Program-made: the position numbers and the translations under genes
The notes under the pieces: generated by a model
What the model was told of the DNA's origin: nothing
The model's database searches: none
Seen by the model: only the letters and a program-made list of their open reading frames with translations
Shown: positions 1 through 64,000 of the stretch, piece by piece
How the letters are laid out: every line of letters starts with the position of its first letter
How positions within the stretch are numbered: the first letter of the stretch is position 1
NCBI GenBank assembly: GCA_049513715.1
Contig: JBEKVV010000002.1
Span: forward strand, 416,001-480,000
Reading direction: 5' to 3'
DNA length: 64,000 nt
Origin: Candidatus Bathyarchaeia archaeon
Lineage (GTDB): Archaea > Thermoproteota > Bathyarchaeia > 40CM-2-53-6

Positions 1-825
1 TATCGCGCGAGGAATGCTTGCAGGGCGAGGATTCGAGAATACGCCGCCAAGGCGGATGTCATTGTGATTTCGCACTACCACAACGACCACCACACACCCA
101 ACTACACCGAAACCGTGTGGTTGGGTTGCAGCCTAGGCGAGTCAGAGCAAATCTATAAGGACAAAATTGTTCTCATGAAGGATATTCGTAATGCGATCAA
201 CTTCAGCCAACGCCGTCGAGGTTGGATGTTTCAGAGGTTCGTGAAGAAACTCGGGAGCAAATGCGAAATTGCAGACGGGCAAACATTCCAATTCGGGCGA
301 ACCAAACTGAAAATCTCTGAACCCGTCCCACACGGAGAAGAAGAATCCCAACTTGGCTGGGTCCTTATGACGACCATTGGATATGACGATGAGAAGATGA
401 TGCACGCGTCTGATGTTCAGGGCCCAATGGCCCGCAGTACGGCTCGAATTATCTTGAAGGAGAAACCTGACTTGATTGTGCTGGGTGGCCCGCCGCTCTA
501 TCTGGAGGGCGTGAAAGTTGAGAAAGCATCGATTCTAAAAGGACTGGAGAATGCTGCCCGGGTTGCGGCAAAAGTGCCGACGGTAATCTTCGAGCACCAC
601 TTGCTGCGATCGGGAAACTCGAGGGAAAAGGCAAAGGTGGTGTATGACAGCGCAGCCGAAGCCAACCATCGAGTACTTGCTGCCTCGGATTACCTGGGCC
701 TTGAGCTCCTGCTCTTAGAGTGCAACCGCGAGCGGCTCTACAAAGAGGAGCTACCGTCAGAGGAGTTCGTGAAGTGGACCAAGCTACCGCGGGATAAACG
801 CAGCATGCAGTTTCCCCCTGTCTGA
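1..825 (+). CDS. MBL-fold metallo-hydrolase (UPF0282-like), 5' truncated by window edge
   Basis: Frame open from base 1; ISHYHNDHH, VPHG, HASDVQGP and EHHLLR motifs. Confidence 0.8.
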   Translation, partial: YRARNACRARIREYAAKADVIVISHYHNDHHTPNYTETVWLGCSLGESEQIYKDKIVLMKDIRNAINFSQRRRGWMFQRFVKKLGSKCEIADGQTFQFGRTKLKISEPVPHGEEESQLGWVLMTTIGYDDEKMMHASDVQGPMARSTARIILKEKPDLIVLGGPPLYLEGVKVEKASILKGLENAARVAAKVPTVIFEHHLLRSGNSREKAKVVYDSAAEANHRVLAASDYLGLELLLLECNRERLYKEELPSEEFVKWTKLPRDKRSMQFPPV

Positions 826-1203
826 CATCGGTTGTCTCAGGATTCTGGCCGCATCAGCAACCTAGCCATGAAGTGGACGCGCGCACGTGTGGCGGCCAGA
901 AAGTTCGTTGAGGAAATCACTAATGAGATCCGGTGATGCTTGCTTGGCTCTTGAGGAAGTAGTTGGTCGCAGACGAGTAACTACCTCTTCGCTGGGTATA
1001 CGATGAGGAAGGCGGCAACGTAAACGGGTTACTGGTCATCCGCCGCTTCGGCTTGAACATCAAGCTATCATTATGGCTGTAGGATTCTTATGGACCGAGT
1101 GGAGTACAAATCATACTGGTAGTACTAATAGGCCTCAAACAGGAAGTTCAGGACGAGAAAACAGGACAAGAAGGGGGCTCTTTGCGTGCAGATCATGGAC
1201 GGG

Positions 1204-1371
1204 TCAAGCACCCACAAGTGGAAGTTTCGTAGCTAACCTAAACTTCTTGCCGCACGATGGGCATGAGAAGTGCTTGATATGCAGCGCAGGGCCTCGCCCA
1301 TCCTTTGGGTGCATATCCCACTCCTTCGCCGGACCAATGACTTCGCCACCGCATTTCAGACATTTCACCAA
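1204..1371 (-). CDS. Small zinc-ribbon protein resembling chromatin protein Cren7
   Basis: TTG start with GAGGTGA RBS (1379-1385); CLKC...PAKEWDMHPKDGRGPALHIKHFSCPSCGKKFR. Confidence 0.7.
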   Translation of the reverse strand: MVKCLKCGGEVIGPAKEWDMHPKDGRGPALHIKHFSCPSCGKKFRLATKLPLVGA

Positions 1372-1667
1372 GAGATTTTCACCTCTTCCGGGCTGCAGCA
1401 GGATGGCGGGCATGAGGGTGCACGTGGGTTTGTTGATGTTGTCACTGGGCCCTTGCGTGGGGTGTAACATGAATGAGTAGGGATTTCCTCATGTCCAACC
1501 CGTCGAGCTGCCATGGGTCGTCCTTACATGTTTCATGGTATATTAATGTTTCAATTATGGTACATTAATATACTCTGTTTGATTATCGATGTATCGAACT
1601 TCAGCGGAACCAGTTAAATCGAAGTTCCGTCTGTATGTAGCACACATCAACAGGAGGTCAAGAAGAA

Positions 1668-1811
1668 ATGAATGGAGATTCCAAAAGGGCGTTCGCAGTA
1701 GCAATTGCCTCATTCGCAGTGGGAGCAGTAGTCGCAGCCGTCGCGGGAAACACGAAGGCACGCGACAAACTCACTGAAGTGAGCAAGAAGCTCATCCAAC
1801 GCCAAGCGTGA
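1668..1811 (+). CDS. 47-aa single-TM protein (YtxH-like topology), not in ORF track
   Basis: AGGAGGT RBS then ATG; MNGDSKRAFAVAIASFAVGAVVAAVAGNTKARDKLTEVSKKLIQRQA; pyrimidine-rich tract after stop. Confidence 0.65.
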   Translation: MNGDSKRAFAVAIASFAVGAVVAAVAGNTKARDKLTEVSKKLIQRQA

Positions 1812-2074
1812 AGAGGAGCTACCCAAAACAAAAATCTTCTTCCACCTTTTCCACTTTTAGTCAAGCGTCGTCCGATTGCGTTTACCGGGCTGGTCAGTTA
1901 CTGGGCTCCTTAGGAGTTTTTCGGAAGAGCGACAACAGAAACTTGGGAGGATCGCAGGCCACTTCTATCCTGTTGTATAACATGTCTAGCATATGTTATA
2001 CACCACAGAAAGAATACATTGGTGAGCCACGGTCGTGGAAAAGAGGCAGCTTTATTTTCAGAAACATAGTTTGT

Positions 2075-2145
2075 GGCGGTTCGGCGCGTGAGTGGGGCCT
2101 CCCACCCGTTGCGCCAGAGAAACCCCGGTGTCGGGAGGTAAACGG
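2075..2145 (+). promoter_or_regulatory. Structured 5' leader of queT (riboswitch candidate)
   Basis: TATA-like TTTATTT at 2051; stems GGCGC/GCGCC and GTGGG/CCCAC; GCCTCCC complementary to SD GGGAGGT. Confidence 0.5.
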
Positions 2146-2667
2146 TTGAAAAACAAGAACACGTTACATGTGACTCTGACGGCAGTGTTCGCAGCCATTT
2201 ATGCTGTGGGCGTTGTTTTCCTCGCCCCGATTAGTTTCCAAGTTTTCCAGGTTAGGATTGCAGATGCACTGTTGCCCCTCGCCATGATCTTCGGCTGGCC
2301 CGCTGTTCTTGGATTATCGATCGGAGCGTTCGTGGCCAACTTCTTCGGAGGCCTAGGGCCCATCGACATAGTGGGAGGCTCGCTTGCGAACCTCATAGCT
2401 GCTTACGTTGCGTGGAAACTCGCCAAACGCAACCAAAAGTCGCGGGTCTTCCTTGGTATAGGGCTTGAGATTGTAATCATAACCCTGATTGTGGGAACCT
2501 ACCTCAGCTATTTGCTGGCGTTGCCGTTGGAGGTTGGGCTGCTCGGCGTATTTCTCGGAAGCGTAGTTGCGATCGGAATTCTCGGAACCATACTGTTCTT
2601 CGCCCTGTCGAACAAACGAATCACCGTTCTCCTAAGATCCTACGGCTTGCTGACCGAGGACGATTAG
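2146..2667 (+). CDS. queT: QueT family (COG4708) queuosine/archaeosine-precursor transporter S component
   Basis: AVFAAIYAV...LAPISFQVFQVRIADAL...GLSIGAFVANFFGGLGPIDIVGGSLA; TTG start after GGGAGGT. Confidence 0.85.
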   Translation: MKNKNTLHVTLTAVFAAIYAVGVVFLAPISFQVFQVRIADALLPLAMIFGWPAVLGLSIGAFVANFFGGLGPIDIVGGSLANLIAAYVAWKLAKRNQKSRVFLGIGLEIVIITLIVGTYLSYLLALPLEVGLLGVFLGSVVAIGILGTILFFALSNKRITVLLRSYGLLTEDD

Positions 2668-2780
2668 ACCCAACAGAGAACTCCGCCAAAGAGCCCATAA
2701 AGCAACCAAGTCGCCTTAGCGGGAGGGAGTCCGATGCATTAGCCAAAGCGGTACGAGTTGGGTTTATCCGGTTGGTCAAG

Positions 2781-2883
2781 GGTGAAATCAACAGATGGTG
2801 AGGTGACATCACCTTCCTCCCTTGTGAGGGTGTCAACACGCAAACGTTGGGTGTATACACCCCAGCATAGGTGTATGACACCC
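2781..2883. repeat. Cluster of CACC-N9-GGTG / GGTG-N4-5-CACC palindromes (copy 1)
   Basis: CACGCAAACGTTGGGTG 2837-2853 and neighbours; 2841-2860 identical to 14223-14242. Confidence 0.75.
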
Positions 2884-2972
2884 TGAGAGCATACGCTAGC
2901 AGCTTGAAACACTAGGAAGCTCGGGGGAATGTTCGCGATCATTGTCGGAGCGGAGCGTGATTCTAGGCCTTT

Positions 2973-3620
2973 CTACTGTCGAAGGATTTTTGCTGCGATG
3001 GTCCAGCTTCCGAGCTTAACCGCCAAGCGAACCCAGAGTGCAGTGTATGCCTCAAGCCACCGTGCGCCGTCAATTCCGCCGATGTCTATTGGCTCGTCCC
3101 AGCCGAACTCCTTCAATATTGCCGCTGTCTGTCGTTTTGCGTTCTCGTCGTTCCCGCAGATTATCATAGTGGGCATGCCTTCTTTCATTCTCGGGTTGAT
3201 CATTGTTTGGTTGTTGACGATGTTGAAGCATTTGACCACCTTAGCCTTAGGTAGCCATCGTTGAACCCGCTCGCCTAGGGAATCTGTGGTGCCAACGAAC
3301 AGGCCTGGAGGCATACCCTTCGAGAAGTCGAGGGGGTTCGTGGCATCGAGAACCAATTTCCCATCAAAGTTCTTTTCGCCTGCGAGTTTGATGACGTTTT
3401 CCGCAGCTTCGCCCAGCGGACAGAAAACGAGAACCTCACCATGGCTTGAGGCCTCAGCGAAGGTTGCGACTGCAACTTTGCCCTTGGTCGCCTTCAGCCA
3501 ATCCCGGAGCTCCTGCTTATCAGGGGTACGAGAACCAAGCTTAACATCATGACCCTTAGACGCGAAACCGTTCCCCAGCGCTTGGCCGACTTTGCCGCTG
3601 CCCAATATCCCGACTTTCAT
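2973..3620 (-). CDS. NADPH-dependent F420 reductase-like / dinucleotide-binding oxidoreductase
   Basis: MKVGILGSGKVG Rossmann motif, GSRTP, DATNPL, VVKCFN, DIGGIDGARWLE. Confidence 0.85.
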   Translation of the reverse strand: MKVGILGSGKVGQALGNGFASKGHDVKLGSRTPDKQELRDWLKATKGKVAVATFAEASSHGEVLVFCPLGEAAENVIKLAGEKNFDGKLVLDATNPLDFSKGMPPGLFVGTTDSLGERVQRWLPKAKVVKCFNIVNNQTMINPRMKEGMPTMIICGNDENAKRQTAAILKEFGWDEPIDIGGIDGARWLEAYTALWVRLAVKLGSWTIAAKILRQ

Positions 3621-3816
3621 GGAAACCATCTGGGTGATGGGTGCTTTCAAGCGTTAATTTCGGTTTCGGTTGCGCTGCTTATTGAACTGGCTCAATTGAC
3701 GTCAAGATCTGACCCACACGTTTCTGGATCTCAAGACTGCAGACAGACCAGCCTGCGTTCAGGTCCACATGCCACACAATTACTGGCATGCGCGTTTGAG
3801 CGCGCTAAAGGTGCGT

Positions 3817-3913
3817 TGGTGCGGCCGCCGGGATTCGGACCCGGGTCGTTGGCTTGGAAGGCCAATGGACGCCTAGAACGGCTATGTCCTAGACCAGGCT
3901 AGACTACGGCCGC
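3817..3913 (-). tRNA. tRNA-Gly(TCC) with 19-nt non-canonical intron at 27/28 (3865-3883); CCA encoded
   Basis: Cloverleaf GCGGCCG/CGGCCGC, anticodon arm TTGGC-CT-TCC-AA-GCCAA after intron removal; BHB with GGAC/GTCC central helix. Confidence 0.92.
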
Positions 3914-4196
3914 AAGCGGTTCACGAAAATACCTTCTCTGCAAATAAGGGTTCGCGGCCGAGAGGAAAACGTTTGCTAAGACAGAGTGCCAAGGAATTTG
4001 CTATGGCATCAATATTCAAAGGCAAGACCCAACGTTCAACATTCATGTAACCAACGCATGAGTTCTTGCGGAGAGAGAGCCGAGAGAAGTAGACTGCTCC
4101 TATTGCTGAGGCCAACTATGGGCGGTGGGATTTCTTCTGGCTGATTTGCCAGTTATGAAAAATCGTATATTGTACGAGCCTCTCGCATTATCCCTC

Positions 4197-7097
4197 TTGG
4201 CCTCCACAGGCGATTCAGCAAGTTCTGCTCGCACACGGGTTTCAACGGGTTACGTTAGATTGGATGGGGCGCTTCAAGGAGGCTTCCTAGCCGGTTCAGC
4301 CGTCGTTCTGAGCGCGCCTGCTAGCGACGAGGTTCCAATACTTCTAAGGAGATTCCTTGGAGCTGACTCTGCGAGTCTACTGATCTCTCGAAACCTGTCT
4401 TCTGCGGAATCCATTGTCGGCGACAAACCAGATGGCCTGAAATGTCTTATTTGCAGCGACAAACCCGTTCCCCGCGCCCAGAACACTCTGCCAGGCAAGG
4501 GCATTGAAAACCTAACCGAACTGAACCTCACGATCACGGAAACCATCAACTCTCTCCAGCCAAGTCGGCTTGTCGTTCAGTTTCTGTCCGATGTTCTGTT
4601 GCGGCATAAGGCGCTTCAAACGAGGAAATGGCTCTCGGAGCTTCTCGACAAGTTCAGAGCCAAGAACATCACGACGCTGGTCCTCCTCAACCCGTTCATG
4701 CATTCAAGCGAAGAGGTTCAAGCGGTTGTTGACCTGTTCGATGGTAACCTGGAGATTTTCGAGAAGGATGTTGAGGGTTCGCCAGGGAAGTTTATGCGCG
4801 TAAGGTGGATGCATGGTATCACGGTTGCAGAAACAGAACCCATAGTACTCGACTTGATTCCTCGAATTAAACCTGCTCCAGCCAAGAAGGTGGCGCATCC
4901 CCGTAACAACCTTCCCGCGAGGGCGACGCCTCTTATTGGACGCGAGAAGGAGCTTGCGGCTGCATGGCCTCTTCTCCTACGCGATGATGTACGGGCACTG
5001 TCTCTTACTGGCCCAGGGGGAACGGGAAAGACAGCCCTCGGATTGGAAATCGCAAGAAGTCTCCTTGACAGTTTTCCTGATGGAGTTTTCTTCATTCAAC
5101 TGGCACCCATTACCGACCTCGAGTTGGTTATGCCGACAGTGGCGGCAACCTTGGGCGTTAGGGAGGAAGGGGGACGCCCGATTATTGAGAGCCTGAAGGA
5201 TTTTCTGCGAGAGCACGAGACGCTACTCCTCCTCGACAATTTTGAACAGGTCATCGAGGCAGCCTCCCAGCTCGCCGACCTATTGACGACATCGGCGAAG
5301 CTGAAGTTTCTCGTTACAAGTCGAGAAGAGTTGAGGATTCATGGCGAACGCGAATTCCCAGTGGCACCGCTTGTAGTGCCCGACCTCAAGCGTCTGCCGC
5401 AGATCGAAGCGTTGTCAGAGGTTGGGGCTGTGGCCCTGTTCGTTGAAAGAGCGCATGCTGTGAAACCGGACTTCGAGATTACGAACGAGAACGCGCGGGC
5501 TGTAGCGGAAATCTGCGTGCGATTGGACGGTCTGCCGCTCGCGTTAGAATTGGCGGCGGCTCGAATCAAGATCCTTTCACCGCAGACAATACTTATGAGA
5601 TTAGAGAGTAGGCTTGGCCTGTTGACGACTGGCGCCCGAGATGCGCCCGTTCGACAGCAGACGCTGCGAAATGCAATAGCTTGGAGCTATGACCTGCTAG
5701 AGGAACGTGATAGAACCGTCTTTAGCCGTGTAGGAGTCTTTGTTGGCGGCTTTACATTCGAAGCAGCAGAGGCAGTTTGCAATCCGCAACGGTCTCTAAC
5801 TGCGAATGTATTGGATGGGCTGTCGAGGCTAGTTGATCGCAGCCTACTCCGCCGAGAAGAGGTCAACGGTGAACCGCGCTTTGCATTTCTCGAAACGCTT
5901 CGAGAATTCGCCCTAGAACGTCTGTTATCATGCGGGGAATCGGAAGCTGCACAGCGGGCACATCTCGAGTTCTTCTTGGGTTTAGCTGAGAAGGCGGATT
6001 CGGAGTTGACGGGGCCCCGCGCGGGAGAGTGGTTGATTCGACTGGAACATGAGCATGACAACTTTCGTGCCGCACTTCAGTGGACGCACCAGAAAGGAGA
6101 GGTTGAGAGAGAGCTGCGCCTAAGTGCAGCGCTATTCTACTTCTGGTACCAACAGGGCTATCTCGTTGAGGGGCGGGAGAGCCTTAAGAGTGCCCTGGCC
6201 GGGTCAGAATCAATCCGCACTTTGGAGCGCGCAAAGGTCCTTCGAGGAGCGGGCGTCCTAGCCCTTGACCAGGGCGACATGGTCGAAGCCCACAGCTTTT
6301 TCGAGGGAAGCTTGAATATTTTCCGAGACTTAGGCGATAAGGTAGGTGTCGCGAGGGTTCTTGCGAATCTGGCGCTTGTAGCTGATACTGAACGTAACTA
6401 TGATGCAGCAGTTCGCCTCTATGAGGAAAGCCTGAGCCTGGCACGGGAGCTGCGTGACAATATGGCTATCGCTAGGGCTCTGAATAATTTGGGTATCATA
6501 GCTCTAAGCGTGAAAGGCGATTATGACGCCGCGCGCAGCCTTTTCGGGGAAGCATTGGCCCTGTGCCGCGAACTTGGAGACAGAACCAGTTCGGCATTCT
6601 GCCTAAGCAACTTGGGAGCCATCGACTTGAAGAAAGGTGATTATGGTTCCGCGCGTACTCGTTACGAGGAGTCACTAACTTTGTTTCGTGAACAGGGTAA
6701 CAAGAGGTTGGTGCCCTTCCCTCTCCTTGGCTTGGGACGTCTAGCTGTCCGGCGTGGTGAATACGCTTCCGCCTTCTCTATACTAACAGAGACCATGGCG
6801 ATGTTGCAAGAGATGGGGATGAAGGAGGAAATTGCGGAATGTTTGGAGGAATTCGCAGGGTTGGCCTCTAAGCAGGGGCAGGCAGAGAGGGCGGCGAGGA
6901 TCTTCGGTGCAGCTGAGGCTCTACGGGAAAAGGTTAACGCCAACCTCGCCCCCGCAGAGCGTACGGAGAACGAACGCACCTACATCACGCCTGCCCGATC
7001 CGCATTAGGCGAAACCAAATTCGCCGAGGCGTGGGCTGAAGGCCGATCGATGACGATGGAAGAGTCGATTACACAAGCTCTTGAGAAAGAGAAATGA
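4197..7097 (+). CDS. KaiC/RecA-like domain (degenerate Walker A) + STAND/NB-ARC-like ATPase + TPR repeats
   Basis: RVSTGYVRLDGALQGGF; NNLPARATPLIGREKEL; GPGGTGKT; LLLLDNFEQV; LDGLPLALELAAAR; repeated ALNNLG-type TPRs. Start uncertain (4125-4197). Confidence 0.85.
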   Translation: MASTGDSASSARTRVSTGYVRLDGALQGGFLAGSAVVLSAPASDEVPILLRRFLGADSASLLISRNLSSAESIVGDKPDGLKCLICSDKPVPRAQNTLPGKGIENLTELNLTITETINSLQPSRLVVQFLSDVLLRHKALQTRKWLSELLDKFRAKNITTLVLLNPFMHSSEEVQAVVDLFDGNLEIFEKDVEGSPGKFMRVRWMHGITVAETEPIVLDLIPRIKPAPAKKVAHPRNNLPARATPLIGREKELAAAWPLLLRDDVRALSLTGPGGTGKTALGLEIARSLLDSFPDGVFFIQLAPITDLELVMPTVAATLGVREEGGRPIIESLKDFLREHETLLLLDNFEQVIEAASQLADLLTTSAKLKFLVTSREELRIHGEREFPVAPLVVPDLKRLPQIEALSEVGAVALFVERAHAVKPDFEITNENARAVAEICVRLDGLPLALELAAARIKILSPQTILMRLESRLGLLTTGARDAPVRQQTLRNAIAWSYDLLEERDRTVFSRVGVFVGGFTFEAAEAVCNPQRSLTANVLDGLSRLVDRSLLRREEVNGEPRFAFLETLREFALERLLSCGESEAAQRAHLEFFLGLAEKADSELTGPRAGEWLIRLEHEHDNFRAALQWTHQKGEVERELRLSAALFYFWYQQGYLVEGRESLKSALAGSESIRTLERAKVLRGAGVLALDQGDMVEAHSFFEGSLNIFRDLGDKVGVARVLANLALVADTERNYDAAVRLYEESLSLARELRDNMAIARALNNLGIIALSVKGDYDAARSLFGEALALCRELGDRTSSAFCLSNLGAIDLKKGDYGSARTRYEESLTLFREQGNKRLVPFPLLGLGRLAVRRGEYASAFSILTETMAMLQEMGMKEEIAECLEEFAGLASKQGQAERAARIFGAAEALREKVNANLAPAERTENERTYITPARSALGETKFAEAWAEGRSMTMEESITQALEKEK

Positions 7098-7542
7098 GTG
7101 AGACGCGAGTATAACCGGGGATTACAACGCAAACAACGTTTGGCTTTACGATAATCCAACGGGCACCTGGGTTCGGGCTACTGGTTCAACTATGGTTCCT
7201 GTCGGGGAAGCGCTCTGGGTCTACATGACAACCCCAGCCACCCTCAGACCCTAAACTCCTCCTGATCCCGAGCCATCGCTCTAAGAGGGCCATATTCGTA
7301 ACTCAACGCGGCATTAACTGAGCAAGAGAGGGCTGCGGCACCGAAAGCAGCGCTCCATCAAGCTTCCAATCCCTGTCTTAGTGTGGCGGCTTTGGACTAT
7401 TGCCCCTACTATCATTATCCCCTCGCCGAAGTTGAAACAGCCGAATACTTATCATGAGTACTTACAGTACGTAGAGTTTGCAAACCTCGCAAGCGTTAAT
7501 ACTGCAAACCTGAGTAGCTTTTACCGCTGAGAGGCTGTTCTC

Positions 7543-9975
7543 TTGGCTCATTGTAATCTTCGATCCGTTCTCGTCTGCACGCTCGTATTACTAACCGTGG
7601 TCAGTGGAGCTCTTGTAGCGACCCCGCCGCCTCCAGTAAATGGTGATGGTACGTCCACGTACAATCTTTGGGTCACGGTGGAGCCGACTGGCGCTGGAAC
7701 CGTTCAACTAAGCCCCGTGGGAACCGCGTGTCCCACCCCGGCTGGTGTAACTAAGTGTGCAGCCTATACTACGGCATTAAGCCCTCCGTATGGTCCAACC
7801 GTATCGTTCACGGCAACGCCCGCGTCCGGCTACTATTTTGTGGCTTGGGCGTTGAATGGTTCGTATCTGTCGACAGGGATTCCGGCCAATAACCCTGACA
7901 CTTGGGTGATGAACGCCAGCTACGCCTTGACCGCCTACTTCCAGGCAGAATCGGAACCAATGGGTCAGAACCAATGGGTAAGATACCCAGGAAACCCGGT
8001 CCTAACTGCAAACCCCAACCCTTCGGCTTGGGATAACAATATGGTATTTGTCCCCAGGCCATTCGTATTCCCCAACGGCACCTTTGGGATGGCATACCTC
8101 GGTTGCTGTAACGCTGGCCGTCAAATTGGTCTAGCTACAAGCCCGGACGGGAGCACCTGGACAAGAGTCAACAATGTCACCAACAGCGGCCCAATCTTGA
8201 CGCGCGGAAGCTCTGGACAATGGGACAATTCCTCGGTAATCGTGGGCAGCATCTTCTACGATTCCTCCAGATCCCAGTATCTATTATACTACTCAGGCCG
8301 CAACCACGTCATCGACGGAGTACATAACGTTCAATGTGGAATCGGCGTAGCCTACTCATCTGACGCCATCAATTGGTATAAGTCCAGCCATAACCCAATC
8401 TTCCAAACGGCTCCTGCAATTTTGACTAATTCAGGGTCATGTCAGAACAATCCATCGGTTGTCAAGGTTGGGGGCACATACAAGATGTGGTATGGCAGGA
8501 ATGGCGCCGTTAAGTTTGCAACATCCTCGAACGCAGAAACCGGTTGGAGTAATAGTCCCAATCTTGACTCAAACCCGACGGTCTTCACCCCGACATGCCA
8601 CAGTTACAGTGGACCCGGAACTTGGTGCTACGGTGCCGACCCGGTTCTGGCACCTGGCCCTTGGGATAGCGATTACGTTTACGCTCCGATAGTAGTATAT
8701 GACCCGGCCGCGAACAATTTCAAGATGTTCTACTCAGCCACGGACGGAAGTGGTGAGTCGCCCTTCACCAGTGGGTATGGTGCGGTTGACCTTACGGGGT
8801 TCGCAACCTCACCTGATGGGGTTAGCTGGACGAGGGATCCTGGGAGCCCTATAATTGCCCCCGTTCCCGGAGGTTGGGATAACGGTGATTCAACTGACAA
8901 TGCTGGAGTGTTGTTGGTTAACGGTCAGTTGTTCGTTTACTATTCAGGGGACACATTCACCAATCAAACGTGCCTCGAGAGTGGAAGTAGTAGTGTCCAC
9001 GGGACGGGGACTTGTCCCGTCTCTAACAACCCATTCATTGGTGCCCCCTCCCACTTCTTAAACTACAGCATCGGGGAGGCCTACAGCCTCCAATCGTCCA
9101 GCCTCTCGGGCGAGGTTGTGATCACGGGGGATTCGCCGATTAATGTTCTTGCGACCGACCCGCTTGGTAGAGTTGTGGGGGCCAATGCTACAACTACCTT
9201 CAACGACATTCCTGGTGCTACTTACAGTGGGCTTGGGACTGAGCCTCAGAAAATTACGATTCCAAATCCGGTTCCGGGGGCTTACTCGATTAAGGTGTTT
9301 GGAATAGGACTCGGCCCTTTTCATATGAAAATGCAAACCATAAGTAATGGAGGGAGCGTGGTCGGGACCCAGAATTTCAGTGGGCAGGCGAGTGTAGGGA
9401 GCAACAGCTCCTTCAGTCCGGGGTTGGATCCTTCCGGTGCCGTCACCCCCAACGGTTACGATATAAGGCTGAGTGCGGGTTGGAATCTGGTCTCGTTGCC
9501 GCTCGTGCCGTTGAGCACGAAGATTGGCTCGGTTCTTGGAGGGTTGATTGTTGCGAAGGACTTCACAGTCGTCTGGGCCTATCAGGGTGGTAAGTGGAGT
9601 TCTGCGTCGTTGAGCAAGGGCAAGTTGTCTGGCTCCCTCACAACCATGCAGGACGGCGTTGGTTACTGGATCTACATGACTAAGGCTGACACGTTGAACG
9701 TGGACGGTTGTGTGTTTGCTCCTCCACCAGCTTCTCCGCCGACGTATAGCCTATCGGTAGGCTGGAACCTGATCGGGTTCAAGCCTGAACCGACGGTAGT
9801 GCCTGAACAAGTGGGCCAGTACCTGACAAGCATCTCGGGCAGCTATGACCCGAGCAACGTCTGGGTTTACGACAACACGAGCCAATCATGGATTCGAGCG
9901 AACTCATCTTACATGATTCAGCCAGGGCAAGCCATGTGGGTTCGTATGACCGCAGCCGGCACACTCAGACCATAG
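7543..9975 (+). CDS. Secreted five-bladed beta-propeller glycoside hydrolase-like protein with InlB-B-like and C-terminal GWNL repeats
   Basis: Signal peptide; repeated IGLATSPDGxxW / NPIF / WD motifs; LSAGWNLVSLP and LSVGWNLIGF. Confidence 0.7.
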   Translation: MAHCNLRSVLVCTLVLLTVVSGALVATPPPPVNGDGTSTYNLWVTVEPTGAGTVQLSPVGTACPTPAGVTKCAAYTTALSPPYGPTVSFTATPASGYYFVAWALNGSYLSTGIPANNPDTWVMNASYALTAYFQAESEPMGQNQWVRYPGNPVLTANPNPSAWDNNMVFVPRPFVFPNGTFGMAYLGCCNAGRQIGLATSPDGSTWTRVNNVTNSGPILTRGSSGQWDNSSVIVGSIFYDSSRSQYLLYYSGRNHVIDGVHNVQCGIGVAYSSDAINWYKSSHNPIFQTAPAILTNSGSCQNNPSVVKVGGTYKMWYGRNGAVKFATSSNAETGWSNSPNLDSNPTVFTPTCHSYSGPGTWCYGADPVLAPGPWDSDYVYAPIVVYDPAANNFKMFYSATDGSGESPFTSGYGAVDLTGFATSPDGVSWTRDPGSPIIAPVPGGWDNGDSTDNAGVLLVNGQLFVYYSGDTFTNQTCLESGSSSVHGTGTCPVSNNPFIGAPSHFLNYSIGEAYSLQSSSLSGEVVITGDSPINVLATDPLGRVVGANATTTFNDIPGATYSGLGTEPQKITIPNPVPGAYSIKVFGIGLGPFHMKMQTISNGGSVVGTQNFSGQASVGSNSSFSPGLDPSGAVTPNGYDIRLSAGWNLVSLPLVPLSTKIGSVLGGLIVAKDFTVVWAYQGGKWSSASLSKGKLSGSLTTMQDGVGYWIYMTKADTLNVDGCVFAPPPASPPTYSLSVGWNLIGFKPEPTVVPEQVGQYLTSISGSYDPSNVWVYDNTSQSWIRANSSYMIQPGQAMWVRMTAAGTLRP

Positions 9976-10043
9976 CAACGCTCCCACAAGGGCCTATCAC
10001 CCGCTAGGGCACGAACCACCTAAAACCTCACAATAACAAGACT

Positions 10044-10069
10044 CTAGACCAGGCTAGACTACGGCCGCA
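10044..10069 (-). repeat. Duplicated 5' 25 nt of tRNA-Gly (att-like)
   Basis: Exact 26-nt match to 3889-3914. Confidence 0.85.
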
Positions 10070-10219
10070 TTTGCAGCAAACCAACTCTACCACATCTACG
10101 CCTCAATATTTCAATTATGAGCCTCATGTTCATCCTGTCATTTCCACAGTCCAGACATGACCTTTCCCAAACCTCAAGAATGCTGAGAGTACTGTGCAAT
10201 CACCAGGACGTAGGGTTGA

Positions 10220-10969
10220 TTGAAAGCGAGAGGGGCTTGGTATGCGCAAGGCGGAGGCAGGGTGCGCGAGTTCTACACAATCATGCATCTGCCGTATACG
10301 TCAATGGTGCTCTCCTACATACTAATCGGCGCAGCCGTCTCCCCGCACATGTACCCAGACAGAGTCGGCCTTACGATCCTAGCCTATTTCCTAGGGTTGG
10401 GATTGTCTGCGCACGCATTGAATGAGTTGCACGCGAATCACTGGACTGAGGCATTAGGAAAGCGTGAGCTCACGGCAATCTTTCTGATACCGCTTCTCCT
10501 GGCACTGAGCATCGGAATCTACGCCGTCGTCTACTTGTACGCACTGTCCTATTCAATCGTTCCACCATTGGTTCTGATGGTCTTCATCGTTCTGGAGGTG
10601 TTCTTTCTCTTCGCGTACAATACTGATGCCTTCGGAGGGATCTTTCACAATGACTTGTCGTTTGCTTTCTCGTGGGCGGCACTACCGGCCCTGATAAGCT
10701 ACTACGCAAACGCCTTGACAATTACGATTGGAGCCGTTTTGGTTGCTTTGGCTATGGCGGCTACGGCGGGCATTGAAATCAACCTGTCGCGCTGGTGCAA
10801 AGACTTCCGCCGAAGAAAGCCCCTGGCTGAGATGCGGTTCGCTGATGGAAGCCAAGAGGCCATAGGCACTGTTCAGCTTCTAGCCCGGCCAGAGAAAGCA
10901 CTGAAACTCATCGTGGCAGCCGTTGACCTGATCGCAATCGGTCTGGTTGTGTACAGGTTGTCTCCTTAG
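10220..10969 (+). CDS. Multi-pass membrane protein, UbiA prenyltransferase-like (degenerate motifs)
   Basis: Several TM segments; HALNEL in place of NDxxD; LFAYN; upstream of UbiE-like MTase. Confidence 0.55.
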   Translation: MKARGAWYAQGGGRVREFYTIMHLPYTSMVLSYILIGAAVSPHMYPDRVGLTILAYFLGLGLSAHALNELHANHWTEALGKRELTAIFLIPLLLALSIGIYAVVYLYALSYSIVPPLVLMVFIVLEVFFLFAYNTDAFGGIFHNDLSFAFSWAALPALISYYANALTITIGAVLVALAMAATAGIEINLSRWCKDFRRRKPLAEMRFADGSQEAIGTVQLLARPEKALKLIVAAVDLIAIGLVVYRLSP

Positions 10970-11001
10970 GTTTTTTGATGACGTTTGCGGGGTTGAATCT
11001 C

Positions 11002-11718
11002 ATGGAAATTCCGACAGGTTTCGGTGACAAAGCTAGGTTCGTGCGAGTAATCTTCACCGACGTGCAACGTGAGTACGACCTCCTTCTCCACCTCCTAACG
11101 TTTGGCATGGATTGGGCTTGGAGAAGGCGCCTGCTCTCAAGAATCACATGCCGCGAGTCGCTTCGCGTTTTGGATTTGGCGTGTGGGACGGGGCTGATCA
11201 CGTTTCCCTTGCAGCGGCTCGCGGGTGAGGGTGGTTTGGTTGTGGGACTCGACCCGAGCATTTCGATGCTGCAGCCAGCCGTTGCAAGAAAGCACCGCAA
11301 TGGTCTCGCAATTGAGTTTGTGCGGGCAGTTGGCGAGTACATGCCTTTTCGAGACAGGGTCTTTGATTATGAGACAGTGGGATTGGCTTTGCGCAATTTC
11401 GGCGATAAAGAGATGCTGTTCAAAGAAGCGCGAAGAACGCTTGCTGATGCGGGCTGGTTCTTGTCGGTGGACTTCGTCCTTCCCAACAGATCGCTGATTC
11501 GCAAGATGTACCTGCTCTATGTTTTGAAAGTATTCCCAGCCGTTGGGAAATTGGTATCAGAAAGTTGGCACCGAACGTTCATCTACTTGGGAAAGTCAAT
11601 CCAACTCTCAACGCCACCTCCGGAAATCTGTAAAATGCTATCAGCCACTGGCTTTCAGCAAACGTTCTTTCAGAATGCCACCCTCGGAGTCGTGGCACTC
11701 GTCGGAGCCCAGAAGTGA
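11002..11718 (+). CDS. UbiE/MenG family SAM-dependent methyltransferase
   Basis: YDLLLHLLTFGMDWAWRR; VLDLACGTG; ALRNF. Confidence 0.85.
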   Translation: MEIPTGFGDKARFVRVIFTDVQREYDLLLHLLTFGMDWAWRRRLLSRITCRESLRVLDLACGTGLITFPLQRLAGEGGLVVGLDPSISMLQPAVARKHRNGLAIEFVRAVGEYMPFRDRVFDYETVGLALRNFGDKEMLFKEARRTLADAGWFLSVDFVLPNRSLIRKMYLLYVLKVFPAVGKLVSESWHRTFIYLGKSIQLSTPPPEICKMLSATGFQQTFFQNATLGVVALVGAQK

Positions 11719-11866
11719 AGCACTTGAGTATCTCCCTATTAATGGATCATGGCTCCTTGTTCGTTGATGATGTGTGTGCTCTCTGGTGCGAAATGCTTTG
11801 ACCCCGTAGGTTTTTCAACCTGAGGGCAGAGAACACTATTTCCGGCGAGGCGCGGGGAGTCTGGAT

Positions 11867-12457
11867 TTGAAGTGGACATCTGAACTGCCTCGAACAGAGG
11901 GTGGCTGGCGCACCATCCTCGCTGACCCACCATGGCACGAACAAGGATCAGGCAGATGCATTAGAGGAGCACAGAAATACTACCCCCTGATGAGTGAGGA
12001 AGAAATCTGCGCAATTCCACTGCGAGAAATCGTGGCCGACCAAGCCCATCTCTATCTTTGGGCAACTAACAACCATTTTCCTTCAGCACTCACAGTCATG
12101 GAGACATGGGGTTTCACATACAAGACATGCATCACATGGGCCAAGACGTCAGCCGGTTTCGGCTTGGGCCAATACTTCAGGGGAATGACCGAGCATTGCC
12201 TTTTCGGAACTCGTGGACCGACCTTGCCCTATCGCAAGAAACACGACGGCAAGAGAGCCCAGGGCACGACTTTGATCCTTGCCCCACGCGGAGAGCATTC
12301 TGTAAAGCCTGCGAAGATCTATGAGTTCGCAGAGACGGTGAGCTACGAACCTAGACTTGAATTGTTTGCCAGGCAGAAACGACAGGGTTGGACCGTATGG
12401 GGCTTAGAGGCACCGACCGCATCGCAGTCCCTCCTCGATCACACGTTTTCAAGATAA
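11867..12457 (+). CDS. MT-A70 family N6-adenine methyltransferase
   Basis: ILADPPW, HLYLWATN, WGFTYKTCITWAK, GLGQYFRGMTEHCLFG, HSVKP, RLELFAR, GWTVWG. Confidence 0.9.
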   Translation: MKWTSELPRTEGGWRTILADPPWHEQGSGRCIRGAQKYYPLMSEEEICAIPLREIVADQAHLYLWATNNHFPSALTVMETWGFTYKTCITWAKTSAGFGLGQYFRGMTEHCLFGTRGPTLPYRKKHDGKRAQGTTLILAPRGEHSVKPAKIYEFAETVSYEPRLELFARQKRQGWTVWGLEAPTASQSLLDHTFSR

Positions 12458-12546
12458 GTGAAGTTGGCAACTTCCAAAATCTCATCGAAGTTCTTATGCC
12501 GAAGGATCTATAGATCCATGAGTACGATTACGCTTAGCGTGTAATC

Positions 12547-13098
12547 TTGTCTCGGACTAGAATTCAGCAACAAGGCGACTTGGGCCAAAGAGCGGTTTGT
12601 AAGTACTGTATCTGCCCGAAGTGCAAGAAAGGAAGACTCAAGCAACTCATAGGCGGTTTCAAATGCGCAGATGTGATTTGCGATTTTTGCGGCTTTGTAG
12701 CCCAGGTGAAAGCTCCTGCGGTGAGAACAGCGAGTGACAGAGTGTTGACGATACTCGGTGGCGCGTGGAAAGTTCAGGAGGAGAAACTGAACGCGGGGAT
12801 TTATCACCCATTGTATATCGTCAAGATCGTTAATGGCAAACCTGTTGCGATTGATTACATAGCTGCTGACTTTCTAAGACCCGAAATGTACGTAGCAAGG
12901 AAAGCACTTAGTGCAAAGGCGAGGCGCGCGGGTTGGCAAGGGTTCATTTACGATTTAAGAAAGCTCGATGACCATGTCGTAGTCGAAGTATGGCCGAATT
13001 TGAGTCCACCGAAGACTGAAACGAAGCCACAGACAACTGACAAGTCAAAAGGAACAGAAAAGCAATCGATAGATACGAGACTAGATCGGTTTCGCTGA
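12547..13098 (+). CDS. DpnI/Dam-replacing-protein-like nuclease domain
   Basis: CPKC..ADVICDFC..QVK, ILGGAW, RKALSAKARRAGWQG resemble the DpnI N-terminal domain. Confidence 0.7.
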   Translation: MSRTRIQQQGDLGQRAVCKYCICPKCKKGRLKQLIGGFKCADVICDFCGFVAQVKAPAVRTASDRVLTILGGAWKVQEEKLNAGIYHPLYIVKIVNGKPVAIDYIAADFLRPEMYVARKALSAKARRAGWQGFIYDLRKLDDHVVVEVWPNLSPPKTETKPQTTDKSKGTEKQSIDTRLDRFR

Positions 13099-13163
13099 CC
13101 CGTTCACATCGATCGCTCGCAAGTGTGAAATAACAGCTGTGAAAGTGATTGTTGGCGTCCTAA

Positions 13164-13670
13164 TTGTCGGAAAGGCGGCTCAGGTTCAGGATAAGGCGCG
13201 GTAACTTTGAGGTGGAGCTTGAAGGAGACCATGAGTATGTACGTGGCAAGTTTGAGGAGTTGCTCCAATCTCAACCCACAGCTGCCCTAGCTACATCATC
13301 GGGCGGCGGCGACCAATCAGTTGAAGCAATCGTTCCTGGTGAGGAGTTGGTGGGGATTTTGGAGGCGACGCCGGATGGTAAGTTGCATTTTACGATTCCG
13401 TTTGATAGGATTTCGGCGAAGGAAGCCATCGGCTTAATCCTATACAGCGGTAACCCGTCTCCGGTTGAGGATGCGAAGTTGATTGAGTGGCTGGGGACGA
13501 GTTGGAAGGCGGTTAAGGATAATGTGGTTCGCGCTCGGGTGAGCGAGTTAAGGAAGGAGGGCAAGCTTATCGCAGAACAGGGTCGCTACTCGCTCTCAGG
13601 CGCAGGCTTGCAGTGGATCACGCAGGAGGTTCTCCCGAAACTCCGCCCGCCACCATCCACCACACAGTAA
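13164..13670 (+). CDS. Winged-helix protein, paralog 1
   Basis: N-term FRIRRGNFEVELEG; C-term VRARVSELRKEGKLIAEQGRYSLSGAG. Confidence 0.75.
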   Translation: MSERRLRFRIRRGNFEVELEGDHEYVRGKFEELLQSQPTAALATSSGGGDQSVEAIVPGEELVGILEATPDGKLHFTIPFDRISAKEAIGLILYSGNPSPVEDAKLIEWLGTSWKAVKDNVVRARVSELRKEGKLIAEQGRYSLSGAGLQWITQEVLPKLRPPPSTTQ

Positions 13671-13958
13671 CCTGCAAGCTCTCGCCGCAACTAGTTCCTT
13701 TTCAGCGCGGCTAGTTATGGTTGGGGTGCGAAGAGGTCCCATTTCGTGTAGAAAGAGGGCCCACTTCACCGGTCGGGTTCAAGGAAATTGGCACAACACG
13801 ACTAGGTCTCAGGTAGGACGGTTCACAGCCCCGGACAACAGGTTACTGCTGATTGGTTGGTAGCTAGGTTGTTTTGGCCTCTTGCTGTGAATTGTCCTGG
13901 GAAAACCCAAGGCAGGGTGTCGGGCACGTGTTTGTTTTGGTCTGAGAGAGAGGGGAGG

Positions 13959-14242
13959 GGTGACATCACTTGATGGTGAGGTTCGCAAGATTGGACACAC
14001 CCGATGTTTGGGTGTGGCTCTTTTCATACATCCTCCGCGGGTCAGGTGAGGGCCTCAAGGTGTAATGCACCCGATGATTGGGTGCAATGCTCCCTATGCA
14101 GTACCCCTACCGGGGGGGTCACCTAAGCGTTGGGTGATTTCACCCTGCAGGAAACATGAGGGCTTCAAGGTGACAGTCACCTGATGTTTGGGTGCACCCT
14201 TTCCTCCGCGGGTGTATACACCCAAACGTTGGGTGTATACAC
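13959..14242. repeat. Array of 17-bp palindromes CACCYRANNNTTGGGTG (copy 2)
   Basis: Copies at 13998, 14068, 14120, 14178, 14219; 40-bp direct repeat 14047-14086/14157-14196 (33/40). Confidence 0.85.
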
Positions 14243-14300
14243 TTCTACCTGTCAAAGTGATTCCGTCGCCTACGTTGCCGAATACTCGCGGTCGTGGACT

Positions 14301-14606
14301 TCATGTGCGTTGGGTGGATGTGCTTTCGGCAGCATGGTGTCCTTTGAGTCGAGTGTTATCTTTGGTTTGTTGAAGCCACCGGAGGCGTTCTGCTCCGCGT
14401 TCTGAAAGTGAGTAAACTAGTACTCCTCCCTGCCGTTCTCGTTTCAATAGGCCAAGTTTGTAGTATCGCATCAACGCCATCCGGAGCGCATGAATCTCAA
14501 CCAAGATTCCGATGGGGGCCAGTCTTTTCGCTAGGGCTTCGCTATCTGTGGGGCCGACTTCAGAGAGCGCCTGAAGAATGACCAGTTTGAGTTGGTTATA
14601 GTCCAA
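14301..14606 (-). CDS. Small PadR-like winged-helix protein
   Basis: LVILQALSE...ALRMALMRYYKLGLLKRERQGGVLVYSLSERG. Confidence 0.75.
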   Translation of the reverse strand: MDYNQLKLVILQALSEVGPTDSEALAKRLAPIGILVEIHALRMALMRYYKLGLLKRERQGGVLVYSLSERGAERLRWLQQTKDNTRLKGHHAAESTSTQRT

Positions 14607-14840
14607 ACCTAGCCCTCACGTCCCCTTGAAGCGGCTGTCGCACGGTCGCCGTTGAGCTGGTGCACGTTAGATGGCCAATGAGCTGAAGGTGAGTAACACC
14701 TCGCAGAACTCTCAGCTCTGACACAATCTTGTATGGCAATGCACATTGCAACGTGCATGACGATGAGTAACACCTAGCAGGAATATTGCGCACTTCAAAG
14801 CTTATATGCTTTGCGAGAGTGAATGTGAAGTGAAAGTAAA

Positions 14841-15368
14841 ATGTCGGAAGGCCAACAGCAGCTCTCAAGCGTAGGACAACCACTAGACGTCACAATCAAG
14901 TACGGCTCACTGGAGAAAAAAATCACCGGCCAACCCGAACTCGTCATCAAAGAAGTCCTCACATTTCTAACAAAAATCATCCCCACGCTCGAACTTGCAT
15001 CGCACCTCGCACTCTCAGTCGACCTAAACGAACTAGCCCAAGCCTGCCAAGGCGTTCTCGCCGTAACCCCTGAAGGCGTAGTGGTCACCGTCCCAATCGA
15101 GAGCCTAGCTGATCGGGAGCTCATTCTACTCCACTTGGCCAAAGCTCGAATCGCTCAAATGCTCGGCAAGTCCGACAAGGACTATGTCCAATCAGCCGAC
15201 TTGATTGCGGCCACGAAACGAACCTCCGGAACCGTAGCAGGCCGCCTCAGCGAACTCTGCGGAGAAAACTTGGCGGAAAGAAAGGGCAAAGGCGAGTACC
15301 GCGCCACAACCCTCGGCCTACACATCTTCCGAGAGCAAATCCTTCCGAAACTGAAACCAAAAACATAG
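14841..15368 (+). CDS. Winged-helix protein, paralog 2
   Basis: GVLAVTPEG; TVAGRLSELCGENLAERKGKGEYRATTLG; ends EQILPKLK like paralog 1 QEVLPKLR. Confidence 0.75.
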   Translation: MSEGQQQLSSVGQPLDVTIKYGSLEKKITGQPELVIKEVLTFLTKIIPTLELASHLALSVDLNELAQACQGVLAVTPEGVVVTVPIESLADRELILLHLAKARIAQMLGKSDKDYVQSADLIAATKRTSGTVAGRLSELCGENLAERKGKGEYRATTLGLHIFREQILPKLKPKT

Positions 15369-15380
15369 GAGTCGCAAACA

Positions 15381-15884
15381 GTGTCAAGAACAGAAACTGT
15401 GCAAATCAAAATCCAGGTTGAAGTCAACGGGTTACATTACGAAGCCTCAGGGTCTGTTGAGGAGATTGTTCCGCAACTTCTCCAGTTCCTATCACAGGCA
15501 GTCCCGACGTACGATTTGGCGAAGAGGCTCGTCTTTGTCCCTGACCTAGCCGGTTTGACCGACAAGGTGTCAGACTTCGCAAAGATGACTGCCACAGGAC
15601 AACTGCTGCTCACTCGCAATGATATCCCAGCGGACCGGGCTATCTCAATTCTACTATTCATGGCCCACCTTGCCGGCAAGATGGGCAAACGGGAATCAGA
15701 TTCCTTGAGCATCGAGGAGATCGCAACCGGCGTTGGCAAGGCGCCCAAGACCATTAGGAACGTGATCGTTGAACTCCAAAAATCCGCGCTCATTGACCGA
15801 ACGGATAGGGGAAAGTATCGGGTCACTCAGAAGGGTTTGATGCAACTCGAAACTTTCCTGCTCAACGGAGGCGCTTCAAAGTAG
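15381..15884 (+). CDS. Winged-helix protein, paralog 3
   Basis: AGGAG RBS; LSIEEIATGVGKAPKTIRNVIVELQKSALIDRTDRGKYRVTQKG. Confidence 0.75.
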   Translation: MSRTETVQIKIQVEVNGLHYEASGSVEEIVPQLLQFLSQAVPTYDLAKRLVFVPDLAGLTDKVSDFAKMTATGQLLLTRNDIPADRAISILLFMAHLAGKMGKRESDSLSIEEIATGVGKAPKTIRNVIVELQKSALIDRTDRGKYRVTQKGLMQLETFLLNGGASK

Positions 15885-15982
15885 CACGAGGTGCCCACCA
15901 AAATCATGGCCCTTACTCAAGGTGAGGGTGCGGCGGCGCGGGAGTTTCGGGGGAAACAGCCCGCAACGGGGGCGAGAGTAAC

Positions 15983-17104
15983 ATGAACCACCGCACCCAC
16001 CCATCAGCAGCTACGGAGCAGCAGAGGATAAGTAACTTTCTCTACCCAGACGACGTGCTCAGCCCAGGCGCCCTACCAGAACGTTTCATCGAATTTTGCC
16101 GAACCTCAATCGAGGGCGTACGCGGAGACGTACTATACACAGAATCAGCAATCGCTCCAACCTTCAACGTGCCCGAATTCGACGACGAAGACGCCCGCTC
16201 CATCGAACTCAACCAACTCCACGAAGAACGCATAATCCCACTCAAGCCAACAAAGTCAAACCGCCCCGTCGCCGCCATCGACACCTCCACCATCAAACTC
16301 GGCGAACTCGCCGACGGCACACTCTGCGCACTTCGAGGTGCAGTCGTATTGCTCGAAAACGGACGCTACAGATACGTCCGATACGGTCCGCTCGTTTTCT
16401 CTCTCGGTAACAATAGCTTGGCAGATTTCAGCGGATTCGGAAACCTCACGCTGTCTCCATTTACTGGCGAGCCCAACGTTGACAGCCTCCTCAAACGGGT
16501 ACGAAACATCCTCGAACGCTGGCTTCAGTTCAGCGTCAGTTCATCAATCTCGAACGGATTCGTACTGATCGATGGCTCCCTAACGGCTGGCACGCCGGAC
16601 AACCCGTCAAAGGAACTGGAACGAATTCTTGAAACCGCCCGCCGAAACCGAAGCATAGTCGCCGCCATATCCAAGAAAACAAAATTACGCATCAACAACA
16701 AATCCATAACCGAACTCCTGGAGCATCGGATAGAACCTTGCCTGTTGAATGTGGACGCGGAGGTCACAGAGCAATTTCCACCCTACCCCGTGCGCTTTCT
16801 CGGCCGCGTCTTCGTAGGTAGGCTAGCAAAGTCCGGTTATCCATTCAGAATGGATGTCGACCGCGAAATACCACTCCAAGACACCGTAACTGGGCTTCAA
16901 CAATTAACTGGAACAGACATTGTTGACCAGGGCTACCCTGAAACGCTGCGCATGGCCCACATACTCTCCACTTTCACCGCCGGCGACGTGCTGGCTATGC
17001 AAGTTGTCGCAGCCGCACAATTCGGCGTTCAACTAATACCTAAACTCGCGCTTCGGCGGTCACTCTTCGGTCCCTTCGGAACAGCTTGGGAGGCTTGGCA
17101 TTGA
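15983..17104 (+). CDS. nurA: NurA-family 5'-3' nuclease
   Basis: VAAIDTS, VLIDGSL, AISKKT, GYPETLRMAH. Confidence 0.8.
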   Translation: MNHRTHPSAATEQQRISNFLYPDDVLSPGALPERFIEFCRTSIEGVRGDVLYTESAIAPTFNVPEFDDEDARSIELNQLHEERIIPLKPTKSNRPVAAIDTSTIKLGELADGTLCALRGAVVLLENGRYRYVRYGPLVFSLGNNSLADFSGFGNLTLSPFTGEPNVDSLLKRVRNILERWLQFSVSSSISNGFVLIDGSLTAGTPDNPSKELERILETARRNRSIVAAISKKTKLRINNKSITELLEHRIEPCLLNVDAEVTEQFPPYPVRFLGRVFVGRLAKSGYPFRMDVDREIPLQDTVTGLQQLTGTDIVDQGYPETLRMAHILSTFTAGDVLAMQVVAAAQFGVQLIPKLALRRSLFGPFGTAWEAWH

Positions 17105-18558
17105 AAATCCTCCGCAAAGAAGGCGACAGCATACACCTACTGAGCTTCCCCGACGAAGAGGTCGAGAAAGGGGACTACCTGTTAGTCACTGACCGAATCA
17201 AGGACCGCTCCCTAATCGTGCAAATCATCGACGTGCAATACGCCAACATACCGGGCATTCTAGAGGACATGTTACGCGACGGCATTTCAGAGGGGTCCTT
17301 TTCGGGGGACGATGTGGACCCGTTCAAAGTATCCTCCCAGATCACAGTTCTGAAGGACACCCGACTTCTGCTGGGAAAGATACGGGGCGCGTTAGAGCAA
17401 GGCCACCTTAGCCGAGACGTCGCATGGCTGCCGTCCCGGAACCATTCGCAGGTGCAAGTCATGCCCCCAAAACTCCTAACAGACTCTCTGGCGGGCAGAC
17501 ACTCATTCGAACTTGGATCCACTCGCCGTTTCCCACACATCGTCTCTGACTTGGCCGCCCTAGATGGGAGATTGAACATAGTTACCGGAAGGAAAGGCAC
17601 CGGGAAATCCCATCTCACAAAACTCCTCGTTACGAGCCTCGTGAAAGAGGGGGCGCCCGTGATTGTCTTCGACGTAAATGGGGAATATGTGAACCTAGGG
17701 AGGACCTCGGATGGCCGCGAAATGCACCTTTCACCAAAAATCATTTCACTTATCCCCGGCATCAACCTGAGATTCAGTCTCAGCCAAGTCGGCCTGGCCA
17801 CGCTCCTTGGAACTCTGATTTACGCCCTCTCCCTCCCGGAAAACTCAGCCCGGGTGTTCGCAAGGATCTGGCGCGACCTCGAAGAGCAGAACCAACTAAC
17901 TATGACAGGCCTCGGCGCAGCCATAGCCAATTCCGACTGCCACGACAGCATTAAGGACGCTCTGCAGGCCAGGTTCAACACGCTCGACGATTCAGGCATA
18001 TTCACTGACGACCATCGCACAGCCCTCAACTTAGAAGATGTATTCCGAAACCACTCATCCGGCTGCGCGTTAGTAGTCAACATGAAGAACCAGTACTCAG
18101 CTATGCGCCGAATCACAGTCGAACTCCTAATCAGCAAACTAACAGAACTACTCTCAACCCAAAAGTTACGTGCGCTCTTCCTGTTCGCTGAAGAGGCTCA
18201 CTTGTACCTTCGCGAAACCTACTGGGACGATGTTGTCACAAGAATGCGCCATCTGGGCATGTTCACAACCTTCGTAACCAATCAGCCAGACACAATCCAA
18301 AGCAGCATCTATCGGCAAGCCGACAATGTCTTTCTCTTTAATTTCAGTAATGACCATGACCTTGACATCGTTTCAAAGGTTGCAAAGGTCGACGCCGACA
18401 CAATCAGAATGATCGTCCGAGACCTTCCTCCGCACAGATGTTTGGTAATAGGAGACGTTGTTGCAAACTTTCCGCTAGTCGTAAACATACGCCCACTTGA
18501 AGTGCAGACCCTAGGCGCTACGCGCTACTTCTTCGAAAACCAACTGGCCGCGGTTTAA
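17101..18558 (+). CDS. herA: HerA/FtsK-like ATPase (DUF87, HAS-barrel)
   Basis: Walker A TGRKGTGKS, VFDVNGEY, Walker B LFAEEAHLY, RMRHLG, VTNQP; TTG overlaps nurA stop. Confidence 0.85.
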   Translation: MKILRKEGDSIHLLSFPDEEVEKGDYLLVTDRIKDRSLIVQIIDVQYANIPGILEDMLRDGISEGSFSGDDVDPFKVSSQITVLKDTRLLLGKIRGALEQGHLSRDVAWLPSRNHSQVQVMPPKLLTDSLAGRHSFELGSTRRFPHIVSDLAALDGRLNIVTGRKGTGKSHLTKLLVTSLVKEGAPVIVFDVNGEYVNLGRTSDGREMHLSPKIISLIPGINLRFSLSQVGLATLLGTLIYALSLPENSARVFARIWRDLEEQNQLTMTGLGAAIANSDCHDSIKDALQARFNTLDDSGIFTDDHRTALNLEDVFRNHSSGCALVVNMKNQYSAMRRITVELLISKLTELLSTQKLRALFLFAEEAHLYLRETYWDDVVTRMRHLGMFTTFVTNQPDTIQSSIYRQADNVFLFNFSNDHDLDIVSKVAKVDADTIRMIVRDLPPHRCLVIGDVVANFPLVVNIRPLEVQTLGATRYFFENQLAAV

Positions 18559-18701
18559 CGCGCGGCAGTCAGCTCTGGCTCAGGAACAACATGCAGCTCA
18601 TGGCCATGGGTTGTTGTGTGGAAGAAACAGTAGGGTTGTCCACATTCGGAGCATGTCCACTGAGCGGGGCTGATGCACATGAATGAAGCACATCGACTCA
18701 T
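18555..18701 (-). CDS. 48-aa AN1/B-box-like zinc-finger protein
   Basis: C-x4-C...CSEC-x4-CFFH-x3-HGH. Confidence 0.55.
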   Translation of the reverse strand: MSRCASFMCISPAQWTCSECGQPYCFFHTTTHGHELHVVPEPELTAAR

Positions 18702-18924
18702 ATTCACACCACAAGATTTTCCCGGAGCATGCCGAAATCCGATATAAGACTTGCCGGAATGGTCGCAGAACAACGCAACCAGGGGTTCGCCAACGAAAAT
18801 TATAATAATTCTTCTAAGAAGCGATAAATCTGCTTCCAACTGACATTCAAAAGTAGCAAAGTAACAAAGTAACAATACACATATCTAGTCTCATTGTACA
18901 AAACTGTTCGTTGGGGCGACTACG

Positions 18925-19281
18925 TTGAAAGAAATAGCGCCCGAACGAATTTTCAACCTTCACCCAAAGATCAGGTGGGCAGGTTTGGCGAGTGATGGCG
19001 GAGATCTCTTGTTCTCCAAGATGAGGTCAAACGTTGAAAGCATCTCACCACAAGCCACGGACGAGTCGTTTATGCAATTGGGGCCAATGCTGTTATCGGG
19101 GATATGTGAACGCCTTGCTTCATGTGCCGGTCCCCTTGACAATGTTGTGAGCACGTACGAAAAAGTAGCGTTGATTGTAAAGAGGCTCGGGAACCGATAC
19201 CTTGCGATCACTATCAACAGGTCTGACGAGTCAGTCCTACCCGAAATAATCGAGAAGTTGCAGGAATTATCCGCGGAATAG
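18925..19281 (+). CDS. Roadblock/profilin-like small protein (DUF6659-like)
   Basis: IRWAGLASDGG.LLFSKMR ... LASCAGPLDNVVSTYEKV. Confidence 0.6.
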   Translation: MKEIAPERIFNLHPKIRWAGLASDGGDLLFSKMRSNVESISPQATDESFMQLGPMLLSGICERLASCAGPLDNVVSTYEKVALIVKRLGNRYLAITINRSDESVLPEIIEKLQELSAE

Positions 19282-19387
19282 CCAAAACCATTACTCTGAT
19301 GCGTCTCGAAAAGTATGGCTTTCCGAATGTGAAAAGACTATATACGATGCCACGAATCATTTCACACAGCATTGGAGGTGTTGAGTC

Positions 19388-19555
19388 TTACCAACTCACG
19401 GATCGTTGACAAAGGCCGGGAAAGTCCGCTCGCAGACTCCCAAAGTCCAAGCACGTGAACGCCACTCCCCCATCCCGAAGATAAGGGTTAGGCGGAACGC
19501 GGAGAAGCGCATTGACTTGGGACGCAAGCCAGGCCAGAACTACATGCGAACCTAA
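19388..19555 (+). CDS. rps30e: 30S ribosomal protein S30e (apparent TTA start), not in ORF track
   Basis: PTHGSLTKAGKVRSQTPKV; GGAGGTG RBS at 19374-19380. Confidence 0.93.
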   Translation, partial: LPTHGSLTKAGKVRSQTPKVQARERHSPIPKIRVRRNAEKRIDLGRKPGQNYMRT

Positions 19556-19582
19556 ACTCTCGCAACCTTTCCCACCCTTCTT

Positions 19583-20248
19583 CTAGACTGCATCTAAGAA
19601 GGGACGTATTTTCCTGTAAACTTCTAGCAGGCTATCGGTTCGGGCCATTAGGTCCGCACTATCCGAAACTGTCCGGTTCTTCGGGTTCAGGGCCATTGAG
19701 AGGCCTACTGCCTTAAACACGGGTATGTCGTTATTCCAATCTCCAACATGAATACACTTAGAAAGCGAGATCCCTCTCTCCCTACAGAATTTTCTAAGCG
19801 GCGAAGACTTATCGTCAGCAATCTTAGCTCTTCCAGTGAACGTTCCTCGACGCAGAACGCCCGTAGAGCCCAATGTCGTATCAAAACCAAACTGTAAGAA
19901 AAATCGGGAAAGAAAAGTCAGGTTATCGCTAAGGACGATGACCCTTAAGCCGTGCGCTTTGAAGCTTTCAACCGTTCTGCGAATCCACTTGATCCTCGGA
20001 ACAGCACTCACCAAGCGCAGTAGCTCGTTGACCTTGTGTCCGCCAAACAGCGCAAACTGTTTCTTCAAGCACTCCGCCTTGCTGATTCGGCCCCTATTGA
20101 GCAACTCGTCGTAGTACTCTAATTCTCTCTCAATGTCCAACTTGCGGGCTAGAACTCGTAATGTCGGCTCCCTTACGAGGGTGCCATCCAGGTCGAAGGA
20201 GATTAACCGGAACTGTTGATGCGTAGGACTAGGCCTCGGAGGGTATAT
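19583..20248 (-). CDS. HAD-IB phosphoserine phosphatase-like hydrolase (start non-canonical/uncertain)
   Basis: ISFDLDGTL upstream of the ORF-track start; LSDN; HVGDWNND. Confidence 0.8.
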   Translation of the reverse strand: MYPPRPSPTHQQFRLISFDLDGTLVREPTLRVLARKLDIERELEYYDELLNRGRISKAECLKKQFALFGGHKVNELLRLVSAVPRIKWIRRTVESFKAHGLRVIVLSDNLTFLSRFFLQFGFDTTLGSTGVLRRGTFTGRAKIADDKSSPLRKFCRERGISLSKCIHVGDWNNDIPVFKAVGLSMALNPKNRTVSDSADLMARTDSLLEVYRKIRPFLDAV

Positions 20249-20611
20249 GGAGCTACGTACTCGGAACGTCTAGCAGATTAGTTTTCCTAGACCAAGAAGC
20301 TGAAAAGCTTCTTGAAACGTGAAATCTTTTTCCTGTACGACCCGAGAGACATGATGTCCTCGGTATCATCTAGACTACACAAGTACCCTCACTTCAAGCT
20401 CCAAAAGAGCCGTCAGTGGATTAAAGGGGTTATGTAACCCTTCGACCGGTCGAGAACGGTAACACATAACCCACTATGATTAGTGTCAAGACTTTTCGCG
20501 ACTCAAAATCGAAAATGCTTGACGGTTCGAGGAATAGACTACTTGGGCCACCGCCACTGCGTTCTCATCCAGCTTCATAAGTTGGGTTTTGAATAAGTCG
20601 AGGAGATTGTA

Positions 20612-21571
20612 GTGAAAGCGATTCAAGTTCGAGCGTTTGGCGGTCCTGAAGTAATGCAGTTAGAGGACGTACCCGACCTTCATCCCGGTCCCAAGCAGGT
20701 TCTGGTTGGAGTGAAGGCCGCAGGCGTCAACCCCACCGATACCTACACGCGGTCGGGCATGACAAGAAAGCCTCCGTTACCCTACACACCAGGTATAGAT
20801 GCAGCAGGCGTCGTAGAATCCGTCGGCGAAGGTGTCACTACCACAAAAGTTGGCGCACGAGTCTACCTCTCCGGCACGATCAGCGGGACGTATGCGGAAC
20901 AGACGCTCTGCGAAGAATACCAAGTACACCCATTACCTGAGAACATGTCGTTCGCGCAAGGTGCGGCAGTCAATATTCCCTATGCTACGGCTTACAGGGC
21001 GCTCTTCCAACTCGCCAAAGCCACACCCGGGGAGACCGTTCTCATTCACGGAGCGACAGGCGGCGTCGGGATCGCCGCAACACAGCTGGCACGCGCTGCC
21101 GGAATGAAAATCATCGGAACAGGGGGCACCGAAAGAGGCAGAATCCTCGTGACCGAGCAGGGCGCTCATCACGTGTTGGACCACCGAGCACCAGACTATC
21201 TCGATGAAATTCAATCATTGACCAAGGGTCACGGCGTTGACGTAGTTCTTGAGATGCTCGCCAACATAAACCTCGACAAGGATTTGAAACTCTTAGCAAT
21301 TGGCGGAAGGGTAGTCGTAATCGGCAGCCGGGGGAGAATAGAGATTGACCCGAGGGATACTATGATGCGCGATGCTTCAGTTCTGGGCATGCTTCTCTTC
21401 AACGTCTCACCGCGAGAAGCAAACTGTATTCACGCCGCTCTCGTTGCAGGCTTAGAAAATGGCACGTTGCGCCCCGTTATTGGGAAGGAGATGTCGCTTG
21501 CAGAGGCGCCGCGTGCACACCGCGAGATAATGGAGCCCGGCGCCTACGGCAAAATAGTTCTGATCCCGTGA
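20612..21571 (+). CDS. NADPH:quinone reductase (zeta-crystallin-like MDR)
   Basis: AAGVNPTD, PYTPGIDAAG, VLIHGATGGVG, GKIVLIP. Confidence 0.9.
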   Translation: MKAIQVRAFGGPEVMQLEDVPDLHPGPKQVLVGVKAAGVNPTDTYTRSGMTRKPPLPYTPGIDAAGVVESVGEGVTTTKVGARVYLSGTISGTYAEQTLCEEYQVHPLPENMSFAQGAAVNIPYATAYRALFQLAKATPGETVLIHGATGGVGIAATQLARAAGMKIIGTGGTERGRILVTEQGAHHVLDHRAPDYLDEIQSLTKGHGVDVVLEMLANINLDKDLKLLAIGGRVVVIGSRGRIEIDPRDTMMRDASVLGMLLFNVSPREANCIHAALVAGLENGTLRPVIGKEMSLAEAPRAHREIMEPGAYGKIVLIP

Positions 21572-21644
21572 AGTTTCCTTCTGCGACCCAGATAACAACG
21601 TGGTTGAGTTCTATACGATCAAAGAGGAACGCAAATAGAGAATT

Positions 21645-21773
21645 TGGCGGGCCCGGAGGGATTCGAACCCTCGACCTCCGGCTTGCTGTCAAGATTGTTG
21701 CGTCTGTCCGCAGGCTTACGCGAGAATGCTCCTGGTTCTCTCAGCGTCCTAATCCGGACTAGACTACGGGCCC
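21645..21773 (-). tRNA. tRNA-Arg(GCG) with two introns: 26 nt at 29/30 (21716-21741) and 24 nt at 37/38 (21684-21707)
   Basis: GGGCCCG acceptor stem, GAGGG-TTCGAAT-CCCTC T arm, CTGGC-CT-GCG-GA-GCCGG after splicing; BHB helices ACGC/GCGT and GAGAA/TTCTC. Confidence 0.9.
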
Positions 21774-21825
21774 TGTGCTGCTGATTACGGGGTGAGGTTA
21801 AAGAATTGTTCTGGTACTAGCGAGA

Positions 21826-23439
21826 TCAGGTTGAGGGGACTTTTGCGACGGCTCGCTCCAATGCGCTAGCAACGTTCGCGCTTCCCATCGCCTTAATGTA
21901 AGGACCAAGGCGGGGGCCTCTCGGTGCTCCCAACAATATTGTGTAGAGCAAGCGGAAAAACTCAGGCGGGTCTATGGAGTATTTGCTGGCCAAATTGAAG
22001 ATGGCGTTCTGGATAACTCTCTCATCAGTTTCCGACTTCACAACCGCGATAAGGTCTTCAATAGCGAGTCTCTGCGGGTTTGTGATTTCAATTTTGGTTT
22101 CGGCTATCTCTCGGAAATCCTTCGCCCAATTCACGGCGTAGTTTACTTCTTCGTCTATCTCGGCCGGTTTGTTATCTTTGAAGTATCCGTATTCCTTGAG
22201 TTTGGTTTCGATGTACTCCTTTCGCTTGTCTGGTGGTGCGACGGTAACCAGGTACACGAGCAAGTTGTATGGAACGTGCTTTTGCGGGGAGGGGGGTGGT
22301 TTCAAGAGCCATGAGTATTCATAGAGCCCTCTCAGTTTCGATGATTCCTTCTCATCCGGAATTTTCTTGAGTCCGAAATAAATTTCCTCTAACTGGTTTA
22401 GTTCGTTCACGTAAACCGGTATGTCCTCGACGCCGATGTTTCGGGCGCCGGTAATTCGTTTGAACATCAGCAGGTTTAGCGAGGTTGGTGGGGCATACTT
22501 GAACCATTGCTGAGGTGTCAGAATATCCGCGGATCGGGATTTGGAGATCTTCTTCCCGCCTTTGCCCAAGAACAGTTCGTACCGCACATGGAAGGGAGCA
22601 GGGTATTCGAGAATTTCTTGGCAAATTCGGTCATTGACGCGAACCGAATCGGTAAGCTCCTTTCCGAAGGCTTCGAAGTTGATCTTCAACGCTTCCCATC
22701 GGGCAGCGAACTCACCTTTCCAAGGTAGCTTGCCGTGGCCGTCTTTGATGTCTGTTTCACCTTTGTATCCGCAGCCCTGAATTGTGGATCCCCTAATCTC
22801 CGCGTCTCCTTCGCAATCGTACATCACCCTGTCAGTCTTAGCGTTGAATTTTCTGGCTCGGGTCGTGTAGATCCTGCCGCAGGAACCGCATACTGGAAAG
22901 TATGGGAGAACGGCCGTGTACTTCTCTTGGCCCACCTCTTCTTTGACGATTCTGCCGACGAGATCAGCAGCGGCGAGGATCTTGCGGATCTGCTCTGTGA
23001 ACAATCCCTTCATGTAATCCTCAGCGCCTGAATGAAAGACGTATTCTACGCCGCACTTGTCCATGGCCTCTTTCAGGAGAGAGTTCATGTGTGAACTGTA
23101 GTTTGGGTGACAGTTGTAGGGGTCCGGGATCGCAGAAACCGGATGGCCCAAGTATTTCTTCAGAGACTCCGGCATGCCCGCGGGGACTTTCCTCAAACCG
23201 TCCATGTCGTCGGAGAAGGCGATGAATTCGGATTTCCTTCCCTGGGTCTCCAGGGCCAGTTTAACCCCGTATGCTCTAATGACGTCACCTAAGCTTCCAA
23301 CGTGTGGAATCCCTGAAGCTCCTAGGCCGCTTTCGGTTCGTAGAACGTCAGCCTTTCGTCCCAGCTCCTGTTCTCGTTGGAGAGCTCGATGAGCGACCAT
23401 ATCCAGCCAAGTACCGCGGCCTATGATCTCCGCTTTCAT
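21826..23439 (-). CDS. lysS: Lysine--tRNA ligase, class I
   Basis: SGLGASGIPHVGS, SDDMDGLRKVP, KISKS, GPRLG. Confidence 0.95.
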   Translation of the reverse strand: MKAEIIGRGTWLDMVAHRALQREQELGRKADVLRTESGLGASGIPHVGSLGDVIRAYGVKLALETQGRKSEFIAFSDDMDGLRKVPAGMPESLKKYLGHPVSAIPDPYNCHPNYSSHMNSLLKEAMDKCGVEYVFHSGAEDYMKGLFTEQIRKILAAADLVGRIVKEEVGQEKYTAVLPYFPVCGSCGRIYTTRARKFNAKTDRVMYDCEGDAEIRGSTIQGCGYKGETDIKDGHGKLPWKGEFAARWEALKINFEAFGKELTDSVRVNDRICQEILEYPAPFHVRYELFLGKGGKKISKSRSADILTPQQWFKYAPPTSLNLLMFKRITGARNIGVEDIPVYVNELNQLEEIYFGLKKIPDEKESSKLRGLYEYSWLLKPPPSPQKHVPYNLLVYLVTVAPPDKRKEYIETKLKEYGYFKDNKPAEIDEEVNYAVNWAKDFREIAETKIEITNPQRLAIEDLIAVVKSETDERVIQNAIFNLASKYSIDPPEFFRLLYTILLGAPRGPRLGPYIKAMGSANVASALERAVAKVPST

Positions 23440-23565
23440 GTTGCCCCCCAACTCCACGCTGACTTCCCTATTGGTGTTAGTAAAGGTTGCAACGGATATT
23501 CTTTATAGCCACAACATGTTACCCTAGCGAAACCTCCACAACGAAGACGCAGGGAAGTCTTTAGA

Positions 23566-24126
23566 ATGCCAATGAACCCAACGCTGAAGAAGCTTGCAGC
23601 CATAGTAGGAGTTACCGCGGTTTTGTTTCTACTCGACTGGTTCTACGTTATCTACGTAACCGCACACGGCTTCGAAGTCAAAGTACAGGAATTCGCATTG
23701 GGTGGGTTCAAGTTATCTATCCCCCTTCAATGGCTCACGGTCATCGGCATAGTTCTCGTCTCGTTGGTGGGCTGGTACGAAGTTTCATACAGATTATTCC
23801 CTAGGCGCGGTGTGCTCGAACTCGACCCGTTAGCCAATTTGCGGTTGCTGCGTGTGGTCATATTCTCGGTGGCGCTTTTCGTTTTCATCCTTTACATCCC
23901 TAGCCTAATTGGGTCGAATTGGTTCTGGGCTAGGTTAAGTGACGCAGGGAGGAGCATATCCCAGGTGAAGGGTTTCGGTCTATCATTGCTCAGCACCGAC
24001 GAATCCGCTATGGGCCTCAATCCATTGTTGCAATATTCAGTCACCCAAGTGTTTGCGGGTGCGGCGTTAGTATTTTCAACTTGGGCTTTCGCGCGCCGTC
24101 AGAAACGACCGCGAAAGTTAAGATGA
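23566..24126 (+). CDS. Hypothetical 4-TM membrane protein
   Basis: Hydrophobic segments, basic C-terminus, TATA TTTATA upstream. Confidence 0.7.
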   Translation: MPMNPTLKKLAAIVGVTAVLFLLDWFYVIYVTAHGFEVKVQEFALGGFKLSIPLQWLTVIGIVLVSLVGWYEVSYRLFPRRGVLELDPLANLRLLRVVIFSVALFVFILYIPSLIGSNWFWARLSDAGRSISQVKGFGLSLLSTDESAMGLNPLLQYSVTQVFAGAALVFSTWAFARRQKRPRKLR

Positions 24127-24211
24127 GCCTGTCAAGACCGACGGATGCCTCAAACGTCTTAAAGAGGCTAAAGTCTGCCTTAGGGAAACACACAACTCGA
24201 CGGTTACTCGC

Positions 24212-24442
24212 ATGTCCAATCAGTGCCCACTTTGCGATAGGCCCAAGAAAAACGGTTCAGAGTACTGCGTTTTACATTTCGTGGCCTTGGTGAATCTGGA
24301 CAACGCCTACTTGGTTTGGAAGAAAGCATTCGGAGATATCCCAAGGGCCGAGTATTTCGCGAAGGTCGAGGCTCTCCCAGAAACAGGCTTGGCAGCGAAG
24401 AATCTCATCCATCACCTGCGCGAAAAGGGAGCAGTTGCGTAA
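24212..24442 (+). CDS. Small hypothetical zinc-binding protein abutting topA
   Basis: CPLC...YCVLH; stop directly adjacent to the topA start. Confidence 0.7.
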   Translation: MSNQCPLCDRPKKNGSEYCVLHFVALVNLDNAYLVWKKAFGDIPRAEYFAKVEALPETGLAAKNLIHHLREKGAVA

Positions 24443-26605
24443 TTGTCTACGACACTCATAATCACGGAGAAACCGGACGCGGCCTTGCACGTGGCCGAAG
24501 CCCTCAGCGCCAGTCACAAACCAAAGAAGATGAGCGTCAACAGAGTGCCCTTCTTTGAAGTTGAGAGGGAAAATGAGCGGATTCTGGTTTGTTCCGCGCT
24601 AGGCCATCTTTACGCTGTAGCGGAGAAGGAAACCGGCGCACGGTCACAGTACCCGGTTTGGGACTACTCGTGGAAGCCCAAACACGAAATTGAGAGAGCG
24701 CAGCAGAGGCAGGAACTTTGGATTCAGTCGATCGAGAAGGTGTCGAAAGAAGCCGATCGTTTCATCAACGCCTGTGATTATGATCGCGAAGGTTCAACAA
24801 TTGGTTATACAATTCTGAAGTACGCATGTGGGGGAGCAGAGCAGAAAGCACAAAGGATGAAGTTCTCCACACTCACTGTGAAAGAACTCCGTGAAGCTTA
24901 CGACAAGGTTCTCCCGAAACTTGACTTCGGATTGGCTTTCGCTGGAATGTGCAGGCACGAGGTCGATTGGCTTTACGGGATTAATCTTTCTCGTGCCCTC
25001 ACTCAATCCGCTTTGAAAGCGAGCAATCGTTACTTAACCCTAAGCACCGGCAGGGTTCAAGGTCCAACATTACGTTTCATTGTTGACCGCGAGCTGGAAA
25101 TCGTCACCTTCGTCCCGACACCCTATTGGGTTCTCAAGACTACCGTTGACGTGGACGGCCAACGAATACAGGCGGAGTACGAGGTTGAACGGTTTGACGT
25201 CAAGGCCGAAGCTGAACGGGTGATCAAGGACTGCGCCGGAAAGGTTGGCGTGTTGGAGAAACTTGAATCCGGCACGTACCGGATCTCGCCCCCAACCCCA
25301 TTCGACCTATCGACACTACAGTCTGAAGCGTACAGGCACTTCGGATACACACCACGACTCGCATTGGGAATCGCAGAACGCCTCTACCTGGACCAGTTGA
25401 TCTCGTATCCACGAACTTCCAGCCAGAAACTGCCACCCTCTATAGGGTACGAGGGCGTCCTGAAAGGGCTCGGTCACATGGAAACGTATCGAAGAGAGGC
25501 CGCTGAGCTTCTCGCATCGAAACCTTTAGTCCCCAACCAAGGGAAGAAGGACGACCCCGCACATCCCGCCGTGTACCCCACGGGAACAATTCCAAGCGCA
25601 TTGGAGAGTCGCGGGCAGAAACTCTTCGACCTGGTTGTAAGAAGGTTTCTAGCCACGTTCGGAGAAGGGGCTACAAAGCAAAGCGACAAGGCCACCATCA
25701 AAGTGGACGAACATTCTTTCTTCCTTCGCGGTTCAAGAATCTTGAAGAAAGGCTGGATTCGCTTCTATGGACCCTACGCGAAATTCGAAGAAGTAACACT
25801 CCCCTCACTAAAAGAGGGACAAGCGATCAAGATCCTCGAAATCAAACTCGAGGAGAAATACACTCAGCCCCCGCCACGCTTCAACCCGAGCAGCTTGCTG
25901 AAAGCGATGGAGGAGACTGAGATTGGAACGAAGGCAACACGCGCAGACATCATTGAAACACTCTACCGCCGAGGCTACGTGAAGGACCAGAGAATGGTAG
26001 CCACGCCATTGGCGTTCAGGGTAACTGAGATTCTAATGAAATACTGCCCAAAGGTTGTGGACGTTGACTTCACCCGCGAACTCGAGTCCAAGATGGACGA
26101 AATTGAGGCGGGTACGCAAAGCCGAGAACAAGTTGTCCTCGACACAGTCGACTACCTCAAACCAATCGTTGAAGGCCTGAAAGCCAAGGAAGAAGAGATC
26201 GGCAAAGAACTAACAACAATAATCAGAGACATGTGGACTACCTCAGTCACTCTATCCGTCCCCTGCCCCAGTTGCGGCTCGACTCTCAGAGTTGTCAAGA
26301 ACCCGAAAAGCAAGAAACGCTTCATCGGATGCGCTGGAAAATGGAAGACGAACTGCACATTCAGCCTTCCCCTACCACAGTTCGGGACGCTAACGCTCTT
26401 GGAGAAACGTTGCCCGGGATGCGGCTTTCAACTAGTCCAAGTAAAATCAAAAGGCCAACGCCCAATGGTTTCATGCTCAATGTGCTACACCAGAAGGACA
26501 CGGACAACGAAACCCGCGGAAGCGGTAGCCGTGAAGCCACAGTTAGCGAAGCCAGACCTCACACGCAGACTTCAAACAACCCATGTCCTGAAAAGCCGGA
26601 AATGA
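24443..26605 (+). CDS. topA: Type IA DNA topoisomerase with C-terminal Zn fingers
   Basis: IITEKP, ACDYDREG, STGRVQGPTL, ISYPRT, GTKATRA. Confidence 0.95.
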   Translation: MSTTLIITEKPDAALHVAEALSASHKPKKMSVNRVPFFEVERENERILVCSALGHLYAVAEKETGARSQYPVWDYSWKPKHEIERAQQRQELWIQSIEKVSKEADRFINACDYDREGSTIGYTILKYACGGAEQKAQRMKFSTLTVKELREAYDKVLPKLDFGLAFAGMCRHEVDWLYGINLSRALTQSALKASNRYLTLSTGRVQGPTLRFIVDRELEIVTFVPTPYWVLKTTVDVDGQRIQAEYEVERFDVKAEAERVIKDCAGKVGVLEKLESGTYRISPPTPFDLSTLQSEAYRHFGYTPRLALGIAERLYLDQLISYPRTSSQKLPPSIGYEGVLKGLGHMETYRREAAELLASKPLVPNQGKKDDPAHPAVYPTGTIPSALESRGQKLFDLVVRRFLATFGEGATKQSDKATIKVDEHSFFLRGSRILKKGWIRFYGPYAKFEEVTLPSLKEGQAIKILEIKLEEKYTQPPPRFNPSSLLKAMEETEIGTKATRADIIETLYRRGYVKDQRMVATPLAFRVTEILMKYCPKVVDVDFTRELESKMDEIEAGTQSREQVVLDTVDYLKPIVEGLKAKEEEIGKELTTIIRDMWTTSVTLSVPCPSCGSTLRVVKNPKSKKRFIGCAGKWKTNCTFSLPLPQFGTLTLLEKRCPGCGFQLVQVKSKGQRPMVSCSMCYTRRTRTTKPAEAVAVKPQLAKPDLTRRLQTTHVLKSRK

Positions 26606-26639
26606 GCCCTGCACGGAGGCGCGTAAGATCAAAAAGTAT

Positions 26640-27656
26640 GTGACGACACTCATCGGTTTAGCGTTCGGTCTAGCAGTTCTAGTTGTTTTCATCAATTTTG
26701 TCGGGCTAGATGCATTGGTAAGAGTACTACTGCAAGTTAGTCCTTCATTGATACTTGTCATGGTTGCACTGGAGTTGCTCGGATTCGTGTTTTATTCCAC
26801 CGCGTGGTATCTTCTGATCCGAGCGACAGGTCATACGATTTCGTTCATCACCTGCCAAGGAATTACGTTCGCTAGCATTTTTGCCGGCATCACGATGCCA
26901 AGCGGCATATTCCTAGAAGCGGCGCGGTGTATGTTGGGCTCCAAAGAGTCAGGTATGAAGCTCGGCGAGTCCACAGCAACAGTCGTTCTCCACCGGATTC
27001 TCTACGTGGCAGGGTTCCTTCTCTGCACCGCGCTCGCTCTATCGCTACTCATCATTCAAGGTGCTATCAAATCATCGGTTGTTTACGAGTTGGCGATTAT
27101 CCCTGTCGCTTCTATCATTGGTTTGCTTGTGCTCTTGGCCGGGTCTCTTAGCCCACGGCGACTCCAACCGCTGCTCAACCGCATCGTACGTCTAGCGCAA
27201 CCTTTGTTCAAGTTGGTGCAAAAAGAAGTTCAGGTCGAAGGTAAGGCCGACCAATTCTTGACCGAATATCAACACGGCTTTCGCAAGATGCTGTCATCCA
27301 CTAAGTACATTGTGACATCATTCATCGCTAGCCTAGGGGATTGGGCATGCTCAGTGGTAATTCTTTGGATCGCGATATTCGCACTTGGGGTCAACGTCTC
27401 ACTATGGGCCGTCCTAGTGACAATGGCAATCGGAAAGATGATTCAGATGACTCCAATAGCGGTGCCAGGCATGCTTGGAATATACGAAGCCGCAGTAACC
27501 GCAACATTATCGTTGTTTTCTGTTCCGGTAGCTGTAGCAGCCTCAGCAGCTCTACTCCTGAGGGTAGTCACAACTTGGCTTGACCTCCCGATAACCGGTA
27601 TCGCCGCGTACCACTACGGATTCAAATTGCTCAGGAAGAAGGACTCCTTCCCATAA
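26640..27656 (+). CDS. Lysylphosphatidylglycerol-synthase-TM / UPF0104 flippase-like protein
   Basis: Multi-TM; PGMLGIYEA; AALLLRVVTTW. Confidence 0.8.
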   Translation: MTTLIGLAFGLAVLVVFINFVGLDALVRVLLQVSPSLILVMVALELLGFVFYSTAWYLLIRATGHTISFITCQGITFASIFAGITMPSGIFLEAARCMLGSKESGMKLGESTATVVLHRILYVAGFLLCTALALSLLIIQGAIKSSVVYELAIIPVASIIGLLVLLAGSLSPRRLQPLLNRIVRLAQPLFKLVQKEVQVEGKADQFLTEYQHGFRKMLSSTKYIVTSFIASLGDWACSVVILWIAIFALGVNVSLWAVLVTMAIGKMIQMTPIAVPGMLGIYEAAVTATLSLFSVPVAVAASAALLLRVVTTWLDLPITGIAAYHYGFKLLRKKDSFP

Positions 27657-27701
27657 TTCGACAGCATCGCGAAACATAGTCTACGTTTTGTGAGAGCTAT
27701 T

Positions 27702-28229
27702 TCAGCCTGAGGTCCCCGTATGCCTTTCGAGGCTTTGGAGATAGAGGCTGCTGTAAAGGCATAAGGAGAACACTAAGAACGACACTTTTGTCGCGAAGTT
27801 GAAGTTTACTGGTAGGCTACTGTACGCGTGCTGCACATTAGATAAGAGGTCAAGCGAACCGCCAACGCGCTGCCATGAGGCGAACCATGCATGAAAGTTC
27901 CAAATTAGTTCGTAGCCCGAGGCAAAGCTCAGAACAAGGAGCAACATTCGGATTCCCCGAGTGTCCAAGGATACAAGTCGGCCTCTGCTCGCCTCCAGGG
28001 CCAGTAGGCCTGCTGCGAAGATGAAGTACGTGATGAGTGTTACTGGTTTAAAGGAAGATATCACGTAGAACGGGAAGATTAGCGGAATCTCTGCGCTCAC
28101 GTAACGTTCCCCAAACGAATTCTCGACGGGAATCGTGATTGCATAGTAGATTATCAAGAAGACAGCAAGTGCTATCAGAATCCCGGCCGACGCTGCCATG
28201 AGTTTATTCTTGTAGCCATTTGTCCGCAT
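27702..28229 (-). CDS. Hypothetical membrane protein
   Basis: 4 TM; YELIWNF, PVNFNFATK. Confidence 0.7.
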   Translation of the reverse strand: MRTNGYKNKLMAASAGILIALAVFLIIYYAITIPVENSFGERYVSAEIPLIFPFYVISSFKPVTLITYFIFAAGLLALEASRGRLVSLDTRGIRMLLLVLSFASGYELIWNFHAWFASWQRVGGSLDLLSNVQHAYSSLPVNFNFATKVSFLVFSLCLYSSLYLQSLERHTGTSG

Positions 28230-28437
28230 GTTTCATCCCCAAGGATCAAGCGTTTGTTTGTTCCACCGTAGTTTCTACTTAAGAAGGATAGTTTTCGGTT
28301 TTTTCTTCGAAAACCAATGGCAGATCAGGGAATCTTGCGTCGTGTTCCTCCGGGCGTAATGTGTCCCACGAGTGCAACGGTCCGGAAAGGCTTATACACG
28401 GTCGAAAGTTACGCTAAGACTTACGCGGTTGGACTTC

Positions 28438-29748
28438 ATGCTCTGGTTTCCCTCGACCCTCACAAATCTCCAGCAGATTGTGCTTTTTCTTGTTGCGATG
28501 GTCACGGGACTGATATCGATTTACGCCTTTAATGTCTGGGTCCTAACATTATTGTCGGTAAGCGGACGCGGCAAACTCGCAAACCCGCCGCAACTCAATT
28601 CATGGCCACAGGTCTCGATCCACTTACCCTTCTTCAATGAGAAGAACGTTGCAGGAAGACTCCTGGATGCTTGCGTTCATTTGGACTATCCGCGCGACAA
28701 ACTCGAGATCATTGTTGTTGATGATTCGACAGATGAAACAACGAAGATAGCCCAAGGCTTCGAGGCGAATTACGCTGGGTTGGTTCGGGTAATTCACAGG
28801 GAGAATAGGGACGGTTTCAAGGCTGGCGCCCTACAGGTTGCTCTTGAAGAGAGCAAGGGTCAATTTCTTGCTCTCTTCGACGCAGATTACGTACCGCCAC
28901 GGGACTTCCTCAGGAAAATGATTCCGTACCTCTACTTGGACGAGAAGGTTGCGTTCGCCCAGTCAAGGTGGAGCTACCTAGACGGCCAGTTCTCTTGGAT
29001 GGCGAAAGCGATCTCACTGGGCATTGACATCTACGCATTTGTGGACCAAAGGGCACGCTACGTCGGAAATCTACTTGCTCACTTCAGCGGAACATGCGGC
29101 GTATTCCGGAAAAAGGCCATCGAGGACGCAGGCGGGTGGAGCGCCGACACTCTGGCGGAGGACCTCGACCTCTCAATTAGGCTCCATTTGAAGGGTTGGC
29201 GGTATATCTACGTCCCAACAGTCGTCTGCCCCGGAGAGATTCCACCAAGCTCCCACAACTTCAGGCACCAACAATTTCGGTGGGCCAAAGGCTTCTCCGA
29301 ATGTTTAAGGAAACACGCAGGAGCCATCATGCGGAGTGACCAACTGAACTTTTTCCAGAAAGCAGAAGCCTTGCTCCACTTAGCCACCTATTTCATCTGC
29401 CCGCTCACAATCATGGGCATAGTGGTAGCCCTGCTATACTACTCAATTTTCCCGCCATCATTTTGGCTAATGGGATTCTGGAGGGACCAGATCGCTTTGA
29501 TTACTTTCATGCTATCACTTGTAATTTACAGCGCCCCCATCGTAGCCTCAGCTGTCGCAATTTCGGAGTTCTCCCAATCCGGAATATCGAAACTCAAGCG
29601 CATCCTACACCTAGGCTACATGGGCGCACTCCTCTACGGGATGCTCCTCAGCAACAGCAGAGCCGTGGTCGAAGGCCTCTTCTCAAAAACCGCCTATTTC
29701 TACCGAACACCAAAGGTAGGATCCACGCACGCCGCAACGGAACCGTAA
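28438..29748 (+). CDS. GT2 glycosyltransferase (cellulose synthase-like)
   Basis: VVDDSTD, FKAGAL, FDADY, LAEDLDL, QQFRWAKG. Confidence 0.92.
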   Translation: MLWFPSTLTNLQQIVLFLVAMVTGLISIYAFNVWVLTLLSVSGRGKLANPPQLNSWPQVSIHLPFFNEKNVAGRLLDACVHLDYPRDKLEIIVVDDSTDETTKIAQGFEANYAGLVRVIHRENRDGFKAGALQVALEESKGQFLALFDADYVPPRDFLRKMIPYLYLDEKVAFAQSRWSYLDGQFSWMAKAISLGIDIYAFVDQRARYVGNLLAHFSGTCGVFRKKAIEDAGGWSADTLAEDLDLSIRLHLKGWRYIYVPTVVCPGEIPPSSHNFRHQQFRWAKGFSECLRKHAGAIMRSDQLNFFQKAEALLHLATYFICPLTIMGIVVALLYYSIFPPSFWLMGFWRDQIALITFMLSLVIYSAPIVASAVAISEFSQSGISKLKRILHLGYMGALLYGMLLSNSRAVVEGLFSKTAYFYRTPKVGSTHAATEP

Positions 29749-29809
29749 CACGTCTGGGAACCGGTAGAAAAATGTGCGACGCTTGAAAAAGCGCCGCGAG
29801 ACCTTAGAC

Positions 29810-29896
29810 TTATGCTACGTATTCGCTACTTGTTTTCTCAGAACGAGGAGAATCCTCATTAACTCGCATCTTAGTTTTCTTCTTCTTGGTCGCCAA
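29810..29896 (-). CDS. Putative 28-aa basic micro-protein
   Basis: TATA-like CTTAAGTA, GAGGTGA RBS, TTG, MATKKKKTKMRVNEDSPRSEKTSSEYVA, downstream T-tracts. Confidence 0.5.
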   Translation of the reverse strand: MATKKKKTKMRVNEDSPRSEKTSSEYVA

Positions 29897-30036
29897 TTCG
29901 ATTTCACCTCACGGGTAATTGGATTGGTTTTCTTCGTACTTAAGGGAGAGTGGAATGCTCTACCCCTTTGGAGAAAATACTAGAATAACACGTGGTGGAA
30001 TTCGGCGCGGCAGACCACAGCTTGCTTTAGGCAAGA

Positions 30037-30483
30037 CTAGGTTTTGCTTTTTTCCGTTTTGGGTGACGCTGGGGATACTGGGCCGTGCAGGCGGTCCAAG
30101 ACTCTGTCGGTCTTTAGGGTACTCCTCTTGTCGATGAGGAGAATGAGGGAGAACACGAGGAAGACCAAGTAGACGATCATTGATCCGTGAAGAACACCCG
30201 TTGGGATGTTTGGATACCAACCTACGAAACCCACGGAGGCGACGAGCGCGTACACGAACTCAGCGAGGAACAACGGAAACGTGAAGAGTCCCACCCAGAA
30301 ACCCCAACGGGAAAGCATGTACAACGCGACAGCGATTATGATTGAAACTACGCCGAAAATGGCGAGGTGGAGGTCGCTCAAGCTGAAGACCCCCCAGAAA
30401 GCAAGCATGTACACGCCGCCAACGGCATAGAAGACCAAAGGCAACCAGATTCCGGCTGTTCTTTCGGTGAATTTCTCTGTCAA
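30037..30483 (-). CDS. Hypothetical membrane protein
   Basis: 4 TM segments; TTG start. Confidence 0.7.
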   Translation of the reverse strand: MTEKFTERTAGIWLPLVFYAVGGVYMLAFWGVFSLSDLHLAIFGVVSIIIAVALYMLSRWGFWVGLFTFPLFLAEFVYALVASVGFVGWYPNIPTGVLHGSMIVYLVFLVFSLILLIDKRSTLKTDRVLDRLHGPVSPASPKTEKSKT

Positions 30484-30579
30484 CTTTCTTCCACCGCAAA
30501 TTTGGGGAGGCCTTATTACCGCTCGTGATGTGCCATAAAGCTTTACCAGTTCAGGTTGAGGCAGATTCTTTTGGATAAT

Positions 30580-31461
30580 TTGGCCTTTCACACGTCGATG
30601 GTTGACAGTTTTTCAGGGTACTCAAAACCCCTCGAGGAAGCCAGGTACGTGGTAGTTGGTGTTCCCTACGATCACACCAGCACCTTCAGATCGGGGTCTC
30701 GATTTGCCCCACGTGCAATTCGGGAGGCCTCACAAAATGTCGAAACATACAGCCTACGTACCGGGGTCGACATTGAAAATGTTCCAATCCACGATGCCGG
30801 TGACCTCCACATAGTTGACGATCTCACTGAAACTTTGAAACGACTCAGTCAGGTTACAAAAGACATACTTGACGCCGAAAAGATGCCTGTGTGCATTGGT
30901 GGCGAACACTCCATCACTCAAGCCCCAATGCGAAGCTTACCCAAATCCGTCGGCGTCGTCAGCTTCGACGCGCACGGGGACCTCCGCGATGAATACGGAG
31001 GAAGCAAGTTCTCCCATGCGACTGTCCTGAGACGAATCACGGACATAGTCGGAACCGATGGCGTAATGGTTTGCGGTGTCCGCGCTTTATGCAAGGAAGA
31101 AGTGGAACTGATCAAGGACAAGAAGATTCAAACACTGACACCCTGGGAGATTCGCGAGATTGGCATCGCAAAGGCGGTGGAACGAGTGCGTGCGTTCACC
31201 AAGAAGTTTCAGCACACGTACCTTACGATTGACATTGACGCTCTTGACCCTGCTTTCGCGCCGGGCGTCGCGAACCCTGAATTCGAGGGCTTGACGCCGA
31301 GCGAGATTTTGCCCATGGCCACTGCGGTGGCGGATGAACGAATGATCGCCTTCGACTTAGTCGAGGTGTGTCCGAACTATGATACGGGGGTGACGGCCTG
31401 CGCGGCTGCAAGGCTCATCTTCGAAGTCATAGCCCATGCCGAAAAAGCTAGGAAATCCTAG
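30580..31461 (+). CDS. speB: Agmatinase
   Basis: GGEHSIT, FDAHGDLRD, IDIDALDPAFAPG. Confidence 0.93.
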   Translation: MAFHTSMVDSFSGYSKPLEEARYVVVGVPYDHTSTFRSGSRFAPRAIREASQNVETYSLRTGVDIENVPIHDAGDLHIVDDLTETLKRLSQVTKDILDAEKMPVCIGGEHSITQAPMRSLPKSVGVVSFDAHGDLRDEYGGSKFSHATVLRRITDIVGTDGVMVCGVRALCKEEVELIKDKKIQTLTPWEIREIGIAKAVERVRAFTKKFQHTYLTIDIDALDPAFAPGVANPEFEGLTPSEILPMATAVADERMIAFDLVEVCPNYDTGVTACAAARLIFEVIAHAEKARKS

Positions 31462-32786
31462 ACGGTTCGCTGGAACTTTGCGATAAAGTAACCGTTGCAG
31501 AAATGAATGTGTGAGTAGAAGCGTTGGCATAGATCAAATCCTCGAAGCCCACTAGAGCCTAGAAACGGTGTCTGTGAAGACAGTCGGAATCCCGGGTTTC
31601 CTCGAACGAACTCATCGATGACAAGCTCGTTTTCCTCCGGTAAGACACTGCAGGTGCAGTAAACTAGCGAGCCGTTGAGCCGCACATGTCTTGAGGCCGC
31701 TTGGAGAATTGCGAGTTGGCTAATGGAAAACTCATGCACTCGACTTTCAGTAATTCTCCATTTGGCAGTGGGGTTTCTTGCGAACACTCCCGAATTCGAA
31801 CAGGGTGGGTCCACGAGTACAACGTCTGCGTCGACTTTGAGTGGAATTCTTCTTGCATCTGCCCTAATTGGTGAGGCCGCTGTTGTTCCGGTTCGGCGCA
31901 TCTCCTTCGCCCAATGAAACAACCGCCGATCTGAAACGTCTATTGAATAGATCTTTCCATCGTTCCGCATCAACGCAGCAAGGTGACTCGTTTTGTTGCC
32001 TGGAGCGGCACAAACATCGATGACCGTTGACCCCGGCGTGGGCGCCGCAACTAACCCCGCAACGATGCTAGCGAAGTCCTGTATCACAATCTCCCCAGAA
32101 GAGAGATGTCTGGAACGGACCGCGGCTTGACTTCTACTGTCCAGTTTCACAACGCCCTGAATGGCATCAACGGCGGAAGCCCCCAACTCGTGAATCATCT
32201 TTTCATAATCGGCCTCACGAATCTTCAAGGAGTTGATTCTTGCATAGCTTGGCAGGAATTGCAGGTTTTGGTGAAGCATCCGAAGGGCAGCGTCTCTCCC
32301 AAATTCGAGTATCAGGCGTTCTACGAACCAGACCGGGTGACATGTCTGAAGTGACGCTCTTTCAACTTCAGGCAAGTTAGTCGTGTCAGCGGGCACTGTC
32401 GCTGATGCGATTGAAGCAAATACCTTCTCGTATGGTTGAACATCTTTCCAACCAAGAATCTGTCTCGCTGCGTCTACTGTGGTCGAAACTTTGCGTCCTC
32501 GTGCGCCGCTAACGTAGCAAAGGTACGTGAGAATTTTGAGGAAGCTGACAATGCCGTGTGACGTGCGCTCAAGTCTCGCCTTAGGCAGCGTGCGTGTGAG
32601 GATGAATTCCAACCGGTTTTGGTATCTCGTTGTCTCCATGATGATTTTGTGGGCCTGACGAAGTTCGTTCGGGTCGTCGACGCCGATTTGCTCGGCTGCC
32701 CTGAACAGGGCGGTTCTCTCACCCAACCCGGCGTAAGCCATCCAGCTGAGCGCCTCGATGGCTACGGCAAGAGAATCCTTCGTCAA
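31458..32786 (-). CDS. RsmB/NOP2 family RNA m5C methyltransferase
   Basis: IDVCAAPGNKT, LVDPPCS, YCTCSVLPEENE. Confidence 0.92.
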   Translation of the reverse strand: MTKDSLAVAIEALSWMAYAGLGERTALFRAAEQIGVDDPNELRQAHKIIMETTRYQNRLEFILTRTLPKARLERTSHGIVSFLKILTYLCYVSGARGRKVSTTVDAARQILGWKDVQPYEKVFASIASATVPADTTNLPEVERASLQTCHPVWFVERLILEFGRDAALRMLHQNLQFLPSYARINSLKIREADYEKMIHELGASAVDAIQGVVKLDSRSQAAVRSRHLSSGEIVIQDFASIVAGLVAAPTPGSTVIDVCAAPGNKTSHLAALMRNDGKIYSIDVSDRRLFHWAKEMRRTGTTAASPIRADARRIPLKVDADVVLVDPPCSNSGVFARNPTAKWRITESRVHEFSISQLAILQAASRHVRLNGSLVYCTCSVLPEENELVIDEFVRGNPGFRLSSQTPFLGSSGLRGFDLCQRFYSHIHFCNGYFIAKFQRTV

Positions 32787-33131
32787 AGTCTATCCACGTC
32801 TCAGGCATTGTCTGCAGAGTTATTTGACTCTGACACGGGAGGGATCATGGTAGTTTGAGATCCGCGAAAACGAGCCTGAAACTGGCTCGCGAGCCATCAA
32901 ACATCAAAGACGCCCCCTATCCCAAACAGCGTGATGTGCCGAGAAGACGCTTTTTTCCCTAATTATCAGAATCTCGTCTGCGCAAATGCAAAACTCCTAA
33001 TGTCCATCAATGAGCAAATCGCAGGTGTAGTACAGCGTCTACGACCACTGAAACCACGACCGGAATCCAAAAACCTCAAACCATTAGTACGAACTCTGCG
33101 CATCGTAGTCAGTTTTTGGGAGGCAGGGGGG

Positions 33132-35738
33132 ACGGCTAAGACACTTGAAAGCTTCTTCACCGAAAATGCGCGGCAGGCCGCGCCTAATCACCCCGCGGGT
33201 AAGAAGCAGGGCTTAGTCTTCGTACCGTCAACCCCAAAGACTATTCCGCCCTCGTATTTGGTTTCAATCGGCTATGATGGAGATATCCGAAAATGCTTCC
33301 TTCGCCTATACGACCCAAAGTCACACAGGATCAATTTCTGGTTCGACGATTCTGGCCACAAGCCGTACTGTTATAGCAAGCAATCTGTGGCAGAACTTCA
33401 AAGGACTGACGCCGTAACGAAGAACCCAGGCTTTGACCACTTTGAAGAGGGGGAACGGTTTGATGCGTTGCGAAGCCAGTCAACCAAGGTGACCAAGATC
33501 GTCGCTAAGGATCCACTTACAATTGGTGGCAAACCCATCGGCTCTATTCGTGAATCGATCAAAGCCTGGGAAGCCGACATCAAATACGTGGAGAACTACA
33601 TCTACGACCGCCGCCTTGAGCCTGGCATGATGTATGAGCTCAAAGACGGGAAATTGTCAGCAGTTGAGTACCGACTCTCAGAGAGAGTGTCCAATGAAAT
33701 CGCAGGGATGTTTAGCGACGATTCAGAGGACTATCGCGAATTGGCTAACGAATGGATGAGGCTGCTCGAGTGTCCCGTCCCGCAATACCGTCGAGTTGCC
33801 ATTGACATTGAAGTTTTCCAAGCAGTGGAAACACGGATACCTGACCCTGAGCTGGCGGAGCTTCCAGTCATATGCGTGAGCCTCGTTGGCTCAGACGGAG
33901 CCAGCAGGGCACTGTTACTGCGAAGGACAGGAATCGAAGAAGGCCAAGGGCAGCTTTCAGCCGGAATGAAGCTAGAATTCTTTGATTCAGAAGAGGATTT
34001 ACTCATCGCACTGTTCCATGCGTTCTTGGAATATCCGATAATTGTTACGTTCAACGGTGACGATTTCGACCTGAAATACCTCTACCACCGCGCCCAACGA
34101 CTAGGATTCAAGAACGAAGAAATTCCAATTGAGATGGGTCGCGACGTCGCTTACCTGAAGTATGGAGTTCACTTGGACCTCTACAAGTTCTTCTTCAACA
34201 GGTCGATTCAGGTTTACGCTTTCGGCCAGAAGTACCGGGAGAACACGCTCGACGCTGTAGGCGAGGCATTGGTCGGTACGCAAAAGTTCGAAAGGCCAAA
34301 GTTCTCCACGGCTCCATACAAAGAACTCGCCGCTTATTGTTACAGGGACTCTGAAATCGTTCTTAGGTTGACTTCTTTCAATGATGACTTGGTCATGAAG
34401 CTGATGACTGCGCTCTCCAGGATCAGCTACATGACATTGGATGATGTCTCAAGGCAAGGTGTTTCCGGGTGGATTCGAAGCATAATGTTTTGCCACCACA
34501 GAAAACGCAACTACCTCATTCCACGGAAGGATGAGATCATTGAGGTGAAAGGGCAAACCGCAACCGAAGCAACGATCAAAGGAAAGAAGTACAAAGGCGC
34601 CATTGTTGTCGAGCCGAAACCGGGGATCCACTTCAACGTTGCCGTACTCGACTTCGCGTCCCTGTACCCATCAATCATCAAGGTGTGGAATCTCGGTTAT
34701 GAAACTGTGCGTTGCCCGCACACAGATGACTCTTGCAGAAAGAACCTCATCCCAGGAACACCGCACTGGGTGTGCAAGAAGAAACGAGGCCTCGAAAGCT
34801 TGCTCATAGGATCACTAAGAGATCTTAGGGTTAAGTGGTACAAGCCGAGGACTAAAGACCGCACTCTTCCTCAGCCCGTGCAGAACTGGTACAAGGTTGT
34901 TTCGGATGCGTTGAAAGTTGTTTTGAACGCTTCCTACGGTGTCTTCGGAGCTGACAACTTCGCACTGTACTGTCCACCTGTTGCCGAGGCCACCGCGGCC
35001 ATTGGGCGGCATATGATTACTCAAGCGTTGGATAAAGCGCGGGAGTTGTCATTGGAGGTTTTCTACGGAGACACCGACTCAATGTTTCTTGGTGGCGAAA
35101 ATAAGGACTCATTGAACAAGCTGATTGATTGGTCACGCGAGGAGCTCAAGATGGAATTGGAGATTGACAAAAACTACCGTTACCTGGCGTTAAGTTCCCG
35201 AAAGAAGAATTACTTCGGCGTTAAGCCTGACGGGAGTGTTGATATCAAAGGCCTTACTGGGAAGAAGAGGCATATTCCAGAATTCCTCCACGGCGCATTT
35301 TACCAAATGGTCTCTGTATTAAGCCAGGCAAATACTCCTGAGGATATTGAGGCCGCGAAAGCGAAGGTTACAGACATTGTGAAACAATCCTACGTCAAGC
35401 TTAGGAACAAGGAGTATTCGCTTGATGAGCTGGCGTTTTCGATGATGATGAGTCGAACGCCAGAAAACTACACGAAAACTACACCACAGCACGTGAAGGC
35501 GGCGCGCCAATTGCAACAAGCGGGAACAGAAATGAAGCCGGGTGACATTGTCTCATTTGTGAAGGTTCGAGGAGAACTCGGAGTCAAACCGGTCCAATTG
35601 GCCAAGCTCGAGGAAGTCGACAGCGAAAAATACATCGAATATATCCGCGGAACATTCGAACAGGTACTGGATGCGTTGGGCGTGGAATTTGAAGACCTCG
35701 CTGGGGTTAAGAAGCTCGAATCTTTCTTCACAGGATGA
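33132..35738 (+). CDS. polB: Family B DNA polymerase (PolB1-type); start uncertain
   Basis: AIDIEV, FNGDDFDL, DFASLYPSII, KVVLNASYG, YGDTDS, C-terminal PIP-like LESFF. Confidence 0.95.
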   Translation, partial: TAKTLESFFTENARQAAPNHPAGKKQGLVFVPSTPKTIPPSYLVSIGYDGDIRKCFLRLYDPKSHRINFWFDDSGHKPYCYSKQSVAELQRTDAVTKNPGFDHFEEGERFDALRSQSTKVTKIVAKDPLTIGGKPIGSIRESIKAWEADIKYVENYIYDRRLEPGMMYELKDGKLSAVEYRLSERVSNEIAGMFSDDSEDYRELANEWMRLLECPVPQYRRVAIDIEVFQAVETRIPDPELAELPVICVSLVGSDGASRALLLRRTGIEEGQGQLSAGMKLEFFDSEEDLLIALFHAFLEYPIIVTFNGDDFDLKYLYHRAQRLGFKNEEIPIEMGRDVAYLKYGVHLDLYKFFFNRSIQVYAFGQKYRENTLDAVGEALVGTQKFERPKFSTAPYKELAAYCYRDSEIVLRLTSFNDDLVMKLMTALSRISYMTLDDVSRQGVSGWIRSIMFCHHRKRNYLIPRKDEIIEVKGQTATEATIKGKKYKGAIVVEPKPGIHFNVAVLDFASLYPSIIKVWNLGYETVRCPHTDDSCRKNLIPGTPHWVCKKKRGLESLLIGSLRDLRVKWYKPRTKDRTLPQPVQNWYKVVSDALKVVLNASYGVFGADNFALYCPPVAEATAAIGRHMITQALDKARELSLEVFYGDTDSMFLGGENKDSLNKLIDWSREELKMELEIDKNYRYLALSSRKKNYFGVKPDGSVDIKGLTGKKRHIPEFLHGAFYQMVSVLSQANTPEDIEAAKAKVTDIVKQSYVKLRNKEYSLDELAFSMMMSRTPENYTKTTPQHVKAARQLQQAGTEMKPGDIVSFVKVRGELGVKPVQLAKLEEVDSEKYIEYIRGTFEQVLDALGVEFEDLAGVKKLESFFTG

Positions 35739-36532
35739 AACCGCATGACGCTCAGTCGAACGCAGGTCTGGAGATTTCATCGTTGATTCAAATCATTGGG
35801 CTTAGTAAGATTCCGATAGTCACGAAAGGGGACAACATTGCTGACTGCATCGTGAAGGCCGCCAAAGCAGAGGGCGTTCAGATCCAGAGTCGTGACGTGG
35901 TAGTGGTCGCGCAGAAGATCGTATCTAAGTCTGAAGGCAGAGTTGTGAGGTTAAAATCATTGAAACCCTCGACGCTGGCGGAAAACATCGCAAAGAGAAC
36001 AGGTAAGGACCCGCATCATGTTGAAGCCATTCTCCGAGAGACTTCCGGCATCGTACGACTCAAAGGGCCGCACATCATTGTTCAAACCCGTCATGGGTTT
36101 GTTTGTGCGAATGCCGGTGTGGACCGATCGAACGTTGGCGATGATGATGGTTTCGCAGTAATGCTGCCCGTGGACCCTGACAGGTCGGCCCGTCGAATCA
36201 GGCAGCGGATAGGGAGATTGTTGGGGGTGGATGTGGCTGTGATTATTTCGGACACGTTCGGCCGGGCATGGAGGATAGGCCAGGTCAATGTCGCCGTTGG
36301 CGTGGACGGGCTGAAGCCCACCCTGGATTACCGTGGCCGAGGGGACATGTTCGGCAAGGAACTTAACGTAACCCAGATGGCTGTGGCAGACGAGTTTGCT
36401 TCCGCTGCCGAGCTGGTAATGAGGAAGAGCGATGGAGTCCCTGTGGCAATCATCAGAGGGGCCAAGTATTCGAGAGGAAAAGGGACTGCAAGGGACCTGG
36501 TGAGGCCTGAGGAAGAGGATCTATTCCGGTAG
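35735..36532 (+). CDS. cofE: Coenzyme F420-0:L-glutamate ligase
   Basis: QKIVSKSEG, ANAGVDRSN, DTFGRAWRIG, ADEFASAAELV. Confidence 0.92.
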   Translation: MKPHDAQSNAGLEISSLIQIIGLSKIPIVTKGDNIADCIVKAAKAEGVQIQSRDVVVVAQKIVSKSEGRVVRLKSLKPSTLAENIAKRTGKDPHHVEAILRETSGIVRLKGPHIIVQTRHGFVCANAGVDRSNVGDDDGFAVMLPVDPDRSARRIRQRIGRLLGVDVAVIISDTFGRAWRIGQVNVAVGVDGLKPTLDYRGRGDMFGKELNVTQMAVADEFASAAELVMRKSDGVPVAIIRGAKYSRGKGTARDLVRPEEEDLFR

Positions 36533-36604
36533 TGAGACCTCAATCCGAGTGTTCGCAAACTTAATTATGGTTAACCTTTGTTTCTAGCGAAAACGGTGTT
36601 CTTC

Positions 36605-37312
36605 ATGGAATCGGTCAAGCCACCCGTGCCCGTGCATGTTGAGGACATGTTGAGCTTTGCTAGGTTGGCATTAGCGCTAACGGAAGGGTCACAGATACTC
36701 TGGTACTTCAAGCACAAGGGAAAGAACATCGTCGGGCTTTTCACAGCTTACATGTACTGGGACGGGGATATTCCAATCTTAGCCTACACTGTCTCCGACG
36801 CCCCGCCGAAGGCGTTCCTAGCCTACCGTAGCGATTCCGTGAAGGGCGAGGAGTGGATGTTCACCAACGAAGCCGGCGACACCCGATTCCGGTATGCATC
36901 CTTCGTTGATCTGAAAACGATTCCAGAGGCCTTCGCTGAAAGCCTGGATGGGAAGTTTCCGGAAGTCGGGCCCCCCATGCTCGCGCAGGTTGAAGACGTC
37001 AAATCCATCGTACGCGTCCTCCTGCCCCTCTCGATAAGGGAGGGAACACTGTTTCCATTGTGGCATTTCACGAGGGGAAAGAAACACATCCTCGGCACAT
37101 GCATTCCATTTGAACATTACTACGACGCCGATGCTCTGCCAGTCTTCTTCTACGTCTCGCAGGACGAACCACCGCCGTCGCAGGGTTTCGTGAAATACAT
37201 CGCGGTAAAACCAGACGGTGAGAAGGTCGATTACGTGAACAACACAAGCGATGCCAAATACTTCTACGCCAAGGTCGTGCCCATCAAGGACATGCCGATC
37301 TTCCCCAAGTAA
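36605..37312 (+). CDS. Hypothetical protein with internal domain duplication
   Basis: Two similar halves (VEDMLSFARL/VEDVKSIVRV; LWYF/LWHF; PILAY/PVFFY). Confidence 0.75.
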   Translation: MESVKPPVPVHVEDMLSFARLALALTEGSQILWYFKHKGKNIVGLFTAYMYWDGDIPILAYTVSDAPPKAFLAYRSDSVKGEEWMFTNEAGDTRFRYASFVDLKTIPEAFAESLDGKFPEVGPPMLAQVEDVKSIVRVLLPLSIREGTLFPLWHFTRGKKHILGTCIPFEHYYDADALPVFFYVSQDEPPPSQGFVKYIAVKPDGEKVDYVNNTSDAKYFYAKVVPIKDMPIFPK

Positions 37313-37393
37313 CCCGACCACACTCGCTTCTCTCAACCTCACGATTCGAGCATTTTATTAGACAAAGTGAGCAGTCCGCATAGAGGTCGCCAA

Positions 37394-38149
37394 GTGTCCT
37401 TTGAAGCGAGCGTTCGGAAAGCCTCGGAACAAAACAACAGCAGAATAGTTCTTGCATTAGATCTTGAAAGCCCTGCCGTGAGCCAGCTGGCGTCTAAGAG
37501 TGAAGAGGTTCTTCGCAAGGCGAGCCACTATATCTGCGCAGTGAAAATTAACAGACAACTGGTGTTGGCTTTGGGCCTTCGGAACGGCGTGGACAGGCTT
37601 GTGAAGGTCGCCCATGACCTTTCGCTGCCCGCCATAATGGATGCAAAATTGAATGATGTTGGTCATACGAACGAATTTATGATGCGGTCCTTCTTGGAAG
37701 CGGGATTTGATGCAGTCATCGCCAGCCCTGTCGCGGGATGGGAGAATGGTCTCGACTCAGTTTTCAAGCTGGCCAACGCTACTGGAAAGGCGGTAATCTT
37801 GCTCATATACATGAGCAACCCGGGCGCTGAAGAATTCTACTCACTTATGGTTCGTCAGAGTGACGGGGGGACGAGACCCATGTTTGAGCTCCTAGTCGAG
37901 AAGGCAATTGAATGGAAGGCCCATGGGGCCATTGTGGGTGCCACCAAGCCGCAGGTCATAACACGGGTCCGTGAACTGGTGGGGCCGAGCTTGCGGATTT
38001 ACTGTCCAGGTGTGGGAGTTCAAGGTGGGGATGCAAGAAAGGCGCTCGATGCTGGTGCGGATTATTTGATTGTGGGTAGGTCTATCTACGACTCCACCGA
38101 CCCCGCCAAAGCAGCAAGAGGATATCGGGACGCATCCAGGGTCGTTTGA
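37394..38149 (+). CDS. pyrF: Orotidine-5'-phosphate decarboxylase
   Basis: LALD, DAKLNDVGHT, PGVGVQGG, IVGRSI. Confidence 0.93.
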   Translation: MSFEASVRKASEQNNSRIVLALDLESPAVSQLASKSEEVLRKASHYICAVKINRQLVLALGLRNGVDRLVKVAHDLSLPAIMDAKLNDVGHTNEFMMRSFLEAGFDAVIASPVAGWENGLDSVFKLANATGKAVILLIYMSNPGAEEFYSLMVRQSDGGTRPMFELLVEKAIEWKAHGAIVGATKPQVITRVRELVGPSLRIYCPGVGVQGGDARKALDAGADYLIVGRSIYDSTDPAKAARGYRDASRVV

Positions 38150-38305
38150 GTTGCCATACTCAAAGGATGTCTATGTGGTCTTTACCCTCAGAGACGGACC
38201 GCTTCGAGCCATCAGCATGCTTGACATGCATTTTGTTAGGTCATGTCCAATCGAAGACCAAGATTTTTATTCACCCAAGATTGTAGGCGTGAGGCGTGAT
38301 TTCTG

Positions 38306-38644
38306 ATGGGTGGGGCAAAAAAGAAGAGCTTAGCTCAGATGGAGAAGCAGCAGGATCAGCAAGATACCGGCAAGAAACCCGAGCCGGGCAAGAAAGAGAA
38401 GGGGAAAGGCAAGACTGTAGCCGAAAAGAGGGCTCCTGGGATTAGCCTTCCAAATTTCGACGATCCCAAGTTTGTCGGTGACCTCTCAAAGCTTGGAGCA
38501 TTAACACCGTACTCCATCGCATCACAGTTCAACGTTCGCCTGAGTGTGGCGAGAGACATACTCGAAGAGCTTGAGCGGCGCCGAATCGTCAAGTCCGCCG
38601 GCGGCAACACCCGAATCAAAATCTACCGGCTAGCCGCTGCCTAG
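38306..38644 (+). CDS. rps25e: 30S ribosomal protein S25e
   Basis: MGGAKKKSLAQMEKQQ; TPYSIASQFNVRLSVAR. Confidence 0.9.
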   Translation: MGGAKKKSLAQMEKQQDQQDTGKKPEPGKKEKGKGKTVAEKRAPGISLPNFDDPKFVGDLSKLGALTPYSIASQFNVRLSVARDILEELERRRIVKSAGGNTRIKIYRLAAA

Positions 38645-39051
38645 ACTTTTTCGACCCTAATTTTCGTCCCGCTTTTCAACGTCCGGAACATTTCGAGGTT
38701 CGATGTTATCTTTCCAACCACATTCACCGGGCTGTACGGCTCAGTGGGCCCATAGAAGATGCACAGCGCGGAGCCCATCGGCCAATAAGCCATCGTGCCT
38801 ACCTCAACCTTGCTTTTCGCTTTCTCAGTACCTTGTTTGACAGGTGTTTCAAAGTAGACTTCTTCCTTCCATCTTGCGGCTCGGCCTTCGAAGGGTAACG
38901 CTTTCGCTAGATTGTCAACTGTCATGGGGCTAGTGAAGCGAATCAATTCGCCCTCAGCTTCACCGTGGCCTTCCGCGATTAGCCGCACCTTGTGGCGTGT
39001 AACGTCTATTTCTGGAGGTTTTGTTTCATTAAGCGGAGTTGTAGCGCTCAT
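38641..39051 (-). CDS. Cyclophilin-like fold protein (DUF369-like)
   Basis: LPFEGRAARWKEEVYF, AYWPMGSALCIFYG, SPVNVVG. Confidence 0.8.
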   Translation of the reverse strand: MSATTPLNETKPPEIDVTRHKVRLIAEGHGEAEGELIRFTSPMTVDNLAKALPFEGRAARWKEEVYFETPVKQGTEKAKSKVEVGTMAYWPMGSALCIFYGPTEPYSPVNVVGKITSNLEMFRTLKSGTKIRVEKV

Positions 39052-39207
39052 GTGAATTCCCCGTTGAGAACTGTCTGAATGTGGAGCTGGGCGTTAAAAA
39101 GTTGGATGTGTTGGTCTTCACTCTCGTAAGGGTTGTTCGTTTCTATGATTTTCTGGCAAAAAGGATAACTACTGCGCATTTGGTTGGGCGACCGAGGGAA
39201 CCCACCA

Positions 39208-40545
39208 ATGATGACAGGCAAGATGCGTACCGTGATCATGGGCGCTGCTGGTCGAGACTTTCATAATTTCAATGTCTACTTCCGGAACAAACCGGAATAC
39301 GAGGTGGTGGCCTTTACTGCAACACAGATACCTGGGATTGAAGGAAGAACATACCCGCCGACGTTATCGGGCCCGCTGTACCCAAACGGCATCCCAATTC
39401 TTCCTGAAGATGACCTTCCAAGAATCATTAAGGAAAAGGACATCGATTTGGTCGTTTTAGCTTACAGCGACCTATCAAATGATAATGTCATGCATAAGGC
39501 CTCGTTAGTTCTCGCTTGTGGCGCGGATTTCCGTCTGATGGGCCCCAAGACCACGATGGTCAAGTCGAAACTTCCAGTAGTGTCCGTGTGCGCGGTTAGA
39601 ACTGGTGCAGGCAAAAGCACTGTTTCACGCGCTGTCTCACGCACCCTCAAAGACATGCTTGGCAGAGTTGTTGTCATTCGGCATCCGATGCCCTATGGGG
39701 TTCTCTCGGATGAAGTGTGTGAACGCTTCGCCACTTATGATGATTTGAAGAAGTATGAATGCACGATTGAGGAGCGTGAAGAATACGAGCCTCACATTGA
39801 CATAGGCAATATCGTCTACGCAGGGGTGGATTATGAGAAGATTCTGCAAGAAGCGGAGAAAGAGGCAGACGTGATTCTGTGGGACGGCGGAAACAACGAC
39901 CTACCGTTCTACAAACCTGACTTGCAGATCGTAGTCGTTGACCCGTTTCGTCCAGGGGACGAGCTTGGATACTACCCAGGCGAAGCGAACGTGAGAATGG
40001 CGGATGTTGTTGTGATTAACAAGGTTGACACGGCGCCCCGCGAAGGAATCCAAACTGTCCGAAAGAACGTGAAAATGTTGAGGCCCGACGCGAAGATTGT
40101 CGAGGCGGCATCAGAGATTCGCGTAGAGGATTCGAAACAGATTAGGGGAAAGAGGGTTGTTGCGATTGAAGACGGCCCAACCGTCACTCACGGAGGAATG
40201 AAGGAAGGTGTTGGCGCAATTGCCGCACGAAAGTTCGGGGCGAAAGAGCTGATCAACCCTCGGAAGTACGCGGTCGGCTCGATCAAACGCACGTACGAAA
40301 AATACCCTCACCTCGGAAAAGTCCTGCCGGCAATGGGCTACGGTGCAAAGCAAATTAAGGAGCTGGAGCAGACGATCGACGCGGTCAAGTGCGACTTGCT
40401 CGTGATGGGCACTCCAATCGATTTGAGGAGAGTAATGACCCTCTCGAAGCCCGCTGTGCGCGTTCAGTACGACATCAAAGAAACTACGAAACCTACGCTA
40501 GACCAGATTCTCCGCTCAACTCCGATTCTGGCCAGGTCACGTTAG
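39208..40545 (+). CDS. P-loop GTPase, cyclic 2,3-diphosphoglycerate synthetase-like (COG2403)
   Basis: GAAGRDFHNFN, AVRTGAGKS, WDGGNND, INKVD, EDGPTVTHGGM. Confidence 0.85.
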   Translation: MMTGKMRTVIMGAAGRDFHNFNVYFRNKPEYEVVAFTATQIPGIEGRTYPPTLSGPLYPNGIPILPEDDLPRIIKEKDIDLVVLAYSDLSNDNVMHKASLVLACGADFRLMGPKTTMVKSKLPVVSVCAVRTGAGKSTVSRAVSRTLKDMLGRVVVIRHPMPYGVLSDEVCERFATYDDLKKYECTIEEREEYEPHIDIGNIVYAGVDYEKILQEAEKEADVILWDGGNNDLPFYKPDLQIVVVDPFRPGDELGYYPGEANVRMADVVVINKVDTAPREGIQTVRKNVKMLRPDAKIVEAASEIRVEDSKQIRGKRVVAIEDGPTVTHGGMKEGVGAIAARKFGAKELINPRKYAVGSIKRTYEKYPHLGKVLPAMGYGAKQIKELEQTIDAVKCDLLVMGTPIDLRRVMTLSKPAVRVQYDIKETTKPTLDQILRSTPILARSR

Positions 40546-41655
40546 AACGCGTTTCAAAGTATCGAAGATGTAGTCCAGCTCAGGCTCGGCGAGCTTAGAG
40601 TGAATTGGCACCGAGAAGACCTGCCTGCAGGCTTTCTCTGTTTCAGGTAGGGGGCGATGTGCCGTGGCTCGCTCACGGTAGAGAGGCAGCAGATGCAAAG
40701 GCGATTCGTAGTAGACCCCGGCCTCAATATTTTTCGACCGAAGTTTCTCAATGACTTTGTTCCGCTTGCCCGCATTAGCTCCGCGCAATCGAAGGGTGTA
40801 CAAGTACCATGCATGCTTTCGCCCCTCCGGCTCTTTGGGCGGGATCACTTTACCGAGAACTCCTAGTTTTTGGCTGAGGAATTGCGCGTTCTTTCTTCTC
40901 CGGTCTAGGAATGATGGAAGTTTCCTGAGTTGCGCGAGCCCGATGGCAGCAAGGAGTTCACTCATGCGGTAATTATGGCCCATCATCGTCGGCCAGTACG
41001 GCCGTTGCTCACCATGTGTTCGAATTGAGCGAAGCTTCTCGGAGTTGTCGTCATCGTTTGTTGTGACCATTCCTCCCTCACCCGTTGTCATGTTCTTTCC
41101 CGCGTAGAAGCTGAAACAGGTCATGTCGCCAATTGAACCAATCTTCTGGCCGCGGTACTCGGCGCCGTGGGCTTGCGCCGCATCCTCAATCAACGTGACC
41201 CCCCGTTCCCTTGCAAGCTTCTTGATGGGGTCAAGATCTGCTGGTAACCCGTACAAATGAACGGGCATGACGGCCTTGGTGTTCCGTGTCATTGCGCTTT
41301 CAATGGTTTCGGCTGTGATCGTGTAAGTGTCGGGGTCGATGTCAGTGAATACTGGTTCTGCTCCCGCCAGCAGGACCATCTCAGCTGTTGAATGGAAAGT
41401 GAAAGAGGGAACTATGACTTCGTCGCCGGGCTTGACCCCGGCTACTAGGAGGCTTGCGTGGAGAGCGGCTGTTCCACTGGTCATCGCAATCGCATGTCTG
41501 GCGCCGACATATTTGGCGTACTCCTTCTCGAACTCTAATACGCGCGGGCCCATGCCGCTTTTTTCGGTCAGGATGCCGCTTTTCAAAACTTCAGTGGCTG
41601 CGTCGATCTCTTCCTTCCCAATGTTGGGTTGATTGATTCGAATTAAGTCGCGCAT
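40537..41655 (-). CDS. DegT/DnrJ/EryC1/StrS PLP aminotransferase
   Basis: SGTAALH, PVHLYG, IEDAAQAHGA, FSFYAGKNMTTGEGG. Confidence 0.92.
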   Translation of the reverse strand: MRDLIRINQPNIGKEEIDAATEVLKSGILTEKSGMGPRVLEFEKEYAKYVGARHAIAMTSGTAALHASLLVAGVKPGDEVIVPSFTFHSTAEMVLLAGAEPVFTDIDPDTYTITAETIESAMTRNTKAVMPVHLYGLPADLDPIKKLARERGVTLIEDAAQAHGAEYRGQKIGSIGDMTCFSFYAGKNMTTGEGGMVTTNDDDNSEKLRSIRTHGEQRPYWPTMMGHNYRMSELLAAIGLAQLRKLPSFLDRRRKNAQFLSQKLGVLGKVIPPKEPEGRKHAWYLYTLRLRGANAGKRNKVIEKLRSKNIEAGVYYESPLHLLPLYRERATAHRPLPETEKACRQVFSVPIHSKLAEPELDYIFDTLKRVLT

Positions 41656-41986
41656 AATGATTGACTCGCGTCAGATTTGGTTGACTACGTGGATGTGGCT
41701 CTAAAAGGGTTTCTGGGAAGAGTCCATCTAGCGACGCGTTTCCCATAGATCAAAAGAGGAATGACTTGCTGATGCCACAAAGATGGTTGGAGGAAATCGT
41801 TTGGGGACGAGGCATGGAGCTATTTCATGCGGTCGCTGCTTTCGAGGCTCTACGTGACTGGTAGCCGCACTGTTGATGAGGGATTGCTCAGCGGCTCTTT
41901 TCGGGGCAAATTTGTTACTTATAGTAAAACTTATATGAAATTGGTTTTGTTGAGTGAAACGTTAACGATAGCGGAGGCTTTGACGA

Positions 41987-43639
41987 GTGTCGACGAATTT
42001 TGCGGGTCAACCGACCCTAGTTCTCAAAGAAGGCACATCCCGGTCTCAAGGGCAAGAGGCTCGACATTCCAACATTTCAGCGGCCATGGTAATCGCGGAA
42101 TCCATTAGATCGTCTTTGGGTCCGAAAGGGATGGATAAGATGCTGGTTGATGGATTTGGAGATGTGACGATTAGCAACGACGGCGCAACGATACTTGATG
42201 AAATGGATGTTCAGAACCCTGCTGCGAAAATGTTGGTTGAAGTTGCGAAGACCCAGGACGATGAAGTTGGAGACGGGACTACTACTGCCGTTGTCCTCGC
42301 TGGGGAATTGTTAAGCAAGGCTCAAGTATTGATGGATAAGGACGTTCATCCAACCGTGATTATTGACGGCTACCAAATCGCTGCAGGGAAAGCGCTGGAT
42401 TTTCTGGAGAAACTCGCAATCAAAGTGAACCCGACGGACAAAGTGATGCTCAAGAAAGTTGCTAAGGTTGCGCTTGCTAGCAAACTTCTCGCCGAGCACA
42501 AGGAATACGTGGCAGACATGGCGGTTCGGGCAGTTCTCCAAGTTGCTGAGAAGACTGCAACTGGTTACCGGGCAGACGTTGATGACATTAAGGTTGAGAA
42601 GAAGCCGGGAGGGTCGCTTACTGACACGGTTCTGCTTCAAGGTGTCCTATTGGATAAGGAGGTTGTTCATCCTGGGATGCCGAGGCGCGTTGAAAAAGCC
42701 AAGATCGCACTATTGAATTGCCCCTTGGAGATCGAGAAGACTGAATTTGACGCGAAGCTCAACATTGAGAGCCCTGACCAGATGAAAGGCTTCCTTGATG
42801 AGGAGGAAAAGGTGCTGCGGGAGATGGTGGAAAAGATTGCCGCTGCAGGTGCGAACGTAGTGATATGCGAGAAGGGAATCGATGATGTCGCGCAACACTT
42901 CATGGCAAAAAAGAATATGCTTGCCGTCCGGCGCGTCAAGCAATCGGACATGGAAAAGCTTGCGAAGGCCACCGGCGGAAGAATTTTCAGCCAGCTTGAG
43001 GATTTGAAGCCGTCCGACATTGGGCACGCTGACCTTGTGGAGGAACGGAAAGTCTCGGACGATAAGATGACTTTCATTGAGGGATGTAAGAACCCGAAGG
43101 CGGTCAGCATTCTCGTTCGTGGGGGTACCGAGCGGGTTGTCGACGAGGCGGAACGCGCGATCCACGACGCATTGAGTGTTGTCAAAGATGTCGTGGTTGA
43201 ACCACGCGTCGTTGCGGGAGGAGGAGCTGTGGAGTCGGAACTAGCCAGCCAAATAAGGGTGTACGCGCAGAAATTGTCGGGTAAAGAGCAGCTTGCTGTT
43301 CAGGCCTACGCGGAAGCACTTGAAATCGTTCCATTGACCTTGGCTGAGAACGCTGGCATGGACCCGATTGACGCTCTGATGGAGATAAGGTCGAAGCACC
43401 AGGCCAAACAACGCTGGGTCGGCGTAGACCCGTTCAAGGGGAAGGTTGCTGACCTCTCAAAACTAGAAGTTTATGAGCCCCTCGCAGTCAAGGTGCAAGC
43501 TCTCAAATCCGCCGGAGAAGCCGCCGGCATGATCCTGAAGATCGATGACGTCATTGCGGCTACGAAATCGAAAGAAAGTGGCGGACCACCAAAGGGGCCA
43601 GATGAAAGTGCCAAAGAAGAAGGAGAAGGCGAGTTCTAA
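41987..43639 (+). CDS. Thermosome (group II chaperonin) subunit
   Basis: [30 protein letters not shown]. Confidence 0.96.
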
Positions 43640-43910
43640 GAAAATACAGGCCGCAATGATCGGTCCGAAGAAACTTACGCGCTTCGAGCGCGCGCGGATC
43701 GTAGGTGCAAGAGCTCTGCAGATCTCCATGGGCGCACCCGTCCTGTTGGACGTGCCTGAGACGCTCAGGTCCCCAATTGAATTGGCCGAGTTGGAGTTGC
43801 AGGAAGGAGCGTTGCCGATCAGCATCCGAAGATCACTGCCCGATGGAACAAGCCTGAACATCCCACTCAAGATCCTTCTTGAAGGCGAGCGGGAAGAAAT
43901 GGCGGCTTAG
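43602..43910 (+). CDS. rpo6: RNA polymerase subunit Rpo6 (K); start 43602, 43608 or 43656
   Basis: [22 protein letters not shown]...[12 protein letters not shown]. Confidence 0.93.
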
Positions 43911-43918
43911 TCCGAAGA

Positions 43919-44128
43919 TTGACAAACTCGAATATTCCATCCGAACAGAGAACTTGGGTCTACTCGTTCCTGATTCTTGTCTTGGTAACTGTGTGGATGC
44001 TCGCCTTGGACCTTAAGGGAAGCGAGTTTCTGGCGTTTGACTTCCAAGTCGCATTAGTCTACTTGCCAACCGTGATAGCAGGGATAATAGTGGCCTACTT
44101 AACTCTCAGAACAAAATTCCCAAAGTGA
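43919..44128 (+). CDS. Small 2-TM membrane protein
   Basis: Two hydrophobic helices directly after rpo6. Confidence 0.55.
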   Translation: MTNSNIPSEQRTWVYSFLILVLVTVWMLALDLKGSEFLAFDFQVALVYLPTVIAGIIVAYLTLRTKFPK

Positions 44129-44139
44129 ACTTTTTCGGG

Positions 44140-44505
44140 TTAGTAGGGCCAAGGCCACGGGTATGGCGCAACTGCACGTGGGCCTGGATGCTTTCGCGAG
44201 GGACGGGCTGCAGAACAGAGCGGGCAGTAGCTTGCTCGAAAACGCCACCTCGCGCAGCCGAGGCAAATCGGCAATCCGCAACTGGCACAGTGAAATTGCG
44301 GTGAGATTCCAGGGTGGAACGCGCACGACTTGCTGACCACGATTGGCATGGGGCTGGCTTGCATCACTCCTGGTGAAGCACTTGGTAATCCAATCTGCAT
44401 AGGGGCTTTCCGGCCGAAGATGGTTTCACCGCATTTTAGACAGTAATTGGCTTGGTCTCTGTTTTGCCAACCGCAGACTGGGCATGGCGTGGGCAATGGC
44501 TTCAC
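44140..44505 (-). CDS. Zinc-ribbon + B-box zinc-finger protein
   Basis: CPVCG..YCLKCG; CAFHP..CASCGLPICLGC..YCPLC. Confidence 0.75.
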   Translation of the reverse strand: MKPLPTPCPVCGWQNRDQANYCLKCGETIFGRKAPMQIGLPSASPGVMQASPMPIVVSKSCAFHPGISPQFHCASCGLPICLGCARWRFRASYCPLCSAARPSRKHPGPRAVAPYPWPWPY

Positions 44506-44705
44506 TTGACATGCACGCCTCTGTGCTGTTGGGAATTAACCCTTACACAGTGCGGCCCTGTAAAAATCGACTTTCGCAATGCTTCTTGTTAACAGGAAAA
44601 TGTAGTGTGAATGTGGCGATTCCGAGAAGGGCATTGTCGGGTTAGATGATACTCTTATCAAGCCAAATGTGGGCCATGCGGGGAGACTGCTTAGTTGTGA
44701 ATGAA

Positions 44706-44813
44706 ATGTCGAAGATAAATTGTCCGGGCTGTGGTCAGCCGACTGAGTTCATTTCAGGAAGCAAGACTCGTTCGAAGTGTTTGAACTGCGGCTATTACGA
44801 CGACTGCTGCTGA
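44706..44813 (+). CDS. 35-aa CPxCG zinc-finger micro-protein, not in ORF track
   Basis: MSKINCPGCGQPTEFISGSKTRSKCLNCGYYDDCC, 9 nt upstream of next gene. Confidence 0.65.
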   Translation: MSKINCPGCGQPTEFISGSKTRSKCLNCGYYDDCC

Positions 44814-44822
44814 GTTGTCCGT

Positions 44823-45458
44823 ATGAGATACGAGGACATTGTGGAATACGTGGGAGGCCTTGTTGGTGAGGGCGACAGCCTTCAAGGGTGGGCTCGAAAG
44901 AAGTCGGAAGAGCTGAGACACCAAGGTGTCTACCCGATCGACCCGACACGAGGTAGGTTATTGGAGCTACTGGCCAGAGCACGCGCACCTAAACGAGTGC
45001 TCGAGATTGGCCCTGGAGCCGGCTACAGTGCATTATGGTTCATGAGGGGGTTGGATGCGCGTGCGACTCTAGACGTAGTCGAGGTGAATCCTGAAGTTGC
45101 GAATGTATTTGGGGACGTGATGGCGAAGGCTGGTTTACGTGACCGTGTCCGGGTCCATTTGGGGCCCGCGTTGGATGTGTTGAAAAAGCTCAGGGGGCCG
45201 TTCGATTTCGTTTTCATCGATGCGGACAAGGACGAGTACCCAGATTATCTTGATGAAGCCGTCAGGCTGACGCAACCTGGGAGCATGATTGTGGCTGATA
45301 ACCTGCTGTGGGGCGGCTCTGTTTTGAAGGGCGGAAAGCCCAAGAATGGAGCCCAGGGCATTTTGAGGTACACTAAACGCATTTTCGAGGACGAGCGCCT
45401 TGCTAGCATTATCATTCCATTGGGCGATGGCGTTGCCATAAGCTACAGAGTCAAATGA
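44823..45458 (+). CDS. O-methyltransferase (caffeoyl-CoA/COMT family)
   Basis: VLEIGPGAGYSALW, FDFVFIDADK, VADNLLWGG. Confidence 0.9.
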   Translation: MRYEDIVEYVGGLVGEGDSLQGWARKKSEELRHQGVYPIDPTRGRLLELLARARAPKRVLEIGPGAGYSALWFMRGLDARATLDVVEVNPEVANVFGDVMAKAGLRDRVRVHLGPALDVLKKLRGPFDFVFIDADKDEYPDYLDEAVRLTQPGSMIVADNLLWGGSVLKGGKPKNGAQGILRYTKRIFEDERLASIIIPLGDGVAISYRVK

Positions 45459-45529
45459 AATCGCGGAGCATTGGCTTCCGATAAACCCATAAGTGTCCGC
45501 GTGGCTCGAACCGAGCCGCGTTCACACCG

Positions 45530-46897
45530 ATGTTAAGAATCACAAAGACGGGAGCCCTAAAGATCTCCCTAGTCGCAATCAGCTCGGTGATTTTGGTAGA
45601 GGGGTTTGCCGGCGCACTCATCGGAAGCCTCGCCTTATTGAGCGACGCAGCCCACGCCTCCTTCGACACCCTCTCCACCTTGATTCTGCTGGTCGCCACA
45701 AGCCTAGCACAAAAACCCGCTGATGAAGACCACACGTACGGCCATGGTAAAATCGAATCCTTAGGTGCGCTGATTGGCGGCTTCATTCTTCTTCTGTTTG
45801 CGATTGGATTAACTGTTCTCGGGTTTTTCCGGCTAAGTGCCGGAAACACTGTTCACCCGAGCTTGGTTGGTTATGGTGCCGCCGGCTATACCTTGGCGGT
45901 GGATGTTCTCAGAATGGTCGTTTTGGGTGCAGCAATGAAGACCGGCAGCCTATCCGTCAAGGCCGACCTCTACCACGCCCTTTCAGATTTCTTTTCCACC
46001 GCGCTCGTCTTCGTTGCCCTAGGCCTAACTAGCATCGGATACCCTGTGGGTGATACAGTAGTCTCGCTTGTCTTGGCAACATTGCTGGGCTTGTTGAGCG
46101 TTCGGCTAATTTACGCGTCGTCACTGGACCTCAGTGACGCCGTTTCAGGAAAGCTGGTGCAGTCAATCCTGAAAGTGATACGTGAAACTGACGAGGTCTT
46201 GAAATGTAAGGAGTTGAGAGTTCGCCGAGTCGGCCAAGTCACCTACGTGGACGCAATCATAGCCGTCTCCCCTTACACCGGTGTAGCGGACGCTGATACC
46301 ATTGCTGCCCGAGTTGAGTCTAACCTTACCCGGCTTCTGGGTAAATCTTCAATTTTGATTCATATCGAGCCTTTGGAGTGGGGAATCCCAGTTGAGATGA
46401 AGGTGCGAAATGCCACCGGCAGGGTAGACGGGGCGAAAGGGCTGCACAATCTTACTGTTGCCCAGGTTAGCGATGGCTTGTACGTGACTTTGCATGTGCA
46501 AGTCGACCCATCACTTCCCCTCGAAAGGGCGCATGAAATTGCTGAATCAGTGGAGCGCGGCATAGAAAATTCTGTTCCGGAGGTTCGGCATGTGACCGTA
46601 CACCTCGAACCTTCCATGCCGGAACGCACAACGGCCGAGATCGTTGACGACGGGCATATCTCAGACACGATTCGGGCCGCAATTCAATCATACCCCGAAG
46701 TTCGTGAGATAAGGGCAGTTGTGATTTACACGACCGGAGAAAAGTTGCACATCAATGTGCGCTGTGTGTTTTCCGCGGATGAGGGAATCGTCCAGCTTCA
46801 CAAGATTGTTTCGAAGATTGAGGAGAGTGTGCGGCGCAAGTTCGAAAACGCAATTGTTACGATCCGGGCTGAACCAGGTTCAACCCAATCCGAATAG
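45530..46897 (+). CDS. Cation diffusion facilitator with repeated C-terminal dimerisation domains
   Basis: SDAAHASFD, HTYGHGKIE, HALSD, AHEIAE..VHLEP. Confidence 0.9.
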   Translation: MLRITKTGALKISLVAISSVILVEGFAGALIGSLALLSDAAHASFDTLSTLILLVATSLAQKPADEDHTYGHGKIESLGALIGGFILLLFAIGLTVLGFFRLSAGNTVHPSLVGYGAAGYTLAVDVLRMVVLGAAMKTGSLSVKADLYHALSDFFSTALVFVALGLTSIGYPVGDTVVSLVLATLLGLLSVRLIYASSLDLSDAVSGKLVQSILKVIRETDEVLKCKELRVRRVGQVTYVDAIIAVSPYTGVADADTIAARVESNLTRLLGKSSILIHIEPLEWGIPVEMKVRNATGRVDGAKGLHNLTVAQVSDGLYVTLHVQVDPSLPLERAHEIAESVERGIENSVPEVRHVTVHLEPSMPERTTAEIVDDGHISDTIRAAIQSYPEVREIRAVVIYTTGEKLHINVRCVFSADEGIVQLHKIVSKIEESVRRKFENAIVTIRAEPGSTQSE

Positions 46898-47017
46898 CGT
46901 GAGTCATCCTACCGCACTGCGCAACACGTGCCTGTGATTGTTCAGGCGTGGCGTGGTTTGGACGTCAGTTGGATGAACATGAGGCAGATCAGAAACGCTC
47001 CACCTTAGATCGAGATC

Positions 47018-47503
47018 TTAAAAATTGGATTTACGAAGAAAAGCATAGAGTAGAATGAAGACGGACAGAGCCGCAATGATGAACCCCCAAGATGGTGCGG
47101 TGTTTGCGACCATGACCCTATTTGTACTGTAAACTGTGAACTGATTTCCGAAAGGGCGTAACATGTACTCAAAAGCTACCAGGCCTGCCACTATGCACGC
47201 GCAAGCGAGCAGCCGAGCAACTCTCCATTTGACGCCAGCAAGACCGATGACCCCACCTGCAACGACGAGTACTAGGACCGCTGCAGCTACCAACACCTTG
47301 GTATTCGCGTCAAGCAATACGGCGGTTTGTGGATCCGCGCTGGGAAGAGATGACCAATAGATGTATTCGTCAAGCAGGGATCGATAAGTGCTCGCCAGCC
47401 CAAAAGCTTGAACCGTCGATGAAGACCACGGCAGAGCAGCAGACAATAGGGCGATCAGCCCAGCGATTACGGAGGCGTAAGAATCAGTAGAGATCTTCCT
47501 CAA
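47018..47503 (-). CDS. Hypothetical 4-TM membrane protein
   Basis: Hydrophobic helices, LPW motif. Confidence 0.65.
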   Translation of the reverse strand: MRKISTDSYASVIAGLIALLSAALPWSSSTVQAFGLASTYRSLLDEYIYWSSLPSADPQTAVLLDANTKVLVAAAVLVLVVAGGVIGLAGVKWRVARLLACACIVAGLVAFEYMLRPFGNQFTVYSTNRVMVANTAPSWGFIIAALSVFILLYAFLRKSNF

Positions 47504-47538
47504 TTCGCCCCATCACTTCATGATCGTGGCCATTCATT

Positions 47539-48795
47539 TCAGTGCTTGGACCTGCGTCTAGATCTTCTTCTCGGTGCTGCTTTCGAGGTTTCTCCTAGGG
47601 TTTTCCCGCATGTGATGCAATACGCCCAACCTTCTTTCGCTGGTTTGCCGCAACCTGCGCAGAGTTTTTCGGACCCTTGCTTTGCCTCATAGTCTTCCGA
47701 GTCCGTTTCGATCGGTGATGCGTTCACAACGGATCTTCTTTGAACTATCGTTAGGGATACTCCTCCCACGACGCCAGCGAGGAGGATTGATGGTAAGGTT
47801 AGCGACATCAGGTCAGGTGCGAAATTGGCACTAACAATCTTCGGCTTGTCCATGACTAGAGAGAGTCGAATCGAGCTCGAGGTCACATCACCAGTCCAAC
47901 CCTTGAAAACGTAACGCAGTCCAAGAGAGCCGAAAGGCCAATTCATCGGTGCCGAAGTGGCTGTCTCTAACGTTACCCTCGATCCGGAATTGTGCCACGT
48001 GGATTGAGCATAGGCTGGGACGACAGAATTGACCTGCAACAAATACTGTGGCTGATAGAAGCCTTTTACCCTAATGTTACCATCCAGGATTACACTTCTC
48101 TCCGTCGAGTTACTCCCATCTTGCCATCCTTGGAAAACGAATCGAGTTAGGTTTTGAAGTGGCAAGACTTGTGGGACACTTATCGTTACGTCCTCCCCAA
48201 CGTGAAACGGCAACAAGGCTATCCCGTTGTTAGCGGTTTTGGTAGTAGAATCGTCTATTTGGATAGGAACGTTGGAGATTCCCAGGTCAACCGCTACTTG
48301 TGCCGGCTTCGATATTTCGAGTGTGAATTGGAGGAAGCTCGGACCATATTCGGTGTCATTGTAATATGACCAAGCGGAGGTGTCGTTTGTGGTAGTATCG
48401 TTGTACTGGTATTTTCCAACGTTTTGGAAATACGTCACCGCGGCCAGCTGCCACTTTCCGTCATTGGCTGGCGCAGTTAGGTTAACTGCCAGAATTTGCT
48501 CACCAAGAATCGGACCGCTTATGAAGTCGGGGTCGCTGTGCCACAACTCCGCGCCCAAGTGATCCAATGTTCCGTTGAACAGTCTCGTTTTGAGCGTGGC
48601 ATTGTCGTGAACTGCGTAATTGTTGTCGACTAGCAACGGTACTTGCGATGATGGCGAGACAAAGTTAGGATGCTTGACAGAGACTTTCAGGATGCCGACG
48701 TTCTGATCCGAATCAGCGACAACTGTCGATACCGTTACCGTTAGTGCCGTGAGCCAAAGCAAGAATGCGAGAACAGCGAGGCGTCGATTATGCAT
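47539..48795 (-). CDS. Surface protein: signal peptide, beta-rich repeats, TM, cytoplasmic double zinc ribbon (paralog A)
   Basis: FQGW/FKGWTGD repeats; CAGCG..YCITCG. Confidence 0.8.
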   Translation of the reverse strand: MHNRRLAVLAFLLWLTALTVTVSTVVADSDQNVGILKVSVKHPNFVSPSSQVPLLVDNNYAVHDNATLKTRLFNGTLDHLGAELWHSDPDFISGPILGEQILAVNLTAPANDGKWQLAAVTYFQNVGKYQYNDTTTNDTSAWSYYNDTEYGPSFLQFTLEISKPAQVAVDLGISNVPIQIDDSTTKTANNGIALLPFHVGEDVTISVPQVLPLQNLTRFVFQGWQDGSNSTERSVILDGNIRVKGFYQPQYLLQVNSVVPAYAQSTWHNSGSRVTLETATSAPMNWPFGSLGLRYVFKGWTGDVTSSSIRLSLVMDKPKIVSANFAPDLMSLTLPSILLAGVVGGVSLTIVQRRSVVNASPIETDSEDYEAKQGSEKLCAGCGKPAKEGWAYCITCGKTLGETSKAAPRRRSRRRSKH

Positions 48796-48929
48796 ACTGA
48801 TTCATCCTTGCCGCTGCTTATGATTCCTTTTGGTGAAAGTCAAGAAAGTATTTCTATCCTCTTTACAAGAATCAAGCAAATCCCATCCTTTGAATACACT
48901 CACTTGGGGTGCATCTAAACACTTAAAGC

Positions 48930-48960
48930 TTAGGCCTACCCTAACTTAGGGTTACCCTAA
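48930..48960. promoter_or_regulatory. Tandem TTAGG-N5-CCTAA operators (DtxR/MntR-type) just downstream of TATA
   Basis: TTAGGCCTACCCTAA 48930-48944 and TTAGGGTTACCCTAA 48946-48960; CTTAAA at 48922. Confidence 0.75.
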
Positions 48961-48985
48961 TTTGTGGCATTAGAGAGCGGGTGTA

Positions 48986-49942
48986 ATGAAAAACAGATAC
49001 CTGCCGATTGTTGGTATCGCTCTGTTGGTTGTTATCGCAGCGTCAAGCGTCTACGTGCTTAACGCCAACTCCGGAAAGCACTCAACAGCAAGTGCGAATA
49101 CGACCCAGTCACGGTTGAAGGTGCTCGCCACGTTCTTCCCAGTGTACGATTTCGCCAGGAATGTTGGAGGTGACAGAGTTGATGTTTCGATATTGGTGCC
49201 TGAAACGGTGGACGTGCATCAATTTGAACCCAACCCATCAACAGTGCAGGAAGTTGCTGTAGCGAACGTGCTGATCTTTAGCGGCGCTGGTCTCGAGCCA
49301 TGGGTACCACAGCTAATTTCAGCAGCCGGTAATCCAAACTTGGTCGCGGTCGATTCAAGCGCGGGCATCCCGCTCTTGCCCGTACTAAGCGAATTTCAAA
49401 AGGATAATCGAAGCATCGATCCACACATATGGTTGGACCCCCTGCTAGCAAAAATCCAAGTCACAAATATCCTGCGGGGGCTGATCCGAGCTGACCCAGT
49501 GGACGAGGCTTATTTCACGGCGAAGGCGCAAGCTTACGAGGCCAGACTCGATTTCCTGAATGCGGAAATTGTTAACGCAACAGCCAATGTGAAAACACGG
49601 TACTTTGTCACCTTCCATGAAGCCTTCGGATACTTCGCTAGACAGTACGGCCTAACCCAGATTCCGATTGCTGGCCCCTTCGAGGAAGATCCCACACCAA
49701 ATGAAATCCAGAGCGTAGTTAATGCAATTAACCAAAATCATCTCTGCTACGTTGGCTACGAATCTTTGGAGAACCCTGCGCTATCCCAATCCATAGCAAG
49801 CCAAACGAGAGCAACTCTTGTCCTGATGGACCCAATAGAAGGACTTACTCAAGCAGACCAGAATGCGGGAAAAACGTACCTCATCAAGATGCAAGAGAAC
49901 CTTCAGGCATTTACATTGGTGCTCTACCATGTCGGATGCTAA
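48986..49942 (+). CDS. Zn/Mn ABC transporter substrate-binding protein (ZnuA/TroA family)
   Basis: DVHQFEP, DPHIWLDP, TFHEAFGYFA. Confidence 0.92.
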   Translation: MKNRYLPIVGIALLVVIAASSVYVLNANSGKHSTASANTTQSRLKVLATFFPVYDFARNVGGDRVDVSILVPETVDVHQFEPNPSTVQEVAVANVLIFSGAGLEPWVPQLISAAGNPNLVAVDSSAGIPLLPVLSEFQKDNRSIDPHIWLDPLLAKIQVTNILRGLIRADPVDEAYFTAKAQAYEARLDFLNAEIVNATANVKTRYFVTFHEAFGYFARQYGLTQIPIAGPFEEDPTPNEIQSVVNAINQNHLCYVGYESLENPALSQSIASQTRATLVLMDPIEGLTQADQNAGKTYLIKMQENLQAFTLVLYHVGC

Positions 49943-50687
49943 ACCAGTCGTTGAACTATCCGACATCGTGGTACAGTATCCCAACGGCGTTGTAGCGTTG
50001 GACCATATCTCTCTCAACTTCTACGAGGGAGACCTGGTCGGATTGATTGGGCCTAATGGTGCCGGAAAGTCAACCTTGCTGAGCATCATTCTTGGACTGA
50101 CTAGGCCGACCTCTGGAGGCGCTAAACTGTTCGGAGAACCAATCTCATCTGCAAATCTGAGGCGAGTTGGATATGTGCCCCAGACGATGCAGTCATCTGC
50201 TACGGCTTTTCCGGCGACAGTATTCGAGACCGTGCTGCTTGGCAGAATCCCACGAGCGGGTTTGTTTCATCGGCTCGGAAAACATGATTACACAAAGGTC
50301 GAAGAGGCTTTGGAATTCTTGGAGATATTGAACCTTAGAGATAGGAAGTTGGATCAACTCTCCGGGGGCCAACTGCAGCGAGTGCTCGTAGCGAAAGCCC
50401 TCACTATGGATCCTGAGCTACTTTTGCTTGATGAACCGACCAGTGGGGCGGATATGCATTCCAAGACCGAATTCTATGAACTGCTCAAACGTATCAACGA
50501 AGAACACGGCACAACAGTGCTTCTCTCCTCACATGACGTAGGCACAATTACCAACATGGTGAAGAGAGTGGTGTGCATAAACGGGGTCGTGTTCTTCTGT
50601 GGACTCAGATCTGAGTTCACTCCAAGTATACTGAGCCAGACGTACAACTACCCAGTGGCGGTAATAGAACATGGTCATCACCCTTGA
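49929..50687 (+). CDS. Zn/Mn ABC transporter ATP-binding protein
   Basis: GPNGAGKST, LSGGQ, LLLLDEP. Confidence 0.92.
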   Translation: MSDAKPVVELSDIVVQYPNGVVALDHISLNFYEGDLVGLIGPNGAGKSTLLSIILGLTRPTSGGAKLFGEPISSANLRRVGYVPQTMQSSATAFPATVFETVLLGRIPRAGLFHRLGKHDYTKVEEALEFLEILNLRDRKLDQLSGGQLQRVLVAKALTMDPELLLLDEPTSGADMHSKTEFYELLKRINEEHGTTVLLSSHDVGTITNMVKRVVCINGVVFFCGLRSEFTPSILSQTYNYPVAVIEHGHHP

Positions 50688-51534
50688 CACATTCCTATTG
50701 ATGCTGGCCCAAGGGTTCGTTCAAAGAGCTTTCATCATAGGTATTGTAGTGGCATTCCTGAGTTCACTTCTTAGCATTTTCATTGTGCTGAAACGAATCT
50801 CATTGATTGGTGACGGCCTCGCGCATACCGCCTTTGGAGGCCTCGCATTAGGATATTATCTTGATATCCTGCCCCTATGGGTGGCAGGCGTTGTCGTTAT
50901 TCTCGGGTCTATAGGAATCACAAAGGTCACTCGGTCATCGAAGGTTTCGGGAGATGCCGCGGTTGCAATATTCCTTCAACTCGGCCTCGCTTCTGGCATT
51001 GTGCTTCTAAGCCTCTCTAGGGGGTTCGGTGTAAATCTGGAGAGTCTCCTCTTCGGCAGCATTCTGCTTGTGAGCATCGACCAAATCCTATCCGCTGTAC
51101 TTGCACTGGCCATAACGTCGGCCCTGGTCTTGATCTTCTTCAAGGAGCTCGTGTACACTACGTTCGATGAGACCCAAGCCAAGGCGGCTGGTATCAAGAC
51201 ATGGTTCTTTGACTATCTGGTCAGTATCCTAGCTGGAATGGCGATAATCGTATCAATACCAATAGTCGGCGTACTCCTAATCTCGGCTCTACTCGTTCTT
51301 CCCGCCGTTACGAGCACTCAAATCAGTGGCTCGTTCAAACAGACTGTGATTCTATCGCCTTTATTTGGACTCTTGAGTGTAATCCTAGGTCTCTGCGCAT
51401 CAATCATATTGGACACAGCGTCGGGCGCAACCATTGTCCTTGTGGGACTGATCTTATTCCTGATATCGCTATTCGCCAAAAATGTAATTATTGCCAAACG
51501 TTATGAGGCCCGTCAAGTGAAATTGGGCGCATGA
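50671..51534 (+). CDS. Zn/Mn ABC transporter permease
   Basis: GDGLAHTAFGG, LFGSIL, VGVLLISALLVLPA. Confidence 0.92.
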   Translation: MVITLDTFLLMLAQGFVQRAFIIGIVVAFLSSLLSIFIVLKRISLIGDGLAHTAFGGLALGYYLDILPLWVAGVVVILGSIGITKVTRSSKVSGDAAVAIFLQLGLASGIVLLSLSRGFGVNLESLLFGSILLVSIDQILSAVLALAITSALVLIFFKELVYTTFDETQAKAAGIKTWFFDYLVSILAGMAIIVSIPIVGVLLISALLVLPAVTSTQISGSFKQTVILSPLFGLLSVILGLCASIILDTASGATIVLVGLILFLISLFAKNVIIAKRYEARQVKLGA

Positions 51535-51947
51535 GCTTGCCTGACCTAAGCCGGTCTGAAGTCGCGTATCTGGTTATGATCTATCGCTTGAACGAAGTTG
51601 ACGAAAAAACATCAGTCTCGACTTTGGCTGAAAGGTTTAGTGTCAAATTGCCCAGTGCAATTGAGATTTTGCGCAGGCTTGAGAAGAAAGGACTTGTTGC
51701 CCGAAAACCGTGGGGTGTTCCTGAATTAAGTAAACGAGGGATGGCACTGACAGAACTGGTCATGCACAACCACCGAATCCTCGAACTCTATCTCAACAAG
51801 AAACTTGGCGTCAGTTCTAAACTATCCTGCACGGAAGCCAGTAAAGTCGACTATCTATTGGACAACGATGTCATTGAGAAGATGTGCAAAGTATTAGAGA
51901 GACCCTCTCGGTGTCTTCACGGAAACCCAATCCGACATGACGATTAG
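51531..51947 (+). CDS. DtxR/MntR family metal-dependent repressor
   Basis: YLVMIYRL, HRILELYL, CLHGNPI. Confidence 0.88.
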   Translation: MSLPDLSRSEVAYLVMIYRLNEVDEKTSVSTLAERFSVKLPSAIEILRRLEKKGLVARKPWGVPELSKRGMALTELVMHNHRILELYLNKKLGVSSKLSCTEASKVDYLLDNDVIEKMCKVLERPSRCLHGNPIRHDD

Positions 51948-52040
51948 AATTGAGAGCGACTAGAAGATTTACAAAGCCTATTCTGAATGGAAGGGTTTCC
52001 GCATTTCTTAAAGTGGGTTCCCCGGCTCCGGCGGCCGAAT

Positions 52041-52505
52041 TCAGTTGCATGGTTTTGTGAGTAATTGCACCGCAAATTGAAAATCCAAAGAAGGCTGCAC
52101 CATTCCGTTAGCGCCCGAACCCTTTACTACTATCAGTCCGGTCATCCACGGGTGCGGGTCACAATGGTAAGGAAACACGCCTGGCGTGGTGAAGGTGTGT
52201 GTGAAACTCGTGCCGGGTTGAATCAAGCCGGAATAGAATTCTGGTATATTGCTGTGCGCTGTATGCCAGGTTGAGTCTTCATTCTTCCACGTAACCGTAT
52301 TGTTTACCCCTATCACAATCTTGATCAGCGCTGGATCGAAGCCAAGCTGAGGGTTTGTAGCCGCGCCGGCAACTATAGTCACGGTAACCTGCGTTGGCGT
52401 ATTCCTTGGTATGCTGACAGGGTTAATGGCAATGTATCCCACGATGCCCACTGTTGCCAGAACAACCATCAGTGCAAGAAACACTACGGTCTTCTGCCTT
52501 GACAC
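52041..52505 (-). CDS. Membrane-anchored cupredoxin (plastocyanin/azurin-like)
   Basis: WHT..YHCDPHPWMTG copper ligands. Confidence 0.9.
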   Translation of the reverse strand: MSRQKTVVFLALMVVLATVGIVGYIAINPVSIPRNTPTQVTVTIVAGAATNPQLGFDPALIKIVIGVNNTVTWKNEDSTWHTAHSNIPEFYSGLIQPGTSFTHTFTTPGVFPYHCDPHPWMTGLIVVKGSGANGMVQPSLDFQFAVQLLTKPCN

Positions 52506-52659
52506 CTACTTACACTTCTTTCGCGCAAATATAGGCTAGGTTCAACGGCGTGGATCTGCATTCAGATAAGAAGGTTGTGAACGATGCGTAGCCGCGAGGT
52601 AGGAACTTTTATGTTGGATTAATTCTCTTGGAACGATAGCGAACAAGGACAGGAATTTC

Positions 52660-54645
52660 TTGAAAGGAACCCGTTCAGCCCTACTTTGTTTCGTAATAAT
52701 CGGTCTTATGATGTTGGCCCCCAACCAAGCCTCGGCCGCAACACACCCGCTAGACGGCACAGGAGGCCAAATTGCGCCTTCGAGCGGGTACCGAACCGTC
52801 AGCATGCCAGTGAAAGTCGTCTTCGTCGGCATAGACCCGGCAACTGTGGACCTAAGCTACAGCAAATGGAATGTGAATGTTCCAAGCACGATCTATGGCC
52901 AGGTTCTGGCTCCGCAACCGTACCTTACCGGCGTCATTTACAAACTAGACTACAACTATACTTTCGCTAGCAACGCGTACAAAGCCAAACTCATCTCGTA
53001 TCTGCAGAGCATCGAAGTCAAAAAGTATACGACAAACCCCTGGTTCTACTATTACACCCAAGACCAGTCGGGCTACGTATCTCAGGGATATCAATCGATG
53101 AATTACGTTGTCTACGACGCCAACTTAGCAGAGGACTGGATCTACAGTAACCAACAAGACCTCGGCGGCTTTCCGTCCAACGGTTGGACAATGATGTTCA
53201 TGAATCTCACTGAACTTCCATCCTATAGTTTCAAGGACTACAGAGACTTCCTGAATTCGAACAGATACGGGGTACCCAATGGTACGGCTCACTACTTCGG
53301 CGTCACCTACCGTGACGCTGACCTCGGATATGTGTTACGAAACCGTGATTTCATGTCAGGTTGGGGAGGTGTTCACAGACTCTGGTTTAATGACCTCAGC
53401 GCTGGCCCGTGCTTCATGACGTACCCTGAAGAACTCCCAGTACAGATCGCCCTCAGAGACAACAACTATGACCTGCACAGTTCGTACGGTAAATTGTGGT
53501 TTTCTGAGTATCTTGCAGATTACGTATCACAGGCAACATTGAATCTTATCACTCCACCACTTCTATACGACCCGGTGTTTTCGCAAACATACAGTTTTGA
53601 CGTTCACATTTTTGATGATAGAAACCCAGCCGAGAAAGCTGGAGTCGACATTCGGTCCAGTGTAAGCCCAGATCTTATCAAGAAAGCGTTTCAGTACCTC
53701 GTTCCCTATTCGAAGATCAACGTCGCGGTTACTTTTGAGGACCTTGCGAAATACCCCGACTTGCAGGCTGTTGTTAAGTCAAGTTACAAGTACGCCGACT
53801 CTTACACTTACGGCGTTGAATTCGCCTCACCTCTACGCTACGGCATCGTTGACACACGACCAATCTACCAGTATTTCCAGAATAACATCAACACTTTCGA
53901 ACCACACTATAGACGCGATCGGACAGAGTTCACAGTTCCAGTTTACGCGTTCGCTTTCAGCAACGAGACGAGCATGGCTTTCACGGGCAAGTGGCTCATC
54001 GAACCGATTGGTGGCGTAGCTCTGGGAGATGCCGCTTTCGTGTCCGACAGCCAATCCGAATTCGTAAGAGGCGACCAAATAACGCCACCCCAACCAGACA
54101 AGGGATTGGGGTTTACCCATGACATAATTCACGAAGCAGGACACATGCTTGGGTTGCCACATCCGTTCGACTACGGCCCAGTAGGGAACTTCATACAAAC
54201 TCCAATGAGCTATTTCACGTGGGATTATTCATTTGGCCAAGCGGACAAGGACGCCCTTCGGCGAGCACATGTTGACAGCATCTACCTCGGGGTGCAATTG
54301 ACCATGAACCAGCTGGCTCAGAAAGGAGTCGACGTAAGCCCCATTTTCACTCAACTAAGGGATGTAGATGCGAAATACAATCAGATGGACTACGAAGGTG
54401 CGTTGGCATTGGTTCTTAAGGCCGAATCCACCGCGAACTCCATGGCCAGTACCTCCTCACAATGGACAATCCAACAGGGCCCTTCAGTGAACGCGACACT
54501 CTACATGATCCTCGCGGCTTCCTTGGGCTTGATCATAGGCATCGCGGTTACTTGGCTACTCGTGAAGAAGAGAGTTATCACTTCTGAACCTAGAGCCCGC
54601 CGCCTTCGCAGATCCAAGAGAACACGAAGACGTTCATCAAGATGA
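52660..54645 (+). CDS. Secreted, C-terminally anchored zinc metalloprotease (metzincin-like)
   Basis: Signal peptide, HEAGHMLGLPH, Met-turn PMSY, C-terminal TM and Arg-rich tail. Confidence 0.8.
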   Translation: MKGTRSALLCFVIIGLMMLAPNQASAATHPLDGTGGQIAPSSGYRTVSMPVKVVFVGIDPATVDLSYSKWNVNVPSTIYGQVLAPQPYLTGVIYKLDYNYTFASNAYKAKLISYLQSIEVKKYTTNPWFYYYTQDQSGYVSQGYQSMNYVVYDANLAEDWIYSNQQDLGGFPSNGWTMMFMNLTELPSYSFKDYRDFLNSNRYGVPNGTAHYFGVTYRDADLGYVLRNRDFMSGWGGVHRLWFNDLSAGPCFMTYPEELPVQIALRDNNYDLHSSYGKLWFSEYLADYVSQATLNLITPPLLYDPVFSQTYSFDVHIFDDRNPAEKAGVDIRSSVSPDLIKKAFQYLVPYSKINVAVTFEDLAKYPDLQAVVKSSYKYADSYTYGVEFASPLRYGIVDTRPIYQYFQNNINTFEPHYRRDRTEFTVPVYAFAFSNETSMAFTGKWLIEPIGGVALGDAAFVSDSQSEFVRGDQITPPQPDKGLGFTHDIIHEAGHMLGLPHPFDYGPVGNFIQTPMSYFTWDYSFGQADKDALRRAHVDSIYLGVQLTMNQLAQKGVDVSPIFTQLRDVDAKYNQMDYEGALALVLKAESTANSMASTSSQWTIQQGPSVNATLYMILAASLGLIIGIAVTWLLVKKRVITSEPRARRLRRSKRTRRRSSR

Positions 54646-54735
54646 AGAGTTTACCCATTCCGTTTTTTGTCTCCGACCCGTGATGCGCACATGAAAGCAA
54701 GGCAACTCGCTGGTCACCAAGGATTGCGGACCAGA

Positions 54736-54936
54736 TTAGCGTTTTACGGCGGTGATGATTATTCCGACAAGGATGAAGCACAGACCGATAACTCCGTTAA
54801 ACCACAAATTGCCGGCCGCCAACCCGTCTAGAATTGGCATCGAAAAGTCGTAGGCAAAAGCGACTATCAAGTAGCCCACAAGAGCAACCACAAATCCGAG
54901 GATTTGATGACAATTACGCCCTTTCAAATCATCCAT
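54736..54936 (-). CDS. Small 2-TM membrane protein
   Basis: GGAGG RBS then ATG; two hydrophobic helices. Confidence 0.55.
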   Translation of the reverse strand: MDDLKGRNCHQILGFVVALVGYLIVAFAYDFSMPILDGLAAGNLWFNGVIGLCFILVGIIITAVKR

Positions 54937-55069
54937 GCCCTCCCAACCCCTGTGGGCATGGGCGGTATCGTACTGGCATGACATTGGGCTTCCTGTCCAA
55001 TTGAACTGATTTTGCCCCACTGCCAGCTAGTGGTGTGCTTGGAGTCCTGACACCCACAAGATCGGTTCG

Positions 55070-55552
55070 TTATGGCACAGCCTTGGTCATGACGTAGGCG
55101 TCTGAGGCATCGTAGTAGTAGTGCGGGATGGTTCGAGTGATCTCGAAGCCCATTTTCTTGTAAAGGTTGATTGCAGCGTCGTTGTTCATTCGTACCTCAA
55201 GGTAGCATTCGTCCACATCCAGCCGATTTAGGGCCGCTAGGGCTTCCGTGACGAGTGAGTGGCCCATGCCCATTTGTCTGAAATCGGGCATGACTGCGAC
55301 AGAGACTATGTGCCCTTTCTTTGCGAACCTCAGCTTTTTCAAGTCCGAGAACCCGTGCTCCAACCTGCACATTATGTACCCAACGACCCGCCCTTGAGAT
55401 TCAGACACGATGAAGGTTTCCGGTTGAGAGTTGAACGTATCGATAAAGAAATACGCGGCATAGTTTTCTGGCAGGCAGACACGGTTTATGTTAATCACCT
55501 GATCCAGGTCAGCCGGATTGAACCGCCGCAACGCGTAATTCTGAATTAGCAA
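55070..55552 (-). CDS. rimI: N-terminal acetyltransferase (RimI/Ard1)
   Basis: CLPENY, GHIVSVAV, YLEVRMNN, HYYYD..DAYVM. Confidence 0.92.
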   Translation of the reverse strand: MLIQNYALRRFNPADLDQVININRVCLPENYAAYFFIDTFNSQPETFIVSESQGRVVGYIMCRLEHGFSDLKKLRFAKKGHIVSVAVMPDFRQMGMGHSLVTEALAALNRLDVDECYLEVRMNNDAAINLYKKMGFEITRTIPHYYYDASDAYVMTKAVP

Positions 55553-55680
55553 GCTGCGTATCGCGTTTTTCCATGCAGGTGTCGACTATATGATATTATC
55601 CCCAACTAGCGAAAAGGGTGCGCGAATATGTTTAAATGATGATTTCTGAGCTATGCGCAGAAAACCAGAAGGACATTCGA

Positions 55681-56838
55681 TTGGCATCTGAACCAACATC
55701 ACCACGGCTACCCACCACGACGTCTACTCTGCCCAAGTTTCCGCTGGATTTTGGTTCGATTCGCAGCATGGTTGAGTATCGCTTCGGGTTGATGGATGCG
55801 TATGTTGATGTGAACGGGTTAGCAACGTTCGTCGTCCAGCAGGAGCCGATCAAGCAGAAGTTTCAGGAGCTATTGCGCGACCTGACTAACCACAATTTGA
55901 GTGCCAAAGTCAGGAAAGTATCTGACAAATTCGTGATATCGATTTTTCCGAAACCACAACTTGGCAAACCCAGGAAGATCATTAACTTACTGCTTTTCTT
56001 GGCGACCATCGGCACTGTGGCTTTGGCGAGCTACTCGTTAGTGTTTAATGTTGACCCCCGTTTGATGGCTACGGTGTTCGTCAACCAGAACTTGTTCGCT
56101 GAAGTGGTTTTCCTGACCATTGCAATCTTGGGCATTGTCGCAATACATGAGATGGGGCATGTTCTTGCGAATCGGTATCACCGGATGGATGCAACGCTTC
56201 CATATTTCGTCCCGGCCCCTCCACCCTTCCCCTTCGGTACTTTCGGTGCTGTGATTTCACTCCGAGCGCCACCGGGCAACCGTGACCAACTATTCGACCT
56301 AGGGTTCAGTGGGCCAATTGCAGGATTCATCGCCACAATCGTTGTTGCAGTGTTCGCTTACTTGACAGCACCGGTCATAACTGAACAGGAGGCCACCAAG
56401 CTCATCGCGGCCAACCTCCTATCATCTCAACCATGGCCGCATATGCCCTTGTTCATGGACCTAATTGGGCAACTGGGCTTGACGACCGTGCCGCCGGGGC
56501 ATGTTATGATTCTGACTCAGTTGGCATTCGCGGCGGAGATTGGTGCGCTCATAACATTCCTGAACATTCTGCCGGTTTGGCAGCTAGACGGAGGCCACAT
56601 AGCGCGAGCGACTTTAGGCACAATGGGGCACAAGATAACCGCCCTTATCGGATTCGCAATATTGTTCGCTGTCGGCTACTGGGGCTTCGCTCTGCTCTTG
56701 GTGGTCTTCATGTTTCTTAGCCGACGCCCACTCGAAGGCGTGGAGCCATTAGATGACGTCTCCCCGCTCTCAAAATCACGCAAGGTCCTATTTGTCGTAG
56801 CCTGGGTCATGTTTGTCCTCACACTAGTAATATTCTGA
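55681..56838 (+). CDS. Site-2 protease (M50)
   Basis: HEMGH, GTFGAVI, NILPVWQLDGGH. Confidence 0.92.
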   Translation: MASEPTSPRLPTTTSTLPKFPLDFGSIRSMVEYRFGLMDAYVDVNGLATFVVQQEPIKQKFQELLRDLTNHNLSAKVRKVSDKFVISIFPKPQLGKPRKIINLLLFLATIGTVALASYSLVFNVDPRLMATVFVNQNLFAEVVFLTIAILGIVAIHEMGHVLANRYHRMDATLPYFVPAPPPFPFGTFGAVISLRAPPGNRDQLFDLGFSGPIAGFIATIVVAVFAYLTAPVITEQEATKLIAANLLSSQPWPHMPLFMDLIGQLGLTTVPPGHVMILTQLAFAAEIGALITFLNILPVWQLDGGHIARATLGTMGHKITALIGFAILFAVGYWGFALLLVVFMFLSRRPLEGVEPLDDVSPLSKSRKVLFVVAWVMFVLTLVIF

Positions 56839-56865
56839 GCCTGTCCCCAGCTTTAGGGATCAGCC

Positions 56866-57582
56866 GTGCGCACTGAACTTGAGATCAAATTGTTGGAATT
56901 GACGAAACGCGGCCGACGCCTAGCCATTGGTGAGCTGGCGGATGCACTTCACACTGACGCTCGGAACATAGAAAGTAAGGTTCAAGCCCTGAGCAGACAG
57001 GGGTTCGTTGCATCGTCCGGAGGTCTGATTGAGGCAGAAACAGGGCAACGAATGAAGCTCGCCGAGCTCCTGATCCAAACTGGCCACGACCCGCATCACA
57101 TTGCCCGGCACTTGGAATGGCAGGAGTTCGAGGATTTCGCTGAGAAATCTCTGAGGCGAAATGGCTTCCAAACTGTGAAACATCTCGTCTTCAAAACGAG
57201 AAAGGGGAGGCGAGAAATCGACCTTCTCGCATGGAACGACAATTTCGTTCTCGCTATAGACTGCAAACACTGGCGTCGTGGCATCTCTCCCTCAAGCGCA
57301 CGTGCCGCCGCGGCTGCTCAAATCGAGAGAGTAGTGGCTTTGTCTGGGCGGCCTGACATCCTCACCAAGAATGGACTTGAAAACCGCATCAACCGTAAGA
57401 TCTTGCCCGTTATATTCGCGTTGTGTGACTCACGAGAGAGAATTGTTGAAGGCGTTCCAGTTGTGGCCGTAAGGAAACTCGTGAGTTTTCTTTATGGACT
57501 GTCGCCTGTTGATAGCACGCTCCGGATGATCCCTGTGAAACCCCAACCAGAGCAGATGTTGCTCCTGCATGGCGATGTATGA
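56866..57582 (+). CDS. wHTH + PD-(D/E)xK (Mrr/NERD-like) nuclease
   Basis: WQEFEDF, REIDLLA, AIDCKHW. Confidence 0.8.
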   Translation: MRTELEIKLLELTKRGRRLAIGELADALHTDARNIESKVQALSRQGFVASSGGLIEAETGQRMKLAELLIQTGHDPHHIARHLEWQEFEDFAEKSLRRNGFQTVKHLVFKTRKGRREIDLLAWNDNFVLAIDCKHWRRGISPSSARAAAAAQIERVVALSGRPDILTKNGLENRINRKILPVIFALCDSRERIVEGVPVVAVRKLVSFLYGLSPVDSTLRMIPVKPQPEQMLLLHGDV

Positions 57583-57666
57583 ATCCGTTCGCGTTTTTTC
57601 ACTCGAATGCTATAGTGCCGACGCTCAGAGCGTTAAGCCACCGCGAATCCGTCGCATAGAGACCGA

Positions 57667-58365
57667 ATGCCTAATTTGACAGCATGGTGCTCAACGGCAA
57701 TAACTTTGAGCGAGATAGAGCAACGGCTCCGAGATTTGACCAACGCGGTGCTTGCAGGAAAGGCGGACGAGGCGCGGTTGAGCACTTATGCCGCGCTGGC
57801 CCGAGGAAGCACTACGATCGAAGTTCTTGACGCCGTTGTTGAGGGCGTGAACATTCTAGTGGACCTGCATGAAGTGGGTGAATACGACCAAGCAAGGTTG
57901 AACATTTCTGAGAATGCGGTCAGCGCAAGTTTACAGCCGATCGAGGACAGGCTTTCGAAAGCTGAAGGCAGGTTGAATTTGAAGGTGACTGTGGGTCCGG
58001 TTGGATTGAAGGGTGGAAATTTACTCGCGTTGGTGCTTTCCGCCACTCTTCGATCAATGGGTTTCAAGGCGGTGTGCCTGAGCAAAACACAGACAGCGCT
58101 TGAGTTGCTTAGGAATTCGGAAGAATCAGGAGCGGACTTGGTCATCCCTCTATTGGGAACAAACGACCCGGAGGGACAGCTTGGTAACTTCGCCGGGGAG
58201 ATCGAGCGAGGAGGATTTAAATCGAAGTTTGAAGTGATTCACGTCGTGCCAGGTCTGCCTGAAGGCTTCCAGACACCCCTGAAAGTCGCGAATAACTCAA
58301 GCGAAGCGATAAGAAAGGCCACTGAATGGGCATTGAAACGGCGAAGTCAACGCAAAATTCCTTGA
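57667..58365 (+). CDS. Corrinoid-protein-like (B12 cap + Rossmann) lacking DxHxxG
   Basis: Cap-like helices, LRSMGFKAVCL, ADLV. Confidence 0.55.
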   Translation: MPNLTAWCSTAITLSEIEQRLRDLTNAVLAGKADEARLSTYAALARGSTTIEVLDAVVEGVNILVDLHEVGEYDQARLNISENAVSASLQPIEDRLSKAEGRLNLKVTVGPVGLKGGNLLALVLSATLRSMGFKAVCLSKTQTALELLRNSEESGADLVIPLLGTNDPEGQLGNFAGEIERGGFKSKFEVIHVVPGLPEGFQTPLKVANNSSEAIRKATEWALKRRSQRKIP

Positions 58366-58487
58366 CTGTCTGTAACCTTCTGACGAGCACTACTTGACCA
58401 CGAAATTTGCTTAATTTGTGTAGAGACGGTAGAAATAACTTGACCTTTCTCCTCATCTGACACAATTAAACTCAACGGGGATAGAAG

Positions 58488-59795
58488 ATGAATAATCGAA
58501 GTGTCGTTGCCCTCACAATTTTGCTTTCGATTATAATGCTCATGGTGGGGCTTTCTGCTATTGCTGCGGATGAGGATGTGAATGTTGGACTTTTGCGAGT
58601 CTCGGTTCAGCATCCCAGGTTTGCTGCCCCATCGTCCCACGTTTCGTTCTTAGTAGATGTTGAGTATGCAGTTCACGACAATGCCACCATCAAATCGAGC
58701 TTGTTTAGCGGAACTCTAGACCAACTGGGACCAGACCTGTGGCATAGTGAAGCAGTACCGATTCAGGGGCCCATTCTCGGGGACAAGACATGGACAGTTG
58801 ACCTTACCGCGCCGGCCAATGAAGGAGAAATGCAATTCGTGGCCATCGCATACTATCAAAACACTGGAAAATACAGCCCCAATGATACAACCGACAATCA
58901 GACCTCTGCGTGGTCCTATTACAATGACACCGACCACGGCCCGAGTTTTCTTGAATTCACGGTGAAGATCTCGCAGACGGCACAATTGGAAGTCGATTTA
59001 GGCGTCTCCAATGTGGCCGTGAGAATGGGCGATTCAACTTCAAAAACTTCGGGCGAAGGAGCGGTGGCTTCCCAATTCAATGTTGGGGAGAACGTCACGG
59101 TAAGTGTGCCGGAAGTATTGCCCCTCGACAATTCTACCCAGCTGGTTTTCCAAGGCTGGCAGGGCGGTGGGAACTCAACGGAGACAAGCGTTCTGTTGGA
59201 TGGTGACATCAAATTGGTCGGTGTCTATAATCCACAGTATTTGTTGCGGGTAGATTCTCCGGCATCGGTGTACGCTCAATCCAAATGGTACGAGCCCGGC
59301 TCCAACGTGACTTTAGAAGTGAACAGCTCCGTGCCGATGGATTGGCCTTTAGGAGCGTTGGGGGTGCATTACATTTTCAAGGGTTGGACGGGTGATGTGA
59401 CTTCGAACTCTAACAAAATCACTTTGATCATGAACACGCCGAAGGTTGTCAACGCTAACTTCACACCGGACCTCACACCGTTGGTTCTTCCTGGTATTTT
59501 CATAGTTGGAGTTGTGGGAGGTGTGGCTCTTGCTTTGGCTCGTAGGCGTAAAGCTGCAAAAAAGGCTCCCGCTGAAGAAGAGATAGTTGAAGAAGCTGCA
59601 GGAGTTGAGGAGGGTGACGTGCCTGCCATAGAGGAAGCGACGGGAGAGGACTCCGTGCCCAAAGGGAGTCAGTCATCGGAAAAGGGTCCGTTGAAATTCT
59701 GTGATGGCTGCGGTGAATCAATAGAGGAGAACTGGACGCACTGCATCCACTGCGGGAAGGCTCTAAGAGGAACTTCGGAATCCATCCAAAGCTGA
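58488..59795 (+). CDS. Surface protein with cytoplasmic double zinc ribbon (paralog B)
   Basis: Collinear with 47539-48795; CDGCG..HCIHCG. Confidence 0.8.
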   Translation: MNNRSVVALTILLSIIMLMVGLSAIAADEDVNVGLLRVSVQHPRFAAPSSHVSFLVDVEYAVHDNATIKSSLFSGTLDQLGPDLWHSEAVPIQGPILGDKTWTVDLTAPANEGEMQFVAIAYYQNTGKYSPNDTTDNQTSAWSYYNDTDHGPSFLEFTVKISQTAQLEVDLGVSNVAVRMGDSTSKTSGEGAVASQFNVGENVTVSVPEVLPLDNSTQLVFQGWQGGGNSTETSVLLDGDIKLVGVYNPQYLLRVDSPASVYAQSKWYEPGSNVTLEVNSSVPMDWPLGALGVHYIFKGWTGDVTSNSNKITLIMNTPKVVNANFTPDLTPLVLPGIFIVGVVGGVALALARRRKAAKKAPAEEEIVEEAAGVEEGDVPAIEEATGEDSVPKGSQSSEKGPLKFCDGCGESIEENWTHCIHCGKALRGTSESIQS

Positions 59796-60362
59796 AAAGG
59801 CCAAGTCCCCGATTTCAGGAATAAAATGATCGGCCGCTATGATGAGGAAGGCCACTGCGAACACACCCAGAATCAAACCCGTGGGGTAATGCGCTAGTGA
59901 CCAAGGCAGCACGCCGTTGTAGAGCAACCACACTTCAAAGACTATTCTGCCCAGATTGGTCAGGTAAACGCTGATTGCCACGACACTGAACGCAAGGACG
60001 CGTTTCTTGATTGTAACCTTAGGCATCGCCACAATGATGCCCAGGAACACTGCAATCACTTGAACGCCTGTGCACATTCGCTGAATCTCAAACTCATTAA
60101 GAAACACTTGGCGCCCTTGCATCCATACGGTTCCCTTCATGCCAACCAAGCTCATGAGAATCGCTGAGTGCTCGGCGGTGAGCTTCTCATAGAAGAAGTA
60201 GTCGGGCAGGTAGTATACGGCCAGTGCTATGACCGAGGCAAGTCCTACAATTCGAGCTATCGCGTAAAGGCGTTTCCGAGGGGTAGCCTCGAAGTCTTGC
60301 ATACCCATACCCATACCCACCAGTAATGGGGAGGGTAATGAAAGTTGCTCGGTACTATTCAT
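59763..60362 (-). CDS. Archaeosortase/exosortase family protein (start may be ~60302-60314)
   Basis: Catalytic triad CTG, NLGRI, AH in TM context. Confidence 0.85.
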   Translation of the reverse strand: MNSTEQLSLPSPLLVGMGMGMQDFEATPRKRLYAIARIVGLASVIALAVYYLPDYFFYEKLTAEHSAILMSLVGMKGTVWMQGRQVFLNEFEIQRMCTGVQVIAVFLGIIVAMPKVTIKKRVLAFSVVAISVYLTNLGRIVFEVWLLYNGVLPWSLAHYPTGLILGVFAVAFLIIAADHFIPEIGDLAFSALDGFRSSS

Positions 60363-60436
60363 GCGAATCTAGCCTCAGCCGCATACCTGAGGGTGGGGAC
60401 TGAGGGCGAGAGTTCGCAAAAATGAAATAAAGTCAC

Positions 60437-61861
60437 ATGGTCTTCCTAGGTGAAATCGTCACAAAGAAGGCTCAAATAACATTGAAACTTGGAACTGTCA
60501 TCGCTGCTTGTCTGTTGCTCGGAATATTGGTTGGCCTACCCACCGCCCACGCGTCGGCAGATGTGGAAGCTAGGCTTACCCTTGCCATCGACTGGATTAG
60601 TGGGCAGCAAGTCTCAAGCCTTCAGTACGTCGGTTTCGCTAGGGGCACAGACGCCGAGACAGATCACACCGTCTACTCATCGGATCAAGCACTAATCGCC
60701 TTAGCGTTGAGCGACTATCACACCAACCATAACGACGCTCAGTATGACAATATGCTGCACGCGGCCGCAACATTTCTGAGTTCAGCCCGCACCTCGACAG
60801 GAGACTTCTATGAGTACTATGACATGAAACGTGGGAGTTGGGTTCATTTGGGTGATTTTGATTCATGGGAGGTATATGCAATAGCAGGACTAGCGACATC
60901 AGCCTACAAAATCGTATTGAAAGACAGCGGTCAACGCGCATACTGGCTTTCCATCGAAAGCCGATTGAAGAATACTGTCAATGTTTTTCTCCAGCACCAA
61001 AGAAGCGATGGTGCTTGGGTGTTCCAAACTAGGCCAGGCTACTACGAGGCACCGACGAGGGAGAATGCTATCTTGTTGACGGGCCTTCTCTACTTGGGTT
61101 TGTTTGAACGCAATTGGGGAAGCATCCAGCAAGCCACGTTCTACGGACAGCTATCACAGCGAACGGCCCGATGGCTCTTCTCGACTCAAAACGTAACCGC
61201 CGGACCATTGTTCGGTGGGTTCCCAACGTCTGATTTGAATTCAACCCAGACCTCAGAAACCAACGGCCAAGTACTTCTGGGCGTGGACACATACTACACG
61301 ATAATCGGTGTGCTTCTTTCGCAGCCGTCGCCCAACTTGTACGATGCGAGGAGAGTGATGAGTGGGTGGATTTATGGTTACGCGGAAGAAATGCGTGACG
61401 CCTACGGTGGACCCTTCGATGGTCGAACGGCAACTGCAATTCTTCAATACCCGAAGACAACGCTCGCAGCAATTTGGATGCTGCAAGCTCTGGCGGACAT
61501 TTGGATAAACCTCGGCGGCGATGAATTCTTCGGCGTTTCACAACATGCCTATGATTGGATCGTGGGCAATAACGAGCTTCAACTAGACATGCAGGGCGCG
61601 GCGAATGCAGCTGGCACAACCGGAGGTTTCTACACCTCGATAAGCGGTGGTGGGGTCGATAAAACTGCGAGCACTGAGACTACGGCCGCAGGGGTCTATG
61701 GGATTGGTAGAGCGGCTTTCACTCATGTCCCAGAATTCCCCGTCGCTGAAGCACTGCTACTGTTCATAGTGCTGGTCGGAGTACTGGCTATTGTTGAGCG
61801 AAGCGGCGGACGCAGATCTAGGAAACCGAACAGTCATTGCGCGGATGAGTTCTTGGCTTAG
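60437..61861 (+). CDS. Secreted alpha/alpha-toroid-like protein with PEF-CTERM
   Basis: Signal peptide; QRSDGAW-type repeats; VPEFP + TM + basic tail. Confidence 0.75.
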   Translation: MVFLGEIVTKKAQITLKLGTVIAACLLLGILVGLPTAHASADVEARLTLAIDWISGQQVSSLQYVGFARGTDAETDHTVYSSDQALIALALSDYHTNHNDAQYDNMLHAAATFLSSARTSTGDFYEYYDMKRGSWVHLGDFDSWEVYAIAGLATSAYKIVLKDSGQRAYWLSIESRLKNTVNVFLQHQRSDGAWVFQTRPGYYEAPTRENAILLTGLLYLGLFERNWGSIQQATFYGQLSQRTARWLFSTQNVTAGPLFGGFPTSDLNSTQTSETNGQVLLGVDTYYTIIGVLLSQPSPNLYDARRVMSGWIYGYAEEMRDAYGGPFDGRTATAILQYPKTTLAAIWMLQALADIWINLGGDEFFGVSQHAYDWIVGNNELQLDMQGAANAAGTTGGFYTSISGGGVDKTASTETTAAGVYGIGRAAFTHVPEFPVAEALLLFIVLVGVLAIVERSGGRRSRKPNSHCADEFLA

Positions 61862-62331
61862 GCGGGAATCTTTCGTTTAACCGCGCGTTTCGCTACTAGT
61901 GTTGCCGCAATTGCGAAGATCATCAGCGCCGAGAGCATTTGAGCTGGGAACTCGGGTACTGGGACATGCGACTCTTCCAAAAAGAAGTTAATACTACTCA
62001 CGGAGCCGTCCGAAACGGCCACCGAGGAACTCTGCGGCTGGTAACCTTGCACGTAAACACTCACGTTGTAAACTCCGCCGGGCACATACATGCCGTATTG
62101 GCCGCCTCCGCCGCTGGAGGTTGTGAGTTGAATTTGCTGATTGGCTGCAGTCACTTGTGCCCAGGATATTGTTCGAAGGTCGTTGTACATCGTGTACCCA
62201 TATACCGTGCCCTCGATGCGACCTCCGGCCTGGGTAGGATTGTTGTGGCTTTGTGCGGAAACGTTACTTGCCCCCACAAATAGTAGGGCGACGACAATGG
62301 CGATTGCGATCATGTAGGGTAGCAGCCTCAT
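61858..62331 (-). CDS. Carboxypeptidase-regulatory-like Ig-fold protein with PEF-CTERM
   Basis: GRIEGTV, PGGVYNVSV..GY, VPEFP + TM + KR tail. Confidence 0.8.
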   Translation of the reverse strand: MRLLPYMIAIAIVVALLFVGASNVSAQSHNNPTQAGGRIEGTVYGYTMYNDLRTISWAQVTAANQQIQLTTSSGGGGQYGMYVPGGVYNVSVYVQGYQPQSSSVAVSDGSVSSINFFLEESHVPVPEFPAQMLSALMIFAIAATLVAKRAVKRKIPA

Positions 62332-62602
62332 GGGTTATCGTTAGTTCTGAGTGGCGAATGGGCATTAAAGGTTGTTGTGTGTTCTCCACATTTTCTCATG
62401 TCTCTATTCATTCTACCTGATTGTGTAGCTACAATTCACATGGTTAACGAAACGCGTTTCGCAGACGTGCCCTTAGCGAGTTAGCCTCTCTCGGAGGACA
62501 GTTAACCGCACATGAATAGCGCAAACGTGCCGCCGGCCCATCTTACGGGATTTAATGGTCGCAGTGGGGAAGGTAAATCACTCGAAGTTGAAGCAGGCGG
62601 TT

Positions 62603-64000
62603 ATGAAACGAGTCGGGACTTTGATGAAAGAAACCGCAAGAATGCTGGCTCTTCTTCTATTCGCCACCATACTGCTCACACCGCTCATTGCAGGGGCTGT
62701 TGCTGGTCAGCCACGGCCTAACAACTCCGTGGCTGCCTCTACATCTTCAGAGTCAAACAAAGTCCCGGACTTCTATGCCCAGGGAACAAGTGGGCTATAC
62801 ACCTTGGAGATCTCACCGAAGGGTGGCTACTTGAAGGGTAGCGGGCCAACGATTAACTTCATTCCGTGGCGGTATGTTACAACTCAATGGTCCCTCGGCA
62901 CGGTGTACGTCATATTCCTGGTCAACGTGACGAACACGAACTTCTACATCGGTTACCTGTACCTGACCAATTCATCGTCGCCGTTCATTCTGCGCACCTT
63001 CCAGTACCAGGGCGCAGTGTTGAGTACCTTGACGTTCGACGGCATTCAATACGTATTCTCTAGGATGGTGCCTACTTCCTCGGTCCCTATGCCAAAGTTG
63101 TCAATCGATCCCCGGCCTCAAAGTGCCAATGTTCTTTCGGCGATTGGCCCGGAAATCTACTTGAACGGCAACTCCGGAACAGTGGTTAATGATACTACAA
63201 GGTTGAAGCTGTACCCGTTATTGGACCAATTGTTTCAAGGCGCAAATGCCTACAATGAGCTTTGGTCATTGCTGACTGATGATTTCGGCAACTACTATTT
63301 CTCCATCCTCTACTTCCAGAACGGTGATTCTCACCACATCATAATCGAACACCGCTTACGATTGAACGATTACATGCGCTTGGACGGGGCAACTTTCGAT
63401 GCCAACTGGACTACTACGCCCTTCACTGACAAGATGACGGTTCGATTGCCAAGTGCCAACTCGGTGGTTAACGTCGATGGTTTTCCATTCTTGGCGGACG
63501 CTAGGGGTTTAATGTCGGCCCTTTTGCCTCAAGGCCCGACCACCGTAGCCGTTTCGGATGAAATCACGCCGACACCTGACACTAGGCTTCACTTCTCGTC
63601 TTGGAGCAACCACGAAGCCGTTAATCCTCTCACGGTGCAATTGAACGGCCCCCTCGACTTGACTGCCAACTTCGCCACACAGTACCTGCTAGGCATAGAC
63701 AGTGAATACGGTGGGGTGCAAGGTGGAGGGTGGTATGGCAAAGGTTCAGTGGCTAACTTCTCCGCGACTGACATGATCACATCCGATAATGGAACCAGAC
63801 GTGTGCTCCTTTCGTGGAGCGGAGACTTCTCTTCCACTTCAACTCAAGGCACGCTCACCATGAATGCACCTAAACACATAACTGCGAACTGGAAGACCCA
63901 ATATGAAATGCAAATTCAGCTCGTCGGCGTTCCACCAAACGCCTCTGCTCAAGTCGTTGTGAACGACCAAGAACAAGTGATACAATCCTCTCAACCAACG
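62603..64000 (+). CDS. Secreted protein with archaeal QYxL/GWY (InlB-B-like) repeats, 3' truncated
   Basis: Open frame to window end; signal peptide; TQYLLGIDSEYGGVQGGGWYGKGS, NWKTQY. Confidence 0.75.
   Translation, partial: MKRVGTLMKETARMLALLLFATILLTPLIAGAVAGQPRPNNSVAASTSSESNKVPDFYAQGTSGLYTLEISPKGGYLKGSGPTINFIPWRYVTTQWSLGTVYVIFLVNVTNTNFYIGYLYLTNSSSPFILRTFQYQGAVLSTLTFDGIQYVFSRMVPTSSVPMPKLSIDPRPQSANVLSAIGPEIYLNGNSGTVVNDTTRLKLYPLLDQLFQGANAYNELWSLLTDDFGNYYFSILYFQNGDSHHIIIEHRLRLNDYMRLDGATFDANWTTTPFTDKMTVRLPSANSVVNVDGFPFLADARGLMSALLPQGPTTVAVSDEITPTPDTRLHFSSWSNHEAVNPLTVQLNGPLDLTANFATQYLLGIDSEYGGVQGGGWYGKGSVANFSATDMITSDNGTRRVLLSWSGDFSSTSTQGTLTMNAPKHITANWKTQYEMQIQLVGVPPNASAQVVVNDQEQVIQSSQPT

Follow-up and report, generated by a model that had tools for sequence, protein, structure and literature searches.

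Among archaeal machineries that resect DNA ends, HerA–NurA is the one chiefly studied, and no description of how it is switched or directed outside herA–mre11–rad50–nurA operons was found in the literature searched. Two further mechanisms bear on the locus reported here: FtsK orients on DNA through a winged-helix domain, and cis-antisense RNAs silence the translation of harmful genes (type I antitoxin logic). The catalytic set of Sulfolobus solfataricus NurA was D58/E116/D133/K202/Y298, as given in PMC3326311.

A window of 64,000 nucleotides from Candidatus Bathyarchaeia archaeon (JBEKVV010000002.1 of GCA_049513715.1, positions 416,001–480,000; all coordinates below are window positions) contained a nurA–herA pair preceded by winged-helix genes. 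The explanation towards which we lean, by a modest degree, is a tightly controlled DNA-end-processing operon, whose nuclease–motor would be held down by winged-helix proteins plus a predicted antisense RNA. No description of this cluster was found in the literature searched.

Gene organization of the locus

The following features were recognized:

13164–13670, plus strand: paralog A, the sister of paralog D, with a beta-beta-alpha part plus a winged helix; family undescribed
13958–14242, no strand assigned: palindrome array of alternating GGGTG-N4-CACCC and CACCC-N7-GGGTG, a dispersed repeat outside the conserved system
14301–14606, minus strand: W, stand-alone winged-helix protein (101 aa) in divergent orientation to B; probably binds the two boxes
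14692–14703, plus strand: box 1, AGTAACAYCT type; likely operator
14766–14777, plus strand: box 2, lying 74 bp from box 1 and ~25 bp ahead of the B TATA-like element
14790–14797 and 14826–14833, no strand assigned: inverted pair GCACTTCA / TGAAGTGA, flanking the TATA-like element of B; candidate second operator
14802–14807: TATA-like element of B
14841–15368, plus strand: paralog B, beta-beta-alpha part plus winged helix, whose predicted recognition helix carries a near-invariant GTVAGRLSE
15381–15884, plus strand: paralog C, architecture as B, with invariant K-T-x-x-N in the corresponding helix
15926–15998, minus strand: predicted antisense stem-loop RNA of 73 nt, covering the purine-rich leader and the annotated nurA start
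15983–17104, plus strand: nurA (PF09376, E 7e-8), divergent clade, with D100, E178, D197, K231, and Y318 conserved
16028–16039, minus strand: conserved BRE/TATA-like element of the predicted antisense RNA, within the nurA 5′ end
17086–18558, plus strand: herA (PF01935, E 9e-14), divergent clade H1, with TRMRHxG and Walker A/B conserved; probable start 17101

B, C, nurA, and herA were co-directional, with the nurA and herA reading frames overlapping, just as the original prediction had them; they make up an old chromosomal block and are likely co-transcribed. The herA start was more likely TTG at 17101, where the relatives start and upstream of which GGGAGG lay at 7 nt. The flanking genes were housekeeping ones (gatD/gatE, lysS, topoisomerase, thermosome, Rpo6, and ELP3). 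Neither mre11 nor rad50 was present near the cluster, again as predicted; both were on contig C9 of the same genome, and the locus was not a canonical herA–mre11–rad50–nurA operon. ParA, ParB, and Xer were not found among the ~19 recurrent neighbour families scanned.

Conservation of the block

The order B–C–nurA–herA was found in 36/38 order-level loci, and the remaining two stopped at contig ends. Behind B in the 80 named loci (which overlapped with the genomes of that 38-locus count) were this nurA clade in 75, another NurA clade in three, and a contig end in two. Phylum-wide, a B-family gene lay ≤5 kb from this nurA clade in 67 of the 86 genomes having both, and the two were apart or on separate contigs in 19. 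This linkage of the winged-helix genes with nurA–herA is old and not due to chance, because it was kept across Bathyarchaeia and other Thermoproteota; the neighbourhood comparison proposed with the original prediction therefore came out for retained linkage, and the coincidental co-location that the prediction had allowed for can be set aside. The paralog family, unannotated so far, was present in ~100 of 301 sampled Thermoproteota genomes.

It is quite unlikely, in our judgement, that the paralogs act in chromatin or general transcription, their link with nurA–herA being simply inherited order in a housekeeping region. The neighbours were indeed housekeeping genes, A (usually ~1 kb upstream of B) stood elsewhere in the genome in two relatives (L066 and L067), and the link was weaker in the rest of the class (16/28 genomes), but it was retained in 51/58 genomes of other classes, the flanking genes differed between lineages while the paralog–nurA–herA core was constant, and the promoter box described below was nearly unique to this locus.

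No paralog was found fused to NurA or HerA in the 48 class/phylum loci checked. The 616-aa frame of L273 was an apparent shadow frame, and an apparent intein lay in the long HerA of L176/L177.

NurA and HerA

HerA scored 52.5 bits on PF01935 (cut-off 23.2), and its motifs GxKxxGKS, EEA, and TRMRHxG (the last of which we take to be the arginine-finger motif) were invariant in 22 sequences. Its N-terminal region was conserved, with no Pfam HAS match there, while residues 167–478 matched 4D2I at E 1e-3. On the DSB-repair equivalogs NF040937 and NF040819, it scored only 14 and 13 bits against cut-offs of 800 and 970, respectively, and it formed its own clade on a long branch in a quick tree (SH-aLRT 100) whose deep forks were not resolved. 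NurA scored 32.7 bits on PF09376 (curated cut-off 21) and had no PADLOC match; its residues D100/E178/D197/K231/Y318, equated to the S. solfataricus set of PMC3326311 by motif and order rather than by direct alignment, were invariant or ≥90% conserved in 26 sequences. On sequence grounds, NurA–HerA made up a divergent, separate clade, and the nuclease–motor is likely active.

Winged-helix proteins and promoter boxes

A, B, and C were paralogs sharing one architecture, as originally described: the profile comparison of B with A gave 98% probability across 162 columns, the predicted model of B (pLDDT 83) displayed a beta-beta-alpha part, a T-P-E-G hairpin, and a C-terminal winged helix, and the ILPKL/VLPKL ends were present. 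W was of another kind. It contained no beta-beta-alpha part and did not belong to the A/B/C family, its best Pfam match was PaaX-like (E 3.7e-5, below the family cut-off), and no PadR match was found in Pfam at E 0.05; the four winged-helix genes counted at the outset thus comprised three paralogs and the unrelated W, and the 101-aa protein, which had been called PadR-like, lost that label. In the sample searched, W did not occur outside the order.

For A and B, no named homologue was found in Pfam, NCBIfam, PADLOC, the 120 best database matches, or Atlas, and the N-terminal part of the paralogs gave a best Z of 3.3 and no Foldseek match under E 1; the beta-beta-alpha/winged-helix family of A, B, and C is undescribed. 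A ZapA-like identity of this N-terminal part was rejected, the weak ZapA rows not being significant. The B winged helix had AspA as its top Foldseek row (E 3e-3), many MarR/ArsR proteins scoring equally. A, B, and C are probably DNA binders, which would oligomerise via the beta-beta-alpha part.

Two promoter types were distinguished in the 77 of 80 loci with enough upstream DNA: (i) W loci, with the AGTAACAYCT box in 52/52 (two exact copies in 48) and the D palindrome in none, and (ii) D loci, having paralog D in the slot of W, with the ACGTWACGT palindrome in 19/25 and the AGTAACAYCT box in none. From this one-to-one co-occurrence in the same slot, we infer that W would bind the two predicted operator boxes and that in part of the order both gene and operator were exchanged, W taking over from D; however, W and D loci were confined to few families (f1, f7, and f9 for W), so the correlation may go back to a single evolutionary event, and the GTAAC core was common to both motifs, so B or C could be the binder instead. 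The two boxes lay between W and B, 72–74 bp (~seven turns) apart, a spacing from which W would probably bridge both. The inverted pair flanking the B TATA-like element was conserved within the genus, ACGT repeats were also seen by eye upstream of D in several more distant loci, and the TATA-like element of W looked degenerate in this genome.

As for specificity, 10/11 sites of the exact 12-mer box in five genomes were at this locus. Genome-wide counts showed no regulon for either motif: three exact 12-mers of the W box in this genome versus one expected, and 11 sites of the D palindrome in five genomes versus nine for the control.

B and C remained when W and D swapped, and their helices were invariant whichever operator stood upstream. 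This constancy would also suit a possible, if doubtful, alternative in which B and C (perhaps A) form a hetero-oligomeric adaptor loading or directing HerA–NurA and replacing Mre11–Rad50, with only W/D regulating. B and C were co-directional immediately ahead of nurA, mre11 was far from the cluster in 23/23 order-level genomes having both, the paralog family and this nurA clade had near-identical distributions over families, and the winged-helix orientation of FtsK offers a parallel. Against this, B-family genes also adjoined the other HerA–NurA clade (9/13 fetched genomes without this nurA) and mre11–rad50 stood directly behind herA in 4/40 class/phylum loci, and thus B and C do not simply replace Mre11–Rad50. 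As a counterpoint to local control, the paralogs, at least three in number and differing in how their recognition helices are conserved, seem many for a single local operator.

A predicted RNA antisense to the nurA start

On the minus strand, a stem-loop preceded by a promoter-like element of its own is conserved: its 5′ arm was found in 57/80 order-level loci and was missing in 23/80, including a branch of the same genus. Its strand was indicated by (i) 47 A·C versus two G·T oppositions on the plus strand in 36 loci, most A·C being in one column; (ii) a lower fold of the minus than of the plus strand in 31/36 loci; (iii) fold z-scores of −4.3 to −6.3 for minus versus −0.8 to −2.9 for plus in 4/4; and (iv) a conserved TATA-like element ~27–30 nt ahead of the RNA. 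Complementarity to the start and to the purine-rich leader lay in an unpaired pyrimidine-rich stretch of the RNA. In L159, L162, L163, and L174, the other NurA clade was preceded by this same RNA and promoter, so the control part persisted through an exchange of the downstream nuclease; no such RNA was found at 17/21 other class/phylum nurA starts examined, and the 73-nt sequence had no Rfam match. Some relatives had no ATG at the place matching the annotated nurA start, and with that start uncertain, the predicted RNA may only adjoin nurA. An upstream ORF in the C–nurA spacer was rejected, its reading frame not being kept. Taken with the promoter boxes, these conserved cis elements at the promoters and the nurA start point to control of expression.

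Palindrome array

Five CACC(C/T)-N7-GGGTG sites (13998, 14068, 14120, 14178, and 14219; irregular spacings of 70, 52, 58, and 41) made up an array on which A and W converged, as originally noted for W. The array was real and far above chance (five sites against 0–1 in 1000 shuffles) but not specific to this locus: it recurred at ≥8 other places in this genome, and the composite pattern had 21 genome matches versus 1–6 for control spacings. The original prediction had winged-helix adaptors loading HerA–NurA at this array for segregation or terminus processing within a chromosome-organising system. Two other copies did have mre11–rad50 at 2.2 kb and a second nurA-like/herA pair at 3.4 kb, with a chance of ~0.02 for ≥2/5 array loci near such genes that was noticed after the fact; still, BLAST matched the array in none of 160 related loci, short matches occurred in only 4/60 relatives (all of the same genus, none beside the cluster or the second nurA-like gene), and two copies flanked an apparent toxin–antitoxin cassette as direct repeats, judged by eye. 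Being scattered and absent from the related loci, the array fails as a centromere or conserved loading site, and a chromosome-organising role for it is now highly improbable and already largely refuted. In relatives, the array was unlinked from the genes, while the winged-helix genes kept their linkage with nurA–herA.

Other origins were examined as well: a coding repeat was rejected since the spacings were not multiples of three, two exact patterns had zero matches in viral contigs, and, casposon ends being considered, no Cas1 (PF01867) match was found in this genome. The array is a dispersed repeat specific to this lineage, probably the remnant of a mobile element, that came to lie in the variable A–W gap; a false lead was thereby removed, and the array lies outside the system.

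Proposed control of the nuclease–motor

The controlled end-processing operon that we prefer would act at two levels: (i) winged-helix proteins, predicted binders of the conserved promoter boxes, would lower expression, W binding two boxes and probably bridging them, with A, B, and C as putative co-regulators of the block; and (ii) the predicted antisense RNA would block nurA translation. HerA–NurA itself, by analogy with Sulfolobus, would unwind and resect DNA ends. In a more novel but unlikely combination, a hetero-oligomer of the ancient paralog family would license and load a separate HerA–NurA clade without Mre11–Rad50, while the exchangeable repressor–operator and the antisense RNA would keep the nuclease silent until needed; if true, Bathyarchaeia, Caldarchaeales, and Brockarchaeota would possess a DNA-end-processing machine that is self-contained and can be switched. 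The block offers testable parts: W with a likely operator readable from co-variation, a natural D-to-W swap with its operator, a predicted antisense RNA surviving nuclease replacement, and an unannotated winged-helix family.

Comparison with known systems

The locus shared the NurA catalytic set and HerA motifs with the archaeal HerA–NurA end-resection complex (S. solfataricus, PMC3326311; 4D2I), but it differed in its separate long-branch clade, winged-helix paralogs, and predicted antisense RNA. The canonical herA–mre11–rad50–nurA operons were approached by the overlapping nurA–herA and by the mre11–rad50 placement in the four distant loci, whereas mre11–rad50 was on another contig here. Type I antitoxin RNAs resembled the predicted RNA in having an opposite-strand promoter-like element of its own and a pyrimidine-rich stretch against a purine-rich leader, yet the target here was a repair-type nuclease in a core operon, and the RNA had no Rfam family.

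AspA of the AspA–ParB–ParA system of plasmid pNOB8 (4RS8 and 5K5Q; PMC9178275) was the top structural match, but that match covered the B winged helix only, with many MarR/ArsR proteins tying; moreover, the locus here was chromosomal and vertically inherited, with no ParA/ParB among the neighbours scanned and no conserved centromere-like array. Anti-phage HerA (Sir2–HerA and HerA–DUF4297; PADLOC/NCBIfam) was matched weakly by HerA profiles (E 1e-9 to 1e-11), with 34.8 bits against a cut-off of 800 on NF042943; in contrast to these systems, the partner here was NurA, and the core-genome position was fixed and followed taxonomy.

Genes and proteins of the block

All six open reading frames named by the original prediction were present where it had placed them, and the block region contained the following features:

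13164-13670 (+), A, beta-beta-alpha plus winged-helix paralog
13958-14242, palindrome array between A and W
14301-14606 (-), W, 101-aa winged-helix gene
14692 and 14766, two AGTAACAYCT boxes between W and B
14841-15368 (+), B, paralog of A
15381-15884 (+), C, paralog of A
15926-15936 and 15988-15998, stem-loop arms between C and nurA
15983-17104 (+), nurA
17086-18558 (+), herA

The nurA and herA products scored over the cut-offs for PF09376 and PF01935, respectively, and A, B, and C were paralogous to one another. The architecture proposed as common to A, B, and C held; W was devoid of the N-terminal beta-beta-alpha part, nor did W, described earlier as PadR-like, give any PadR match. The B model (built from 31 sequences, pLDDT 83) displayed beta-beta-alpha, two short helices, a T-P-E-G hairpin, and a winged helix; fold searches placed the winged helix alone (best Z 10.6, rmsd 2.8, 83 residues), its best matches being tied with MarR/ArsR proteins, and Foldseek returned AspA at the top (E 3e-3, winged helix alone matched). 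The N-terminal part, folded separately, gave an open beta-beta-alpha unit (pLDDT 77), which suggests that this unit of A, B, and C may be an oligomerisation part. Distant loci harbored further family members: D, which is sister to A, together with E and F, which by eye had this layout but a weak link to B (36%). A quick tree divided A plus D from B plus C as separate, old groups.

NurA carried conserved D100, E178, D197, K231, and Y318, the residue set reported for S. solfataricus NurA (PMC3326311). HerA kept its ATPase motifs, scored far below canonical HerA equivalog cut-offs, and fell into its own long-branch clade, H1, which followed taxonomy (quick tree, 45 rows).

Conservation and gene neighborhood

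B was present in 56/61 genomes of the order, and the predicted linkage of winged-helix genes with nurA-herA was borne out in relatives: the order B-C-nurA-herA was found in 36 of the 38 loci fetched around B, the remaining two being cut at contig ends. Among 80 named loci (partly from the same genomes as these 38), the nuclease gene behind B was H1-type nurA in 75 and a nurA of a different clade in 3; the last 2 loci were cut off. Of 301 genomes sampled from the phylum, 125 gave a match to the B profile (E 0.001; many of them weak) and 92 to the NurA-clade profile (E 1e-20). The linkage count took in the 105 genomes with a best B match listed: 86 had both genes, which were at most 5 kb apart in 67 (kin not independent; 16/28 inside the class and 51/58 outside it), on different contigs in 16, and far apart in 3. 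Relatives bore the name Bathyarchaeia; database members, nearly always annotated as hypothetical proteins, included Caldarchaeales, Calditenuaceae, and Brockarchaeota. The block was flanked by housekeeping genes differing from lineage to lineage, with ogg behind herA in 11 loci. That the paralog-nurA-herA link is nothing but inherited gene order is considered unlikely; that B and C are physical adaptors of the enzyme is a somewhat better, still doubtful, explanation.

Two other elements of the window were noted: (i) an MT-A70 adenine methyltransferase adjoining a DpnI-family methyl-directed nuclease (11867-13098) just upstream of A, not seen there in relatives, and (ii) a 97-nt tRNA-Pyl with anticodon CUA called by ARAGORN at 3817-3913 (-), which could be a miscalled intron-containing tRNA or a true amber-decoding tRNA.

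Other HerA and mre11 loci

In the source genome, mre11-rad50 was located on contig C9, not at the block, and two additional HerA genes were found, one behind a weakly NurA-like 642-aa gene and one without NurA; thus, the separate canonical herA-mre11-rad50-nurA locus that was to be checked for did not exist as a four-gene unit. Mre11 was away from B in 23/23 order-level genomes having both, and mre11-rad50 stood immediately behind herA in 4/40 class/phylum loci. A second HerA(-NurA) clade, H2, adjoined paralogs in 9/13 fetched genomes without H1 nurA. One locus (L175) had gatD-gatE and four paralogs, then H1 and H2 nurA-herA pairs in tandem, then mre11-rad50, a layout that may resemble the ancestral arrangement.

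The 642-aa gene, followed by a 625-aa HerA (C1:537306-541077; L072, L074), was present in 43/61 relatives, had no Pfam match, and by eye contained an apparent inserted winged helix. H2 HerA of two loci (L176:2562-5156 and L177:2842-5352 [-]) carried a ~330-aa, intein-like insertion at the Walker A motif. Besides a full-length SMC on C2, the source genome also encoded a short SMC-like ATPase of 641 aa with two ScpA-/ScpB-looking genes behind it (C1:595849-600256; L078).

Palindrome array

The array contained five sites (0-1 in 1000 shuffles), and its unit was more aptly described as GGGTG-N4-CACCC alternating with CACCC-N7-GGGTG. The original prediction had put it forward as a candidate loading site of a chromosome-organising system. 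In favor of this, two long copies in the source genome lay near relevant genes: C9:10497-10771 (275 nt, 89% match), 2.2 kb from rad50-mre11, and C1:544476-544777, 3.4 kb from the second nurA-like/herA pair, a proximity of low chance probability (~0.02) noticed after the fact and not repeated in relatives. The composite unit occurred 21 times genome-wide (1-6 for five control spacings), no BLAST match was found in 160 related loci, and short matches appeared in 4/60 relatives only, all of the same genus and none at the cluster; where the array fills the A-W gap, relatives had nothing or unrelated genes. Dispersal and non-conservation together ruled out the array as a member of the conserved block, told against a chromosome-organising system built on it, and left its role as binding or loading site highly improbable.

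By eye, two direct repeat copies bracketed ~1 kb with an apparent HicAB-type toxin-antitoxin pair (C1:869121-870278), a layout suggesting that the palindromic repeat bounds cassettes, and the same repeat lay behind a DpnI-like gene in L220. A further short repeat was located left of the array (13730-13776), with copies at C1:420379 and C6:66702.

Promoter boxes and the mutual exclusion of W and D

In the 38-locus set, the AGTAACAYCT box pair was found in 25/26 W loci, the remaining one having a single exact copy, and upstream of B in 0/12 W-less loci. The boxes were spaced by 72-74 bp when direct and by 82-84 bp with the second inverted, and the box was close to unique per genome. Three of the 80 named loci had no upstream DNA; in the other 77, W and D were mutually exclusive in the slot ahead of B: (i) W loci had the box in 52/52 and the D motif ACGTWACGT in 0/52, and (ii) D loci had ACGTWACGT in 19/25 (11/11 aligned D promoters) and the box in 0/25. 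The two motifs had GTAAC in common, and strong W matches were confined to the order in the sample searched. From this exclusion, the simplest inference is that W displaced D along with its operator and that the family would include sequence-specific regulators of the block; the correlation may rest on a single evolutionary event.

A G+C-rich stretch (14641-14648) stood where relatives have a TATA-like element ahead of W, and W may therefore be weakly expressed in the source genome. An exact W-type box in the 3' portion of an ORF resembling ParB (C3:378715), ~430 bases before a TrmB-like-looking gene (both by eye), was probably due to chance.

Predicted antisense RNA at the nurA start

The 5' arm of the stem-loop was found in 57/80 named loci; both arms were recovered in 36 of the 42 sequences analyzed, which comprised the window's own copy and 41 drawn from those 57. 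Wobble positions favored the minus strand (47 vs 2), as did folding energy (31/36) and z-scores, and a TATA-like element lay at constant distance ahead of the stem-loop on that strand. An unpaired stretch of the predicted RNA showed complementarity to the leader and the start of nurA. The stem-loop was likewise present ahead of the H2-type gene in 4 loci, and 17 further nurA starts gave no match to it; the RNA had no Rfam match.

Proposed mechanism and relation to known systems

Gene order, its conservation, the motifs, and their co-variation were observed directly in the comparison, and on these we lean towards the following scheme: W would bridge the two boxes, setting transcription of B-C-nurA-herA; the predicted antisense RNA would block nurA translation; A, B, and C would oligomerise and bind DNA; and the NurA-HerA enzyme would resect DNA ends. 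The block was genuine and conserved, and it has apparently not been described in published work: no description was found in the open-access literature searched, including PMC7554672 (figure-legend mentions), PMC9905601, PMC3326311, and PMC9178275, and arCOG-type supplementary tables may list the families. Compared to known systems, the block would represent a known machine, HerA-NurA, with new control parts.

Follow-up and report, generated by a model that had tools for sequence, protein, structure and literature searches.

Intergenic arrays in a Bathyarchaeia genome carry fragments of the viral gene located directly before the large terminase

REP/BIME mosaics and BOX elements of bacteria are intergenic, modular and palindromic, and they are reshuffled between loci. 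Packaging signals of tailed phages are a second point of comparison for the locus described here. In P22, pac lies within the small-terminase gene terS (PMC11260489), and look-alikes of this recognition site on the host chromosome can start packaging (PMC11260489, PMC10996546). The Salmonella sites are single look-alikes of 12-17 bp, of host origin and conserved across strains (PMC11260489, PMC10996546). In SPP1, pac (pacL/pacC/pacR) overlaps gene 1 and its promoters; the site has two sub-sites and extends over the beginning of terS or the part that encodes DNA binding, and its binding may also regulate the gene (PMC6316719). SaPIs and other PICIs are non-viral elements with a terS and with chromosomal sites read by its product (PMC6687093). 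Chromosomal pseudo-pac sites are accordingly described as look-alikes, both in Salmonella (PMC10996546, PMC11260489) and for SaPIs (PMC6687093). In archaea, the element NitKor-E1 of Thaumarchaeota carries terS and the large-terminase gene terL without other head genes; this terminase-only element is called enigmatic and likely a relic (PMC6563490).

In this study, we describe an array in a 64,000-nucleotide stretch of Bathyarchaeia DNA (the window). Related arrays are dispersed in the genome, the array is absent from the orthologous gap in relatives, and its copies originate in the gene that precedes terL in tailed viruses of Bathyarchaeia. Like REP/BIME and BOX elements, the arrays are intergenic, modular, palindromic and reshuffled; unlike them, their units trace to a viral gene, they occupy about 16 loci and not hundreds, and genome G000 has no Y1 transposase. 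In contrast to the Salmonella sites, the array consists of true viral-gene pieces that include coding flanks, stem from several lineages and lack conservation between species; its role in packaging is putative. Compared to SaPIs and PICIs, the arrays and the examined terminase cassettes of this genus are without integrase, replication module and att ends (none seen by ORF reading at the array or around L195-L198), and the cassettes add terL. NitKor-E1 has an integrase (PMC6563490), whereas here the module is found in several genomes, has open frames and a low dN/dS, and is accompanied by dispersed arrays of sites. Searches of the open-access literature gave no description of the motif, of pac-site arrays or decoys in archaea, or of arrays built from genuine viral-gene pieces of several lineages.

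The array and the gap in which it lies

An earlier note on this DNA had listed five 17-mers at positions 13998, 14068, 14120, 14178 and 14219 (spacing 70/52/58/41), a 40-bp repeat (33/40, 110 bp apart) and two occurrences of TCCTCCGCGGGT (14031 and 14202), all within a gap of 630 bp between two converging genes. All of this was recovered as described; the gap, measured between the two stop codons, is 13671..14300, the 40-bp repeat stands at 14047-14086 and 14157-14196 (83%), and a third copy of it (70%) was found at 13977. With at most one mismatch, CACCYRANNNTTGGGTG has 12 matches at 7 places in the window, where 100 shuffles give an expectation of 0.07. The 17-mer first seen is part of a longer unit, a double site of 33-35 bp, made of GGTG-N4/5-CACC twice with a 9-bp spacer, in which the two pseudo-palindromes stand 21-22 bp apart and the 17-mer is the inner part. 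The motif does look like a set of sites for a dimeric DNA-binding protein, as the earlier note had proposed. An assembly artefact is unlikely, because contigs of 4 of 24 public DNA runs match the flanks on both sides without difference; the contigs of these four runs break inside the array repeats. Scans for tandem repeats and for tRNAs returned nothing at the array. A CRISPR array was ruled out, since the units differ in arms and spacer, the spacing varies between 41 and 70, and the linkers recur at other loci. Elsewhere in the window, ARAGORN calls a tRNA-Pyl (CUA) at 3817-3913, which may be a mis-called intron-bearing tRNA, and a lone 17-mer match without outer arms at 18961-18977, inside the ORF 18925-19281, is probably due to chance.

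Further modules surround the five units. A degenerate sixth site of another spacer type (13958..13980, plus strand) is complete at C3:520612 of G000 and elsewhere; its TerS peptide match is not above shuffles. The left flank modules (13877..13980) are common to C1:544415-544538 of G000. The right flank (14244..14290) is common to the arrays on C9 and at C1:721k, and its homology stops 10 bp short of the stop codon of the neighbouring PaaX-like gene. A short repeat module (13730..13776) also occurs at C1:420379, at C6:66702 and beside other arrays. The window holds a second array of the same family, likewise between converging genes (2729..2895), with one near-perfect site of the type of copy 5 (see below).

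Both genes that border the gap lie outside the element. The earlier note took them for wHTH genes, which is borne out for the right one (14301..14606, minus strand) by a PaaX-like wHTH match (E 3.7e-5); the left one (13164..13670, plus strand) has no Pfam match but is 31% like the wHTH-like protein at 14841. The PaaX-like gene is present in 22 of 23 genomes of the genus, and the left gene is kept in the genus without the array. Conservation of the motif in orthologous gaps, a check which the note had proposed, gave a negative answer: behind the PaaX-like gene the motif is found in none of 21 relatives, and in all 21 the gap bears no likeness to the array gap. Its length, measurable in 19 of them, is 5-966 bp, and 5-153 bp in 13 of the 19. 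The same array stands at the same locus in the close relative L099, where it is split by an insertion sequence. On these grounds we regard the gap as holding a lineage-specific insertion with a mosaic array.

Four wHTH-like genes (13164-18558) form a conserved cluster ahead of nurA-herA, and the gap within this cluster is an insertion hot spot: 5 of 19 relatives have unrelated genes there. The wHTH gene is immediately preceded on its left, at 11867-13098, by genes for an MT-A70 methyltransferase and a DpnI-like protein, which are not at the corresponding place in those loci of relatives that were read; in G014 (L002) a DpnI-like gene also stands ahead of an array. At L121:341-920, the array occupies another locus, beside tRNA-tail repeats, and is joined there to the 31 final codons of the PaaX-like gene, which points either to a transfer of the block along with host sequence or to a rearrangement of the locus.

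Concerning the genome as a whole, BLAST with iterative expansion identifies about 16 related intergenic regions in G000, 4 of which share only linker modules, and C9 carries a 275-bp copy of the array (89%). The modules recur in different orders among the loci. All 10 strict double-site loci are outside ORFs of at least 150 aa, which make up 76% of the genome, and 8 of the 16 regions lie between converging genes, as compared to 190 of 955 background gaps (crude gene calls). Three simulated genomes gave 0, 1 and 0 matches against 18 in the real one; the reversed pattern, with 6 matches in G000, is not a clean negative control, 5 of these being tRNA 3' ends. Of 301 genomes in the class, 3 have the strict motif, and these belong to this genus; the loose motif occurs in 9 of the 23 genomes of the genus, the other 14 showing none. 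Four integrase matches were obtained, none at an array. About 35 places in G000 (e.g. C10:2441, C7:9569, C4:236576) belong to a separate dispersed family which resembles tRNA 3' ends and borders accessory genes. At C1:869121-870297 a HicB/HicA-like pair (named by reading) is located between two copies of one array module. In the window, the segment 7337-7444 matches, at about 82% over 50 nt, sequence that separates the portal gene from the protease gene in four viral contigs of bathyarchaeal tailed viruses, and by this likeness appears to be another captured viral fragment.

The viral source gene and its double site

A metagenome scan for the motif returned 81 stretches, many of them from unrelated organisms by G+C, and loci outside 44-57% G+C were dropped before the double site was read in frame. 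At several metagenome loci it lies in frame within a gene of about 175 aa, which is directly followed by large-terminase and portal genes in the context of tailed proviruses and viral contigs. terL is directly downstream at 10 of 15 distinct loci (L105, L138, L173-L175, L184, L186, L191-L193); at the other five (L120, L145, L177-L179) the gene stands alone, without terL. The seven viral or proviral loci that were read, which are partial viral genomes, have at most one complete double site each, within this gene. The protein family comprises 74 members, from Bathyarchaeia wherever a source is named. Searches of viral contigs gave 0 matches with the narrow motif pattern and 3 with a wider one; of these, two fall in the terS of a single virus and the third belongs to an unrelated, AT-rich phage. 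In G000 itself no gene of the family is found today, nor any portal or capsid match. In this virus family terL was seen as two separate ORFs, one for the ATPase and one for the nuclease, which overlap or are at most 260 bp apart (L105:4341-5787, L138:4351-5764, L173, L174, L175), and fused in L198 and on C4 of G000.

The gene of about 175 aa is likely terS by its position and its predicted architecture, a ribbon-helix-helix (RHH) domain plus a helical oligomer, and not by homology. Its N-terminus gives RHH and NikA-like matches in 12 and 7 of 52 members, which are weak and below the cut-off. The predicted model is helical (pLDDT 78.5). Four copies reach a homo-oligomer score of 0.52 via helices 100-144, against 0.00 for the best control, on a scale calibrated on two copies, where 20 of the 30 solved pairs attain the mark, as does 1 of the 23 single chains; between runs, 62% of the contacts agree, with pLDDT of at least 69. 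Likeness to known TerS proteins was searched for in PHROG (no match) and with Foldseek in PDB and BFVD (none at E<=0.001), and a protein atlas gave no usable match. The gp1 protein of SPP1 uses an HTH, whereas the protein described here has a predicted RHH and no detectable likeness to gp1. The gene may be named in the annotation tables of papers on Bathyarchaeia viruses (10.1101/2023.08.24.554615, PMC11705971).

Within terS the two arms of the double site fall into different reading frames; even so, 6 of 9 distinct pairs have identical cores (shuffle mean 0.88). Since the arms vary together as direct DNA copies, the site is a feature of the DNA and not an RNA stem, and likely one bound by TerS. 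We consider the double site a probable pac-type signal. Its two pseudo-palindromes, 21-22 bp apart, would be read by RHH dimers, and the site would mark the start of packaging. Among pairs below 85% C-terminal identity, positions 7 and 9 of the predicted base-reading RHH strand rank 4th and 3rd of 37 in tracking the site class; this co-variation may be due to shared descent, since a single segment of the gene contains both the strand residues and the site. The identity of the arms could stem from slippage of the 21-22-bp repeat, contracted forms of which are seen in L179 and P0025. In one distant lineage the motif stands at the start of the gene instead.

Translated, all five array copies give pieces of the TerS linker peptide, four of them on the minus strand. 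Copy 1 (13975..14028, 17-mer at 13998) reads YEKSHTQTSGVSNLANLT and belongs to the lineage of P0024/P0030 (P0024 score 66; best of 30 shuffles 40); it is 81% alike over 43 nt to the viral terS in L173. Copy 2 (14045..14095, 17-mer at 14068) reads REHCTQSSGALHLEALT (P0040 score 53; best of 30 shuffles 39), is matched by nhmmer at E 8.4e-7 and is 80% alike over 40 nt to terS in L172. In copy 3 (14118..14150, 17-mer at 14120), which reads LQGEITQRLGD, 10 of 11 residues are identical to P0017 (score 51; best of 30 shuffles 36). These three copies represent three different lineages. Copy 4 (14158..14193, 17-mer at 14178) reads TQTSGDCHLEAL with a marginal score (P0040 44; best of 30 shuffles 41) and an nhmmer E of 3.5e-5; as it matches copy 2 in 33 of 40 positions, it is possibly an old duplicate of the latter. 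Copy 5 (14211..14243, 17-mer at 14219) reads GVYTQTLGVYT on the plus strand, similar to the 4-nt-arm lineage (P0014, P0023), again with a marginal score (P0060 45; best of 30 shuffles 42), and its strand is ambiguous because it is palindromic. It is a complete double site with near-identical 12-bp arms, 85% alike over 33 nt to terS in L174.

The copies carry coding flanks of terS beyond the palindrome, which sets the direction as from gene to array, and they very probably originate in terS. A DNA profile of 10 whole terS genes gave 10 matches in G000 at E<0.05, all of them within positions 90-195 of 525. Partial terS matches, obtained with one query gene and no motif filter in the 23 genomes of the genus, cover the site in 12 of 14 cases. 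When the seven viral loci were tiled, 4 of the 6 gene-holding loci had a site of about 50 nt with matches at 4-7 places in G000, and segments other than the site matched at most 2, insertion sequences apart. The site of L105 had no match to G000 in this tiling; in L175 the inner site is degenerate, and only an upstream variant matches G000. The left ends of the terS fragments cluster near the start of the site. We do not claim a polarity of the fragments, because the sequence upstream of the site is more variable.

Origin and possible role of the arrays

The explanation that we favour, with some reserve, is that the array consists of viral terS pieces from at least three lineages, which are centred on likely pac-type sites, may have been captured by break repair and are likely near-neutral scars. 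The pieces, 33-55 bp long, would derive from the gene directly before terL, likely terS, of bathyarchaeal tailed viruses. The viral terminase would make DNA breaks, whose repair would capture and copy site-centred pieces; terminase cutting with end-joining and template copying between arrays are candidate routes. Even as scars, the chromosomal pieces would still serve as packaging or cutting sites in an infection. Capture through terminase breaks is the more tentative part, which we hold to be plausible but somewhat short of probable. In comparisons of related arrays the sites show no extra conservation over the linkers, with changes at 16/172 vs 5/144, 6/172 vs 3/144 and 15/142 vs 11/130 positions (sites vs linkers). 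Against the explanation as a whole, copies 4 and 5 stand narrowly above shuffles, and a source match was obtained neither for the sixth site nor for the outer flanks.

Alternatively, the arrays could be selected parts of a host system, in which pac-type sites and terminase-only cassettes steer the capsids of helper viruses (gene transfer) or soak up TerS (defence). We consider this unlikely, albeit worth keeping in view. SaPIs offer a precedent with an island terS and pseudo-pac sites (PMC6687093), and a terS-terL block of about 2.06 kb without portal or capsid neighbours does occur in G004, G012 and G014, in different surroundings. The three blocks are 90-91% alike, end at the terL stop and have open frames with dN/dS of 0.10-0.19; this purifying selection, however, may date from viral ancestors. 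Cassettes of this kind, terS plus split terL with a shared 3' end at the terL stop, were located at L195:9175-11231, L196:9049-11104 and L197:9665-11732. TerL ATPase matches are found at 24 loci in 11 of the 23 genomes of the genus, as compared to only 2 loci in 2 genomes each for the portal and the capsid of this virus family, where single-protein queries miss distant families. Moreover, terL loci are present in 8 of 8 genomes with at least three motif matches and in 3 of 14 without the motif, kin not being independent in this count. L177 and L178 fuse the 5' end of the cassette to another terS allele, and only that part of terS which bears the site is retained. This is to be set against chromosomal sites without extra conservation, an array disrupted by an insertion sequence, patchy and non-orthologous positions with no motif in 14 of 23 genomes, and the lack of a cognate TerS in G000. 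In a bolder form, the genus would collect the packaging sites of many lineages, together with mobile cassettes of terminase genes alone, which would exchange terS alleles with viruses, and capsids would be steered to host DNA or the terminase drawn off by it; to this form we give the same low likelihood.

Some further terminase sequences were observed. In L196 a 38-bp copy of the terL end is found again further on, past a small cassette. In G000 the broken 3' end of the cassette is found at C3:520.7k, where it adjoins a site, and the 5' site of the cassette is at C1:874007; C4:146541-148245 holds a pair of a terS-like gene and terL of another family, near tRNA-Asp and without head genes, and two further terL pieces lie at C11:1332-2246 and C8:65766-65966.

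The double site might instead be a repeat prone to recombination or slippage and unrelated to packaging, through which viral DNA enters: an att/res-like site (13+9+13), a REP/BIME-like unit or an autoregulatory operator. Its loxP-like proportions, the mosaic shuffling among loci, hairpins of -4.5 to -14.3 kcal/mol, the clustered replacement of the site core between related arrays and the position of the site in L191-L193, at the gene start behind a TATA-like stretch, fit such a repeat. Yet no provirus was seen split at the site, and breakpoints of inter-array homology are not enriched in sites (19/29, expected fraction 0.65, p 0.55), which argues against crossover there. A Y1 HUH (REP-type) transposase (PF01797) was not found in G000, with a control signal in 6/14, and no integrase lies beside the arrays. 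The terS coding flanks on the copies give the direction from gene to array. We judge this reading improbable. For the operator in particular, the roles of operator and pac coincide in SPP1 (PMC6316719).

Two readings from the earlier note have retained hardly any likelihood. The first, a host platform for the neighbouring wHTH proteins (parS-like, matS/Ter-like or an origin), has in its favour that the clustered palindromes adjoin the conserved four-wHTH cluster and that the cumulative GC skew has a local peak at 14-15 kb, as the proposed check of skew position revealed; this peak, though, is one of several in the window. The platform is largely refuted by the relatives, all 21 of which have retained the wHTH gene but show no array in the gap, an outcome that the note itself had named as speaking against it. 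The motif is moreover dispersed and derived from a viral gene, and the nearest cdc6 is about 28 kb from the array; around the three cdc6 genes, a loose scan for ORB motifs detected no cluster and so did not locate the true origin. The second, a multi-hairpin non-coding RNA, is equally far-fetched: its folding z-scores (-6.5 on the plus and -4.0 on the minus strand) speak for it, but this stability follows from the inverted repeats, the arm cores vary as direct and not as complementary copies so that pairing is broken, the order of the modules differs between loci, and the 6 Rfam matches all have E>=1.4, far below the gathering score.

Meaning for Bathyarchaeia and their viruses

For an uncultured family of archaeal viruses, the double site and the gene that contains it provide a candidate packaging signal and a candidate small terminase of the RHH type. 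The matched variants of protein and site are a natural series, which is testable in vitro. On the side of the archaeon, the repeat family, which is dispersed between genes and derives from a single spot of a viral gene, is a record of past infections by several viral lineages. Should the sites still function, they would be fixed start points for the transduction of host DNA, where viruses would cut or package the chromosome, and they would also be relevant to terminase-only modules, a puzzling feature of archaeal genomes. The host belongs to a lineage that is abundant in sediment and peat, and little is known of how this lineage exchanges genes.
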